The notes below the pieces were generated by a model. It was not told the DNA's origin. It saw only the letters and a program-made list of their open reading frames with translations, and did no database searches. A DNA stretch of 63,748 nucleotides, counting the filler, from Octopus bimaculoides (taxonomy: Eukaryota), in assembly GCF_001194135.2 (NCBI RefSeq). It is 5 parts of 4 records of this genome, joined end to end, with 100 filler letters (N's around TTAATTAATTAA, not from the genome) between each part and the next. Parts side by side here need not be neighbours in the genome. Positions count along the whole stretch, not along the records: positions 54,861 to 63,748 come from NC_068987.1; 4 more parts are not named here. One strand, given 5' to 3'. The position numbers and the translations under genes were made by a program. Below are positions 1 through 63,748 of the stretch, in pieces. How positions within the stretch are numbered: position 1 is the first letter of the stretch; each line of letters opens with the position of its first letter.

Positions 1-351
1 CCTCTCCCTCTCTCTCTCTCTGCCTCTGTGAAAGTATCTGTCATTACAGTATCGAAATGTGATTGTTTCAGCTAGTGGAATAGTTTCATTTTTAAAGTGA
101 AAGTATTTGACATGAGTGTTTTTGTTTCACTTTTGACACGTAATACTTAAATAGTGGAGGAGATATTATGTTGCCGTGGGCTCGAACTCTGCAAGAAGTT
201 AAAAATTTTTTTTGACTAAAACACAACTGGAACCCTAAGTAAGGCATGTGTAAAATTTGAATGAAATTGGTTGCGTAGTTCTCGAGTTTTAGGGATTGAC
301 AGACAGACAGACAGACAGACAGACACACATTCTCATTTTTATATATATAGA
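1..351 (-). mobile_element. 5' part of a non-autonomous Helitron (Lep1-like architecture)
   Basis: Minus strand starts A|TCTATATATATAAAAATGAG at 351 (Helitron A/TC junction), followed by a (GTCT)n microsatellite and a CTCGAGAACTACGCAACCAATTTC segment, the layout of Lep1-type elements. The 3' end is not in the window. Confidence 0.55.
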
Positions 352-734
352 TTAATAGTATTAATTATAATAAAGTGCTAATCGGTTAAATGTAATTTTA
401 TTTATTTACTAGTAGGTGGTTAAGCCTTTCCACCTGTTGTCCGATGTTGTCCAATGTTCAATGTAATTGGTCAATTGAAATAAAATTGCAGTGAATTAAT
501 GAATAATGATTGATGTAAGTCAATTGTTGTTCATCAGTACTTCTCCATTTCCTGTTTTCTTTAAATTTTGATTCTTGATAAACCCATGTTTATCCTTGTC
601 TTTACTTATAATTTAGGAGCATAATATGCTTGCATATGTATGTCCATGGTTAAACATAAGTAATATACCAGTAGTGTAATGGATACAACTATCCCTTAGA
701 TGGTTATTTTAACCTCTAACTCAATTAACCTTTG

Positions 735-777
<43 letters not shown>

Positions 778-787
778 NNNNNNNNNN

Positions 788-829
<42 letters not shown>

Positions 830-1683
830 CACTTTTCCATGCTTACATGTATCAGGTAGATTTTGTATGGCTGGATGCTCTTTCTGTTGCCAAACTTCAC
901 CTGTTTCCAAGCAGGGTATTACTTTATCATATCCAAACATGATTTCATGGAAGATTGGAAACAAAAAACGCCCTTACATGACATTGACAACTATTTCCTG
1001 ATGTTAAGTCAAGGAGACAGTAAAAACACACAATGAATAAGAGAAAATTGCTACAATTGTTTCCACACATTGTTACACCTATTGTACCTGGGGAGATGAT
1101 TTAATTAACATATCATATATTAACTATCACCCATCAAAAATGTAAAATGTAGTTCTTCAGATGATTGTTTTAAATAATTCCTTCGTTAGATCAGATTGTC
1201 ATTTCACTCAGTATGAAAATGAATACCCGAAGTAGTGTACTATTTTCTATCAATTTTCACACAGAACTAAACCCATAAATATAGTGACACACAAACCGCA
1301 AGTATAATCACAATACAACATGCAAATACAAAAAAACTAACACAAAATAACTGTCAAGTTAATTATAAATATCTGTCCTTGTGGTCAGATAATAAGGAAG
1401 AAAAAAATGAGTAAAATAAAATTAAGTGTCTAGAGATAACAATGTAATAAAGTGATAAATACTAACCATTTCTGTATTTATCAACTGTTTACTAGAAAAG
1501 GATCTAAGCTACTCTCTGTTTCTTACAACAAAACATTATGACTCCATTATGAAGTTAATTGTTTTGAAACAATTAGAAAAGTAAGTTACTCAGTAAACTC
1601 ACCCCGGCATACATATTCTTTCATGCACCCACATACAAGGTAGTGTATTTAGTTTTATATATATATATATATTCTTCGTGCGG

Positions 1684-1936
1684 GTGACACGTAAAAGCAC
1701 CCACTACACTCTCTGAGTGGTTGGCGTTAGGAAGGGCATCCAGCTGTAGAAACTCTGCCAAATTAGATTGGAGCCTGGTGTTGCCATCCGGTTTCACCAG
1801 TCCTCAGTCAAATCGTCCAACCCATGCTAGCATNNNNNNNNNNGTGTTGCCATCCGGTTTCACCAGTCCTCAGTCAAATCGTCCAACCCATGCTAGCATG
1901 GAAAGCGGGCGTTAAACGATGATGATGATGATGATG

Positions 1937-1937
<1 letters not shown>
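1684..1937 (+). mobile_element. 3' tail of an RTE-type LINE (or RTE-tailed SINE)
   Basis: Ends CCAACCCATGCTAGCATGGAAAGCGGGCGTTAAACGATGATGATG; the same sequence is linked to an RTE RT fragment at 7731-8862. A ~48-bp duplication across the 10-N gap at 1834-1843 is likely an assembly artefact. Confidence 0.75.
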
Positions 1938-1992
<55 letters not shown>

Positions 1993-2327
1993 TTATTTAT
2001 ATACCTCACATCTCTTTCTTCTCTCTGTCTTTATCTCTCTCACTTTCCAGTTGGGCAGGCCATGAATTCACCACTTCAGTAAGACATCTGTTCTTCTCCC
2101 TCTATCATAGTGTCTTTCTCCAGTCTATACCTCACTCAGTTGAGGGGTCTTATTTTGCAGGCACTCTGCAACCTCACTTGTACTGATGTGTCATGTAAAA
2201 AGTGCCCAATACACTCTGTTAGGTGACTGGCATTAGGAAGGGCGTCCAGCTGTAGCAACTATGCCAAAGCAGACATAGAATCTGGCAGAGCCCTCTGGCT
2301 CGTTTGTTCTTGTTGAACTGTCTAACC

Positions 2328-2400
2328 CAGTGTTTCTCAACCTTTTTACACTTGCGTAACCCTTAAAATAAATTACATATCTCAAGGAATCCCTGCACAA
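2328..2400 (+). mobile_element. hAT/Charlie-type MITE, one terminus only
   Basis: CAGTGTTTCTCAACCT terminus resembling the TIR of the complete element at 21098-21265; no partner TIR found. Confidence 0.4.
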
Positions 2401-2557
2401 AAAAATTATATACCATATCTTTCTCATATTGTTTTCATCATAATTCATGTAGTAAATATGATATATATTTGTTATATTTGTTATATTTTCAACATCAAAA
2501 TCAAATTAAACCACAACCAAATGGAAATTGTAGTTGTGGCTGATACAAGTGCCACCT

Positions 2558-2805
2558 GACTGGCTCCCCGTGCCGGTGGCACATAAGAAGCACCATCTGG
2601 ACGTGGTTCATGCCAGCCCCCTCACCCTTACTGGCTTCTGTGCTGGTGTCACGTAAAAAGCACCCACTACACTCTCAGAGTGATTGGCGTTAGGAAGGGC
2701 ATCCAGCTGTAGAAACACTGCCAGATCAGATTAGAGCCTGGTGCTTGCCAAAACCCAAACTGTCCAACCCATGCCAGCATGGAAAATGGACATTAAACGA
2801 TGATG

Positions 2806-2806
<1 letters not shown>
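2558..2806 (+). mobile_element. Diverged RTE-type 3' tail
   Basis: Two GTGCC/GGCAC-ACGTAAAAAGCACC-type repeat units, then the tail shared with 1684-1937, ending in (GAT)n. Confidence 0.7.
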
Positions 2807-2844
<38 letters not shown>

Positions 2845-2845
<1 letters not shown>

Positions 2846-3053
2846 GGAGTGGCTGTGTGGTAAGTAGCTTGCTTACCAACCACATGGTCCCAGGTTCAGT
2901 CCCACTGCATGGCATCTTGGGCAAGTGTCTTCTACTATAGCCTTGGGCTGACCAAAGCCTTGTGAGTGGATTTGGTAGACGGAAACTGAAAGAAGCCCGC
3001 CGTATATATGTATATATATGTGTATGTGTTTGTGTGTCTGTGTTTGTCACCCC
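2845..3053 (+). mobile_element. tRNA-derived SINE family A, 3'-truncated
   Basis: GGAGTGGCTGTGTGGTAAG (A-box-like) ... GGTTCAGTCCC (B-box-like); matches copies at 3625, 15676, 21429, 22116, 50491 and 53485. Confidence 0.85.
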
Positions 3054-3624
3054 ACTTGGCACAGATTGACCTTAAACTCTGCTGTACATGTAGACTATTT
3101 TAATGTTCTAGTTCACTTTGTGTTATGCACTGGAACTGAGCCTAAAATCATGTGGTTGGCAAGTAAACTTCTTACCATTCAGCCACCCCTGCACTTATCA
3201 TCATCATCTAATGTCTATTTTCCACTCTGAATGGGCTGGACAGTTGCACAGGAACTGATAAGTCAGAAGACTGCACCAATCCCTGATGTCTGCTTTGGCA
3301 TTGTTTCTATTGTTGGATGCCCTTCCTAACATCAAATATTTCAGTAATATTTCACCCATCTTGTATCTTTCATTCAGTCAATTCATATCCATTACTGAAT
3401 GTGTTTGATGCCCAGTTTTCTTAATTTGCTTAGCCTTCCCCACTCTCACAAGTTCAGATTGTGCTTACATTATTTTTCACTCATCTGCTGTCTCTGCTCT
3501 CACTTCATATTATCACTACTATGATGGACCCTGCTTTGAAATCATCTTTTAACAAGGAACATTTCTATAAAATTTAAAAACTGTCATCTAATTCAATCAT
3601 GTTTCTGTTAGTTTCATAAATATA

Positions 3625-4342
3625 GGCGCAGGAGTGGCTGTGTGGTAAGTAGCTTGCTAACCAACCATATGGTTCCAGGTTCAGTCCCACTGCGTGGCAC
3701 CCTGGGCGAGTGTCTTCTACTATAGCCTCGGGCTGACCAAAGCCTTGTGAGTGGATTTGGTAGACGGAAACTGAAAGAAGCCCGTGGTATATATATATAT
3801 TTGTGTGTCTGTGTTTGTCCCCCCAACATCGCTTGACAACTGATGCTGGTGTGTTTACGTTCCCTTAACTTAGCGGTTCGGCAAAAGAGACCGATAGAAT
3901 AAGTACTAGGCTTACAAAGAATGTCTTGGGTTCGATTTGCTCGACTAAAGGCGGTGCTCCAGCATGGCCACAGTCAAACGANNNNNNNNNNAGCTTGCTA
4001 ACCAACCATATGGTTCCAGGTTCAGTCCCACTGCGTGGCACCCTGGGCGAGTGTCTTCTACTATAGCCTCGGGCTGACCAAAGCCTTGTGAGTGGATTTG
4101 GTAGACGGAAACTGAAAGAAGCCCGTGGTATATATATATATTTGTGTGTCTGTGTTTGTCCCCCCAACATCGCTTGACAACTGATGCTGGTGTGTTTACG
4201 TTCCCTTAACTTAGCGGTTCGGCAAAAGAGACCGATAGAATAAGTACTAGGCTTACAAAGAATGTCTTGGGTTCGATTTGCTCGACTAAAGGCGGTGCTC
4301 CAGCATGGCCACAGTCAAACGACTGAAACAAGTAAAAGAAAA
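3625..4342 (+). mobile_element. SINE family A, full length, duplicated across a 10-N gap
   Basis: Full element with central (TA)n/(TG)n and tail CCAGCATGGCCACAGTCAAACGACTGAAACAAGTAAAAGA. 3652-3981 appears identical to 3992-4321 across the gap at 3982-3991, which suggests an unmerged contig overlap. Confidence 0.85.
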
Positions 4343-4941
4343 GGAATAAATCCACAAAATATTAGCCTTTAGTTTGGTGCTGCTGTCAAAATTACTCTTT
4401 GTTGAAGATTCCTTAATTGCAAGACTTAAAGAATAGTATTATTTAAATGTAAGCAAATCATTAAACTCTTAAATAAATGATATAAACTGTTTGTATAAAG
4501 GTTGGTAGCTATAACTAAGTGGTTATTGGGATGATTGTTTTTCATTTTTTCTTTCATTTTTTTTTTATCATTTTCATTCACTAAAATTTATATGTTGAGT
4601 ATCATGACAGATAAAAAAAAGTCTCATTGCATTGCCAAGGTTTATGTGACTGGTTTTCCGTTTTATATTTATTGTAATAAAATTAATCTTACTTAGATAA
4701 GCATAATACACTAGTATAGTTTACTAGTGTATTCAACAAAAAGTGTCTTTTGATTGCTCTTTTATGTTTTTTATTTTTCCTTTTTTTTTTTTACTTTATT
4801 GATGTTATACTGGTTTTTCTTTTTATCTTGATATATTCAATAATATATAGGCAGACCCAATAGACTAGTAGATTTTTCAAAAAATTTCCTCTTCAGTCAC
4901 AAATGTTTTTTAACTTTATTGTTATAATGGGATACGGTTGG

Positions 4942-5342
4942 ATCATCATCATCATCATCATCGTTTAACGTCCGCTTTCCATGCTAGCATGGGTTGGACG
5001 ATTTGACTGAGGACTGGTGAAACCGGATGGCAACACCAAGCTCCAGTCTGATTTGGCAGAGTTTCTACAGCTGGATGCCCTTCCTAACGCCAACCACTCT
5101 GAGAGTGTAGTGGGTGCTTTTACGTGTCACCCGCACGAAAACGGCCACGCTCGAAATGGTGTCTTTTATGTGCCACCCGCACAAGCCAGTCCAGGGGCGC
5201 TGGCAACGATCTCGCTCGAAAATCCTACAGGAGCCAGTCAGGCGGTACTGGCAACGGCCACGCTCAAAATGGTGCATCTCATGTGCCACCCGCACAAGAA
5301 CCAGTCCAGGGGCACTGGCAACGATCTTACTTGGCTTGCCGG
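4942..5342 (-). mobile_element. RTE-type LINE 3' UTR with internal tandem units
   Basis: Reverse complement of the 1684-1937 tail with a (CAT)n end; near-identical to 7731-7949; contains repeated GGCCACGCTC..AAATGGTG..GTGCCACCCGCACAAG units. Confidence 0.8.
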
Positions 5343-5809
5343 GTATTTATTATTACATATTTTCTTGTTTCTTTGCTATTACCTGAATGTTTCTATTCAA
5401 CTAATTGTGATTAAAAATAGGTATTTTGTAAGCTATGCATGTCCTTATTTGAGAGTGCCTTATCCTAAATACACATGCTATCAAAATTGCTGGGCTGCAG
5501 ACATGTGTACCTTACTGAAAGCCTATCTTGTGTATCAAAGGGAGGCTAAAGGGCATTCATGGAACACAGCATTGGTCTCCAAAACTCCACTTTAAAGATA
5601 TTATAAACTAGAACTTTAGTGTCCTTGACATTAACTAAAATAGTGAGAGACTGTTGTTGGTGACAAACATTTGTGGAGGTTGGCAATCCCACAAGCTTGA
5701 TAGAAATCAGTGAAAAACGATAAATAAGAAAGTGACAAGAAGAAAACAAGAAAACAGTTCATTTTGAAACATGTTGGGACAGTCAATGTAAACAGTAGTA
5801 ATAGTAGTT

Positions 5810-5842
<33 letters not shown>

Positions 5843-6539
5843 TTTTCTTTAGAGCTCAAAGAAATAGAAAAAATATAAATTTTATATATGTACATACACA
5901 CATGTATACATATACACACACAGATCTGCATGGAAATAAAGAAGTACAATAAAACACACAATAATTAAAACAAGATATGATTAAAATAAAAATAGATTTG
6001 TGGTTAAGATAGGTTAGGACACTCTACAACCCCATTCTCTCAAACCATGTCTCCAATTGGGTTTAAGTACAACTAAATGCACTCCTATGTAGAAGTGTTT
6101 TTCTGTATTAACTATCTCAAAAGCTAGTTAATATAGAAAAACACCAATGTCTTGTGTGTATTCTCTTTTAAGTTCAGTGGTTTTAATTTTACTAATAATC
6201 TATTTTTTGCATGTTTATATTCTGAACTGTTTTTTTTTTTTTCTTTTGTACCATCGTAACTTCTTCAGAAAGTCTCTGGCATCAGGAATGCATAATTTTG
6301 TCTTTTAACTGTTTGTTTGATTTTTTTAAGTACAGTTCATCTTTGTTCTTTTAATTTTCTTTACTATTTTCCTGAGGATGAATTTTGTCATTTGAAATAA
6401 ATTGTTCTCCTCAGCTGTTTTCTCTTGTATTATGTTGAGTTTTCTTTTTCTGTGATTCTTTTTTTTTTCCTTTTGTATTTTCATCAACCATTTGTAAATT
6501 TTCATGTGTAATTAATTCTTCCTAATACCACAATGAAGG

Positions 6540-7648
6540 TGTGGTACTACTACTACTGGTTGGCACTGTTAAGGGACAAGGTGTTTGATCATTTATCTCT
6601 ACATGACAGAAAGATGTTTTCTGCTATCCCTACATCTTTGGCTGGTGATACTCTGGAAACTCGGATTTGTTGTTCTTCTTACTATTGCTGTTGATCTTCC
6701 ATCAAATACAGCAACTATATTTTCTGCATTGTATCATTAATCTCGTGCTCTTTGTCTCAGTACCTTCTACTAGTCACAATTCTGATATGGCTGTCTGGCC
6801 TTTGGATGTCATTAGGACTTGTAAATCCATTTTGACACCCACTGAGCATTTGTTACCTTTCATTAACACTACTTTGATCATTCTTCCATACTGTGATTAT
6901 TGCCCATAAACGTGACTACAGCCATCAATGTCTATCATTTCTGATGACTCTTATTGTCACCCTTGTGTTTCTTTGACTCATATACTACGTCACAAATGTA
7001 GTCAGAGCTGTATTTGACAATTACAGTCTGTATTGGCTACATTATGACAGATAGAGCAGACAGTGCCGCAGTTTTTGCTTTTTCAATTGAAACAACTGCT
7101 TTCATTGTGTCCTGAGGAATCTTGTGTTACTTGTCTTGAGGGAAAATTTAATCCACTTCTATCTTTTTGTAAGCAGAGATAGTCTTCCAGTGAGATTACT
7201 TGATATCGTATCTAAGGCACAATCAACCCATAGATTGAATATGAATGCTTGTGAAGACACATAAAAGTTGAACATGGGCATTTATTTATCACTCAGAAAT
7301 TACTAATATGTTCCAGTTCTATCTCTGTGACTTTGTCAAAGTGCAAATGTGATGCACAATTTCTATGTGCCCCACTTCTATGCTCCTACCTTCTTAACAT
7401 TATGTGCAATAGATTCCTGATCTTCTCATTCTGCAGACAGTACATATATACAAATTTCTTGTATAGACTTCTTGTATGGCTCTCACTAACATCCCTGTTT
7501 GACACCTTGTAAAATATCAATACTCTTCACTTAATACAAACTTTCATTGTTTTGTGACTGGCTTTTGTCATCCATAAGTAAGTGCAGTATTGTAAGCCAA
7601 AGTCAAATGAAACTTCCTTACTTTGGTGGCTCATTGTTCGTAGTTTAT
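6540..7648 (-). pseudogene. Old degenerate RTE-like reverse transcriptase relic
   Basis: Minus strand near 7480-7520 reads ...SIDILQGVKQGC (GVRQGC-type RT motif); many stops and frameshifts. Boundaries are approximate. Confidence 0.4.
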
Positions 7649-8955
7649 GCACTGTCTGCTCTATCTGTCATAATGTAGCCAATACAGACTGTAATTGTCA
7701 AATACAGCTCTGACTACATTTGTGACGTAGTCATCATCATCATCATCATCGTTTAACGTCCGCTTTCCATGCTAGCATGGGTTGGACGATTTGACTGAGG
7801 ACTGGTGAAACCGGATGGCAACACCAGGCTCCAGTCTGATTTGGCAGAGTTTCTACAGCTGGATGCCCTTCCTAACGCCAACCACTCAGAGAGTGTAGTG
7901 GGTGCTTTTACGTGTCACCCGCACGAAAACGGCCACGCTCGAAATGGTGNNNNNNNNNNNNNNNNNNNNNNNNNNNNNNNNNNNNNNNNNNNNNNNNNNN
8001 NNNNNNNNNNNNNNNNNNNNNNNNNNNNNNNNNNNNNNNNNNNNNNNNNNNNNNNNNNNNNNNNNNNNNNNNNNNNNNNNNNNNNNNNNNNNNNNNNNNN
8101 NNNNNNNNNNNNNNNNNNNNNNNNNNNNNNNNNNNNNNNNNNNNNNNNNNNNNNNNNNNNNNNNNNNNNNNNNNNNNNNNNNNNNNNNNNNNNNNNNNNN
8201 NNNNNNNNNNNNNNNNNNNNNNNNNNNNNNNNNNNNNNNNNNNNNNNNNNNNNNNNNNNNNNNNNNNNNNNNNNNNNNNNNNNNNNNNNNNNNNNNNNNN
8301 NNNNNNNNNNNNNNNNNNNNNNNNNNNNNNNNNNNNNNNNNNNNNNNNNNNNNNNNNNNNNNNNNNNNNNNNNNNNNNNNNNNNNNNNNNNNNNNNNNNN
8401 NNNNNNNNNNNNNNNNNNNNNNNNNNNNNNNNNNNNNNNNNNNNNNNNNNNNNNNNNNNNNNNNNNNNNNNNNNNNNNNNNNNNNNNNNNNNNNNNNNNN
8501 NNNNNNNNNNNNNNNNNNNNNNNNNNNNNNNNNNNNNNNNNNNNNNNNNNNNNNNNNNNNNNNNNNNNNNNNNNNNNNNNNNNNNNNNNNNNNNNNNNNN
8601 CAGGGGTAAGAGCTCTCTAAACTTTGCCCAGGCTATTCTTATTCTAGCAGCTACACTTTCAGCGCACCCACCCCCACTACTAACTTGGTCGCCCAGATAG
8701 CGGAAGCTATCGACTACCTCTAGTTTTTCACCCTGGAATGAGATAGAAGTTGTTTCCTGTTTGTTTGCAGTCTTTATTGCACCTGAACATCTGCCACAAA
8801 CAAAAACTAACTTGCTAGTTAACCTGCCTTTGATGTTGCTGCACCTCTTATGTGTCCATAGCTGAGTCAAAGAAACACAAGGGTGACAATAAGAGTCATC
8901 AGAAATGATAGACATTGATGGCTGTAGTCACGTTTATGGGCAATAATCACAGTAT
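6888..8955. repeat. ~179-bp inverted duplication whose right arm is split by a LINE
   Basis: By eye, 6888-6980 is the exact reverse complement of 8863-8955, and 6984-7066 is the exact reverse complement of 7649-7731. Confidence 0.9.
7731..8862 (-). mobile_element. Young 5'-truncated RTE-clade LINE (gap 7950-8600 inside)
   Basis: Open frame 8601-8862: LWTHKRCS...FVCGRC...EKLEVVDSFRYLGDQVSSGGGC...ARIRIAWAKFRELLPL, an RTE RT C-terminal region with the YLG motif. 3' UTR and (CAT)n tail lie at 7731-7949. Confidence 0.85.
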
Positions 8956-9229
8956 TCTTTTCATTTCCCTTTATATATAGCTATGCATTTGTCATGTATC
9001 ATTGTGTAAACCACACAAACATCAACAATGTGGTGTGATCTTAAATGTGGTGTGACATCGACACACCTTTGTCACACTCTTCTCATATCTTGTTTCTTAT
9101 ATTTTTCTGATTTCTTATATTTTTTCTGATTTCATGAAATTATGTTTTATGAAATAGTTATCATAGTCAATTATATAAGTCAATTCTAGTCAATTAATCA
9201 CGTTAAAAGTTTTGTCATATCTGGTAACT

Positions 9230-9990
9230 CTTAACAAATCAAACCCAAATTCATGAATCTTAAATTCATCATATGCAATAATTCTAATTTATTCATTTAA
9301 TGCATCAACATTCTACCTACCTTAATATATACATACCATCCCTTCTATATTTTAGTTATATCTTATACATTTAGTGTAAAACACATATTTGGAAGATTAC
9401 CAGGTTGCAGAACTACAACAAAATCTTTTGACTCTTTATAGTACACCATATTCTTAAGCAGTAAATGAAAATGACGGTAACTTTTTTTTTTTTTTTTATG
9501 GTTAGCATCAGTCTTAAGCTTCAACACATATTCTCAGATTAAGTCTCTTATTAATCAAATATATTCTGTATATACTTGTGTATAAGTTGCCCAATTTTAC
9601 TAACAATATTCTTGGTTCAGCTCTTGAATCATATATATATGTCACATGCTCTTATCATCAATATATGCTAAGATGAAGTTTCCATCAAAATATTCCAAAT
9701 TGATATATTTTTTCTCCATAAAATAACTAATAAGACTATTTGTAAACATATTCTTTGGTAGCTCTTAACAAATTAAACCTTCATTAATGAGCTCTTAATT
9801 TTCTTTATGCAATCATTCTATTATACTTATTTAATCCATCAATGCATGTTATCAAATTTCATCATGAAATTACAAAATAAGTAACAAAATACCAGCTGCC
9901 TTGCTATAAACATACCACTTCTTTGTATTTCAGTTATATCTTATACATTTTATGTTAAAAACATATTTGAATGATTATTGAGTAGATCAA
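9230..9990. repeat. Diverged local tandem duplication
   Basis: 9230-9410 and 9760-9980 share blocks such as CTCTTAACAAAT.AAACC and GTTATATCTTATACATTT...AAACA(C)ATATTTG. Confidence 0.6.
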
Positions 9991-10699
9991 ATTACATATC
10001 ATCAATATACAGACAATATACTGCAAGTCTCTGCTTTAGTTCCATTGCTTTCCTATTTTGTTAATAAGAGATAAGTTTATCTACAGTAAATTCCTTGCTT
10101 CAGAAATTATTACTAACAGGGAAAAGTTGAAATTTCATATTGTGTATATTTTCTTATTTCTGTTTTGATGCATAAATTTATGGATGTTCATAACATTGTT
10201 TCATTATATTAAAAATCTTGATTATGTCTTTGACTTCATTCCATTGTTAAAGTTGTTAAAAGCATAATGCTGAAACACACAATTTTCAGGACAGTTTGAA
10301 TAATATGCGTATTTTGACTTTAATTGTAAACGAATAATTACTGTGTGTTATTACACTATGAAATTACACAGTAAAATCAATATTTTATGAGCTGCACACT
10401 ATTGAGGACAATGTTACCTGATATAAAATGTAGTAATGTAATATGCGTTTGATAGAAATATATTGTTACAAGGTTTTGTTTTTATTTACTTGACAATTAT
10501 AATTTTCCTTAAGCAATGCTATAGCCAAACAAATGAAAATATACTGTAAACTACTACAAACAGTATATCATATGTATAACATAGATTATTTCAGTATGTT
10601 TTATCAAGTATTGTAAGAAAACTCTTAAAATGATTCATTTTTCACTATCACTCTTGAATACTCTTATCATTATATCATCACCAAGTTCAGCCCTAATGG

Positions 10700-12075
10700 A
10701 ATAATAATATAGGAGTGAATGTAAAAGAAAATGGCATCACTTGGAACTGTGCAAATCCTTTGCAGTGTTCTTGAAATCTTAATGAAGTGTGTTACTTTAG
10801 TCTATTGATTGTGGATAGCCAACATTTTGTTATATTACCTAGTAAAGTTGCTATGTTGAAAACTACTACAACAACAATGATAATAACAATTGCAACAACA
10901 GTAATAATTGTCCAGTTCATATCATCCTCTCGCTCACATCCCTGAATGAATTCTTCAGATAGTTTTTCATCCTCAATCCTGTGTATTTGAAATACCACAC
11001 ATTTTGAAAGACTTCACAATCATGTCATTAGGGTTTCTCTCCCAAATGTTTTAGTGTTTTTCACCTGTTTAACGACTATCTAGACCTTGATATTTTATGA
11101 CATCTTCCCATGTCATCAATTCTTTGTTTAGTGAAACCATTCATGTATTCCGCAATTTGCTGATATGTGTTTTAAAAATGTCAAGTTGAGTAAAATATCC
11201 AGTGGTTGCAGAACCAGTGTACATCTTGGAATGACAATTTATCTTCTGCTTCATTTCAGTTTTTGTGTATTTAATCTGCACAGATGTGCATAGAATTGAT
11301 CCCACACTGACAAAGATGCTATTTCAAATCAAGATCCAAGTCTTTTAATCATATTTTGTTTAGCCAAATTTGTTAAAATCCTGTCCATCTCTCTTTTGGG
11401 GTACACTTTGACTAGCACACCATTTGGAAAATATTCTTTGGTTTGGTTTTCTTTTCAAAAATTCCTATAGGTTTAAACTTGTCTCCATCAGCCATGCAAA
11501 CTAAAACTAACTTGAAATATTGTTTGTTATGGCCTGTGATTTTGACACTGACATTATAGTGTCTTGTAAAGCCTGCTGTAGCATAGCTTGGCATGTAAAA
11601 AAAAGTCTGCAGTATCATCTGTATTTCTGATTGATAACAAATTATCACAAAACAGTTAACATTCATTAATCACACTAACTTTTGAAATCTTTGAACTTCA
11701 GCCAATACACTTTGGTAATTTTTTTTTTAATAATATGAGTTCTTTAGTCCATTTCACAATCCTGATATTGCTAATACATGGAATTCTTGTGTGATATTGT
11801 ATTTTGAATTCATGAAAAATAGTACTGTTTTTGTCCTAATAAACAATAAATCCATTTGAAAGTAGTTTGCACACCTAAATATAAAGACATTCTCTAATTT
11901 CTTATAATCTGCTTTGCTTTTGGCATATCCTTAAAATGGTATCTACATTGTTATCACCAATCCCTTGCCACTTTTTCAGTGCTGAAAACTCCTTCTCAGT
12001 TCTATGATTGCCATGCTGTTTATCATATTCAAATAACTAGTTTAAAACTAGTTTCATAATATATAAAACTTGCTT
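10700..12075 (-). pseudogene. Degenerate pogo/Tigger-family DDE transposase
   Basis: Frameshifted segments: N-terminal YETSFKL.VI.EY.KQHGN...EKEFS (BrkDBD-like), central TGHNKQYFKLVLVCMADGDKFKPIGIFEKKTKPK (DDE_1-like) and C-terminal MIVKSFKMCG...IEDEKL. Confidence 0.75.
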
Positions 12076-12256
12076 GCACATAGTACTAGTATTTATCAAG
12101 ATTTTATGTAAGAATATTTTACTGTAAAGAGAATAGAATATCCTTTAACATTATAACCTTTTTGTTTTATAAACGAAAACACCTATGACACTAAAACAAA
12201 TCTCATACAGCATTGCAATACATTCATTACTCATTCATTCATGAAAGTGTTTAATT

Positions 12257-12288
<32 letters not shown>

Positions 12289-12289
<1 letters not shown>

Positions 12290-14473
12290 TAGCTGGATCT
12301 GTGAGAACTTCACAGAAAACATAAAAAATGTAAGCATCTGTAAATAGTGACTTCATTTAATAAATATTGAATAATTATGTATAAGCAGGACCCTGGGAAA
12401 TTCTACGGAATACAAAAAATGTAAGCATCTTTAAATAGTGATCATATTTAAGTATGGAATAATTTTTGTTATTTTTGTGTTATACTACTAATAATCATAA
12501 ATTTCTATACTATATAATTTGATATTTTTTTAAATTCAACAGTTCATATACATGCACATTGGACAATGCTCACTTCCACATCCCAAGTGGTGTGAGCATT
12601 TGGGTTTTTTTTTAACTGATACCACCTGTAGTCCAGGCAGTTTGAGCATTGATGGCTTTTGTTTTTAACTGGTACGGCCTGTCGTCAGTGAGTTCCACTC
12701 CCTCTGTGAGTTTTCCTGTCCTGTTAACTAGTTTGAGTGTTGTGTGTAATTGACTGTGTCGAATTGGGGGTGCCTCCCAAAGAAGGCAGTGAAGTATCCT
12801 GCATTGGTGATTGAACACTATTAGACTCTCTGCTGTGACTATGGAGATGGTGGTGATGCTGGCTGGTGCGATTTTGTGGTTTGCTGGTATGGTGGGGAAG
12901 GAGGCCATTGCAAGAAAGATCTAGCAGACTCCTGACTGGTTCTCCAGTCTTGAAGGTGTAATGTAGATGTGTAATGATGGAGTTGGCTGGTGTGGTGGTG
13001 ATGCTAGCTGGTGCTGTGGTTTTCCTCACAGTACTTCATGGTAGACAATACTTTTTGTGTATGTCGCAACACATTTTTGGCCTTATCTGTGATCCCGAAT
13101 GAGTGTCGTAACTCTTACATTGATATTGTTCATAGCTTGTGCTCTTGAAAATGTGACATATTATTGGCCATGAGAAAATACGAGTTGAGGCAAATGTATT
13201 CCAGCTTTTGAAAATGTTTGCTTTGAACCTTGTTGATTGTCATTGAATATGCAAGTGGAAGAGGAAACTGAAGTCTGTTTAGTGTGAACGGAATATTTGC
13301 ATCACTTGGACTAAGTTTAATTCTGGGAATTAGAACTGTACGACCTCTGTTGGAGCCTGTTACCAATGAGCCTCTACACAATGTTCATGAAGTCCTTGCA
13401 TTTTCATACATGTTCCTTGACTGAGGGAAAGATTTCTTAGCAACATTACAAATTGAGGTGATGAGGAGGCATACTGGATGGAATGAGAGAGATTATGAAT
13501 TCAACTGGATAGTCCTGAACCTCTTCTTCATTACTGCAGAACACTGAATTCGTGCTTAAGTATGTTTTAAGTGTGTCACTACTCACTCTGTCTCTCCTGT
13601 CTCTCACTTTGCCATTTACTTCAACTATACCTCCTCTGCTTAGCACCCTTTATTTCTGTTTTTCTTTGTAGCTGCCCCTTCAAATGTAGAACAGTAACAT
13701 CGACAGGTATTTGCTGGAAGAGGGAGAGAGAGAGAGAGTGTGTGTGTGTGTGAGAGAGAGACACAGACAGACAGAATAAGTGTCAGATAGATAGATAGGC
13801 AACATTTCTTTTTGCAATTTCCATATTTTCAACTGCTTTATCTTATATATCGTTGAAAAGGAAAAGTTTTCCCTATGGCGGTATGAGAACGGTTTCATTG
13901 TCTTTCACTATTATTCTCTATCCACTCCCTTCCTTCACTCAATCTGTCTCTGACTCTCTCTCTCTCTCTCTCTCTCTTTCATGCTTTTTCTCGTCTCCCC
14001 GTCCCTCCCCTCTCTCTCCTTTCCCTCTTTCCCCTCTCCCTCCTCTATGTCTCCTTGCCTCTCAGCCATCCTCCTGTGGTAATGAAAAGTAAAAGTAACA
14101 TCCAATATTTGCTGTGGTCATTTGTCTTTGATTTAACAATGTATGTCTCTACTTTTCTTTCGATGTATCCATCTTTCTACTCAGCAAATACTGATAAGCA
14201 TTTAAAAGCACAAATGAATGCCACCTTCCTTTCAGTCACCAGTCACTCCCTGACTTTCTCTGTCCCTCCTGTATCTCACTTTGCCACTCACTTGAACTAC
14301 ACCTCCTCTGCTTCACACCTTTTATTTCTCTTTTTCTTTGTACTTCTCCATTCAAGTGTAGGAAAGTAAAAGTAACATCCACAGATATTTGCTGAGAGAA
14401 AAACAGAGGGAGAGAGAGAGAGAGAGGCAGACAGACGATAACTGTCAGATAGATAGATAGATAGATAGATAGA
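12289..14473 (-). mobile_element. Helitron with helicase remnant
   Basis: 3' end on the minus strand: hairpin TCTGTGA/TCACAGA (12298-12316), then CTAG|T at 12292-12288. PIF1 helicase remnant is internal. The putative A|TC 5' end at 14473 is less certain; the 5' region appears duplicated (13570-13800 vs 14230-14473). Confidence 0.7.
13026..13560 (-). pseudogene. Helitron PIF1-like helicase C-terminal fragment
   Basis: YPVEFIISLIPSSMPPHHLNL, VLIPRIKLSPSDANIPFTLNRLQFPLPLAYSMTINK, and after frameshift TFSKAGIHLPQLVFSHGQ*YVTFSRA...TKSIVYHEVL*. These are conserved Helitron helicase motifs, disrupted by stops and frameshifts. Confidence 0.85.
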
Positions 14474-14582
14474 TACATTTCTTTTATTAGCCACACAGGG
14501 CTCAACGAAGATGGGACAAATACAATGTAGAGCTTTTCTTTTTGGGAGGGGAAGAAAAAAAGGGGGGGTCGATCAAAAGGGA

Positions 14583-14682
14583 NNNNNNNNNNNNNNNNNN
14601 NNNNNNNNNNNNNNNNNNNNNNNNNNTTAATTAATTAANNNNNNNNNNNNNNNNNNNNNNNNNNNNNNNNNNNNNNNNNNNN
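14583..14682. other. Artificial scaffold-join spacer 44N-TTAATTAATTAA-44N
   Basis: Exactly 100 bp; the core gives stops in all six frames; the same construct recurs three more times in the window. Confidence 0.95.
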
Positions 14683-15675
14683 TATATATATATATATATA
14701 TATGCGGGTGCCTCAGATTGCGTACGTGCATATATATATACATATATTTCCACTAATACATCTTTTGGACATACATTTTCCTTATATACAACTCTATTGA
14801 CTTTCTCATTCTTGATGCCGTTCCCTATATAGGCACCAATGTAATTTTTTCCCAAATAAATTGCACTTAATATTCGAGGCCCCGATGAAGCTATAAGGTG
14901 TTATTTAGGCACTCAGCTATGAGTCAACCACATCTTTTGGCAAAAGCAGCTGTAAGCTAATGAAGTTCCTAAGATAATCATTTATTCCTTTCTTATCTCT
15001 CTTATATATATATAGACCACAGGCTAACTGGAAGAAATGCCGCTAAGCATTTTAACCGACGACTTAACGATTCTACCTGCTCACCGCCTTAGGTATATTT
15101 GAATATTATTCATATACATAACAAACACAACAGACTAAAAACCTTGATCATGCTTTCCGTTTTGATATTGCGTTATTGGAACTATGTTTTTGAACATAAC
15201 CATACACAAGTTATAACTATACTTGCATATTAGTTTGTAGCCTCACTTAATGTAGAAGGTAGATGACCTGTAACATAATGTGCTTTATATTGCTCTAGGT
15301 AGGATGTTTTAGCTTCAAATTTTACTTGCCTTGATACATGATCTTTTCTGTTTATAGCGGTGTATATCATAACTTTAACCTAATATTTCTGGCTGTTAAG
15401 TCGTAAGTCGTGTGCAGTAATGGCTCATGTCTTTAAGCAGTTCACTACACTACTAAAATGATGAAGAAAAGTAAAGAAAATATGGATAACTCGTGGCTCG
15501 AGAATTCTTATCTTGTCAGTAATATTGAGAATTCCCTGCAAAGCGAATAAATGAAGGAACATTCGACTAACTGTTAACTGCTGTATGGTTTGGAATTACA
15601 ATAGTGAGAAAGAATCTTCTTTTACAATTAAAAAAAAATTGAAACAACTAATTATATAAAACTTCAAATAATCTA

Positions 15676-15835
15676 GGCGCAGGCGTGGCTGTGTTGTAAG
15701 AAGCTTGTTTCCCAGCCACATGGTCTCGGGTTCAGTCCCACTGCGTGGCACCTTGGGCAAGTGTCTTCTACTATAGCTTCGGGCTTATCAAAGCCATGCG
15801 AGTGGATTTGGTAGACGGAAACTGAAAGAAGTCCG
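15676..15835 (+). mobile_element. SINE family A, left half
   Basis: Matches the family A head through GGAAACTGAAAGAAG. Confidence 0.8.
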
Positions 15836-16084
15836 TGCGGAGTTCTACTGAGGAATTTCAACCATGTTTCGTGGTCTGCTACCACAACAGCTCCTTTATA
15901 GGATCCAGTTAGCTGAAGACATCATCAGGAGGAACCACGTCCGGTTTCGGCCCCTACTCCTCTACCGTTTTGACGTGGCGGGGCCCCTCCTTTCGGAGGT
16001 GTCTTCAGCTCTGGTGTTGGGTGCATGTCTTCTTTCTTCTATTCCCTGGCCTCTTCGATGCAGCATCAACGAGTGTCAGCGTCC

Positions 16085-16164
16085 GACTGATCGTCGTGTT
16101 AAGTTCCCCTTTTTATATCTGCTGCTAGGCTCCAGCAGGCATCCCCAGCTAGTTGTCACGTGAC
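16085..16164 (-). promoter_or_regulatory. Candidate Pol II core promoter (E-box, TATA, Inr) of a retroelement-like fragment
   Basis: On the minus strand: palindromic GTCACGTGAC (16155-16164), TATAAAAA starting at 16117, and TCAGTC Inr with its A at 16088 (TATA at -29). Motif match only. Confidence 0.45.
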
Positions 16165-16999
16165 ACTGTCTAAANNNNNNNNNNNNNNNNNNNNNNNNNN
16201 NNNNNNNNNNNNNNNNNNNNNNNNNNNNNNNNNNNNNNNNNNNNNNNNNNNNNNNNNNNNNNNNNNNNNNNNNNNNNNNNNNNNNNNNNNNNNNNNNNNN
16301 NNNNNNNNNNNNNNNNNNNNNNNNNNNNNNNNNNNNNNNNNNNNNNNNNNNNNNNNNNNNNNNNNNNNNNNNNNNNNNNNNNNNNNNNNNNNNNNNNNNN
16401 NNNNNNNNNNNNNNNNNNNNNNNNNNNNNNNNNNNNNNNNNNNNNNNNNNNNNNNNNNNNNNNNNNNNNNNNNNNNNNNNNNNNNNNNNNNNNNNNNNNN
16501 NNNNNNNNNNNNNNNNNNNNNNNNNNNNNNNNNNNNNNNNNNNNNNNNNNNNNNNNNNNNNNNNNNNCAGGCTGAAAGACACCAAGAAGTAGTCTTAGAT
16601 CCCCGCATTCAATAATTCTCAGTCTGATTTTACTTGGCTAAGGAAGAAGTTCGGCAACTGTACTGAATATGATGCTAGGAAGAAAATATACTACATTTTT
16701 TACTTTGTTCCGTAGTGCAGGGTAGCAGTCGGAAATATCATTTTGCAATCAAAAATCCTGATATGGTTTTTTTTTTTTAACTTTGGCCTCAGTTCACTTG
16801 AAAGTGAAGCCAGTTTTTCCTCCACTATTCTTGTTTCCTTATTACTAATATCTAGGAATAACCCAAACTGGTATTTTAAGCAAAAAAAAAAAAAAAAAAA
16901 AAAAAATCCTCAAGTTTGTTAGACGTCTCTGTGTGTGCAATACACTTGAATGTCATCTTCTAGTATGTACTTTTCCTTCTCCAAATCAGAAACTGGAAG

Positions 17000-17400
17000 C
17001 ACTCACGACGGCTTGTATTACATTTGAATAACTTGTATTACACTTGAACAGAATCGTGAAGAGAGGTGATTTTATCTTGATAAAGTTTAACTTCATTTCC
17101 TTGCAGTTGCACATTAATTTCATTGAGCTTTGTGAGTCCTGCTTGGTGTTATTTAATTCATCACAGAGTTGTACTCTTGGTGCAACACAATAGGATGCAC
17201 AACAACCCACCCATAAAGGACAGTCACAGCATGGGTCGAAACGATCGTCGTACGGAATAAAGGCTAATACCAAATCCATCTTCTGTTTCCTTAATCGATT
17301 GTCATCTCAATTAACACTGAAGGATTCCCGAAGTAGATCTAACGGAAATATACTCCAACTGCGGATGACACCAGGTTGTCCAAACCATGCTAGTGCTTTA
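17000..17400 (+). mobile_element. Penelope-like element relic with decayed hammerhead motifs
   Basis: GGGTCGAAACGATCGTC (palindromic stem III ACGATCGT at 17241-17248) followed by AATAAA; second decayed motif CTGCGGA-T-GAC-N8-GTC-CAAA at 17359-17384. Confidence 0.45.
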
Positions 17401-18123
17401 CTCAACACATCAAAACACTAATTGACATATACTCATTAGTCCAAAAATTACACACATGCACACACATATATATGAGATCGAGAGAAAGAAAGAGAGAGGG
17501 GAAATTGGGAGATAGTTAGAGATATATATTTTCTTTAACATCTCTCACGTATATCTTTTCGATAATCTTTAGTATTATCGAAATACTAAATACTCGATTA
17601 TCTTTAGTATTACAGAGTAAACAAGATAAAGTGAATATCAGTTTTAATTACTTTATTCAGAATGGTTTCCAGTAATATTTCAAAATTGATTTTTTTTTTT
17701 TGCCATTGTTGTAAACCGCACTTATTTTTTGTTTATTTAAGAAATGGTCATTGAATTTTAAGAAAATAGACGAGGTGGGGGTCTGTTCTTCATAAATCGG
17801 CACTAAATACCGCATTATTATGGTGTTCTTCCATATAGCTTATTGTTCTTCCACATAGAATATTGTTGTTTTCTCAGAATTGGTAGAGTGTCTGAGGAAT
17901 GCTTTGTGCTACATAATTATAGCACCTTATATTCAGCATTCAAATCTCATCACGGACAAGCGGTTTCAAATATCTAAATACGAAGAACATATAAAATATA
18001 TCAAACTTTATGCATGTAGATAACATATCAATGAAGAGATCAAATAAAATCGAATATAATAGTATTTACAAATATTTTAGATTTGTTAAAAGTCAGTTTA
18101 TTACTCACTAATGCCACGAATCT

Positions 18124-18400
18124 GTGGAGTCACATGGCCTAGTGGTTAGAGCAGCGGACTCGCGATCGAGGGATTGTGGGTTCGAATTTCAGGCCGGATG
18201 ATGTGTGTGTTTATGAGGGAAGCACCTAAACTCCACGCGGCTCCGGCAGAAGGTAATGGCGAACTTCTGCTTACTCTTTCGCCACAACTTTCTCTCACTC
18301 TTTCCTCCTGCATCTAGCAGCTCACCTGCGACGGACCGGCGTCCCGTCCAGGTGGGGAACCTATACGCCAATGAAACTGGGAAACCGGCCCTTATGAACC
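18124..18400 (+). mobile_element. tRNA-derived SINE family D
   Basis: A box TGGCCTAGTGG (18135-18145) and B box GGTTCGAATT (18179-18188). The 3' part GCGACGGACCGGCGTCCCGTCCAGGTGGGG resembles V/Meta-type SINE central domains (from memory). Confidence 0.75.
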
Positions 18401-19486
18401 TGTAAGGTGCTCACTGTTTCGGGAATGCTGGAAGCAAGCACCGAAAGCCAGGCTGTTGTGTACATACTGAGACACTTGTTAGCAAATAAATATTAATTAT
18501 AAGGAGTTGTATAAAGACTGGAATGCATGGTATTTTTTTTCTGCATTTGAATATCAGGCATTTGAATATCAATATAGTTAAATGAAGAGAAAATAAAGTA
18601 TAATTTGATTCAAGTACAAAAATGGAAAATATACAAAAGGAAAAACCATAGAAAATATCTATTATAAGATGTATTTAGTAATGAAGATTTATTAAAATCT
18701 TATTAACTGATAGATATATGCAACGTGCTTCGTCACCAGAAGCTCTTTGGAAAACAATCATATACACACAGAAATACATACATAGAAATACATAAACTAC
18801 AAACAACGTATATATAATAATATATATTCTTGATGGATCTCTGAAACGAGGAAAAAGTATTACATAAATAATTATCCAAAATCTATGAAGGTAGAATCGT
18901 TAGCACGCCGGGCTAAATGATTAGCGGCATTTCGTCCGTCTTCACTATATATATANNNNNNNNNNNNNNNNNNNNNNNNNNNNNNNNNNNNNNNNNNNNN
19001 NNNNNNNNNNNNNNNNNNNNNNNNNNNNNNNNNNNNNNNNNNNNNNNNNNNNNNNNNNNNNNNNNNNNNNNNNNNNNNNNNNNNNNNNNNNNNNNNNNNN
19101 NNNNNNNNNNNNNNNNNNNNNNNNNNNNNNNNNNNNNNNNNNNNNNNNNNNNNNNNNNNNNNNNNNNNNNNNNNNNNNNNNNNNNNNNNNNNNNNNNNNN
19201 NNNNNNNNNNNNNNNNNNNNNNNNNNNNNNNNNNNNNNNNNNNNNNNNNNNNNNNNNNNNNNNNNNNNNNNNNNNNNNNNNNNNNNNNNNNNNNNNNNNN
19301 NNNNNNNNNNNNNNNNNNNNNNNNNNNNNNNAGTTTTCTGCTTTTGCAGCTCATATCTGCTTTTTTGTTCTAATGGATCCTTGGATGTTATCTTTACATA
19401 TTACTATGTATGCATATATATATGTATATATAAAAGTATGAGTGTAGTTATGTGTGTGTACATACATGCTTACATATACATACATA

Positions 19487-19956
19487 CCGTAAATCCTCGA
19501 GTATAATCCGCATTTTTTCCCCAAAATTTAAAGGTCAAAATCCCTAGTGCGTACTATATACGAGGTTAAAAATAAAAAATATTTTCTAAGCAATGTCCGA
19601 GTCTCTATTTGCTGTCCGGAAATGTTTATTCAGAGCATTTTGTGATGTCGGGCTTATAACTGATAGTGATAAATATGTAAAGGCAATTTACTTATTATTT
19701 ATTTTTCACTGTTATTTCTTTATTTTCTGCAAAGTGCACAAAAAGCTACACGTTTGCATTATGTTATATATGCAATAATAATAAAAGACGTTACCGTATA
19801 TATGTTTACAAACCAAGGACGTTATATAAACCTCCTTGACTCATGTTAGAGAAGGGGTGCGTATTATACACAAGGTTTAGGTTTTTCAGAAGTACAGCCC
19901 CCTAAAACTCCCCTGCGTATTATACTCAAGGGCGGACTATACTCGAGGATTTACGG
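19487..19956. mobile_element. pogo/Tc1-mariner superfamily MITE, 470 bp
   Basis: 25-bp TIRs CCGTAAATCCTCGAGTATA(A/G)TCCGC with 1 mismatch; TA target-site duplication at 19485-19486 and 19957-19958; no ORF. Confidence 0.9.
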
Positions 19957-20064
19957 TATATACATACATATGTAAATACATACATATATACAAACGTTCA
20001 TACATACATATACATACATACATACATACATGCCTACTTAAGTATTACGTACGTACATACATAC

Positions 20065-20113
<49 letters not shown>

Positions 20114-20145
20114 ATACATACATACATGCGTACATACATATATAC

Positions 20146-20760
20146 TGAGCATGTCTAGATATGCAAGTATATGGTTCAGAAGACATACATAAAACAAATC
20201 ATACAAATCTGCACGTATACATACATACGTACATATACATACTTACATACATACATACATACATACATACATCCATACACACATACAAGGAGTACTGGTG
20301 GAATGTCCCAGTGAAGACCTCAATAAAATGTAAGCACAACAGACCTGATTTGGGATAGAGAAGAGAAACTGTGCACAGTTGTGGAAATTAGCTGCTCAGT
20401 GGGTGTTAAAATAAAGCTGAAGATCAGTGAAAAAGAGAACACCTATGCTGAACTATTGAGACATCTGCAGTTACTCTATCCAGATTACAAGTTCAATACC
20501 TGTAATTATTGGGGCCCTGGGATATGTAACATTCTGCCTAAATACCAATATTGAGAAGTTAGGCTTCTCAAAACCAGAAAGGAGAAAGCTAATTCGAAGA
20601 CTACAGATCCAATCCATCACTAGAATTGTAAAAATTTGTAAAACTTTCCATAAGTTTATCATTTAAGTATATATGAGCATGTCTAGGTATGCAACTATAT
20701 GCATGAGAATACATACATAAAACATACAAATCTGCACATACATACATACATACATACATG
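20146..20760 (+). mobile_element. 3' fragment(s) of an RLE-type non-LTR retrotransposon in a (TACA)n tract
   Basis: KEYWWNVPVKTSIKCKHNRPDL..DREEKLCTVVEISC...EKENTYAELL...PVIIGALG (restriction-like endonuclease, RPD motif); its 3' UTR is repeated at 20146-20230. Confidence 0.8.
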
Positions 20761-21097
20761 CATAGAAAAATGCCCTGTTGTTGATGTTGAAATTCCAAGG
20801 AAGGAACCTTGGATCATGTAGTATCTAACTCCAACTCTAACACTTAAGAAATACCCGTTTACGCACACACACTTACATGCTTATTTGTGTGTGTGTTTGT
20901 ATATAAGTGTGTGCAAACAAAGAGATAGGGGGAAGAGAAAGGGAGGGAGGGAGGGAAGGAGAGAGAGAGAGAGTGGGATGAAAGTCACCTTAATTGTTAA
21001 TGCATTTCAGAAATATTATTAACTGCATTCATCAAAACTCACCCATTTTCTCTGGCTGCCGATGACAAATTGGCTACCGTTGAGCTACGTTCTACGG

Positions 21098-21265
21098 CAA
21101 TGGTTTTCAACCTGGGGCCCACGGCCCCCTGGTGGTCCACAAAGGTAGTACTGGGGGTCCGTGAACTAAATCCAAAATTTCATATATAAATATATACATA
21201 AGGGTAAGCATATTAAAAGGGATCTGTGGGATAACCCATTTAATTAAAAGGGTTGGGTACCATTG
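21098..21265. mobile_element. hAT/Charlie-type MITE, 168 bp
   Basis: Termini CAATGGTTTTCAACC ... GGTTGGGTACCATTG with a perfect 8-bp TSD TTCTACGG at 21090-21097 and 21266-21273. Confidence 0.9.
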
Positions 21266-21428
21266 TTCTACGGTATCTATCGATGAGTCGGACGGCAGAT
21301 ACACGTAGTAGAATTCTTCGGAATCCTGCGCGAAGGCGGTCGAGGAAACCTGGATGGACGATACGTACGGACATTTTGGAAAAAGTAAGAGAAAAACAAA
21401 GATTAGTAAATATATTAGTAAATATATA

Positions 21429-21739
21429 GGCGCAGGAGTGGCTGTGTGGTAAGTAGCTTGCTTACCAACCACATGGCTCCGGATTCAGTCCCACTGCGTG
21501 GCACCTTGGGCAAGTGTCTTCAAGTGTGTTTGTGTGTCTGTGTTTGTCCCCCAACATCGCTTGACAACCGATGCTGGTGTGTTTACGTCCCCGTCACTTA
21601 GCGGTTCGGCAAGAGAGACCGATAGAATAAGTACTAAGCTTACAAAGAATAAGTCCTGGGGTCGGTTTGCTCGACTAAAGGCGGTGCTCCAGCATGGCCA
21701 CAGTCAAACGACTGAAACAAGTAAAAGAGTAAAGAGAGT
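21429..21739 (+). mobile_element. SINE family A with internal deletion
   Basis: Head and tail present; the segment between GTGTCTTC and the (TG)n linker is missing. Confidence 0.85.
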
Positions 21740-22115
21740 AACGCAAACAATGTATTGAGTAGCAAGCTACAAGAAGTTTACTACTCAAATATCGCAAGTG
21801 AATAGTTTAGCAATATTGTGACGTTTCTATTAATTTGCATTTTTGAAATCATAATTGGATTAAACAGCTCTGGATAATACTTTAATTTTAAATATCTTTC
21901 TAATACCTAGCTGACATAGGGCACGTATAAAAACCAAAATTATTTAAATTCGAACTCACGCATAAACACGTACGTACACACACCAGAATCGTTGTCATGC
22001 TGACACACATGTAGAGATACAACACAAATTCATTTATACGCACACATCAACACACCAATTGGAACAGAGATACACAAACACATAGTAAGGCTTTAATTTT
22101 AAATAAAATACAACA

Positions 22116-22515
22116 AGGAGTGGCTGTGTGGTAAGTAGCTTGCTTACCAACCACATGGTTCCCGGTTCAGTCCCACTGCGTGGCACCTTGGGCAAGTGTC
22201 TTCTACTATAGCCTCGGGCCGACCAAAGCCTTGTGAGTGGATTTGGTAGACGGAAACTGAAAGAAGACCGTCGTATATATGTATATGTGTGTGTGTTTGT
22301 GTGTCTGTGTTTGTCCCCCTAGCATTGCTTGACAACCGATGCTGGTGTGTTTATGTCCCCGTCACTTAGCGGTTCGGCAAAAGAGACCGAGAGAATAAGT
22401 ACTAGGCTTACAAAGAATAAGTCCTGGGGTCGATTTGCTCGACTAAAGGCGGTGCTCCAGCATGGCCGCAGTCAAATGACTGAAACAAATAAAAGAGTAA
22501 AAGAGTAAAGAGAGT
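22116..22515 (+). mobile_element. SINE family A, full length
   Basis: Complete match to the family, ending in (TAAAAGAG)n. Confidence 0.9.
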
Positions 22516-23001
22516 AAATATAGATATATGTGCATGAAAGAGATAGAAAGAGACAAAGAGTGGTAGACAAACAGACACAGAAAAAAGGGAAGGAAGGGAG
22601 TGAATGTGAGTACGTATGCATATGTATATGCTTGTGTGTATGCATACGTAGATATGAGTGTGTGTAAAGATATTTCTGGTGATGTTCGGGTATTATACCA
22701 AGGTAAAATTACAGAGGAAAGTAGATTTCAAGTCGTTTCTCCGTTCTTTCTCATCCTTTGTGCTACCACTGTTCTAGTCTAATGAATTTTATTTACATAT
22801 AGTAGAAAACATACACCCATGCATTCACATATACCATCATATTTGCATACAAACATGTGTACACATACATGCATACATAAACATATTCATAGATAAGAAG
22901 AGACCGTATTTGCTTGTCATCATCATTAATATTTTTCATTCTTCTTATAGTTTTTCTTATTATTATTAGGTATTTATTGTTGTACAATATTACTGTACTC
23001 A

Positions 23002-23058
23002 CTTGACAGTTATCACTTGGTGCTCTAGACTCTAGAGCACCAAATGATAACTGTCAAG
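23002..23058. repeat. Near-perfect 57-bp palindrome
   Basis: CTTGACAGTTATCACTTGGTGCTCTAGA-C-TCTAGAGCACCAAATGATAACTGTCAAG: 28-bp arms, one mismatch, centre at 23030. Confidence 0.9.
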
Positions 23059-23402
23059 AGTCTAGAGAATGGTGTTTTATCGTCGCAGCTCAATGATTGT
23101 AACGTCTAAAAAAGAAGAAAAGTAAAAGACAATGTATTTAATGGTCGTAAGAACAGTTGTTTCTTAGATTGTACCGAGGCGCGGGACCTAAGAGACACAA
23201 TAAACTGGAATTTGTGATCTTCAAGTCTTTCCAAAGAGCATCTTTTTAGAAGCGTCTTCAAGTGAACACAGCCGGTTAATGACATTTATTCATGGATTTG
23301 CACTTTTTAATATAGATTTACTTGGATTTGCTGTAAACGACGATGGTAAATTATATAATTAATTTGTTCTGTAATTATTGTTGATATGATTGATATCACA
23401 TC

Positions 23403-23635
23403 AAAGTAGCGAGCTGGCAGAATCGTTAGCTTGGTTGAACAAAATGTTTAGCGGTATTTCTTCTGGATCTAAGCGTTTTGAACTCAAATGCAACTGAGGT
23501 CAACTTTTCTTTTCATTCTTCGAGGTCAATGAAATAAAATACCAGTGAAATACTGAGGTTGATGTAGCCAACTTGCTTCCTCACCTCCAAACTGCTGGTC
23601 TTGTGTAAAAAAAAAAGTTAGAAAGAAGTATTGAT
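23403..23635 (+). mobile_element. Decayed SINE family C
   Basis: GCGAGCTGGCAGAATCGTTAGC head shared with fragments at 18888-18945 (+) and 15030-15090 (-); the body corresponds to 24333-24470 (-). Confidence 0.65.
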
Positions 23636-24332
23636 ATTACGCATTAAATTAATAATTTACATTATTTTATCCCACGATAGAATCTCGACGTGGTCGCCCG
23701 AGGTGCTAAAAATCACGATCAAATCTCCTTTTAATCATACCCTCCTATTTTAAACTATAACAATTAAACAATTTGATACGGCTAAACATTCACATATTAA
23801 ACACTTTCGCCCGCCGCCACCGCACCAACGATAACACCATAACAAATATGAGCAGCAAAACCCGCCTCGACTTAACTTAATCTAGAAAGGGTTGTCCACC
23901 TTGTGATAGCAGACCGCCAGGTGTACACCACACGTCTAACTAATAAGAACATCAACGGCATAAAAGATTGGAAATCTTGAATGTTTAAAACAAAAATCTG
24001 AATAAGAGTGATTTGCCCTACGTCAATAAAAAGTAATAGTTGAGATGCTTATTCGTATATTCAGCCAAATCAACAACTACAACTCTAACGAGAAAATTGG
24101 GAAAATGTGGTCTTTAAAAAACGGAAATGAGAGAGAAGTGAATAGATTTCGAGATGGAGACAGGAAGTAGTTCGTCACAGTGAATAACAGCTATCGTTCA
24201 ATCACATTGAAACATTCAAAACAGATCAGAAAATTACATTTTTTTGGAAGATATATTCAATTTAGAAATATTGATATTTTACTACATAGAATACAGACAT
24301 ATTACAAATACTCCAATATATATATATATGTG

Positions 24333-24470
24333 TTATTTCTTTACTACCCACAAGGGGCTACACACAGAGGGGACAAACAAAGACAGACAAACGGATTAAG
24401 TCGATCATATCGACCCCAGTGCATGACTGGTACTTATTTAATCGATCCCGAAAGGATGAAAGACAAAGTC
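24333..24470 (-). mobile_element. SINE family C, 3' part (runs into gap)
   Basis: Minus strand GACTTTGTCTTTCATCCTTTCGGGATCGATTAAATAAGTACCAG...GGGGTCGATATGATCGACTT; CORE-like domain by resemblance. Confidence 0.7.
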
Positions 24471-24639
24471 NNNNNNNNNNNNNNNNNNNNNNNNNNNNNN
24501 NNNNNNNNNNNNNNNNNNNNNNNNNNNNNNNNNNNNNNNNNNNNNNNNNNNNNNNNNNNNNNNNNNNNNNNNNNNNNNNNNNNNNNNNNNNNNNNNNNNN
24601 NNNNNNNNNNNNNNNNNNNNNNNNNNNNGTGTGTGTGTA

Positions 24640-24991
24640 AATAGGCCCACAACTAATTTCCAAATTTGCTGAATCCGTTGCTCTACTCATAGCGACATAT
24701 AGCTGGTCGTGCGTGAACATGGGAGAGAGCAGAAGTTACCAGAGCAAAAATCCTAAGTGTTGACTGTAGACACGCTCTTTCGTAAACGATCAGCTATTAT
24801 TTTGTAAACAATGTTACGAAACTGTTCATGTTTTCGAAAGGAGAGATCTGACTCTCACATCTCTACGGGAGAAGATAGGCCTCTCTATTCCTCTCACAAA
24901 GCTTACGTCCGGGTGCCAAATTTACCTCAATTGATGGTATTACTCAGGTAATCCTAACTTAATCCCGAGCGAAGCCGGGCTATAGTGCTAG
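24640..24991 (+). mobile_element. Non-autonomous Helitron 3' end carrying an antisense helicase fragment
   Basis: Hairpin CCCGAGCGAAGCCGGG (24964-24979), then CTAG|T (24988-24992) on the plus strand. The minus strand at 24650-24725 encodes SPMFTHDQLYVAMSRATDSANLEI, a helicase motif. Confidence 0.65.
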
Positions 24992-26165
24992 TAAAATATA
25001 AAATACAAAATATCAGTAATTATTAAAATATAACATATAGCACTAGAAATTGGAATAATATCTTGTATTTATGTATATGTATGTATATGTAAACGTATGT
25101 ATACATGTGTGTATTTATATTTATAACTTAACCTTATGTACTTTCTAAAATCTCTGACGAAGCCTAGAGAAACTCTCAAGTACCTCAATTTCATCTACTA
25201 ATTACTTCAGTCCACTGGAGGGATAAAGGCAAATGAGGTATTTTTGCCTCTTGGATGAAACAGCTGTAAGATATTATGCCAATCTCTATTACTATATGTT
25301 ATATTTTAATAATTACTGATATTTTATATCTTATATATTATATATGTAAGTCATAATATGTCATATATGTATGTATATTGTTATAATTGTCCTTTTAGTA
25401 AATAAAGAAATTGACATAATATAATGTCTAAAAGTTGATGAATACCACCTACTGATCCCCTCCATTTTCTTATTGCTCTATAAATTAATGGTAAAATNNN
25501 NNNNNNNNNNNNNNNNNNNNNNNNNNNNNNNNNNNNNNNNNNNNNNNNNNNNNNNNNNNNNNNNNNNNNNNNNNNNNNNNNNNNNNNNNNNNNNNNNNNN
25601 NNNNNNNNNNNNNNNNNNNNNNNNNNNNNNNNNNNNNNNNNNNNNNNNNNNNNNNNNNNNNNNNNNNNNNNNNNNNNNNNNNNNNNNNNNNNNNNNNNNN
25701 NNNNNNNNNNNNNNNNNNNNNNNNNNNNNNNNNNNNNNNNNNNNNNNNNNNNNNNNNNNNNNNNNNNNNNNNNNNNNNNNNNNNNNNNNNNNNNNNNNNN
25801 NNNNNNNNNNNNNNNNNNNNNNNNNNNNNNNNNNNNNNNNNNNNNNNNNNNNNNNNNNNNNNNNNNNNNNNNNNNNNNNNNNNNNNNNNNNNNNNNNNNN
25901 NNNNNNNNNNNNNNNNNNNNNNNNNNNNNNNNNNNNNNNNNNNNNNNNNNNNNNNNNNNNNNNNNNNNNNNNNNNNNNNNNNNNNNNNNNNNNNNNNNNN
26001 NNNNNNNNNNNNNNNNNNNNNNNNNNNNNNNNNNNNNNNNNNNNNNNNNNNNNNNNNNNNNNNNNNNNNNNNNNNNNNNNNNNNNNNNNNNNNNNNNNNN
26101 NNNNNNNNNNNNNNNNNNNNNNNNNNNNNNNNNNNNNNNNNNNNNNNNNNNNNNNNNNNNNNNNN

Positions 26166-26236
<71 letters not shown>

Positions 26237-26896
26237 GAGAAAAATAGTGTGTGCGCATGTATGTGTGTGTATGTGCGCGCGCGCGCGCGTTATAATCTAT
26301 TGCTAATGTATTGTATCTTTTAGGAGAAAGGAAATTATATAATTGAAAAGGTTCCTTTCAATCTTGAATGACAAGAGCAAAGCACTACAACACTCGCCAA
26401 TTTAATACGTGAAAAAGATGTTAGTCCTAGATTAATTATATAGTAATAACTGTATATGTTTTAGGGGTTAATTTTATTGTTTGAATTGAACAATATAACC
26501 ACAGCTGTAGTTCAATCATTTACCATCCGTCTCTAGAATTTTCTATAAGACAACAATTGTTTGAAATTCATTTGAAATAACTTTTTTTTTCATCCTAGAC
26601 ACGATTGTTGAATCATTCTCTTAAATATATATATATCTAATTTCTAGTTGTTTATAACGAAGTATTTCCCTTTCTACTTGATGAAGAATATCACATTTCC
26701 TGCTAAGATAAAATACGCTGTTGTTGAAAGCTATGTAATTTCAAACATTTATTCAAGTATATAAATATGGTCCAGTGCTGTAATCTGTCAATTGTATCAT
26801 GACAATGTGAATTCAAATGTTCACGGAAAATTTCAATTCCGTTTTAAAACCTTATCATCATAGCAACCACAATCCCGCGCGCGTGTGTGTGTATGT

Positions 26897-26996
26897 NNNN
26901 NNNNNNNNNNNNNNNNNNNNNNNNNNNNNNNNNNNNNNNNTTAATTAATTAANNNNNNNNNNNNNNNNNNNNNNNNNNNNNNNNNNNNNNNNNNNN
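26897..26996. other. Artificial scaffold-join spacer
   Basis: 44N-TTAATTAATTAA-44N. Confidence 0.95.
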
Positions 26997-27055
<59 letters not shown>

Positions 27056-28819
27056 CACACAAGCATTCATATACTCAGACACACCATCACACGCAACCAC
27101 ACATTACCGCTCATACTATAGAAGCAACCTGACAATATACACACGAATACCTCTATAGTGACGGCCATTGAGAGAGAAAGCAATCTACATGCAGTCTGAT
27201 GTGATTAGAGAACACTGAAGATCCAACATTCTCTTCCCCGAATAATTTCCTTTAATTTAACAGACATATCTCTCTTTATCATGTTTATTCCATTTTCTAT
27301 TTTCCAACACTCACGTCACATCCTACCCTTTTCCTTTTTCCATTCTTTTTCCTCGTATTTTTATTTTGTTGTTCCATCTTCAAAAAGCATCGGTAAAATC
27401 ACTCTGGTTTCCCTATTTATTTAAAGTCTCGAATTTCTTCGGTATTGATTTTTATCTCCTTGCAATTCTAAATTTCTTTTCCTTCAGGAATGTTGTCAAC
27501 CTCTTTTCAGAAAATTCTATTTAATGTCGATATATCGTTGCATTGAGCCACGATTCTTGTTTAAAGTTTCCCTTTGAAACAGCGGATCTTAGTAAGATAG
27601 TTAAGATCATTGCTGTCAAAAGAGAAAAAGGAGATACATACAGACAGAGAGTTTCTGTGTGAGAGTGAAAGAAAGGCGAGGAGGAGAAAGTGGATAGACA
27701 GTGTAGGAGATGGGATGCGAAGGCTGAGGAGTAGATCATTGAGTAATAAAATTAAGACCGAGAAATTTCATTCTCTAAACAACTCATGAGAGAATGGCTA
27801 GAGGGGGCGGTACTGCAATAGATGATATCAAAACTACGAGAAAAAAGATAGAGAGGAAATGCATAGGCGTAGATGTATGTACAGACAGAAGTGTTCTTCT
27901 ACGTACGGACTTCATACATCAATCAATGAAACACATAGAAACGCACACATTCATACTCAAGAACGTATGAAGATAGGCTCTCACACACACATACATGCTT
28001 ACATACATATATAAAGATATATACGTTCGTACGTGCATACATGCATACACAAGTACATGAACATATATATGTGTATATGTGCAGAGAGATCTAGAAAGAG
28101 ATGGTAACTCTCTCATGCTTCCCTTTTTCCTTTTGATATCCATCTATGTAATCGTGTCACGGTGTATTTCACCTTCATTGATATAGACAGACTACAACTG
28201 CGCAAATGAAGGAAATTTGGTATACAGGAACGGTATATGCAATTGAGTTGCCTTCAATATACACGTACGGTGAATACTACATTCACTGCCGTTGCAAATA
28301 GATGCGCGGCTAAATAAACATCTGGTATAAGAGGTTGAAGCAATATTAAATTAAAGTAGTCATACATTTATTATAGATAATATGCATAGACAGTTGATTG
28401 GGTGTTTAACGTAGTATTCGTCCTAATACTCACATCTTCTTCAGACCTGCAGTGTTTAAAAGGCAATGAGTATCGGAGTGAGACGATAAAAGGACCAAAC
28501 AAGACTGAGAGAGCATACCAGATGCATTTCGCCAGCTGCATCTCTTTAATGAAGTATACTTGCAGCCAAATACTTGCTTGAAGGTGAATTCCTCGCCTCC
28601 GATATATGAGTCATTGAATACAATATTCACTGAGGTTGCGAATAGCTCCGCATTTCAACAAAAATCTGCTATGTGCAATTAAGGTAGAATGAAATTACAT
28701 TTGCCAACTACATGTTATACTTCCTGCACATAGAGCGTTGATAAACAAGTTGCTGCAGTACTCGTGCTAAGGTGACAGTGCATATCGGCAATGTGTACCT
28801 ACTGTATGCGTCATAATCG

Positions 28820-28820
28820 T

Positions 28821-28867
<47 letters not shown>

Positions 28868-29303
28868 GCTGCAGCAGCAGCATCTCTGCAGTCGTCGTCA
28901 TCATAATCATCACCAACATCAACAAAAAAATCATCGCTAATACGAACATTATCAGCAACAAAACCATCATCACTATCAATCCCCATCGTCGTCGTCGTCG
29001 TCCTCCTCCTCCTTGTCCTTCTTCTTCTTCTTCTTCTTCTTCTTCTTCTTCTTCTTCTTCTTCTTCTTCTTCTTCTTCTCTCTTCTTCTTCTTCTTCTGC
29101 TTCGTCTTCTTCTTCTTCTTCTTCTTCTTCTTCTTCTTCTTCTTCTTCTTCTTCTTCTTCTTCTTCTTCTTCTTCTTCTTCTTCTTCTTCTTCTTCTTCT
29201 TCTTCTTCTTCTTCTGCTCCTCGTTATCAACATCATCAACGTCATCATCATCATCGCTATGGTCATCACTGCAATTACCATCATTGTCATCATTATCCCC
29301 ATC

Positions 29304-29340
<37 letters not shown>

Positions 29341-29400
29341 TCATCATCATCATCATCATCATCATTATCATCATCATCACCATCATCAGCAGCAGCATTG
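28820..29400. repeat. Compound trinucleotide microsatellite block (CAT)n/(CGT)n/(CTT)n/(CAT)n
   Basis: Direct reading; the long (CTT)n run spans about 29018-29214. Confidence 0.95.
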
Positions 29401-30197
29401 ATCAATAATACAAATATCCATGTTTGCGTGTGCGTATGTGTGGGTGTGTCTTTGCGTATTCTTGTCTGTGTATATATGTGGTAACAAACTACGCTAGCTC
29501 CGTCCGACAAGTAAAGAGTGCTATAACCACATACAATGAATTAGGACACATGTGCGTCTTTGTTGACAGCTATTTCAATTCAAATAGTTTCGAATAACGA
29601 ACAATGATGTTGCATATCTTTTTTAACCGTTTTCTTACATTTGTTTGCTTCATTGTTAGCATTTAATGTTGTTTTACTTCTATATACATTTCTTTATTTA
29701 TATATATTTACTTATTTATTTTCTACTTATGACCCATAGCCTAAAATTCTTCAATTACAATGAAGAACTTGAAAATTATTAATATTTTCAAAAGATAATA
29801 TCATAAAACAAGACGCAGAAAACATTTTCATTGTGTTTTTACAGAATTAAAGTCGTTCGCAAAATGACTACAGAATATGAAATACCATGCGACATAAGAA
29901 TGCATTGAGAGAATTTGATCAAAATGTAAGAGTAATTTATTTCAGAAATACCTACATAGATGTAAACATATGTATTTAATTTCGGAGTGAAATGAAATTC
30001 TTGTTAAAAATATCTTCTTGAAATTTTCGTTTACTTTTCCTCTTTCGTTGATATTAGAAGGAAGAACATGGAGAAAATATAGGGTAAATTTGGTGAGAAA
30101 TGAAGTATGTGAGTACATATACATACATACATACATACACATATATGTATATATATATACATACATACATGTACGCACACATACATCTATGTATATA

Positions 30198-30231
<34 letters not shown>

Positions 30232-30324
30232 CGTATATATATATATATAAACACATACATATATACGTATATATATATATTAACACACACATATACATGT
30301 ACATATATATATTCATTTATAATA

Positions 30325-30355
<31 letters not shown>

Positions 30356-32563
30356 TTATTATTATTATTTTTATAAAGCTAGACAGTCAAGACGAAGAGA
30401 GAGATTCGATTGTAAGATATTTTATTAGTTGAAGGATATTTCAACAGTACGTCTGTCTTTGTCAAGTTCGAAATATGAAGTGATAAAAATTCAAAATTGC
30501 AGAAATTTAAACGTAAAGTATGAACGAGTGCAACCAGCGTCCACACGTTGATGGAATGACATGATCAGTTTTTAACTCGGAACGTGATGAGTCGTAATAC
30601 AGAGTGCGAAGTGCTGTATCGGACAGTCTAACGACTCTACCGATAGTCTAACTTCAAATGACAGTTGCCTGCTATTTATAGCATGTCAAGTGACAGTGTT
30701 GATGCTCCTTGCCCCATCTCTGGATGGACTTTCCCATATTATTCACGTCGCAGACGGTTGGTTCTGATGCTTCATGTTAAAACTACGAAAGAGAAAGCAG
30801 CACAGCTGAATGTTTTAGAAACTACATACGCAATCTCAGGTTCAATTTCATTATGTCGCTTCTGAAGAATATGAAATTTGTTACTGCTTAAATCCAATCA
30901 AATCTTTGTAAGTGAAATTGATGAGAAGGAAGCTATACGGAAGGGCGTTGGACGGATTTTTACCTGTAATTGAAATTGAATGTATTCTTACACACAGTGT
31001 CCACTGTATCTGAAAATTAATTTACCTGTACACCCAACTCTGGAATACTCACCCACTTTTATGCTAATGTAATGAGCATTAAATTCAGTTGATCAAACAA
31101 CTGAAACCTTATCGTCCAAACTAGTTAAAATCCATTTATTTCAATTATATATGTGAAGTCCTTAGCGCAGACACGAACTTTTGAAAAAAAAAATCAATTC
31201 CTTTAATACGCACACTATTACAGAAATTGTCAGTCGATAATATATTTACAAAATCACGAAAGATTTGCCATTATATTGCTTCGAGATATAATGTGACACA
31301 CAGCAATCCAACTGATACGTTCGTTTATTCTTTTCTTCTGTTCTTTTAGTTAGGAGAAATTGGTCGAACTGGTGCGTTGTCTTGAAAAGTTTAGTCTATC
31401 AAATTGAGTGACACGCATACACATTCACACATCAACTCACACACACAGAAACCTGTGTACGTACGTACACACACATTTCAGACTTCTGTTGAGTTCCGTC
31501 TACCAAATCTTCTCTGAAAATATCGGTCGTTTAGAGGTTGAAGTAGCAGTGAAACGCCCCCCAAGCTACTATGCAGTGAAACTAAGCTGCAAAAATGCAT
31601 TTGAGAAGTGAAATCGTTAACCGTACAGCCGTAACTGTTAACGAGTCACACACAGTAGACTAGTGTCTGATGCAAAGGTATCACTCTCTCCTCTTTGACT
31701 TAAGATTCAAATTAAGTAAGAATAAATTATACTCGTGACATTCGGTTAAACAAAATTAAAATTTTAAACTTTTGAACTATGCTCGAAAACATCATTTTTT
31801 ATTAATTAATATATCTAAAATGAATTAATTAAAATCTCATAAAAATGAACATTATGAAACACAATAACTGACTTCTATTCTTTTGTAGCACAGCATGTCT
31901 ACATTTGGCTAATGTTTTGCATAAAAATCTTCTATTGTAATCAATACAGAAGGTCAGTTACATTTGCGAATTTGAAATACTGACCTGTCGTTAGCAGCAT
32001 TAAACGAATGAAATTTCTGCGATTGAGCTTTTAACAACAAATTAAATTACGTGATGTCATTAAGCAATTAATTTTGTTTTAAATAAATGAGGCAATTTTT
32101 CAAACTAATTATTTTTATTTTAGATATTTTATGACTTTCTTCTATAAATGTTAAAAATTTCAGCGAACAAACAAGAAAACATACTTCAGGAGAAACACAC
32201 ATACAAACACATAACTCGGATATTAAACATTCGTGGCAGCGACATGATGAAGGAAATTGACTAGAAAAATAAATAAATATGGTTACTGTGGAAAACGTAT
32301 TCCTAGATAGAGAAAACAAATTTATACTGGCGCTTCCTTATTGTGACATAAATATATATATATAAAGGCACAACACACACATACAGGCATAAACAAATAT
32401 GCACACACACATACCACAAGCACACGAACCCATTTACACACAGCACACACAGAGACACACATAAATACATATGTATATATATATGAATATATGTACATAT
32501 ATACATACATGCATATATATATGTACATATATACATATGTATATATATGCATGGCATGTAGTA

Positions 32564-32595
<32 letters not shown>

Positions 32596-33633
32596 NNNNN
32601 NNNNNNNNNNNNNNNNNNNNNNNNNNNNNNNNNNNNNNNNNNNNNNNNNNNNNNNNNNNNNNNNNNNNNNNNNNNNNNNNNNNNNNNNNNNNNNNNNNNN
32701 NNNNNNNNNNNNNNNNNNNNNNNNNNNNNNNNNNNNNNNNNNNNNNNNNNNNNNNNNNNNNNNNNNNNNNNNNNNNNNNNNNNNNNNNNNNNNNNNNNNN
32801 NNNNNNNNNNNNNNNNNNNNNNNNNNNNNNNNNNNNNNNNNNNNNNNNNNNNNNNNNNNNNNNNNNNNNNNNNNNNNNNNNNNNNNNNNNNNNNNNNNNN
32901 NNNNNNNNNNNNNNNNNNNNNNNNNNNNNNNNNNNNNNNNNNNNNNNNNNNNNNNNNNNNNNNNNNNNNNNNNNNNNNNNNNNNNNNNNNNNNNATATAT
33001 ATATATATATATATATATAAATGTATGTGTGTAGCATGATGCATGCATATATTCAATTCAGAATATTTTTGCGTAAAAAGACTCAGTCAGGAAAGAGCCT
33101 CGTCACTATTATTTGCAATAAAATATTTAGTTGTACTGACTGTGGTAGGCAAGTATACACATACATTTAAACATGGAACATCACGTACACATCCAGATGG
33201 GTACATAAATATTGTATACATACAGCTATATCTATCTATCTGTCTATCAATTTATCTATCTATCTATCTATCTATTTATGTAGGCATGTGTATGTTTTTG
33301 TGTGAGTATGTGCGTACGTGCGTGTACATATGTGTGTGTTCGTGTGTGTGTACATGTGTTTAAGTCCTCCTTTGTGCGCGCATGGAGATATAAATTATTT
33401 TCGAAAGCCAGCATGTGCAACTACATCAGTGAGTGTGGAAATTCACCGGATTCCTATATCCACACACATACAAAACCCACATGCCTCTTTACACATTGCA
33501 TAAACAAAAATAAAAATACGAAACATAATAGACACAAATTAAAAGCAAACACGCAAGATATTTCATACGCCAATTCGTATACATAACACACTCATATACA
33601 TGGATGCGTGCGTAAGTATATATATACGATTTC

Positions 33634-33670
<37 letters not shown>

Positions 33671-34589
33671 ACACNNNNNNNNNNNNNNNNNNNNNNNNNN
33701 NNNNNNNNNNNNNNNNNNNNNNNNNNNNNNNNNNNNNNNNNNNNNNNNNNNNNNNNNNNNNNNNNNNNNNNNNNATATATATATATGTATATGCATGTAT
33801 ATGTATGCATAGAGAATAGTAATTTAATAACCTTCCCTACAAAAACTAACATGAAATTTGCTTTTCAAAATGTTAATTAAATTTCCAGCTAAAACAATAT
33901 ATATTCTAAAGATATTCTACGTTTAATTCGAAAGTCTTAATGAATTAAAGCAGAGATTTAACTTCACGCACAAGACAATATCATTAAAATACTCAAGTCT
34001 ATTAATTTCTAGAATTTCGCTTTCTATTTTCTTCAGGATGTATTTTTTTTTGCATTTTGCCTTAAATTATTGTTATATGTATTGGTTTTAGCTTTTTGCG
34101 TATATGTTTGTCGTTGTTCTTGTTCATTTATTGTTTCGCTGTGCATATTTAATTTATAGAATTGTTGTTGATGTCGAAGTTGTTCCTGTTTAGAATTGCT
34201 ATTTGGCGTACGGGGTTTACGTTGAGGATGTTTTTTATTTTTCCTGTGGTGAATGTTTCTATTGCAGCTGTACTTCCTGACCGACTTGTTGTGAGAAAAA
34301 TTTTGACAATAGTTACATCGATGGTTTTCTCATATATTTTCCTAAAGCTTTAGGTGCTGGTATGGTTTCGTTGTTAAAACGTGTTTTGCAGCCTTCTACT
34401 TTAATTTTCCGTCTCAATGCGCAAAACCTTGTGTAAGAATCTTCTAGCATAGCCCCGGGCCGAATAATGCATTGTCAGTGAACTAGTAGACGGCAGCTGT
34501 GTGGAACCCGCCGTCTGATTCTCTCTTCCTTTGTGTCTCTTTCACTCTATATGTATGTTTGAATGTATGTATATATGTTTGCATGTACA

Positions 34590-34669
<80 letters not shown>

Positions 34670-37600
34670 CCTGATGTGAGGTAAGAAGCTTGGTTTCCAA
34701 ATACAAGTTTCCGGTGTTTTTCCAGGTGTTTCCTACTAAAGCCTCGGGTTGACCAAATTCTTGTGAGTGGATTTGGTAGGCAGNNNNNNNNNNNNNNNNN
34801 NNNNNNNNNNNNNNNNNNNNNNNNNNNNNNNNNNNNNNNNNNNNNNNNNNNNNNNNNNNNNNNNNNNNNNNNNNNNNNNNNNNNNNNNNNNNNNNNNNNN
34901 NNNNNNNNNNNNNNNNNNNNNNNNNNNNNNNNNNNNNNNNNNNNNNNNNNNNNNNNNNNNNNNNNNNNNNNNNNNNNNNNNNNNNNNNNNNNNNNNNNNN
35001 NNNNNNNNNNNNNNNNNNNNNNNNNNNNNNNNNNNNNNNNNNNNNNNNNNNNNNNNNNNNNNNNNNNNNNNNNNNNNNNNNNNNNNNNNNNNNNNNNNNN
35101 NNNNNNNNNNNNNNNNNNNNNNNNNNNNNNNNNNNNNNNNNNNNNNNNNNNNNNNNNNNNNNNNNNNNNNNNNNNNNNNNNNNNNNNNNNNNNNNNNNNN
35201 NNNNNNNNNNNNNNNNNNNNNNNNNNNNNNNNNNNNNNNNNNNNNNNNNNNNNNNNNNNNNNNNNNNNNNNNNNNNNNNNNNNNNNNNNNNNNNNNNNNN
35301 NNNNNNNNNNNNNNNNNNNNNNNNNNNNNNNNNNNNNNNNNNNNNNNNNNNNNNNNNNNNNNNNNNNNNNNNNNNNNNNNNNNNNNNNNNNNNNNNNNNN
35401 NNNNNNNNNNNNNNNNNNNNNNNNNNNNNNNNNNNNNNNNNNNNNNNNNNNNNNNNNNNNNNNNNNNNNNNNNNNNNNNNNNNNNNNNNNNNNNNNNNNN
35501 NNNNNNNNNNNNNNNNNNNNNNNNNNNNNNNNNNNNNNNNNNNNNNGTGAGAGTAACTAATTTTAAATTCTAAGGCAAATGTAGATTTCTCGACAACTAT
35601 TGAAAATGTTGCAAGACGCAACGAAAATTTTAGAAAAATAAATAAGTAATTTAGTGGAAATTTTACCGGTGAGTGTGTTAAATTATAAGGCACTAAAAGA
35701 GAATGACACTTCCTAGACACAATAGAATATTCATACATTCATATTTATCTATCTATCTATCTATCTATCTCTCTTTATACACACACAGACACGCACACAC
35801 AAACACATGTATATGTTCATATATATGAATGTTTGTGTGTGTGTGTGTGTTGGGGGTGTGTATGTGCGTGTGGTATGTGTGTATATGTGTGTGCTGATGG
35901 TGAATATGTCAATATGGAATTTGCCACACTAAAATATCTGTGTTATGACGTATGCTTAACGCGTTTTATTACATCACAATTTTACATCTTATTGCCAATA
36001 TTTCATTATATTTTACGAGACTAAAGAGCAAAGTAAATTACAAAAGATACTGAAATGTATATGACAAAGATAACACTAAATTTATTAGCACTTATGATAT
36101 TTGAAATAAACTCAATTACCTAACTATTATCTTCAAAATTACTTGTGAAATTTCTATTAGATTAGATGTTCACCAACATAGAAATCTCCGTGCAAAAATG
36201 ATATCATTACGCCTAAACTCCTTGAAGACTTTCGTAAAGTAACAAACGTAAATATTACAAATAAGTAAATATATAAAGCACATTTTCGTATGCAGAAAAA
36301 CTATCGAAGTACAGAGCTAATTTCAATGTCACAGTACGATATTTGAGGTGAACTGTATACTCAGTTTGTTTCAAGTGCATACTGTTCGCAGCGAAATGTT
36401 ATCAATATTGTAATCACAGATTTACAATAATGCGGCAGTATTTTGTTTCGCATAATATTTTGTATAATAGCTAGAAAGGTTGAGAACGCACGCACAGATA
36501 ATGTATAGTATTCTACAAAATCCACGTCCTCATTCCCGTTACTGTATATTTTGACACGCTGTAGGTGAAGCATGTAGATAGTATTTGACGACATAAAGGA
36601 TTTCAGGGATTAAGAATTATGTTAAGGTAAGGATGTGACTTGGGGATGGTGGCATATGTGGTTTGGAAAAATTGATATGTATAGGGGAGACAGAAAAGAA
36701 TGATCCTAATGGATCAGTTAAGTTAGTTTGCAGTGCAGGGAGGTCATTCAAAAGAGTAGGCAACGTTGTTGTTACATCGAAGTCGAAGGATGTTTTTATA
36801 AAATAAAGGAGTAATACTGCTTTATCTTATTTCAACATACTTCACTAACTATGAATACAGGACACAGTAGTGGTGTACTGTGGAATGGTTTTTGTATGAT
36901 GAGGTTTCAAATAATGCGTGTATGTCTTAGGTTTGATTACTTGGCTGGCTGGTGAGTTGAGATCTTTGGAAGCATGCATCATTAAACATATGTCATTTGT
37001 TATTTGTTCCGTATCTTTGGGTTCTGATTTGAAATCTCGCCCTGGTCGACTTGAGTGATGAACTGAACAATTCTCCCAACTTCACAATAACATTGAGCGA
37101 AATGGCTCTCTCTATATTAGAAAAAAACCACACTGTAGTGTTGCAAACATGCTGGGCAACTCCTTGGTTTCAGACCACCTTTTTTTTTTACCCCTCCCAC
37201 TAGTATTTTATGGACCATATCCTTTTATCATTATACAAAAAGTTGATAGAAGGTTAAGTGAAAATTCACTTATTGTTACATAGGTTTGCGGTTCCAAAGA
37301 ATTTGTCCTGTTAACAAAAACAACAAAAACAACAAAAAAAATGCTAAAAAGAAATGAAAGATTGCAGTGATGTTAGAGGAATTATTATTACATATTTTGC
37401 AGACATTATGGCGATTTCAAGCATGTTTTAGTGTTATCGCAACTTAGGTGAAACGTTGTAATTCACATCTTTACTAAATCAATAAAGAGAATCGAAAATA
37501 TGCATATACAAATATCCTCTTATATTTGTAGGAAAGATCTGCTTAACTTCGCTCGAACAGACCAATGTCTGTGACTTAATCTGGATAAATTTATCGTAAA

Positions 37601-40600
37601 TAATTTAATCTGCATAAATTTAGCTTCGAAATTCTGTAATCCGTTTTGCTAAAAATACAGTTATAACTAATGTCCCATGTATATGCATCACTTGTCTAAA
37701 GCATAAGAGCGGTTATTAACCTTATCATAGAAATAAATTGCAAATAAACGTGAAAGTATCAGATAATATTCCTTACAGCTGTAATACTTTCCATATATAT
37801 TATTCTATGAGGGAAATTCTAGCGAATTTTTATTCGTTTATCCTTGCAGAGTTCGTAAACAAGTGCACCAGCTAAATATTACGGATGATGAGACAGGCCA
37901 AGCATTCCATCCAAGACAATAGTACATTCATGCTTAATATAGTGATGCAAATTTCTGGCGCTGCATATTAATTTAAATCTGTATATTATTTATTATGTGT
38001 TTTATATAACATGCTTTGTAGATGACAAACGTGTCTCGGTCACCACAAATTAAACTAGAAGTGCGTGTGTATGCTTACGTACAGACATATACGCACACAC
38101 ACAGAAACATACACACAGACACACAGACACACAAGAAGTGAAAAGAACTCGATTAGTTATTTTGAAATTCATCTACTATTTGCATCAATAGCATCATGTG
38201 TTACCGAATATCAAAACATATATAACGGACGAGGTAACAACGACGTGCTCTTTATACTGCGTTACAGCCCACTTATGACTGAGCAGGGTCTCATATGAAC
38301 ATGTAACGGTTCAAGTTTAACCTGACTGACAATGCGAGTCGAATGGTATAACTGTTGTGGGCTAAATGCCTCCAACCATTCGTATATATNNNNNNNNNNN
38401 NNNNNNNNNNNNNNNNNNNNNNNNNNNNNNNNNNNNNNNNNNNNNNNNNNNNNNNNNNNNNNNNNNNNNNNNNNNNNNNNNNNNNNNNNNNNNNNNNNNN
38501 NNNNNNNNNNNNNNNNNNNNNNNNNNNNNNNNNNNNNNNNNNNNNNNNNNNNNNNNNNNNNNNNNNNNNNNNNNNNNNNNNNNNNNNNNNNNNNNNNNNN
38601 NNNNNNNNNNNNNNNNNNNNNNNNNNNNNNNNNNNNATATATATATATATATATATACATACATATATGGATATATATAAATTGAAATGCTTGCCACTGA
38701 AGCTGTGTTTAGTTCTAGCAATTATGATGACTGAGATAATGGCGAATATGATAAACACTATTTTGAAGAAGACAAACATTTCAAAAGTAAAATGGAAACT
38801 ATTCAAATACGTAGTACATCTCACGATATATTTTCTCTCTCATATATATTCGTTTAATCTGATAGGAACTGACTGTACGTTTCTTTTATGACGGAAAATT
38901 TTGGATACAATTGTAGAATAGATTTCCACGATTTCTCACACGCAGCTAGAGAAACTCTCACACAAACTCACACACTGAAACACACACATATACATATATG
39001 CATGCAAGTATACATTCATGCACGCATACACACATTCAAGCAATCTTATCAAATATTATCTCGAATCCACGCTGAAACGTAATAATATACGATCTCTGAT
39101 CCCTGTATTTCTACTCCAACATCCACATCTCATTACTTCTTCATGAACCTGTACCTTTATCTCTTCGGTACTCTACTAATATATTCATATTTTCATCCAT
39201 TCATTCTCTTGCCGTCTCCATCACATTTCATCTCCATCAGTACTTTTCTGAAGTTAATATATTCTTCTGCATTCTTAACTTTTGCATTATCTTCTATAAA
39301 CAAATTTTTTCTCGTACTACACTACTAAGTTCTTTGATTTTATCTGTGTTTCACTTAGTATTTTTCTATACATTTATGTGTAGTTGACAGTGTTTCGGTA
39401 TGTATATTTTCGTGTATCTTCACAATAAAACTACTCCGAAACATATATATACACCATACTCACAACTCTCATAATTTAACAAGTATTATCTGTAGAATAT
39501 AAACTTAAAGACGTTTTGTTATGCGCTATCACTGTCTTTCATATTCCTTTGGGATCTTTCTTCGAAACATTTTTTTATTCACCAGATTTATGCTTTTATC
39601 GAAGTGCCACATGTCTAAAATTCCCGAATGACATTACTCATAATGGTTTCGCACTTCTACGTTGATAAGGAGTTACAATACAGCATTTATTACGTTAAAA
39701 ACAAATAAAAAATATAAAAATAAACACACACACACACAAAAACCCCAGCATATTTATAAAAAAATCCCATCACTGCCTTGAGCGGTGGCACATATTGCAA
39801 TGGAGATGATTTCTGTATCACATACTGAAAAGTGTTAAATCGACACAATTTTTCATTTTATATTGTTTTTTTTTTCTCAATAATTTATGTACCATCAAGT
39901 CAAAGCTATGACTCGGTCATTCAGCTTGCTAGAATTCCCAGACAATTCCCATATGTTTATAATTCACAATATGAATATTATAAATTGAAATTTAAATAAT
40001 GTAAATCATCAAAAAGTGACGAAATAATTCGAGCTATATAAATCTTGGTAAAGTTTTCGATGAGAAATCAGCTGTTCGACCAACTGGGTTACCTGGTCCT
40101 TTATAAATCCTCAGATACATGAATATTCGGCGCAATTTCTGATGGAAACAATATGACTGGAAACTATCATCTTTTTTATAACATTGGATCAACCCGTACC
40201 TTGTGCGAAAATTTGGAGAAACAGGATTTGTATACAAATCAATTGAATGGATTGTATCGGTNNNNNNNNNNNNNNNNNNNNNNNNNNNNNNNNNNNNNNN
40301 NNNNNNNNNNNNNNNNNNNNNNNNNNNNNNNNNNNNNNNNNNNNNNNNNNNNNNNNNNNNNNNNNNNNNNNNNNNNNNNNNNNNNNNNNNNNNNNNNNNN
40401 NNNNNNNNNNNNNNNNNNNNNNNNNNNNNNNNNNNNNNNNNNNNNNNNNNNNNNNNNNNNNNNNNNNTGTATCGGTAACTTCATTGAAATCTCAAAGGAT
40501 ATTCTCCCAGTATTCTTTAACTTCATGAGTGACTATGTCCCACACCTCACCATCTCTTTGTGACTGCCTGTCTTTCTCACACACGCACACACACTAGCAC

Positions 40601-40605
40601 TCACT

Positions 40606-40636
<31 letters not shown>

Positions 40637-40654
40637 TATCTCTCTCTCTCTCCC

Positions 40655-40699
<45 letters not shown>

Positions 40700-40926
40700 T
40701 TGTCTCTCTGTCTGTCGATTTGTCTGTCGATTTGTCTGTCCATGTATACGAATCTGGTCCATCCAGCCTCTCCCGAACTGGTCACTATGCTCTTCCATAT
40801 TTCACTATCACTGGCTTGAAACCAATTTGTGCCACATCTGCGAAGCTCATCTGATAAGGTTAATCACGAGGTTGTCTTCGTTCCACCCTCTGGGTTCTAC
40901 CCAGGAGCTAGTAAACATGCCATTGT

Positions 40927-41026
40927 NNNNNNNNNNNNNNNNNNNNNNNNNNNNNNNNNNNNNNNNNNNNTTAATTAATTAANNNNNNNNNNNNNNNNNN
41001 NNNNNNNNNNNNNNNNNNNNNNNNNN
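40927..41026. other. Artificial scaffold-join spacer
   Basis: 44N-TTAATTAATTAA-44N. Confidence 0.95.
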
Positions 41027-44000
41027 TATATATGTATATATATATATACATATATATACACACGAATTCAGATATAAGCTCAAATGAATCAGTCATACTC
41101 ATACATCGACTTAAAATGCGTATACATATATTAATACATATCCACACATAAATATTTTTTTAAATATCTATAAAATATAAGTGTATATATAAATATACAT
41201 AAAATACATGTAAATAAAACCCATGTGGGATACGTATGGAAGAGGTAGGAGAAAAAGAAGACTGATGAAAAGAGGAGTGCAAAAGATTTTTTGTATAGAA
41301 ATTAAGAGCGGTTCAGAGTTTCGATTAAACTAGCCATAGAATTCGGTGTCGTTTATAACAATATAAATGGTATATAAGGTATATAATATAGTTCGAAGAG
41401 GTTCACCTTCAACGGCCGTTTCTAGAGTTCATGTCCTGATAGAAAAATTAATATATCTTACATACCATGTGGACTACGTCCCCTTCATCAGGAAAGGTAT
41501 CCTCATAAAATCACATTCTTGATAGTTTAGATTCTTACAGATACATGTATATAATAGTCTCAATATGGTGAGTTATGGCATCTGCAAATGAAATTATTAA
41601 TAATTGGTACTAAATAAGCGCTGAATTAAAATAATTATTCTTAGAACAGCAGTCTATCTAATGCAAGTGATATTCTCTCCTTTATTTTGTTTCACCATAA
41701 TTATATCCCTGAATCAGCTTTGAACCTCAGATTGACTTGAAATTTGCGTTACGTGTACGCAAACCTGCGACTTAGTTAATTTCACTGATAACAATTCATC
41801 TTGTCGAAAAGCCGAATATTCACCACTGCAGAAAAATGCGTTCCACTTGTACCATTACAGCTATTATATAACCAATGTTTTTAGGATTCTATTGCCAGTT
41901 CATGAAAAAAATCGTGACACATTTCACTGTTGTTGCCAATGTCGTCATCTCTCTTTAGCTCACTGTGATGGTTGTCATCATTCTTGTCGAGATATTTGTT
42001 TATGCGAAGGTCGGATTTCATTGTTTATGCATAAAATATAACATTGCTTACCTGATCACAAACAATAGCATGATTTTAGTAGGGGCACCTCTACGTGACC
42101 ATCCGACATTCTAGAAATAAATATATATCAAGTCACAAACAAATGGTTTGCTGAAGAAAGGATGCATTGTATAGGGTATTTATGCGAACAATATGCCAGT
42201 AATGAGTCGGAGTGCAGGTCGCATCACAAATACTTTCTTCCATAAGACTAACAGTGAAAAGAGAAATGATAACAGCTGTCTATAAATCTGTTTTATCTGC
42301 TGTCAAAAATGTATTTCCATTACTTTGAAGAGCATTCACCTAACATTGTCACCGACGTGATATAGTATACTAAATCAAATTTGAAGGAAATCATTAAGCA
42401 TGTCTCTATTAGAATGCATTCTTTTCGCATGTTCACAGAAGATTTGAGATATTGATTGTATTGCGAGAGAATGGAATATGTCAGGCTAGCTTTGTGAGTA
42501 TTCATAGTGTGACAACAACTACATCTGGATAAAATGGCGCAATTAACGAGAATGGATATTTGACATTTATTTGGATAGAATGTGGAAAGTAGAATGCTGT
42601 AAGAGCCAAGGGAACTGAAAGAAAATACCTGGATTAAATTCTCTGAATAATTAAGATGACATAAAAACAATAATCGAAAATGAGTCGGAATCAAGAAATA
42701 TCGAAGGAATCTCTTAGAAACCTAAGAATAAATAGAAACTGACAAGACGCGTAAGGAACAATTACAGTAAAGGAGATATTGTAAATACACAGAAGACATT
42801 ATGAAGTTTAATACAATAAAAGGTAAAAGCCAACTGAGTATAGAATTTTAGTCCTCGAAATGCAAATAATGCAATAAATGTGAGATTCGTAGTGTTGGGG
42901 AAACGGCAATTGAAATGAAAATCATGAATAGACATAAAATATACACGGGGAAAATGAATACAATATCAAAATATTGCACATAATTTCATAATATAGAAGA
43001 AATTGGGTAAGTTACAATACTACGAATATTTTAAATTGACAATGAACCACGCAAATTCTGAGATAAGTAAAATAGACACTTACTATAGCAGTTATTGGAT
43101 TTCTGAGAATAATAACAAGTTACAGAATAATAACGCTTATTTGAAATATAATAAAAGGGTTTCTGACTATGGTAATATGAGAAATATTTAATTATAAAAT
43201 TACTACTCCAATAGTGTTAAACATAACTAACCGAATGTTGAATTCTTCATTGAACGTAAATATACACAGGGAGAATAGTACATTATTTTCCACAAATTCG
43301 ACACTAAAAAATAGCAACGAGCGTACGGAATGAGTTACTTCAGTGCGTATATCGCTTTCAGAGTGCCGGTCTTAATGAACAATACACCTCTCTCTCTCTA
43401 TCTCTCGCTCTCTTTCTCTCTCTCCCCTCTCCTCTCTCCCTCTCTCTCACACACACATACACGCACAAACACGTACTCTTTCTGGCTAAAATTCACCTGT
43501 ATATTACTGAATCGTTCTATTGTAGCTGCAAAAGTATCTCACTCTCTTTATATATAATTCGCCAGAAGCTAAGTGCAAGTTTAATAGATTTTATTTCTTC
43601 AAAACTGTTGCAGCTTATACGAGCTAAGTTGAAATATATCCTTATGTTAGACGTCTTCTTAGGAAAATTAAATGATAAATCCCCAATGAAGCAAGTGAGA
43701 TGATTATGGTTACATATAGCTGATACATACAGATATGTATCTACTCTAAGAACAGCAAATAAAAGATGTTATGCTGTATCTTCATGCAACTGACATTTGC
43801 ATTTTTCATATAATCTATAACATTATTTTCATTAAAATCTTAACTCAAAATTAATAGTGATATTTACGAACTGAGGTAATCAATCTATTATACACACACG
43901 TTAATTTATCAAAAGCATAGATGTCCTAGAATTTGCCAAACCATAGATGTCCCATAAGAAACAAACTAATATACTTAGATAAAAGTATTGAAATCTTCCA

Positions 44001-46049
44001 GTTTTAAGAGATAGGGGAAATATGTTTCTTTTGTCGTTAGTTTACTGTTAGTACTTAAAACGATTTCTTCTCCACTCTTACTACGCGTTAGTAACCGCAA
44101 GATGTAATGACCTACTTAGAGATAGTGTAGCCAGTCATCCAGTGACTGGGTAAAAGCTTCCACGCATTGGAAGTCAGTCACTGCGTCATATTTGTTTCAC
44201 TAACCAACCATTGTTTCTTGCTAAATTTTCATTGTACATATCTACAGAAGCTGATTTCATCTTTGAAAAAAGCAGAGTAGTTAGGTACTCTTTCTCTCCC
44301 TCTCTCTCTCCTCCCCATTTCTCACATTTACTTTCTTGCATGTTCCTTGATTATTCTTTGAGCAAGGTTGCACTACCATTTGTAATACATATGGCACGCT
44401 TACATTTTACCGGGTGTCAACTATCTGTGAAACTGCGGTGGCTGCTATTAACGTTATTAGATTTCTTACTATATCTTTCATAGTGTAAATATTTGTTTAT
44501 CTTCAGACTCAAATATATTTATTTTCCTTGTCATCTGTTTCTATTTACAAAAGAACATAATGCTTTCCTTTTTTTTCTTTTTTTTTTTTCTTAATGCCAG
44601 TATCGTTGCTTTTATCATTGGCTTCTAGTGTTTCTCCATTTTTCATAAAGTAGGCCATGTTAAATTATGCAATGTTTCTTCAAAGTCAAAAAAGAATCCA
44701 AGATATCACTTCTGGAGGAGTTGATTTTTTCTATTTTGCACAAGTATTGCATTTCAGTCATAGTTCCCTCCAAATATTTGGTCGACTCTGTTTTGGCTCA
44801 TCCTGATGTCATACGTCAAATTTATTTTTTGTCATGTAGAGAGCTTATGACATTAACAGTAATCAATGTATATTTTATCTTCTGGATTATGAACCCCACT
44901 CTACATGCGTATGTGTGTGTTTGTTTTGTGTTTGTTTATCGTGTTGTGTAAACTACACCAACAACACACATCTGTTTCTGAATACATCTGTGAAGTTTAT
45001 AGACGATTGCTGTGGTACTTTTGGTTGGTGATTTTGCGATGTTTGCTTTTGTGTCACACTGTTACTTCTTGTTCTTTTACAACTAGTTTCTTTTTATTAA
45101 AGTTGTGGTACTTTTTGACGATGTTGTGAGCCACGTTGGCGGAAACTTTACCGCAGAGTCAACCTTTCTGGCATTCAGTTTGAGGCAGGACTTGGAAATT
45201 CTACACTTTACACATCGCCCAGGCTAATACATTTTATAAAGGTTTGCCACTTTGGCCTCATCACAATGACAATTATCTGCGCGCACGTATATGTTTCTTT
45301 GTGTTGTTATAGACAAACATACTGAGTGGAAATTATAGTTTAGATGCGGAAGGTGATTCTATAGATATTGTTGCTTCTTGTTGCTGATGCTGTCACATTT
45401 AAGTTAGCTGGGTGGCTGTTGTTATTTATTCTGTTGTTACCTGCTGCCTAAGCGGACAATATATATTTATAATTCGATAGTACCCCAGGAATATCAGTTA
45501 GCTTTATGGATACTACCACCATTCTCAGTTGATTTCCACTAATAATTAGGTAATTGTTCATCATTAAAACACCCGTGGCACGGGTAGCATATGACACTCA
45601 ATCATCTTTCCCCCTTCGTTTCGTGAGTGGTAGGTTTAATTTCGAGGATACCAATATTTACACAGTTGCTAGAGTATAAAAGATACAAATTCCTCAAAAT
45701 AGAGCAGGAAAACCCCGCAAATTAAGTCTACAACGTGCTTGCTCATGGAATGCAAAGCCTTTAAAGTCAATCTTTACAACAGGCTATTTATCCCCTTGGA
45801 TATAAAATCATATTAATACAGAAGAAGAAAGGATATCGCAAATAGTGACTTGCGTGTAAAGAGAAGGCTTTGGTGAACCGATATATAATGAAATATAACA
45901 AAAGACGACAAATGATACCTCGCAGAATCTGAATAAATTTCGGAAAGAACGAGGTGGAGCTGTCGAAAGCCAATTATACAACAATTGAAATATTAATGAT
46001 TGTGTGGAAAGGTAGTCAATAAAAATGTCTGAAATACTAGTAAATCATG

Positions 46050-48290
46050 TACAATCATGTACATCACATAAACCATTCCCAGATTCATAACGTAATTCAG
46101 GCCAAAATAGCGAGTGTCTGGTACGGACAATATGGACAATCCCCATTAAATGGAATGATACAACTCAAACAGTAGAAGTACATCAGACTCTATATAATTT
46201 GCAGAGCCACCATTCATTAAGATTTGAAAAATACTCAAGAAATACAACAAACTATTATAATGCAACAAAATCTCAACAATCAACACCTAATGAAATAACA
46301 CAACAAATACCATTATAGAGTGACACTCGATAGTATAACACCAATGACTTTCACATCTCTCATCTTATAAATTTGGCATTAACTGATATCACCGGACATA
46401 GCATACAGTCTACCATATCACTGTCAGGCATTAAAAGATATGCCACTAATCACACAACTAAGACTAAATGCAAACAATAACTAGACATAACAGATTGAAT
46501 TGAATCATTATAGCTTATTAGTCAGCTATCAATAGCAAATGTACTTTTGAATACGCACCTACATTGCTTTCAAAAAAGAAAACATCGCGGAACCCACATG
46601 AGGAAAATTTAGCTGCACCTCGTGATGTAATAGAATTTCGCATTAAGCTATGGAAACCATGATGATGACAGTTACTTAAGAATCAATATTGATACGATAC
46701 GACACACACAATTGAAACACGAGATACGGAAGGGTACTATAGATGAGTTAGACCAATACTTATACAGAGCTCAATACGAAACACAAGATAATATGTATTA
46801 TTAATCTAGCTGTCCCAGTTATGAGTTACAATCACAAAATTCTAACTTGGACACTAAATGATCTAACTACACAAGACAGGAAAACAAAAAAAAATAATGA
46901 AGGAATTTTGAATACCCACAACGAATTCTGACATAGAACTGAAGTATTAGAAGTCTTACGCAACTAGACTACAATACAATAACTACCATATGATCACAGA
47001 ACATCTAACTCAGAAGCAAGGAAAACTGGCACAAATAGCCACAAAACACGAGGACAACAAAAACCCCTCTTATCTGTTTTGAAGGAAGTCAAAAAATACA
47101 AGAAAGGAGTCATAGTAACTGACAACTATATAGACAAAGAGCAAACAACAAAATTAGTTGAGCGACTGAAATCTAAATGAAAACTGGAACAAAATATATC
47201 ATGATAAAACAATGGCAGGAAAAGCCCTTACAGGGCAAATACAGGGATAAACTAAAGAGGAAGAAATAGACAAAGTAAAATCCCAACAATATTTCAGAAA
47301 TTCAGAACACATACCAGAGACTGAAGGATATTTAATTGCGGCATAAGATCAAAACACCCCACCAGAAACCACTCGAAACACATAATAAAGTAAAATACAA
47401 AAGTAATGGCAGAATATGATTTGATGAAGAAGAAACAATAAAGAACGAATATGTAACCAGACATGACAGTTGGGACCTATATAGCTTGGAAGAGTCATGA
47501 ATAAGTACCTACGAGAAGAAACAAATAGGGATATGATGTAAATTCTAAGTGAAAGCGTGTACCTTTGTAGATTTGGAATGATAGAGAAGAGACGGCAATA
47601 AACGTGAAGTCAATATTTTACTGACTCACACGCATTCACTTATATATATATATATATNNNNNNNNNNNNNNNNNNNNNNNNNNNNNNNNNNNNNNNNNNN
47701 NNNNNNNNNNNNNNNNNNNNNNNNNNNNNNNNNNNNNNNNNNNNNNNNNNNNNNNNNNNNNNNNNNNNNNNNNNNNNNNNNNNNNNNNNNNNNNNNNNNN
47801 NNNNNNNNNNNNATATATACACAACGTGACAAATGACAGTTGATACGATATCTAAATAGACTACAAGCTACGCCAGCTCGATGAGATGTCAAAAGAAAAG
47901 CGTGGTATAGTGGTATCTCGCAAAGTGTCTAAGAAGATGACAAAGCAACTGTTGTAAAGTAGAGGTATACAGTTCCACTATACAACAGCAACCTAAGACA
48001 AAGCACACAAATAGAGAGATCAAGGCTAATACTTCGGATATGGTTGTTATAATCATCAAGTAGAGAAATGTCTCCTAATCAACGTATTAATCCTATCAGG
48101 ATTACAAGGTATCTCTAAAAGAAACGGAGAAACTGGCGAAATACGAAGATATGGAAATAGAGAAAACCCGGATGTGGATTTAAAAACATACAGACAAATA
48201 CAAAGCCAAAATACAAGTACTTATGAATATATCTAACATACAGAAAATACCACTACTAGGCACCGGACACACTATACATAAAACACACAT
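46050..48290 (+). mobile_element. Heavily decayed R4/Dong-like RLE non-LTR retrotransposon (copy 1)
   Basis: Recognisable remnants (INLAVPV, KPLQGKY, ETEGYLIA, RHD, ..DMV, EKLAKYEDMEI); collinear with the copy at 50072-51760; interrupted near 47470-47960. Confidence 0.65.
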
Positions 48291-48629
48291 ACGTTCACCC
48301 CCTTAACCCACATCATTCTCCAACACCACCCAGGTCTTTGTGTAAACAATTGCTTTGATTCGTTTTACACATCATGTTCAGTGGTTTTAAGATTCTTCAT
48401 GACCGTGATTTGTATTTATTACAGTTTTGGTCTTGAGACACCATCTCTAGAGTGTAACATAAGCAACTTTCAGGAGACCTCGCAACTTAAAATTGTAGTG
48501 AGCTATCTTGCACTGGTGACAGATCCAGAATTTTATACTCAGTAGGTGCAAACTTTAAAATTTTTGGATGACGGTTGACTCGCCTTATTTTCTCCACCAT
48601 GTGACAGGTTTTGTTATTCATCTCGCAGG

Positions 48630-49950
48630 ATGTTTAAAAACCCTCCTCCTTGCCAAGGAAACTTCATGGCGTTGACGGTTTCATCGCCCACAACTCGGCC
48701 ATGGGACCGGTTGTAATGGCTTACATATTGTCAGTAGCGTTCAAGAACGGCCTTCAGTTAATCACTTTTCCCTCTATAAGATATATCGCTGATATGATAG
48801 AGTGGAGCAGGGATGAACTTAAGGTGCTTCATGGAAGGACCTGGAAAATGATGGTATTACAAGGTTTCTACACCCAAAAGTGAACACCTTGATTCTGTCG
48901 CGGCAGAGAGGAGGAAGAGATCACATTAGCAGTAAATTGTGTTTGAAGTCTGAGGAAAATAATGTGACATTGTATGTAAAGAATTCAAAGGAGAGATTGA
49001 TGGTATGATTAAGATAGATAAAAGTCTTTAGCAGTGATAAAGCAATAGAAAAAAGATAATTTAAACATGAGAGACAGAATAACACCTTGAATAGATGGCA
49101 AAGGCAGGGTCAATTCTTGCAGGAAATGCCTGAAACACTTCACAAAAATAATCTCTTGGAACGGAGTAGGGGAAGTTAATTGAAAGTTGTAACTGAAGCA
49201 CATATCTTTGCAACCGAAGAACAGATGCCAAAAACGAATTATGTCAAGTTCAATCTTCGGAAGTCAGTTACTTACCCGCTTTATAGATTGTGTTGGGGAG
49301 TAAGGTGAAACAATAAACCACATTATTAGTAAATGTAAGATACATGTACAGAAAGGGAACAAGAGAAGGCACACGGTAGCATTGCCAGATTGGGTGACTG
49401 GAAGACCTGTCATAAGTATGACATGAGCAAAGTGAGAAATGGTATGAGAACCAACAGGAATAAGTTGCTGAAAATGAACAATGTAAGATCTTATGGGACA
49501 TGACCATCCAATATCACCATTTTATTGTGCCTAGAAACCTGATATTGTTGTCTTAGAAAAGAACAAAGCAATTATCGTGAATATTGCTTCACAGTGGCAC
49601 AACAGAGCGAATGAGGAGGAAAGTAATAAAGTTGAGAGATACCAGGAGCTGAGCAGTAAAATTAGGAAACTATGGAGAACCAGGTATTTAGAAATGCTAC
49701 TGATTGTGGTTGGTGTACTGGGGGAATTTAGGAATTTAGTAGAAGGTTGGGTGCACGACTTGAGAAGCTAGGAATTACCATGAAAATGGCAATGCTGCAG
49801 AAGACTGCTTTATTAGGAACAGAACGGATTTNNNNNNNNNNGTTGAAGGAAAGACTCAAAGGACATTTGACCATTTGCTCAGGCTCGCTCATTTGATTTA
49901 ATATCGGCATAACATCTGAGAGAGAAAAACGTGTCCATAATATTGATAAT
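48630..49950 (+). mobile_element. Decayed R4/Dong-like element (copy 2, different subfamily)
   Basis: FPSIRY..DMIEWSRDELKVL..RTWK and NIASQWHNRANEEESNKVERYQELSSKIRKLW...LIVVGVLG; ends at an (AAC)n(AAT)n tract. Confidence 0.7.
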
Positions 49951-49998
49951 AATAACAACAACAACAACAAAAACAACAACAACAACAACAACAACAAC

Positions 49999-50041
<43 letters not shown>

Positions 50042-50071
50042 GTAGTAGTAGTAATAATCAATAATAATAAT

Positions 50072-51759
50072 GATACAGCTACAATATCCTTAAGTGGACA
50101 CTAAATGAACTAATCAAAATAGACAGCAAAACAAGGAAAACATTTACAGGATTTAGGATGCACAGACCAAAATCTGACATAGAAAGGTTATATATACAAC
50201 GTATAGAAGGTGGTGGAAGCCTTATACAGCTAGCAAAATATTACAAAATAACCACCATAGGACTGCAAAAATACCTACTTCAGAAACAAGGAAAACCAAT
50301 ATAACTATCTACAAAACACAACCAAAACAAAAAAAAAACTGTTTCCAGACTTTAAGGAATCTAACAAAAACGAACAAGAAATCAAACTACCTAACAACTA
50401 TGAAGAAAAAGAACAGCAAAAGCTGTAAAACAAATGAAATCCAAACTAAAACGAGAACAGCAACGGATCATGACATCATGATCATCATAAGCGTAGGAGC
50501 GGCTGTGTGGTAAGTAGCTCGCTTACGAACCACATGGTTCCGGGTTCAGTCCCACTGCGTGGCACCTTGGGCATGTGTCTTCTAATATAGCTTCGGGTCG
50601 ACCAAAGCCTTGTGAGTGGATTTGGTGGACGGAAACTGAAAGCCCGTTGCATATATGTATACATGTATGTGTGTATACATTTGTGTGTCTGTGTTTGTCC
50701 CCACGACATCACTTGACAACCGATGCTGGTGTGTTTACGTCACTGTAACTTAGCAGTTCGGCAAAAGAGACCGATAGAATAAGTACTAGGCTGACAAATA
50801 ATGGGACTTGGGGCCGATTTCCCCGATTAATGAGGGTGCTCCAGCATGGCCACAGTCAAATGACTGAAAGAAATAAAAGAATAAAAGAGTAAAATAGTAA
50901 TGATAGCCAGAAAAGCCCCTTCATAGCAATACTGGGCTAATTTAAACACAAAAGAAACAGACAAAGCAACATCCCAGCAATGGCTGAGAAGCTCACGACT
51001 CAAGCGACTGAAGGATTTTTAATTCCTGCACAAGACCAAAGCCTCCCCACCAGAAATTACCAAACACATATAATGAAAAGAAACATAACAAGTAATTGCA
51101 GAATATGTGGAGATGAACGAGAATAAATAAATCATATCGTCTTTGGTTGCCCAGTCCTGGCTAAGAAGAAATATATTCACAGACACGACAGAGCTGGGAC
51201 CTACGTACACTGGAATCTATGCTAACACTATGGAATAACAACAGAAAAAAGACCGTATAAACACACGCCAGAAAAGGTCACAGAAAACGAGAAAGCAATC
51301 ATACTATGAGAAATCAATCATACACACAGATAGCGAAATTAAGGCCAATGGACCAGATATAGTTTTCAAAGATCATGAAGGAAAAAAAATGCTTTCTAAA
51401 TGATGTATCAATACCAGCAGATGGCAACGTTTCCCTAAAAAAAATGGAAAAACTTTCAAAATACAAAGACCTGGAAATAGAGGGAATTCGAATGTGGAAT
51501 CTAAAAACAGAAGCAATTCCTATCATATTAGGTGCCTTAGGTGTAATAAAAAAAAATATCCAGACAAATACATAACAAAAACACCAGGACTTACAAATAT
51601 GTATAACATACATAAAATTGCACTATTGGGCACTGCACAAATCCTACACAAAACACTTTCAATACAGTAATTCTAAAAGCATCACAAAAAACCACAGCAC
51701 ATACCCAAGGCACACAGTTCGGTAGTGAATTGAAAGCACGCTATAAAAATAAAACGACC

Positions 51760-51760
<1 letters not shown>
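50072..51760 (+). mobile_element. R4/Dong-like element (copy 3) flanked by (TAA)n, with a nested SINE
   Basis: RPKSDIERLYI...EGG, CCHC knuckle CRICGDE...NHIVFGCPVLAKKKYIHRHD, ANGPDIV..D, and KCFLNDVSIPADGNV...EKLSKYKDLEIE..RMWNLKTEAIPIILGALG; (AAT)n lies on both sides. Confidence 0.85.
50491..50895 (+). mobile_element. SINE family A nested in R4/Dong-like copy 3
   Basis: Full-length family A sequence interrupting the LINE frame. Confidence 0.85.
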
Positions 51761-51807
<47 letters not shown>

Positions 51808-51974
51808 NNNNNNNNNNNNNNNNNNNNNNNNNNNNNNNNNNNNNNNNNNNNNNNNNNNNNNNNNNNNNNNNNNNNNNNNNNNNNNNNNNNNNNNNNNNNN
51901 NNNNNNNNNNNNNNNNNNNNNNNNNNAAGAAGAAGAAGAAGAAGAAGAAGAAGAAGAAGAAGAAGAAGAAGAAG

Positions 51975-52005
<31 letters not shown>

Positions 52006-52627
52006 GGAAGAGGAGGAAGAAGAAGTAAGAAGAAGAAGGAGAAGAAAAATTTGGAGATCGCGCTGTTACACCTCCACAATTTAGGTCTGAAACAGCCAGT
52101 AGATTGAGGCTGGAATAATGGAAAATTTAGAAGTTTTCCGATATTCATATCATCAATATAAGTACATTGTAATCCTATCAGGTTAATGATTCTCTGTGAT
52201 GAAGTGTACAATCTATATTTCTGGTTAGGCTGAAGTAAATATTTCTTTGTCACTCTCGGCAAGAAAATCTTATCTCAAATGACACAGATTCCGTACATTT
52301 CGAACTAGCCTGCTGCTACTGTTTGTACTGAAGCATAAATGCGTAATAGGTATATGGTAATGTGGTAAAAGTTAGATTTCTTCACAACTTCAAAGACCAA
52401 TGACCTGAGGCAATGATTTTCATCCGAAGAATGTAACTAATGTAATCAGAATCGTAATAATGCGATTCGTTAAAGAATATATACAGCTCATATCTATCTG
52501 GATGGACATGCGCACTCACACAAATAAATGTATGTGTATATATGAATAAATATGTTTCACTGTATGATTGTGCACACATACATACACATATATATGTATG
52601 CGTTTATATGTATAAATGTACACTTAC

Positions 52628-52672
<45 letters not shown>

Positions 52673-52786
52673 CATATGCATATACATATACATATACACA
52701 CACATATTTATACTTATATATATATATATATANNNNNNNNNNNNNNNNNNNNNNNNNNNNNNNNNNNNNNNNNNNNNNNATGTATA

Positions 52787-52833
<47 letters not shown>

Positions 52834-52834
52834 T

Positions 52835-52876
<42 letters not shown>

Positions 52877-53049
52877 GACACACACACACACACATATATA
52901 TGGGACTCGGAAAAAAGGCAAAAAATTCTAAAAAGAACAAGACGCAAGAAAATAAAGTCAGAATAATGATTATGAAGGGTAATAGATGGCAATGTTGACA
53001 AACACGCTGAAAGAAATATAAAGAGAATAGAAGTAGTTATATAGATAGA

Positions 53050-53143
<94 letters not shown>

Positions 53144-53484
53144 TGCAGAAAGAAAGGCAGATTGATTCTAAATATGCAAACGAAAACATAACGCTAAAAG
53201 TAATATCATAGATATTATGTCCCTTTGGAAAATATATAGATAGAAAATGAGCATTTGAAGAAAAGTGTCTACATAAGATAAGAAGCTAATTAGGGTAGAG
53301 ACATGAAAAAATTCATATAAGAAGGAGCTAAGTGGGATATAATGTAAAATGTAAGCGAAAATATCATGCCAGTGTACTTTTGTAGATTTGGAAAGATAGA
53401 GAAGAGATGACAATAAATGCCAAATCAAAATGTTGCCTACACACACACATATATGTATCGAGAGAGAGAGTGAGACATACATAT

Positions 53485-53896
53485 ACTCTTTTACTCTTTT
53501 ACTTGTTTCAGTCATTTGACTGCGGCCATGCTGGAGCACCACCTTTAGTCGAGTAAATCGACCCCAGGACTTATTCTTTGGATGCCTAGTACTTATTCTA
53601 TCGGTCTCTTTTGCCGAACCACTAGGTTACGGGGACGTAAACACACCAGCATCGGTTGTCAAACGATGTTGGGGGACAAACACAGACACACAAACATACA
53701 TACACACACATATATATATATACATATATATACGACGGGCTTCTTTCAGTTTCCGTCTACCAAATCCACTCACAAGGATTTGGTCGGCCCGAGGCTATAG
53801 TAGAAGACACTTGCCCAAGGTGCCACGCAGTGGGACTGAACCCGGAACCATGTGGTTGGTAAGCAAGCTACTTACCACACAGCCACTCCTACGCCT
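53485..53896 (-). mobile_element. SINE family A, full length
   Basis: Reverse complement of the family sequence. Confidence 0.9.
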
Positions 53897-54713
53897 ATAT
53901 ATATAAAACAAAGAAAAGTTGTAAGACACGGCATGAGTGGAGATATATATGAAATAAGGTTTCAGAATCCAATTTTAAAGATGTTTATTCACTTGACTGG
54001 TCTCACTTTTTTAGAAAAAGATTGTCAAAAGTAAAATGTAAAGCTTAGCAAAAGATTTGTTGTGTTAAATACTTGTTGTCACAAAAGTATTAAAATACAT
54101 ATATACATTATTTGATAATAATAAAAAAAAATGTTAAAAACAGTTTACAAAAAAGTATTCATGAAAAAAGTATTAGGAGTTCAATAAAAATCATGTTTGT
54201 TTGGAAGTATATATATACACAAAAGGTGATATATTTCAAAATTTACAAAAAATTGCAGAGGAACCGACCTGTCTTTTCAACATGTTTTCTCTCTTGTGTG
54301 TAGCTAGGGAACGTTTGCTATTTTAAGGGACAGTGCGGGAGGCTGGTTGGGGTGAGGGGAAGGAAGAGCAATGTAGAATGAAAAGGAATTTTTTTTTTGT
54401 TTCTGGGCTAGTCTGTCATGGTTCAGTGTTTTTTCGGACTGGTGTTAGTGGATGATTGGTGTGAGTGTGTGAGTGTGTGAATCTCTGTGCACATCTCTAT
54501 GTGTGTGTATATACATGCGTTTGTTTTTGTGTGTGTGCGGGGGGCGTTTTGATTGGACCCAGAGTTTATTGTGTCATGTGTATATGGTCTGTGTTTGTTT
54601 TATGTTTGGTAGGATGGTGTGTGTATATGTGTACACGATTTTGTGTGTGTGTATGTGTGTGCATGTATGTGTTTACGTATATGTGTATGTGTGCGTTTCT
54701 ATATGTATCTCTC

Positions 54714-54758
<45 letters not shown>

Positions 54759-54760
54759 AT

Positions 54761-54860
54761 NNNNNNNNNNNNNNNNNNNNNNNNNNNNNNNNNNNNNNNN
54801 NNNNTTAATTAATTAANNNNNNNNNNNNNNNNNNNNNNNNNNNNNNNNNNNNNNNNNNNN
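54761..54860. other. Artificial scaffold-join spacer
   Basis: 44N-TTAATTAATTAA-44N. Confidence 0.95.
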
Positions 54861-56199
54861 ATATATATATATATACATATATTCCCATATTCTGTCCATA
54901 TTAGCTATGGACAGAATATAAGAATTTATATTCTCTACCAAAAATTAAAAAAAACGAAGAGAAGCAAACTACTTACAGGTATTGAAGTGTCGCTACTTTC
55001 TGACATAAATCATCGGGAAGGGCTTCGATTGCAGCTCTATCAAATTGTATAATCGTTAATCTATGACTCCCCGTCAAATCCGGAAAAACTGTTTGTTGGT
55101 CAGCCTTTGAAATGACTCTGCAAATACAGAAATAGATGTATTAATTGTGTTTTGATTTAATAATTTTGCGGAGTTTAAACATACTTATTAGAGGAATGAG
55201 GAATCTTTTCCGGGAAGTACGCCACATGAGACATCAATCATCATAATACGGGACGCATTACAAAAAATTTCAATTGACGGTAATCTTTTCGTTAGTCGTG
55301 TCATTCAGAAAGTCCCGCAGGCAGTTATTTCCCACAGAACTGGCTTAGGACACTCTGCATTCCCTTTAGAGGGGTGGATTTGTAGTATAGTTAGAGCTTT
55401 AGATAAAATGCTTGACTTTATTTAGAAAGGACAGTGGTAGTGATATGAATAAGGCATGGGCGTTGGACACGGCAAGAGTACTGTGAAAATGAGACACGAG
55501 CAGACTGGGAGTGCCTGAGGAATTCAGTAGGAGCCTAGTCAGCTCCAAGGAGCAAAGACCATTATAGAAAAGATAGAAAAGGCGCAGAGGCAGAGAAATG
55601 GGAGAGAAACAAGAGACAGCTCGTTTGAGGGCTAGAGCCTAGGATATATTTGTAAATGATTTATGCTAATCTGTTAGATGGCCCCTTTTCTAGATGCGGT
55701 CCACAATGTCTGTATGTACAACACCTGCACCGTCCCAAAACTGAGCGTTTCTTTAATGACATAATAGCAACAAAGGCACAAACATTCAATATTGATGTCA
55801 CACAAAGGAATTACAAGACAATGTGAGGAACGTGCGAGCACACACAAAACAGGGGGACACACACACACATACACACAAACACGCGCATACAGACATACAC
55901 ACACACACATACTATGTGTGTGTGTGTGATAAACAAGAGCAGGAAATAAGTAATACAGATTAAAAATTTTTTAGAAGCAACAAATGCGAAAAACCCATCC
56001 CTATAGGAGTGAGAGACCACCACTTAAGAAGAAGAACAATTCTGGTTTATTAGGGCTTATTTGTGTTCAATTTTATATGTTGGTTTAATTTTCGTTATTT
56101 AGTCATTTAATCTTAGTCATTTAGGCGTTTTGTGTAATCGCCTCTTATTTTCCTCTTAATTAGTGAAATACTCCTGATGACTCTCAACCCACCCTGTAG

Positions 56200-56990
56200 T
56201 CCATTCAGCATTTGTATCAGTACTCGTTATTGATCCGGGTAACCGTGTAGTCCGGACACTGTGGACGAAGAATTGCTTTTGCCTCGGGTGATCTTCAGTA
56301 GCTTGCTTGTAATCAGACAGGACTCGTTTTTTTTATTTTGCTCCACGTTTGTTTTATTACAATCCTTAACCCCTTTGCTCCCTTCGTCTTACAATACAGT
56401 CTTCCCACATTCAGAAAACGATGGGTCAGGGATGAAAGCAGGGACTTCTTTGGTTTTTCGGCACACTATCTCTTCAGTTCCTGGTGTTAGCAGAACTTAA
56501 CTGAAATACGCTAAAATTTCTTTGCTGACAAACCTTTCTCTTTTCAATACTAATTGATGTAATTCTTGCAAACAACTCATTTAAATTCAGATTACAATTT
56601 ATTACTCAGCCTTGTTTCATTTTCCTGTGCTTAGAATCCTTTAATGATTCTCCTATCAAATCTTCTGAGTCTCTAATCTTTTGAATCCATAGCTTCCCTT
56701 CAGCACGTATTATTGCAGCATGTGTTGATGTAGTCTTTCCTCCTTCACCTTCTTCTTTCTCTACATCAACTGACCTACTTGTCGCCACATCTACAACAGC
56801 CACACACTTTAGACACCATACGCTAAACTTGCATCGATTTCACAAACGGAGACCTTGACAGCACCATTCAGTGGGAGTCTTGCTAATACTTCTTCTTGTC
56901 CACTCCAAATGTTGAACTTCAGTATCACTGAGGATCTGTTCTGGCGAAGTTACATCCTTAGCATAGATAGAACTGCATATAAAAGACTGA
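56200..56990 (-). pseudogene. Old RTE-like ORF2 relic
   Basis: Weak, frameshifted resemblance to the RTE C-terminal region; boundaries approximate. Confidence 0.35.
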
Positions 56991-56999
56991 CCCTTCTTT

Positions 57000-57370
57000 T
57001 CAAAACCAATAGTTGCTGATACTCTACAAGGCTCAAGTGAGGTCTACAACTACTTCCAGGACGGTGCTACTGCTGTGCATACTAATATCCTGGACAACAT
57101 TTAGAAACAGGATATTGGACTAAGTGATATGAAATCATTTAGTGATAGATTCCAGCCTCATGTTCACATGTGTTCTGTTTCTCTGCTATCTTTTCAGTCA
57201 CTGTTACAATGGCTTCTATTTTTCAGATCTAGCTGATCTTGTACCTCTACCGTTCAAGCAGCACCGACTCACTCGTCTCGCTACTTCTCGTTACTCTTAC
57301 TACTTCCACCATACTCTGATCATACATTGAGCACCGTGCACAATCAATCCACCCTAGAACATCGGCGATC
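57000..57370 (+). pseudogene. CR1/L2/Jockey-group LINE ORF2 3' relic
   Basis: LCYLFSHCYNGFYFSDLADLVPLPFKQHRLTRLA resembles the LFYRYY.G.CSSELA.LVP...R.TR ending of this group. Confidence 0.5.
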
Positions 57371-59647
57371 TGGATTCTTTTACTAGCTAATGTCTTTTCT
57401 ACAAGTGTTATTCCACAACAAAATATGCAGATTACTTCTACCGATCTTTGAAGCATCAATTTTACCGATTTTTGAAGGCTCACAATAAAGGATAAAAGCC
57501 CTGTAATTTCTTTCAAACTTACCAAATAAAAAGCAAAATGCAAAATGAATTTTCTTAATTGCTTGATTTTTTTAAAAATTAATTTGAGATATTCAGCTCT
57601 GACAAAACCCATGTCTAAAGCTATTCTTAAACCTAATTTTACGGTGTAAATTTCATGATGAACTCCTTTGTTTGAACTTTGTGGGTCAAGTTTACACATG
57701 ACATTTTTTAATGTTGTATTTTTCCTTCAATTATCCCCTATCTAAGTGTGTAATACTGTTCATTAGGAAACTGAGCTGGGGATGATGATAACACTAATTA
57801 TAGCAGCCATTAAATCTCGGTACGGTTGATCCAGTATTTATTTATCAATTTATTTATTTATATATTTATTGCTTATTTGTTTCCCTGTAAAATGTACACG
57901 ATAATTTTGATAATAAAAGCGTTGATCACCAAATTGTTACTTTCCTTTCAGGATTTTATGATTTGTATATTAATTGTGTTCATGATTTAATGCTCCAATA
58001 ATTTTTTCTTCAAAATGAAGATTACAATGATGATCACGTTAATGTTGCTGCTACTGCCACCGTTCCTGCTGCTGCCACTGCTGCAGCTGCTGCTGCTGCT
58101 GCCGCCGCCGCTGCTGCCGCCGCCGCTACTGCCGCCGCTGCTACCGCCGCCGCNNNNNNNNNNNNNNNNNNNNNNNNNNNNNNNNNNNNNNNNNNNNNNN
58201 NNNNNNNNNNNNNNNNNNNNNNNNNNNNNNNNNNNNNNNNNNNNNNNNNNNNNNNNNNNNNNNNNNNNNNNNNNNNNNNNNNNNNNNNNNNNNNNNNNNN
58301 NNNNNNNNNNNNNNNNNNNNNNNNNNNNNNNNNNNNNNNNNNNNNNNNNNNNNNNNNNNNNNNNNNNNNNNNNNNNNNNNNNNNNNNNNNNNNNNNNNNN
58401 NNNNNNNNNNNNNNNNNNNNNNNNNNNNNNNNNNNNNNGCCACTATCGTCTCTGCCATCAGAGTACCACTACTACTTATTAAGCTCAAGGGCTGACAGTG
58501 ATGCAACAAAATGCAACGAGAACAACGTTGAACAACGAGAAATTTACAAAACACCTTTAAGTTGGACAAACGACATTATATGAATAAATAAATCTAGAGC
58601 AAAATAAGAGCCGAACTACTCTGTTTACAGGACTGTTCGTCACACGCTATGAGTTAAAGCAATATGATTTTGATGTATCTTCTTTTCTTTTCTCTTTAAG
58701 TCAGGAAATTACCAAGCGCGGGTATCAGATCGGATGACAGATTAAATCTACTGCTCTACTAAGCCCAGGGCATGATTTGAACTCAAAAGGCCAAGTGATG
58801 AGAGAAATATCGTAGGGTATATGGTCAATCCATCTTTGAGTTCTGTCAAACCACAGTCTTGGATTTTTATTTTTTAGTAACTCCGCAAGAATGAAATCCA
58901 AGAAGTGACCTCGGTAGGAATTTAACATAGACTAGAGAATCGAAACAACAAATATTGTATGTCATTCTGTCTAACTCTGCCAATTCGCCACCTGGTGGAA
59001 GGATGTTAGGTAAAACAGAGACAACAACGAATCCATTCAAGTTATTCATTGAATTCCCATATGCAATGTTCATTTTTATTAGGAAATTGAAGATGTCAAA
59101 AATATATTTTATTTTAAAAGAATTTTTAAAAATAACTATTTAAAATATTATGCATATTCTATATCAAATATCTATATAATTATAAAATATAATGAGATAT
59201 ATTTTTATCTGATGTATAAGAATATGATGTATGAGAATATGATATTTATAAACGAAAAGTAAAACATATTTTAAATTTTTGAAATGAGAAATTAATCAAT
59301 AACTAGTTTGTTAGATGTTTGAAATACAATTGTATTTTTAAAAATCCCAATTTACTATTTATGAGATACAAAAACATAAAAAAAGGATAACGTAATATTA
59401 CTACGTGCCACTAGACCGTGTAAGGGGCCGTGTTAACTTAAATTTCATATCGTCTCTATTTCTCTCTATTGCAAAGGCACTGTATAGTGATTAGGTGTGT
59501 GCGTTTGAATGAGTTCAAGATAGTAGAGGTTCTGCGGAAAAAGGAATCGAGATTTGAGATGTTTATTGCGTTGTTTCAGGCATGATATGACAAGGAAGGA
59601 GACACCTATTACTTTGACAAGTTTGTATAACTCGGTTTGCTAGATCC

Positions 59648-59926
59648 GTTGTTGTTGTTGGCACTCCGTCGCTTACGACGTCGAGGGTTCCAGTTGATCC
59701 GATCAACGGAACAGCCTGCTCGTGAAATTAACGTGCAAGTGGCTGAGCACTCCACAGACACGTGTACCCTTAGCGTAGTTCTTGGGGGAGATTCAGCGTG
59801 ACACAGAGTGTGACAAGGCTGGCCCTTTGAAATACAGGTACAGCAGAAACAGGAAGTAAGAGTGAGAGAAAGTTGTGGTGGAAGAGTACACCATCCCCTG
59901 CCGGAGCCTCGTGGAGCTTTAGGTGT
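59648..59926 (-). mobile_element. SINE family E, 3' part ending in (CAA)n; head lost in gap
   Basis: Shares the ACACCTAA(A)GCTCCACG.GGCTCCGGCAG...CCACAACTTTCTCTCACTCTT module with family D (18221-18310), then has a different tail. Confidence 0.75.
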
Positions 59927-60618
59927 NNNNNNNNNNNNNNNNNNNNNNNNNNNNNNNNNNNNNNNNNNNNNNNNNNNNNNNNNNNNNNNNNNNNNNNNNN
60001 NNNNNNNNNNNNNNNNNNNNNNNNNNNNNNNNNNNNNNNNNNNNNNNNNNNNNNNNNNNNNNNNNNNNNNNNNNNNNNNNNNNNNNNNNNNNNNNNNNNN
60101 NNNNNNNNNNNNNNNNNNNNNNNNNNNNNNNNNNNNNNNNNNNNNNNNNNNNNNNNNNNNNNNNNNNNNNNNNNNNNNNNNNNNNNNNNNNNNNNNNNNN
60201 NNNNNNNNNNNNNNNNNNNNNNNNNNNNNNNNNNNNNNNNNNNNNNNNNNNNNNNNNNNNNNNNNNNNNNNNNNNNNNNNNNNNNNNNNNNNNNNNNNNN
60301 NNNNNNNNNNNNNNNNNNNNNNNNNNNNNNNNNNNNNNNNNNNNNNNNNNNNNNNNNNNNNNNNNNNNNNNNNNNNNNNNNNNNNNNNNNNNNNNNNNNN
60401 NNNNNNNNNNNNNNNNNNNNNNNNNNNNNNNNNNNNNNNNNNNNNNNNNNNNNNNNNNNNNNNNNNNNNNNNNNNNNNNNNNNNNNNNNNNNNNNNNNNN
60501 NNNNNNNNNNNNNNNNNNNNNNNNNNNNNNNNNNNNNNNNNNNNNNNNNNNNNNNNNNNNNNNNNNNNNNNNNNNNNNNNNNNNNNNNNNNNNNNNNNNN
60601 NNNNNNNNNNNNNNNNNN

Positions 60619-60649
<31 letters not shown>

Positions 60650-60790
60650 GGGAGAATTTACGAAAAAAAAACAACAGACGAAGACAGGTGGTGTAAACAA
60701 CAAATGGATGTATTAGTTTAACGCTCGGGAATAGAGAAAGTCTTTGACGTTTCGAGCTAGGCTCTTCAACTGAAAGGAACACAGAAAGAA
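60650..60790 (-). mobile_element. Penelope-type terminal repeat relic with decayed minimal hammerhead
   Basis: Minus strand 60772-60746: CAGTTGA-A-GAGC-CTA-GCTC-GAAACGTC. It has the palindromic ACGT stem III and GTC site, but the core differs from CTGATGA at two positions. Confidence 0.45.
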
Positions 60791-60900
60791 ATAAGGAGAG
60801 AAACAAGGAGGAAAGAAATATAAATGTAGTGGACAGTGATCTGCAAAATAGCTAGTTGTGAAATCTCAAGAACAGATCAAAGTAGGAACTATACTAGTCG

Positions 60901-61281
60901 CCAAACCAAAGTGGCTGTTCCATGTTACTACTGGTTTAACCCCAGGCAGATCTTCCGTCGGCTGGTCATCAGTGTGACGCTGCACGATTTGTATAAAATA
61001 TATATTCCTAGCAGAGGGAGCGAACCGCCATCATCATCTAGCAGGTAACTTGATCGCTCTGGTAGACAGGTGCTCGCGACTGAGGATGAGTAAAATAACT
61101 CGAAACTGAAACTGAACCAGTCTCGCGATCCTGTTAACTGCTAGAGGGTGGTAGTGGTCCGCTCTCCCTGCTATCAATATACAGTGTTTATAACGAGTGT
61201 AGCGTCGCACCGATAACCAGCTAGCGGAAGATCTGCCTAGGGTTAAACTAGTAGTAAGATGGAACAATCATTTTGATGTGG
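60901..61281 (+). ncRNA. ~380-nt imperfect long inverted repeat (rod-like RNA) capped by a hammerhead ribozyme; candidate retrozyme or viroid-like element
   Basis: 60916-60985 pairs in register with 61266-61197: 60/70 Watson-Crick, 5 G-U, 5 mismatches (manual count). Pairing continues inward to 61057/61125 and outward to about 60901/61281. Confidence 0.75.
61065..61135 (+). ncRNA. Full-length type I hammerhead ribozyme; predicted cleavage 3' of C61122 (GUC)
   Basis: Stem I TCGCGA(61074-79)/TCGCGA(61123-28); core CTGAGGA (61080-86) plus an extra T; stem II GAGT/ACTC with loop AAAATA; GAAA (61102-05); stem III ACTG/CAGT with a 9-nt loop; C17 = 61122; distal stem I GACAGG(61065-70)/CCTGTT(61130-35) beyond a TGC/T internal loop. 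Confidence 0.88.
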
Positions 61282-61294
61282 GGATTGATTTTTT

Positions 61295-61386
<92 letters not shown>

Positions 61387-62699
61387 TATATATATATATA
61401 TTTATATAGAATTACATATACATACATATAATGTAAAGTAAATGAAAGCAAAATATGCTCAGGATAGATAGCACAGAGTAGGGCTCAAATGTATAGGAAC
61501 TTAAATTCCAACTTCATCCAGGCTGGTGTCGCAGCATCGAGAGTTAGCTATAAGTGCAATCTCTACTAAGCTGTTTTGGCGGTAGTAAAGTTTATAAATA
61601 TAGTTAGGCTTGAGACATATTTTTACATGGAACATAAAATACAGATTACAGAGTAAAGAAAACTGTGTAAAATCTTATCTCGACAGCTGTTTCAAGATGA
61701 CCATGATTCACGCTATAACGATATTCATAAGTAATATTGAATGATATCACAGGAGTACATCCAGTGACACTTACAAATGAAATTGTTAAAGTAAGTTAGG
61801 CATCAATTTTCAAGAGCAGGGTGACAAATGCAAATTGTCTAGCAGTGTCAGCAAATATATAGCTACAAAAACAATAGAGAAGGGTCGTAAAAAAGGGGTT
61901 GGAGGAAGCAAGGGGAATAATAAAATAGAAGGCGTGGTTAAGAGATGATAGGAGATGAAGAGAGAGCTAGATAAAAAAAAAAACAGGTATAAAAACAAAA
62001 ACATGAAGTCAATAGTAGGCCAAAGAAATTATGTTGAAAGTTAATCTAGTCGTTGACCATAAAATTGTCAGATAAAAATGCAGAAAAGAGTAGCAGAGAC
62101 AATCAAGTGAGGGGTGTGTGAAAATTAAGCTTTAAGGTAAGAGAGGGCGGGGTGGGAGACAATAGCAGAAGAAAGTACGGCAAAGAAAAGATGAGAAATT
62201 ATACTGTTTTTACATAATGAATAAAGGTCTTGTAGAATTTATGACTGCAAGAGAAATTTATATATATATATATATATCCAAATTTATCAAAATTCATACA
62301 TTACTATATTTTGCATAATAAATAATAAAAATTAAAAATTTAGAGAAGGATGTAAGAACCAAGTAATAGAAGGATATATAAACCAATTTAAACCCTAAAA
62401 ATGTAGAATACTTTTATATAAAATGGAAACCTCATAATGCTTCATCCTAGCAAATGATTAAGGTAGTCATGATAAGACCATTCAACAATGAATCCATAAA
62501 TAAATTTAGATTTCATCTGAGGAAGAAGTCCACATTTTCTATTGACTGAAAACCAGGGATTAAAGGCAAAATATAGGATAATTAAGTTCTATAACACATA
62601 AACTTATTTAAAAAACCATAAGAGAATATAGTTATATAAAATCATTTCCAGCATTATAAAAAAGTCTTAAAGGATGTACGAACATAAGCTGTAGATATA

Positions 62700-62782
<83 letters not shown>

Positions 62783-63748
62783 CACACACACACAAAGATA
62801 TCATATATATATATAAAGAATATTTTATAATCATAAAATGTAATTACAAATAGCTAAAAAATATCAATGTAATTACCATATTGTATTATATTTTACAATG
62901 ATTAACAGTAGACAGAAATTATAAGCCCTCCGCAAATCATTGAATGTTACACCAGTATATACGAGAGTAAATAGAAATACAAAATACAAAATATAAAAAC
63001 ATGATATAATATAAAAGAATAAATAAAATGAAAAAATATTTATATAAAATTTCAATAAGAGATTTATAAAATGAAAATATAGACATAAGGTTGAAAGAGT
63101 TTTCATTATTTCATTATTGAAGCTATAGAATACATACTGGATATAAAGAGTGATAAAGGATGAAAAATAAAAATAAAAATAAAAATAAATAAATGATAAT
63201 AAGAATAAATAAATAACTAAATAAATAATAAGGATAGGTCGAGGTGTTCTTAACAAAGCAAATTAAAAAATAAATGAAGATGAGAATACCATTGGATGCA
63301 GTTTTATAAAGTAAGATGTAATATTACAAGCACTGATATATGTAGAATAATATAGTTCCTAGGGGTATGGAGTACGCCTAAGGGAAGCGTATGATCTGAT
63401 AATTAATTATAAATATACGTATTATGAGTGATAGGGAAGAAAGTCTTAGAACTGAAGGAAAAACAGTGCAATTACCGTTTAGGATGAATGCATACTAATC
63501 TGGTAGCGGTTATATTATATATGATTATATAATTTACTACACTAGAGGTAAATTACTTCATAAAACTGCATCCAATGGTATCCTCATCTTCATGTATAGT
63601 AATACCCTTTTATAAATAAATATATTTTGGGGAATAAATTATGGATTTTTCCCTTATGAGGTTTTTTCACGCTAGCTACTTGATAAATTCTTATAAAAGA
63701 CTTCATCGTATTATTGAATTAATTATATATATATATATATATATATAT

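What the first reader, a model, noticed from the sequence alone, without database searches (positions are those of the whole stretch)
61065..61135. Intact full-length type I hammerhead ribozyme with Schistosoma-like tertiary contacts
Seen in sequence: every conserved core nucleotide is present (CUGAGGA, GAAA, A15.1-U16.1, GUC site) and all three stems pair. Established knowledge, recalled and worth re-checking: the Schistosoma Smα hammerhead has a 6-bp proximal stem I, a G-UAC-U bulge opposite a single U, and loop II CAAAUA. Here there is a 6-bp proximal stem I, G-UGC-U opposite U, and loop II AAAAUA. An extra nucleotide between A9 and G10.1 is tolerated in the ChCMVd viroid hammerhead. Inference: this is a fast, physiologically competent ribozyme, while every other hammerhead-like motif in the window is decayed.
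Basis: partly seen in the sequence, partly recalled or inferred. Interest (0 to 1): 0.9.

Follow-up and report, generated by a model that had tools for sequence, protein, structure and literature searches.

The report
Hammerhead ribozyme in a foldback repeat
The sequence is a real self-cleaving "hammerhead" RNA motif of the kind already known from animal repeat elements, sitting in an old, silent, slightly damaged copy of a small hairpin-shaped mobile element, so it is a good example of a known thing rather than something new.

Summary
The motif is present exactly as described at 61065-61135 (+). All core nucleotides, three helices and a GUC site are there, and it is far beyond chance (0 hits in 40 Mb of matched random sequence). 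It belongs to a family of about 20-40 hammerhead-bearing copies in the same (coded) eukaryotic genome. Across them the core is almost invariant, stem II changes by complementary substitutions, and the consensus loop II is CAAAUA with a UCC/GUGC internal loop six base pairs from the core, as in the Schistosoma ribozyme. The "type I, Schistosoma-like hammerhead" reading is therefore supported.

"Intact, fast, physiologically competent" is not shown:
- This copy has a 6-nt GAAACT tandem duplication at the core/stem III boundary, which creates an isoenergetic mis-registered fold.
- It sits at the tip of a ~400-nt foldback made of a full unit and an inverted, hammerhead-less unit. The foldback competes with stem I (about 8 kcal/mol).
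- The two arms have diverged neutrally.
- Three RNA-seq runs show zero reads.
- Rfam reports no hammerhead hit even at E<=10.

Best reading: a dead monomer copy of a retrozyme / Penelope-like-associated non-autonomous retroelement. It is a new member of a known kind and of modest interest.

The parts
61065..61135 (+). Type I hammerhead ribozyme motif (whole)
   Evidence: Sequence read. It is the only descriptor hit in the piece, with none in 40 Mb of random sequence.
61065..61070 (+). Stem I distal, 5' strand GACAGG. It pairs with 61130-61135 CCUGUU.
61071..61073 (+). Internal loop 1, 5' side UGC (with G61070 it reads GUGC). Opposite is U61129, followed by CC. It corresponds to Schistosoma GUAC:UCCA.
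   Evidence: PMC2632901.
61074..61079 (+). Stem I proximal, 5' strand UCGCGA. It pairs with 61123-61128 UCGCGA.
   Evidence: 61076 G>A and 61126 C>U both occur among paralogues.
61080..61087 (+). Core strand C3-A9, CUGAGGA, plus an extra U (61087) before G10.1.
   Evidence: Among paralogues only A6 (61083 A>G, about 14% of reads) varies. A sister subfamily has N7=A.
61088..61101 (+). Stem II GAGU/ACUC with loop II AAAAUA. The family majority has GAGC/GCUC with CAAAUA.
61102..61105 (+). Core GAAA (G12 A13 A14 A15.1).
   Evidence: It is invariant among paralogues.
61108..61113 (+). Second copy of the GAAACT tandem duplication (first copy 61102-07). It is absent from paralogues and enlarges loop III from 3 to 9 nt.
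   Evidence: Loose ends and 'left out 6'. Conformer energies.
61105..61121 (+). Stem III ACUG/CAGU (61105-08/61118-21) with a 9-nt loop.
61122..61123 (+). Predicted cleavage site, C17 | U1.1 (triplet GUC).
   Evidence: Position follows from the motif. Cleavage itself is not tested.
61117..61292 (+). Right arm: the body and 3' part of the hammerhead-bearing unit. The outer 61200-61280 is the most abundant part of the family.
60890..61062 (-). Left arm: an inverted copy of the unit body. Its homology starts inside the stem III 3' strand (CCAG), 3 nt at the cleavage site (TCT of GTCTC) are missing, and it has no hammerhead.
   Evidence: Alignment (130/176 Watson-Crick). Inverted repeat I1.
61293..61400 (.). 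T-run and (TATG)n(TA)n(TG)n microsatellite abutting the right end. This is a possible insertion target.
   Evidence: The PLE target bias is described in PMC8557442.

Best explanation
This is a genuine type I hammerhead ribozyme of the canonical 'Schistosoma class': a 4-bp helix II with a 6-nt loop, and an internal loop in helix I six base pairs from the core.

It belongs to a moderately repeated family of short non-coding elements in a eukaryotic genome. About 20-40 copies carry the hammerhead 5' half, and about 33-88 carry its 3' half plus the inner right arm. The outer arms are roughly twice as abundant again by read depth.

The family is most likely a non-autonomous retroelement of the animal non-LTR retrozyme / Penelope-like-element (PLE) lineage. 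In a transcript the ribozyme would cut after C61122 by the usual in-line transesterification, giving a 2',3'-cyclic phosphate and a 5'-OH. In tandem or dimeric transcripts this releases unit-length RNA that can be circularised and reverse-transcribed.

The copy in this window is a single unit fused head to head with an inverted, hammerhead-less unit, making a ~400-nt foldback next to a microsatellite. It is old (arms 74% complementary, diverged neutrally), carries a 6-nt duplication at the core/stem III boundary and is not detectably transcribed. It is best seen as a decaying monomer whose ribozyme may still cleave in vitro but has no demonstrated role at this locus.

Shown here: the motif, the family, core conservation, frequency-matched complementary changes in stem II (unphased), the foldback anatomy and the lack of RNA. 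Inferred: cleavage, RNA-mediated propagation and the retrozyme/PLE affiliation.
For: - Motif and chance.
- Family size: single-copy word depth is 14-56 against 285-2175 over the core and 461-4170 over 61126-37; read depth.
- Core versus periphery: 1 of 12 core positions varies against 11 of 14 in stem II plus loop II, p=0.0005.
- Frequency-matched complementary changes: 61088 G>C 9% / 61101 C>G 8%; 61090 G>A 12% / 61099 C>U 8%; 61091 U>C 58% / 61098 A>G 78%; also 61076 G>A / 61126 C>U in stem I. A sister subfamily differs in the core only at the normally free position 7.
- Conservation of a ribozyme across subfamilies argues for an RNA intermediate.
- Schistosoma-type loops. The extra U is tolerated.
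- Unit size (~400 nt), highly self-paired RNA (-218.5 kcal/mol, z=-19.5) and element GC of 46% fit published animal retrozymes, which are 150-450 bp, under 50% GC and 'highly self-paired' (PMC7229834). Monomer copies are common (preprint 10.64898/2026.07.22.740005).
- An inverted 5'-truncated copy adjacent to the unit, heavy 5' truncation (depth gradient) and a microsatellite target are hallmarks of PLE-type insertion (PMC8557442).
- Neutral divergence of the arms (14 G.U vs 11 AxC, p=0.69) and zero RNA depth fit a dead copy.
Against: - No Rfam hammerhead match even at E<=10 on a 201-nt slice.
- There is no tandem repeat and no second hammerhead in the 8.9-kb piece, so the defining tandem arrangement of retrozymes is not seen here.
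- No RT/GIY-YIG ORF is nearby.
- PLE hammerheads are usually minimal, lacking helix III and loop contacts (PMC6155905), whereas this one is canonical.
- Several paralogue contigs (5-8) share the same left arm/hammerhead junction. That means the foldback is copied as a unit, which a DNA-mobilised foldback/MITE would also explain.
- The covariation is inferred from unphased read and contig frequencies, not from aligned full copies.
- Nearest-neighbour folding gives helix III low probability (0-7%) in both this copy and the consensus.
Confidence: 0.55

Rival explanations
1. The family is a foldback/MITE-like DNA transposon. The long arms are terminal inverted repeats, the element moves as DNA, and the hammerhead in the apical loop is a captured passenger with no role in propagation.
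For: - 160-nt inverted arms.
- The outer arms are the most abundant part.
- Many short foldback variants exist with different centres and 25-39-nt fillers.
- 5-8 paralogue contigs share the same left arm/hammerhead junction, so the foldback is copied whole.
- No RT ORF is nearby.
Against: - A passenger ribozyme in a DNA-mobilised element should decay. Instead the core is kept across subfamilies, stem II changes are complementary, and N7 is the only free core position.
- There is no convincing target-site duplication (only TATA).
- No transposase is in the piece.
- The depth gradient also fits 5' truncation.
Confidence: 0.2
2. The foldback at this locus arose in a single Penelope-like target-primed insertion event. 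That event laid down a 5'-truncated unit plus an inverted, more truncated unit. The foldback is an insertion by-product and not the transposing unit.
For: - PLE insertions 'often' have an inverted 5'-truncated copy adjacent at the 5' end and target microsatellites (PMC8557442).
- The left arm starts inside stem III and lacks the hammerhead.
- The right end abuts (TATG)n(TA)n(TG)n.
- Other family foldbacks have different junction points.
Against: - The same left arm/hammerhead junction recurs in 5-8 paralogue contigs, which independent events would not produce.
- No PLE ORF is detected here.
- The hammerhead is canonical rather than the minimal PLE type.
Confidence: 0.15
3. It is an Sm-alpha-type SINE-like element. 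A pol III-transcribed short retroposon carries the hammerhead, as in schistosomes.
For: - The loop II and internal loop 1 architecture is Schistosoma-like.
- The family consensus has a B-box-like GGTTCGCTC at 61155-63 (variants 61155 T>G and 61159 C>T).
- The unit has a simple-repeat tail.
Against: - No A box lies at a suitable distance (read).
- ARAGORN finds no tRNA-like head.
- The stems and the core (N7=G, extra U) differ from Sm-alpha as I recall it.
- The B-box match is short and could be chance.
Confidence: 0.07
4. It is a hammerhead look-alike with no catalytic activity in any copy. The conservation merely reflects recent amplification.
For: - No Rfam hit.
- Helix III is predicted to be weak.
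- No cleavage-end evidence in RNA-seq.
Against: - The paralogues are 10-20% diverged, yet the core is kept and stem II covaries.
- The peripheral contact residues match the crystallographically defined motif.
- The chance rate is below 1 per 40 Mb.
Confidence: 0.03

Closest known systems
Schistosoma mansoni Sm-alpha type I hammerhead (SINE-like repeat; crystal structure of Martick & Scott 2006)
   Same: - Type I topology.
- 4-bp helix II capped by a 6-nt loop ending in A (family consensus CAAAUA, identical).
- A 6-bp proximal helix I followed by an internal loop with U on the 3' strand and G-U-N-C on the 5' strand.
- GUC cleavage triplet.
- Embedded in a short interspersed repeat.
   Different: - N7 is G (or A) rather than U.
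- There is an extra U between A9 and G10.1.
- Helix sequences are unrelated.
- Helix III is ACUG/CAGU with a near-palindromic triloop (9-nt loop in this copy).
- The element is a foldback with no clear pol III head.
- Activity is untested.
Animal non-LTR retrozymes (Cervera & de la Pena 2020, PMC7229834)
   Same: - Canonical type I hammerhead with loop-loop elements.
- Unit of a few hundred nt.
- GC below 50%.
- RNA predicted to be highly self-paired.
- Monomer derivatives exist.
   Different: - No tandem repeat at this locus.
- No linear or circular RNA detected.
- The unit here is an inverted pair rather than a head-to-tail array.
Penelope-like element pLTR hammerheads and PLE insertion architecture (PMC8557442; Cervera & de la Pena 2014)
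   Same: - An inverted 5'-truncated copy adjacent to the unit forms inverted repeats.
- Strong 5' truncation.
- Microsatellite target.
- A hammerhead lies within a few hundred nt of the 3' end.
   Different: - PLE hammerheads are usually minimal, without helix III or tertiary contacts; this one is canonical.
- No RT/GIY-YIG ORF in the piece.
- The same junction is shared by several copies.
Chrysanthemum chlorotic mottle viroid (+) hammerhead with extra A10
   Same: It has one extra nucleotide between A9 and G10.1. A U at that place is compatible with, and even improved, trans-cleavage (PMC3705267).
   Different: It is a type III viroid ribozyme with an extra A in nature. Here the extra residue is U, is fixed across an animal-type repeat family, and also occurs in unrelated metagenome contigs.
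Newt/axolotl satellite hammerheads acting as dimers
   Same: The family-consensus helix III region ACUGA-G-UCAGU is nearly palindromic. Its self-duplex is -14.6 kcal/mol against -1.2 for the hairpin, as in hammerheads that form an extended helix III between two copies.
   Different: Helix III here has 4 bp, against 1-2 bp in the amphibian ribozymes, so monomeric cleavage is plausible. This copy's duplication halves the dimer potential (-7.1).

Membership tests
Hammerhead ribozyme, type I | Conserved core C3 U4 G5 A6 N7 G8 A9 ... G12 A13 A14, an A15.1-U16.1 pair, and H17 at the cleavage site | tested here: met
   CUGAGGA 61080-86, GAAA 61102-05, A61105-U61121, C61122. One extra U (61087) after A9 is a documented tolerated variation.
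Hammerhead ribozyme, type I | Three helices around the core, with helix I open (5' and 3' ends in helix I) | tested here: met
   Helix I 6+6 bp, helix II 4 bp, helix III 4 bp. The hammerhead-constrained fold is -19.1 against an MFE of -20.4 kcal/mol for the 71-mer.
Hammerhead ribozyme, type I | Helices supported by covariation in relatives while the core stays fixed | tested here: inconclusive
   Paralogue reads and contigs show frequency-matched complementary changes at three stem II pairs and one stem I pair. The core varies at 1 of 12 positions against 11 of 14 in stem II/loop II, p=0.0005. The variants are unphased, so pair-by-pair compensation is inferred and not observed.
Hammerhead ribozyme, type I | Match to the curated covariance model (Rfam Hammerhead_1 and clan) | tested here: not met
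   No hammerhead family is listed at E<=10 on the 8.9-kb piece or on 61000-61200. Likely causes are the core insertion, the 6-nt duplication and the long interrupted helix I. This lowers confidence but does not outweigh the family evidence.
Hammerhead ribozyme, type I | Loop/loop tertiary contact elements: the 3' A of loop 2, the 5' U of loop 1, and an extrahelical pyrimidine | tested here: met
   A61097, U61129 and C61073 are at positions equivalent to Schistosoma L2.A6, IL1.U1 and IL1.C8 (PMC2632901). This is sequence-level only.
Hammerhead ribozyme, type I | Site-specific self-cleavage | not testable with these tools
   No transcript of the locus exists in which to look for ends. Reads of one expressed paralogue are too few, and their loose ends were not reported.
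Animal non-LTR retrozyme | Head-to-tail tandem repeats of 150-450 bp, each with a type I hammerhead | tested here: not met
   The piece holds a single hammerhead and no direct repeat of the unit. No 'goes back' joints appear among the listed contig joints. Whether tandem arrays exist elsewhere in the genome could not be tested.
Animal non-LTR retrozyme | Low GC (<50%) and a highly self-paired unit-length RNA | tested here: met
   GC is 46%. The 403-nt fold is -218.5 kcal/mol with z=-19.5.
Animal non-LTR retrozyme | Expression as linear and circular unit-length RNAs | tested here: inconclusive
   Zero depth at the locus in three RNA-seq runs sampled at about 6% each. Trace reads come from one paralogue. 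The library type may exclude small or circular RNAs.
Penelope-like element (pLTR / insertion) | RT plus GIY-YIG endonuclease ORF, or sequence identity to a PLE terminus | tested here: not met
   No Pfam match in any ORF of the piece. Identity to a PLE elsewhere in the genome is not testable here.
Penelope-like element (pLTR / insertion) | Inverted 5'-truncated copy adjacent to the unit, 5' truncation, and a microsatellite target | tested here: met
   compared with PMC8557442.
MITE / foldback DNA transposon | Terminal inverted repeats flanked by a target-site duplication | tested here: inconclusive
   Long inverted arms are present. Only a 4-nt TATA is shared by the flanks, which is uninformative in AT-rich DNA.
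Sm-alpha-type SINE | Internal pol III A and B boxes / tRNA-like head | tested here: not met
   There is no tRNA-like structure. Only a B-box-like GGTTCGCTC appears in the family consensus, and no A box.

The most novel reading that the evidence does not exclude
The transposing unit may be the whole ~400-nt hairpin with a full-length hammerhead at its apex, a 'ribozyme-tipped foldback'. Cutting the apical junction would convert a long hairpin transcript into a nicked duplex or rod with 5'-OH and cyclic-phosphate ends, ready for ligation. The family, together with unrelated minimal hammerheads in palindromic elements of another eukaryote (L001-L003), would also carry a naturally fixed U insertion after A9. 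Until now that variant was known only as an engineered, faster variant of a viroid ribozyme.
Probability: 0.15. Interest if true: 0.55.

Novelty: new member of a known kind. Interest (0 to 1): 0.3.

Why it matters
Type I hammerheads in animal repeats, their Schistosoma-type tertiary contacts, their link to retrozymes and Penelope-like elements, and monomeric dead copies are all established, so the finding mainly adds one more family.

Three details have some value:
- The core variant with an extra U after A9 is fixed across a natural family, and the same variant occurs in unrelated eukaryotic contigs. It matches an engineered substitution reported to speed up a viroid hammerhead.
- Rfam's models miss it entirely, a reminder that covariance-model scans under-call divergent hammerheads.
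- The element is a foldback with the ribozyme at the apex. Several copies share this arrangement, and I did not find it described in the papers I searched.

None of this opens a long-standing question.

Tried and rejected
- Rfam cmscan on the whole piece and on a 201-nt slice gave no hammerhead, only microsatellite-driven miRNA look-alikes and hairpin-driven MIR hits.
- Looking for RNA 5' ends at 61123 failed because the locus has no reads. At 80% likeness only 10 and 18 reads from one paralogue were found, beginning at 2 places, and their loose ends were not printed in two attempts. The apparent drop of RNA reads right of the cleavage site (25 against 3) is therefore too weak to use.
- Using a spurious 77-aa ORF across the element as bait to fetch paralogue DNA gave no hits. 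An exact look-up of the 150-aa ORF to identify the host or a better assembly found nothing on record.
- Pfam on ten ORFs and a tRNA scan gave no coding or SINE-head clue.
- Pattern scans of viral and prokaryotic genome collections found nothing.
- The metagenome scan found three contigs. I first judged them not to be hammerheads. On a relaxed descriptor they fit minimal hammerheads with a 1-2-bp helix III, but they share no other sequence with this element, so they are not relatives.
- A literature search for the core string returned only unrelated primer matches.
- I tested whether the rod is maintained at RNA level on the + strand (G.U against AxC asymmetry). There was no signal, so I dropped the idea that this copy is a selected viroid-like rod.
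- The host organism stayed coded. The genome-size guess (~0.4 Gb, from read depth) is rough and is not used for any conclusion.

Full report
**Observation.** The sequence at 61065-61135 (+) reads as a complete type I hammerhead.
- Helix I has a 6-bp distal part (61065-70/61130-35) and a 6-bp proximal part (UCGCGA 61074-79 / UCGCGA 61123-28). They are separated by an internal loop, UGC opposite U61129.
- The core is CUGAGGA (61080-86), followed by one extra U (61087).
- Helix II is GAGU/ACUC with loop AAAAUA.
- GAAA is at 61102-05.
- Helix III is ACUG/CAGU (61105-08/61118-21) with a 9-nt loop.
- C17 is at 61122.

My descriptor scan finds this as the only such motif on either strand of the piece. 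It finds none in 40 Mb of composition-matched random sequence, even with relaxed stems. A looser core-only pattern finds two other places, at 56443-56477 (-) and 62517-62583 (+), which fail the stem requirements.

The locus is real DNA. Contigs from independent runs match it with 0-2 differences, and twelve DNA runs from three studies hold it.

**The failed check.** No hammerhead family appears at E<=10, either on the 8.9-kb piece or on a 201-nt slice where the filters are lax. I treat this as a real mark against membership. It is outweighed by the family evidence below. The core insertion, a 6-nt duplication and a long interrupted helix I are all penalised by a model built on canonical seeds.

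**Family evidence.** DNA reads and contigs of the same coded organism show paralogues.
- Copy number: single-copy word depth is 14-56 depending on the run. Summed depth over the core is 285-2175, and over 61126-37 it is 461-4170. That means about 20-40 copies of the hammerhead 5' half and about 33-88 of its 3' half plus the inner right arm. Raw reads agree.
- Divergence: most paralogue reads are under 90% identical to the window.
- Core: at a 3% threshold the only variable core position is A6 (61083 A>G, 14% of reads). GAAA is invariant.
- Stem II and loop II: 11 of 14 positions vary, against 1 of 12 in the core (Fisher p=0.0005).
- Complementary changes: stem II changes come in complementary, frequency-matched pairs. 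These are 61088 G>C 9% with 61101 C>G 8%, 61090 G>A 12% with 61099 C>U 8%, and 61091 U>C 58% with 61098 A>G 78%, which gives the series U-A, U.G, C-G. In helix I, 61076 G>A accompanies 61126 C>U.
- Sister subfamily: it reads ACUCGCGA-CUGAAGA-U-GAGC-CAAAUA-GCUC. It differs in the core only at position 7, the one free position, and keeps the extra U.
- Decay: decayed copies also exist, for example CUGAGAAUAAG and broken cleavage sites.

The caveat is that all of this is unphased read and contig statistics, not an alignment of full copies.

**Peripheral elements.** PMC2632901 states that the Schistosoma hammerhead has loop 2 CAAAUA and internal loop 1 UCCA:GUAC. The 3' A of loop 2 pairs with the 5' U of the internal loop, and the last pyrimidine of GUAC is extrahelical and inserts into loop 2. 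Here the internal loop is UCC(U):GUGC, six base pairs from the core. Loop 2 is AAAAUA in this copy and CAAAUA in most paralogues (61092 A>C). The three contact residues (A61097, U61129, C61073) are in place.

The extra nucleotide after A9 is documented in the chrysanthemum chlorotic mottle viroid (+) hammerhead. An extra A there is tolerated, and replacing it by U raised the trans-cleavage rate 3-4-fold (PMC3705267).

**What is wrong with this particular copy.**
1. Duplication. The paralogues read GAAACUGA-GUCAGUC or GAAACUGAA-UCAGUC, whereas the window reads GAAACU-GAAACU-GAACCAGUC. This is a 6-nt tandem duplication at the boundary of the core and helix III. It allows a second register in which six extra bases separate helix II from G12. 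That register is within 0.5 kcal/mol of the canonical one (-18.6 against -19.1).
2. Stem II and loop II. The closing pair of helix II is U-A where the majority has C-G, and loop II starts with A rather than C.
3. Competing foldback. The motif is the tip of a 403-nt foldback (-218.5 kcal/mol, z=-19.5). The foldback register pairs 61125-35 with 61047-57 and not with the hammerhead's 5' strand. Forcing the hammerhead costs 6.6 kcal/mol in a 106-nt context and 8.1 in the full element.
4. No RNA. Three RNA-seq runs, each sampled at about 1.8 Gb, have zero depth from 61000 to 61199. At 80% likeness only a handful of reads from one paralogue appear.

**Anatomy of the element.** The left arm (60890-61062, read on the minus strand) is an inverted copy of 61117-61292. 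Its homology begins inside the 3' strand of helix III (CCAG), three bases at the cleavage site (TCT of GTCTC) are missing, and there is no hammerhead. The arms are 130/176 Watson-Crick. Their transition differences give 14 G.U and 11 AxC on the + strand, with 18 transversion mismatches (p=0.69). This is neutral decay, not maintenance of an RNA rod at this locus.

The outer arm segments (60900-60975 and 61200-61280) are several-fold more abundant than the hammerhead segment. The right end abuts T7 and (TATG)n(TA)n(TG)n. The element has 46% GC in a 34% GC region, and there is no convincing target-site duplication. Other copies of the arm family form shorter foldbacks with different junctions and 25-39-nt fillers. 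However, 5-8 contigs carry the same left-arm sequence directly upstream of 61053, so at least one subfamily is copied as a whole foldback.

**Interpretation.** Conservation of a ribozyme core with compensated stems across subfamilies is what one expects if master copies need the ribozyme, that is, if propagation goes through RNA. The following match the animal non-LTR retrozymes and their proposed PLE origin (PMC7229834; preprint 10.64898/2026.07.22.740005):
- unit size;
- GC content;
- self-paired RNA;
- a canonical type I hammerhead;
- frequent monomer derivatives.

The inverted truncated partner, the 5' truncation gradient and the microsatellite target match PLE-type insertions (PMC8557442).

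Against this:
- there is no tandem array or PLE ORF in the piece;
- PLE hammerheads are usually minimal;
- the shared junction would equally suit a DNA-mobilised foldback.

I therefore give the retroelement reading about 0.55, with a MITE-like reading at 0.2. I hold the ribozyme identity itself at about 0.9, and in vitro activity of this damaged copy at roughly even odds.

**Mechanism.** In a transcript the three-way junction folds and loop II docks on the helix I internal loop. The 2'-OH of C61122 then attacks its 3' phosphate, with G12 and G8 acting as general base and acid. This leaves ...GUC>p and 5'-OH-UCGCGA.... These steps follow from established hammerhead chemistry and are inferred, not shown. 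The family-consensus helix III region is nearly palindromic, with a self-duplex of -14.6 against -1.2 kcal/mol for the hairpin. Two units could therefore also form a double hammerhead, as in newt and axolotl repeats. With 4 bp in helix III, monomeric cleavage is also plausible.

**Novelty.** This is a new member of a known kind. The modestly new points are the naturally fixed U insertion after A9, its invisibility to Rfam, and the apex-of-foldback arrangement. I did not find the last of these described in a targeted literature search. Perreault et al. describe insertions after A6, after A13 and near C3, but none after A9 in the passages I read. The host remains coded, so if it is a schistosome or another well-studied species the family may already be catalogued.

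Noticed in passing
L001:2249-2630; L002:1126-1156 (-); L003:2906-2936 (-): Three metagenome contigs carry minimal hammerhead-like motifs with the same core variant: CUGAGGA plus an extra U, helix II GAGCA/UGCUC, helix III of only 1-2 bp, and helix I of 4-6 bp. L003 also holds a U5 snRNA gene, so they are eukaryotic host DNA. On L001 the motif sits in each arm of a 382-nt, 97% perfect palindrome. On L002 and L003 it follows a 63-nt-arm hairpin. They share no other similarity with the window element. They were found with a pattern taken from this motif, so the shared core is by ascertainment.
   Followed up: partly
window 60720-60860: This is a very high-copy repeat. DNA read depth is in the thousands against about 5 for single copy, and RNA depth is about 1000-2000 per run. 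A frequent variant skips 58-59 nt (60758>60818, with TACG inserted) and is seen in both RNA reads and DNA contigs. It is unrelated to the hammerhead element and lies 40 nt to its left.
   Followed up: no
window 61155-61163 (family consensus): Most paralogues have 61155 T>G and 61159 C>T, giving GGTTCGCTC. This resembles a pol III B box (GGTTCGANNCC). The left arm has GGTTCGCTCCC in reverse complement. No A box was seen.
   Followed up: partly
window 61068-61109 (reads of a paralogue): One paralogue (61091C, 61095G, 61096C, 61098G) is weakly expressed in two of three RNA-seq runs. Its reads cover the hammerhead 5' half (9 and 16 reads) but hardly the region right of the cleavage site (1 and 2 reads), whereas DNA reads cover both sides. 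This could reflect cleaved RNA or a truncated copy. The reads begin at only 2 places, so they may be duplicates.
   Followed up: partly
window 58150-58450 and 59925-60618: There are runs of N (assembly gaps) inside the piece. The second ends in (TA)n only 270 nt upstream of the foldback, so further units could be hidden there.
   Followed up: no
window 58028-58147: A GCN/CTG-type triplet repeat (TGCTGC...GCCGCC, 7 overlapping 42-nt copies) runs into the first N gap. It may be a coding poly-Ala/Gln/Ser tract on one strand.
   Followed up: no
window 61296-61430, 62689-62816, 55852-55930, 54862-54933: TA/TG/CA/TATG microsatellites produce all the top Rfam 'miRNA' hits (mir-297, mir-3149, mir-568 and others), well below gathering scores. 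These are artefacts of simple repeats.
   Followed up: yes
window 61010-61175: On the 201-nt slice Rfam reports MIR6457 and MIR7724 look-alikes (27.8 and 18.2 bits against gathering scores of 140 and 100). This simply reflects the long hairpin of the foldback. Whether the arms yield small RNAs was not tested.
   Followed up: no

Follow-up and report, generated by a model that had tools for sequence, protein, structure and literature searches.

A stretch of the Octopus bimaculoides genome is predicted to fold as RNA into a long hairpin of nearly 400 nt that carries a hammerhead ribozyme motif in its terminal domain, and the question it raises is whether this is the genomic copy of a circular, rod-shaped RNA or the product of an insertion process that happened to set two related sequences head to head. 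The preliminary description favored the former. The locus lies in a window of 63,748 nt, in a single piece of that window (positions 54,861-63,748, from NC_068987.1) that is AT-rich (GC 0.345), laden with microsatellites and non-coding. Our analyses support a link between this locus and retroelements and do not favor a rod circle by design; we give about an even chance to a reading in which the 3' ends of one hammerhead-bearing retroelement, both 5'-truncated, lie head to head at the locus, the parent being either a Penelope-like element (PLE) or an element of the retrozyme type. The main features of the locus are as follows.

60898-61057, minus strand: left arm of the inverted repeat, 160 nt, matching the reverse complement of the right arm at 123 of 160 positions with no indels.
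61058-61145, plus strand: self-contained type I hammerhead domain, 88 nt, identified by a descriptor match and a constrained fold.
61123-61284, plus strand: right arm, 162 nt from the predicted cleavage site on, of which the repeat portion is 61125-61284 (160 nt).

In an ungapped comparison the two arms of this 387-nt unit (GC 0.47) are 77% Watson-Crick complementary, with 37 mismatches and no indels, and are separated by a spacer of 67 nt. The boundaries are sharp at both ends of the repeat, with identity dropping to 24-30%: in the register of the arms, complementarity falls from 77% to 8/33 in the center and 10/33 outside. The outer ends of both arms coincide at the same point, and the inner end of the repeat, at 61125, is only 2 nt from the predicted cleavage site. 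A decayed full palindrome was rejected as an explanation, since the center is 24% identical, the level of random sequence. The pairing that had been proposed, nearly end to end with the ribozyme in the terminal domain, is thus borne out, and the size and GC content (47%) are within the limits of non-LTR retrozymes. The estimate that the arms differ at one position in five or six needs correction: the figure is 1 in 4.3 if all mismatches are counted, and 1 in 6.4 if G:U is counted as paired.

The unit is predicted to fold with great stability as RNA, both on the plus strand (-210.4 kcal/mol, z -20) and on the minus strand (-202.4 kcal/mol, z -18), and no shuffled sequence was as stable in either case. 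All internal loops of the resulting rod are symmetric and there are no bulges. The arm mismatches comprise 22 transitions and 15 transversions, with five CpG-linked, and this spectrum looks neutral. Read on the ribozyme strand, the transition mismatches divide into 12 G:U and 10 A:C (P=0.006 were 80% of them G:U), and this lack of a G:U bias matches the prediction for neutral decay. RNA editing was rejected as the cause of the arm divergence based on the 15 transversions and the lack of strand bias. Starting from identical arms, the divergence would amount to about 0.138 per site for each of them (Jukes-Cantor). The differences are not spread evenly: one 40-bp block, 60918-60957 paired with 61225-61264, has only three mismatches, with the remaining arms about 30% different, and this block could be either a constrained duplex segment or a chance occurrence (roughly p 0.02, uncorrected for the choice of block).

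As had been stated previously, the element has no credible ORF, in that none of its ORFs has a homolog or a Pfam domain. Nor was any target-site duplication of at least 5 nt detected at any boundary within about 25 nt, also in agreement with the preliminary description, the only direct repeat at the boundaries being a single 4-mer match (TATA) that is within chance expectation. Within the left arm, sequences resembling the A and B boxes of Pol III were rejected, as by eye they match only in part and are wrongly spaced.

The hammerhead itself is composed of the following elements.

61074-61079, plus strand: 5' strand of helix I (UCGCGA), paired with 61123-61128.
61080-61086, plus strand: core box CUGAGGA (C3-A9), followed by an extra U (U61087) between A9 and G10.1.
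61088-61091 with 61098-61101, plus strand: helix II (GAGU/ACUC) with a 6-nt loop (AAAAUA); the G10.1-C11.1 pair is G61088-C61101.
61102-61105, plus strand: G12-A13-A14 and the GAAA box; the region 61102-61122 runs on through helix III.
61105-61108 with 61118-61121, plus strand: helix III (ACUG/CAGU) with a 9-nt loop (AAACUGAAC), leading into U16.1 and C17.
61122-61123 junction, plus strand: predicted cut at the GUC box, with U16.1 = 61121 and C17 = 61122.

Helices I, II and III have 6, 4 and 4 bp, respectively, without a mismatch, with helices II and III closed by loops and helix I open-ended. The conserved type I core is complete (C3-U4-G5-A6-N7-G8-A9, G12-A13-A14, the A15.1-U16.1 pair and H17), and the motif conforms to the CUGANGA/GAAAY/RUH rule that has been applied in surveys of retrozymes and PLEs. 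The hammerhead descriptor found this one match in the whole piece. In simulated sequence, relaxed helix rules gave 0.0075 matches per piece, and the observed helix lengths gave no match in 2000 simulations. These data support the motif as a real type I hammerhead on the plus strand, of the kind linked to animal retroelements, with all core boxes present and the predicted cut between 61122 and 61123, where the preliminary description had placed it. It is not, as had been claimed, flawless: there is the additional U61087, there is a tandem duplication of a 6-nt unit, GAAACU, at 61102-61113 in the hammerhead and its loop 3, and no Rfam hammerhead family was matched at E<=1 in the piece or at E<=10 in the 121 nt from 61040 to 61160. 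The lack of an Rfam match is likely due to the extra U and the long loop 3. Removal of one GAAACU copy would leave a helix III loop of 3 nt (AAC), which is probably the ancestral form of this helix.

For the isolated domain (61058-61145) the fold constrained to the hammerhead, at -27.4 kcal/mol, is only 1.3 kcal/mol above the minimum free energy fold (-28.7 kcal/mol), while for the complete unit the rod is favored over the catalytic fold by 8 kcal/mol. With a helix III of 4 bp and a helix I of 6 bp, the ribozyme could, according to these models, act as a monomer. Helix I is the start of a longer, interrupted helix (6 bp, a 3x1 loop, 5 bp, a 3-nt bulge and 8 bp), and its 3' strand, 61123-61145, has two potential partners. 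One is 61037-61057, which pairs with it at 18 of 21 positions, free of indels and in the register of the arms; the other is 61058-61079, which pairs with it through loops and is separate from the arm. From their sequences, the pairing with 61037-61057 looks like that of a copy, and the pairing with 61058-61079 looks like an evolved RNA helix, interrupted 6 bp from the core by an internal loop as is usual.

The surroundings of the element were considered for traces of how it came to be there, and the two sequences that flank it are as follows.

60619-60647, no strand assigned: (TA)14 microsatellite at the edge of the N gap 59927-60618, 250 nt to the left of the element.
61285-61383, no strand assigned: right flank, TTGATTTTTTT followed from 61297 by a (TATG)n/(TA)n/(TG)n microsatellite.

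The element is therefore flanked by a (TA)n run on one side and by (TATG)n/(TA)n on the other, with an assembly gap 280 nt away, and we consider it possible that 61285-61383 represents a short tail and the microsatellite into which the element was inserted. The gap at 59927-60618 is one of two in the 8.9-kb piece (the other is 58154-58438; together they account for 977 N), and upstream context of the element may be missing there. No Pfam domain of any kind, and so none for a reverse transcriptase or a GIY-YIG endonuclease, was found in any frame of the 8.9-kb piece (977 N included), and the piece has no tRNA-like genes and no direct repeat or second unit of the element, whether tandem or partial.

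Several other repeats were noted in the piece. A 45-nt inverted repeat (63270-63314 and 63553-63597, 93% identity) bounds a unit of about 330 bp, 63270-63597, that looks like a MITE; a 53-nt palindrome (54877-54929, 81% identity) adjoins the left edge of the piece; and a (CTG)n/(GCC)n trinucleotide array (58044-58153) runs into the gap 58154-58438. Matches to Rfam miRNA families (mir-297, mir-466, mir-1277 and others) at 61296-61431, 62689-62816, 55857-55929 and 54870-54933 were dismissed as artefacts, as they are far below the gathering scores and fall mostly in microsatellites, with a small palindrome at 54870-54933. On the minus strand at 59612-59926, with a core at about 59640-59830, there is a GC-richer dispersed repeat whose translation has 45 aa at 96% in common with an internal part of UniParc UPI00078A5774, a 1513-aa gene model for a SAM-bearing type I chitin synthase of animals that also includes microsatellite-coded junk. 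The shared stretch is probably an exonised SINE-like repeat of the same or a closely related animal genome.

Searches for further copies of the element gave no relatives. Its 77-aa ORF and a six-frame concatenation of the element had no matches among 5.8 billion proteins, and the sole matches in an exhaustive search of representative proteins, two bacterial fibronectin-repeat proteins, were judged spurious. Neither a 24-mer of the arm nor the hammerhead core had an exact-pattern match in metagenome, viral and prokaryotic genome collections, and exact look-ups of the ORFs of the window and of the chitin synthase model returned no contigs. Penelope-like elements occur in octopus genomes. The searchable literature yielded no account of cephalopod hammerhead elements; a hammerhead family in octopus would be newly recorded there without being a new type of system.

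For comparison, we folded four experimentally validated retrozymes as circles: coral Amil224, mussel Mg353, and axolotl Ax353 and Ax330 (Supplementary Table 2, PMC7229834), the two axolotl sequences being 12 and 16 nt short in the machine-read PDF copy that was used. The results were as follows.

Four validated retrozymes: fold z -0.9 to -2.9, no DNA-level inverted repeat.
Octopus 387-nt unit: fold z -18.5, DNA-level inverted repeat from end to end.

Since these four retrozymes lack an inverted repeat and the octopus unit has a z of -18.5, the hairpin is more readily understood as an inverted duplication of the type produced by copying than as ordinary retrozyme self-pairing.

In the head-to-head reading, the parent would be either a PLE terminal repeat or a non-autonomous element of the retrozyme type mobilised by PLE enzymes. 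Hammerhead-bearing ends of this parental type would give rise to unit-length, possibly circular RNAs that are turned into DNA by the PLE reverse transcriptase. The direct copy would be 61058-61284 on the plus strand, comprising the full type I hammerhead domain and 162 nt past the cleavage site. The inverted copy would run from 61057 to 60898, so that 60898 is its 3' end and no more than the final ~160 nt of the parent are represented. Its start lies no more than 2 nt from the cleavage site, as if its template had been an RNA already cut by the ribozyme. Such an offset is expected if the template RNA was ribozyme-cut; by chance it would occur with a probability of roughly 2-3%, a value to be read with the fact that the proximity was noticed after the fact. 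The arms would end together at their outer limits because the two copies share one 3' terminus, and the same model explains the unique center, the two pairing registers, the neutral mismatches, the microsatellite setting and the nearby gap. If transcribed, the locus would give an imperfect hairpin of ~160 bp that the ribozyme might nick at its apex. The repeat, the motif and their geometry are directly observed; what we infer from this arrangement is a retroelement origin, a twin-primed insertion, cleavage in vivo and inactivity at present; because there is a single ribozyme with no tandem partner, the locus is most likely a dead insertion.

An arrangement of this kind is a known insertion pattern of PLEs, whose insertions are typically heavily 5'-truncated, often with an inverted 5'-truncated copy abutting the 5' end (PMC8557442), and show a preference for microsatellites such as (TA)n, short tails and breaks in short-read assemblies (PMC8557442). 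In Schistosoma mansoni, pairs of hammerheads on opposite strands 100-700 bp apart, along with solitary motifs, have been ascribed to truncated PLEs. Counter to the head-to-head model, the searches gave no second copy that would reveal the parent family of the element, its true ends or a link to a PLE ORF, and the 8.9-kb piece has no reverse transcriptase or GIY-YIG domain. The absence of indels over 160 nt with 37 substitutions is also somewhat unexpected for old neutral DNA, and the helix III (4 bp, 9-nt loop) and 4-bp helix II are unlike those of typical animal PLE hammerheads. Also at odds with simple decay is the intact ribozyme beside arms that are 23% diverged, as simulations with a neutral rate of 0.138 per site left an unconstrained hammerhead recognizable in just 1.5-3.5% of cases. 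This can be reconciled with the model if the two copies were not identical to begin with, if the ribozyme is under constraint, or if the intactness of the motif is what drew attention to the locus.

The same discrepancy was the best argument of the preliminary description for the rod as the design of the element, and while the improbability of an intact ribozyme under equal neutral decay was upheld, the conclusion drawn from it was not. According to that reading, the locus is a cDNA of a ~387-nt circular, rod-shaped hammerhead RNA, a non-LTR retrozyme or viroid-like RNA, that was opened at the rod tip and whose imperfect rod is functional by design. This we consider unlikely, though it is the alternative to be taken most seriously. 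Its size and GC are in the retrozyme range, retrozyme circles have been described as highly self-paired and dispersed retrozyme monomers exist; in addition, the 40-bp block is almost perfectly paired, and the 8 kcal/mol that separates the catalytic fold from the rod is as in circles that mask their ribozyme. Weighing against a permuted cDNA of such a circle, however, are the four validated retrozymes with no inverted repeat and z values of -0.9 to -2.9, the lack of a preference for G:U on the ribozyme strand and the internal loops, which are only symmetric and never bulged. Were a circle opened at random, the two arms would not be expected to stop together at the tip of the rod; an opening at exactly this point is a coincidence of roughly 2-3%. 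The repeat also stops 2 nt short of the cleavage site, the hammerhead has a helix I partner of its own (61058-61079) beside the copy-like partner at 61037-61057, the additional 22 nt on the left strand would need an explanation of their own, and the piece contains no tandem or longer-than-unit copy. We regard as more doubtful still the proposal that the animal has a hitherto undescribed family of rod-shaped hammerhead RNAs, a retrozyme or viroid-like circle, of which the hairpin would be the native form, with a near-perfect duplex of ~160 bp maintained and a ribozyme of canonical type I architecture plus the PLE-type extra nucleotide. Were it true, the long duplex would be a natural substrate of RNA editing and of small-RNA pathways.

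Two other origins appear improbable. In one, the RNA cut by the hammerhead, ending 3' in C17, would have snapped back and been extended by a reverse transcriptase along its own 5' part, and the blunt hairpin would then have been integrated. This would account for a complementary strand that starts right after C17, for outer ends that are blunt and symmetric, and for arms without indels, but cleavage leaves a 2',3'-cyclic phosphate, from which extension is blocked, and a single continuous register outward from 61079 is predicted, which conflicts with the 21-22 extra nt on the left strand. Self-priming also requires the 23% divergence to have arisen later with the ribozyme intact, and we know of no precedent for it among hammerhead elements. 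The other origin, which we rate marginally lower, lies outside ribozyme biology: a foldback or MITE transposon, or a host hairpin locus for small RNAs or editing, in which the hammerhead is due to chance or is obsolete. Long inverted repeats are common in animal genomes, a MITE-like unit is also present at 63270-63597 and the motif has no Rfam hammerhead match. Nevertheless, a chance motif is expected less than 0.01 times per piece, and far less often at the apex of a hairpin, and the PLE-type extra U together with the pair G10.1-C11.1 speaks for an ancestor that was a real hammerhead. The locus also shows no target-site duplication.

If the head-to-head reading is true, the locus is an ordinary dead retroelement insertion in which the inverted copy starts at the cleavage site. 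It would then record in the genome that the hammerhead cleaved itself in vivo during retrotransposition of the PLE type, a step that the literature consulted still describes as unproven.

Among known systems, the octopus motif has most in common with the PLE hammerheads and the non-LTR retrozymes, each in different respects. With PLE hammerheads it shares the type I topology, the unpaired nucleotide between A9 and G10.1 and the G10.1-C11.1 pair, and with PLE copies it shares microsatellite surroundings, 5'-truncated copies in inverted orientation and the occurrence of the motif singly in DNA that is non-coding (PMC4209133; PMC8557442). In animal PLE hammerheads the extra, unpaired nucleotide is conserved (PMC4209133). 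The helices differ: animal PLE hammerheads are usually minimal, in that helix III is absent or a tiny palindrome, helix II has 6-8 bp and helix I has 4-5 bp, whereas the octopus motif has a helix III of 4 bp with a 9-nt loop, a helix II of 4 bp and a helix I of 6 bp with an internal loop. The locus also differs from PLEs in that no PLE reading frame is present in the 8.9-kb piece.

With the non-LTR retrozymes the locus shares the type I hammerhead, a helix I of 6 bp, a helix II of 4 bp and a non-coding unit of 170-400 nt with a GC below 50% (PMC7229834; 10.64898/2026.07.22.740005). Dispersed monomeric copies of retrozymes are known, and retrozymes are thought to be derived from PLE terminal repeats (PMC7229834; 10.64898/2026.07.22.740005). 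Unlike them, the octopus unit is not in tandem, has one copy in the piece and is a true inverted repeat at the DNA level. Retrozyme hammerheads are also without the extra nucleotide (PMC7229834), in contrast to the octopus motif with its U61087.

The resemblance to viroid-like and satellite circular RNAs consists of a length of a few hundred nt, a predicted rod and a self-cleaving motif; the octopus locus differs from these in being animal genomic DNA between microsatellites, in having its ribozyme, a type I motif that shows PLE traits, in just one polarity, and in the mismatches of its rod, which are exclusively symmetric. From foldback or MITE DNA transposons it is set apart by the lack of a flanking target-site duplication. 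By its sequence, the hammerhead, with canonical helices of 6 and 4 bp, a stable helix III and the bulged nucleotide of the PLEs, is a bridge form between the two retroelement types, and as such it is consistent with a derivation of retrozymes from the terminal repeats of PLEs, as proposed recently.
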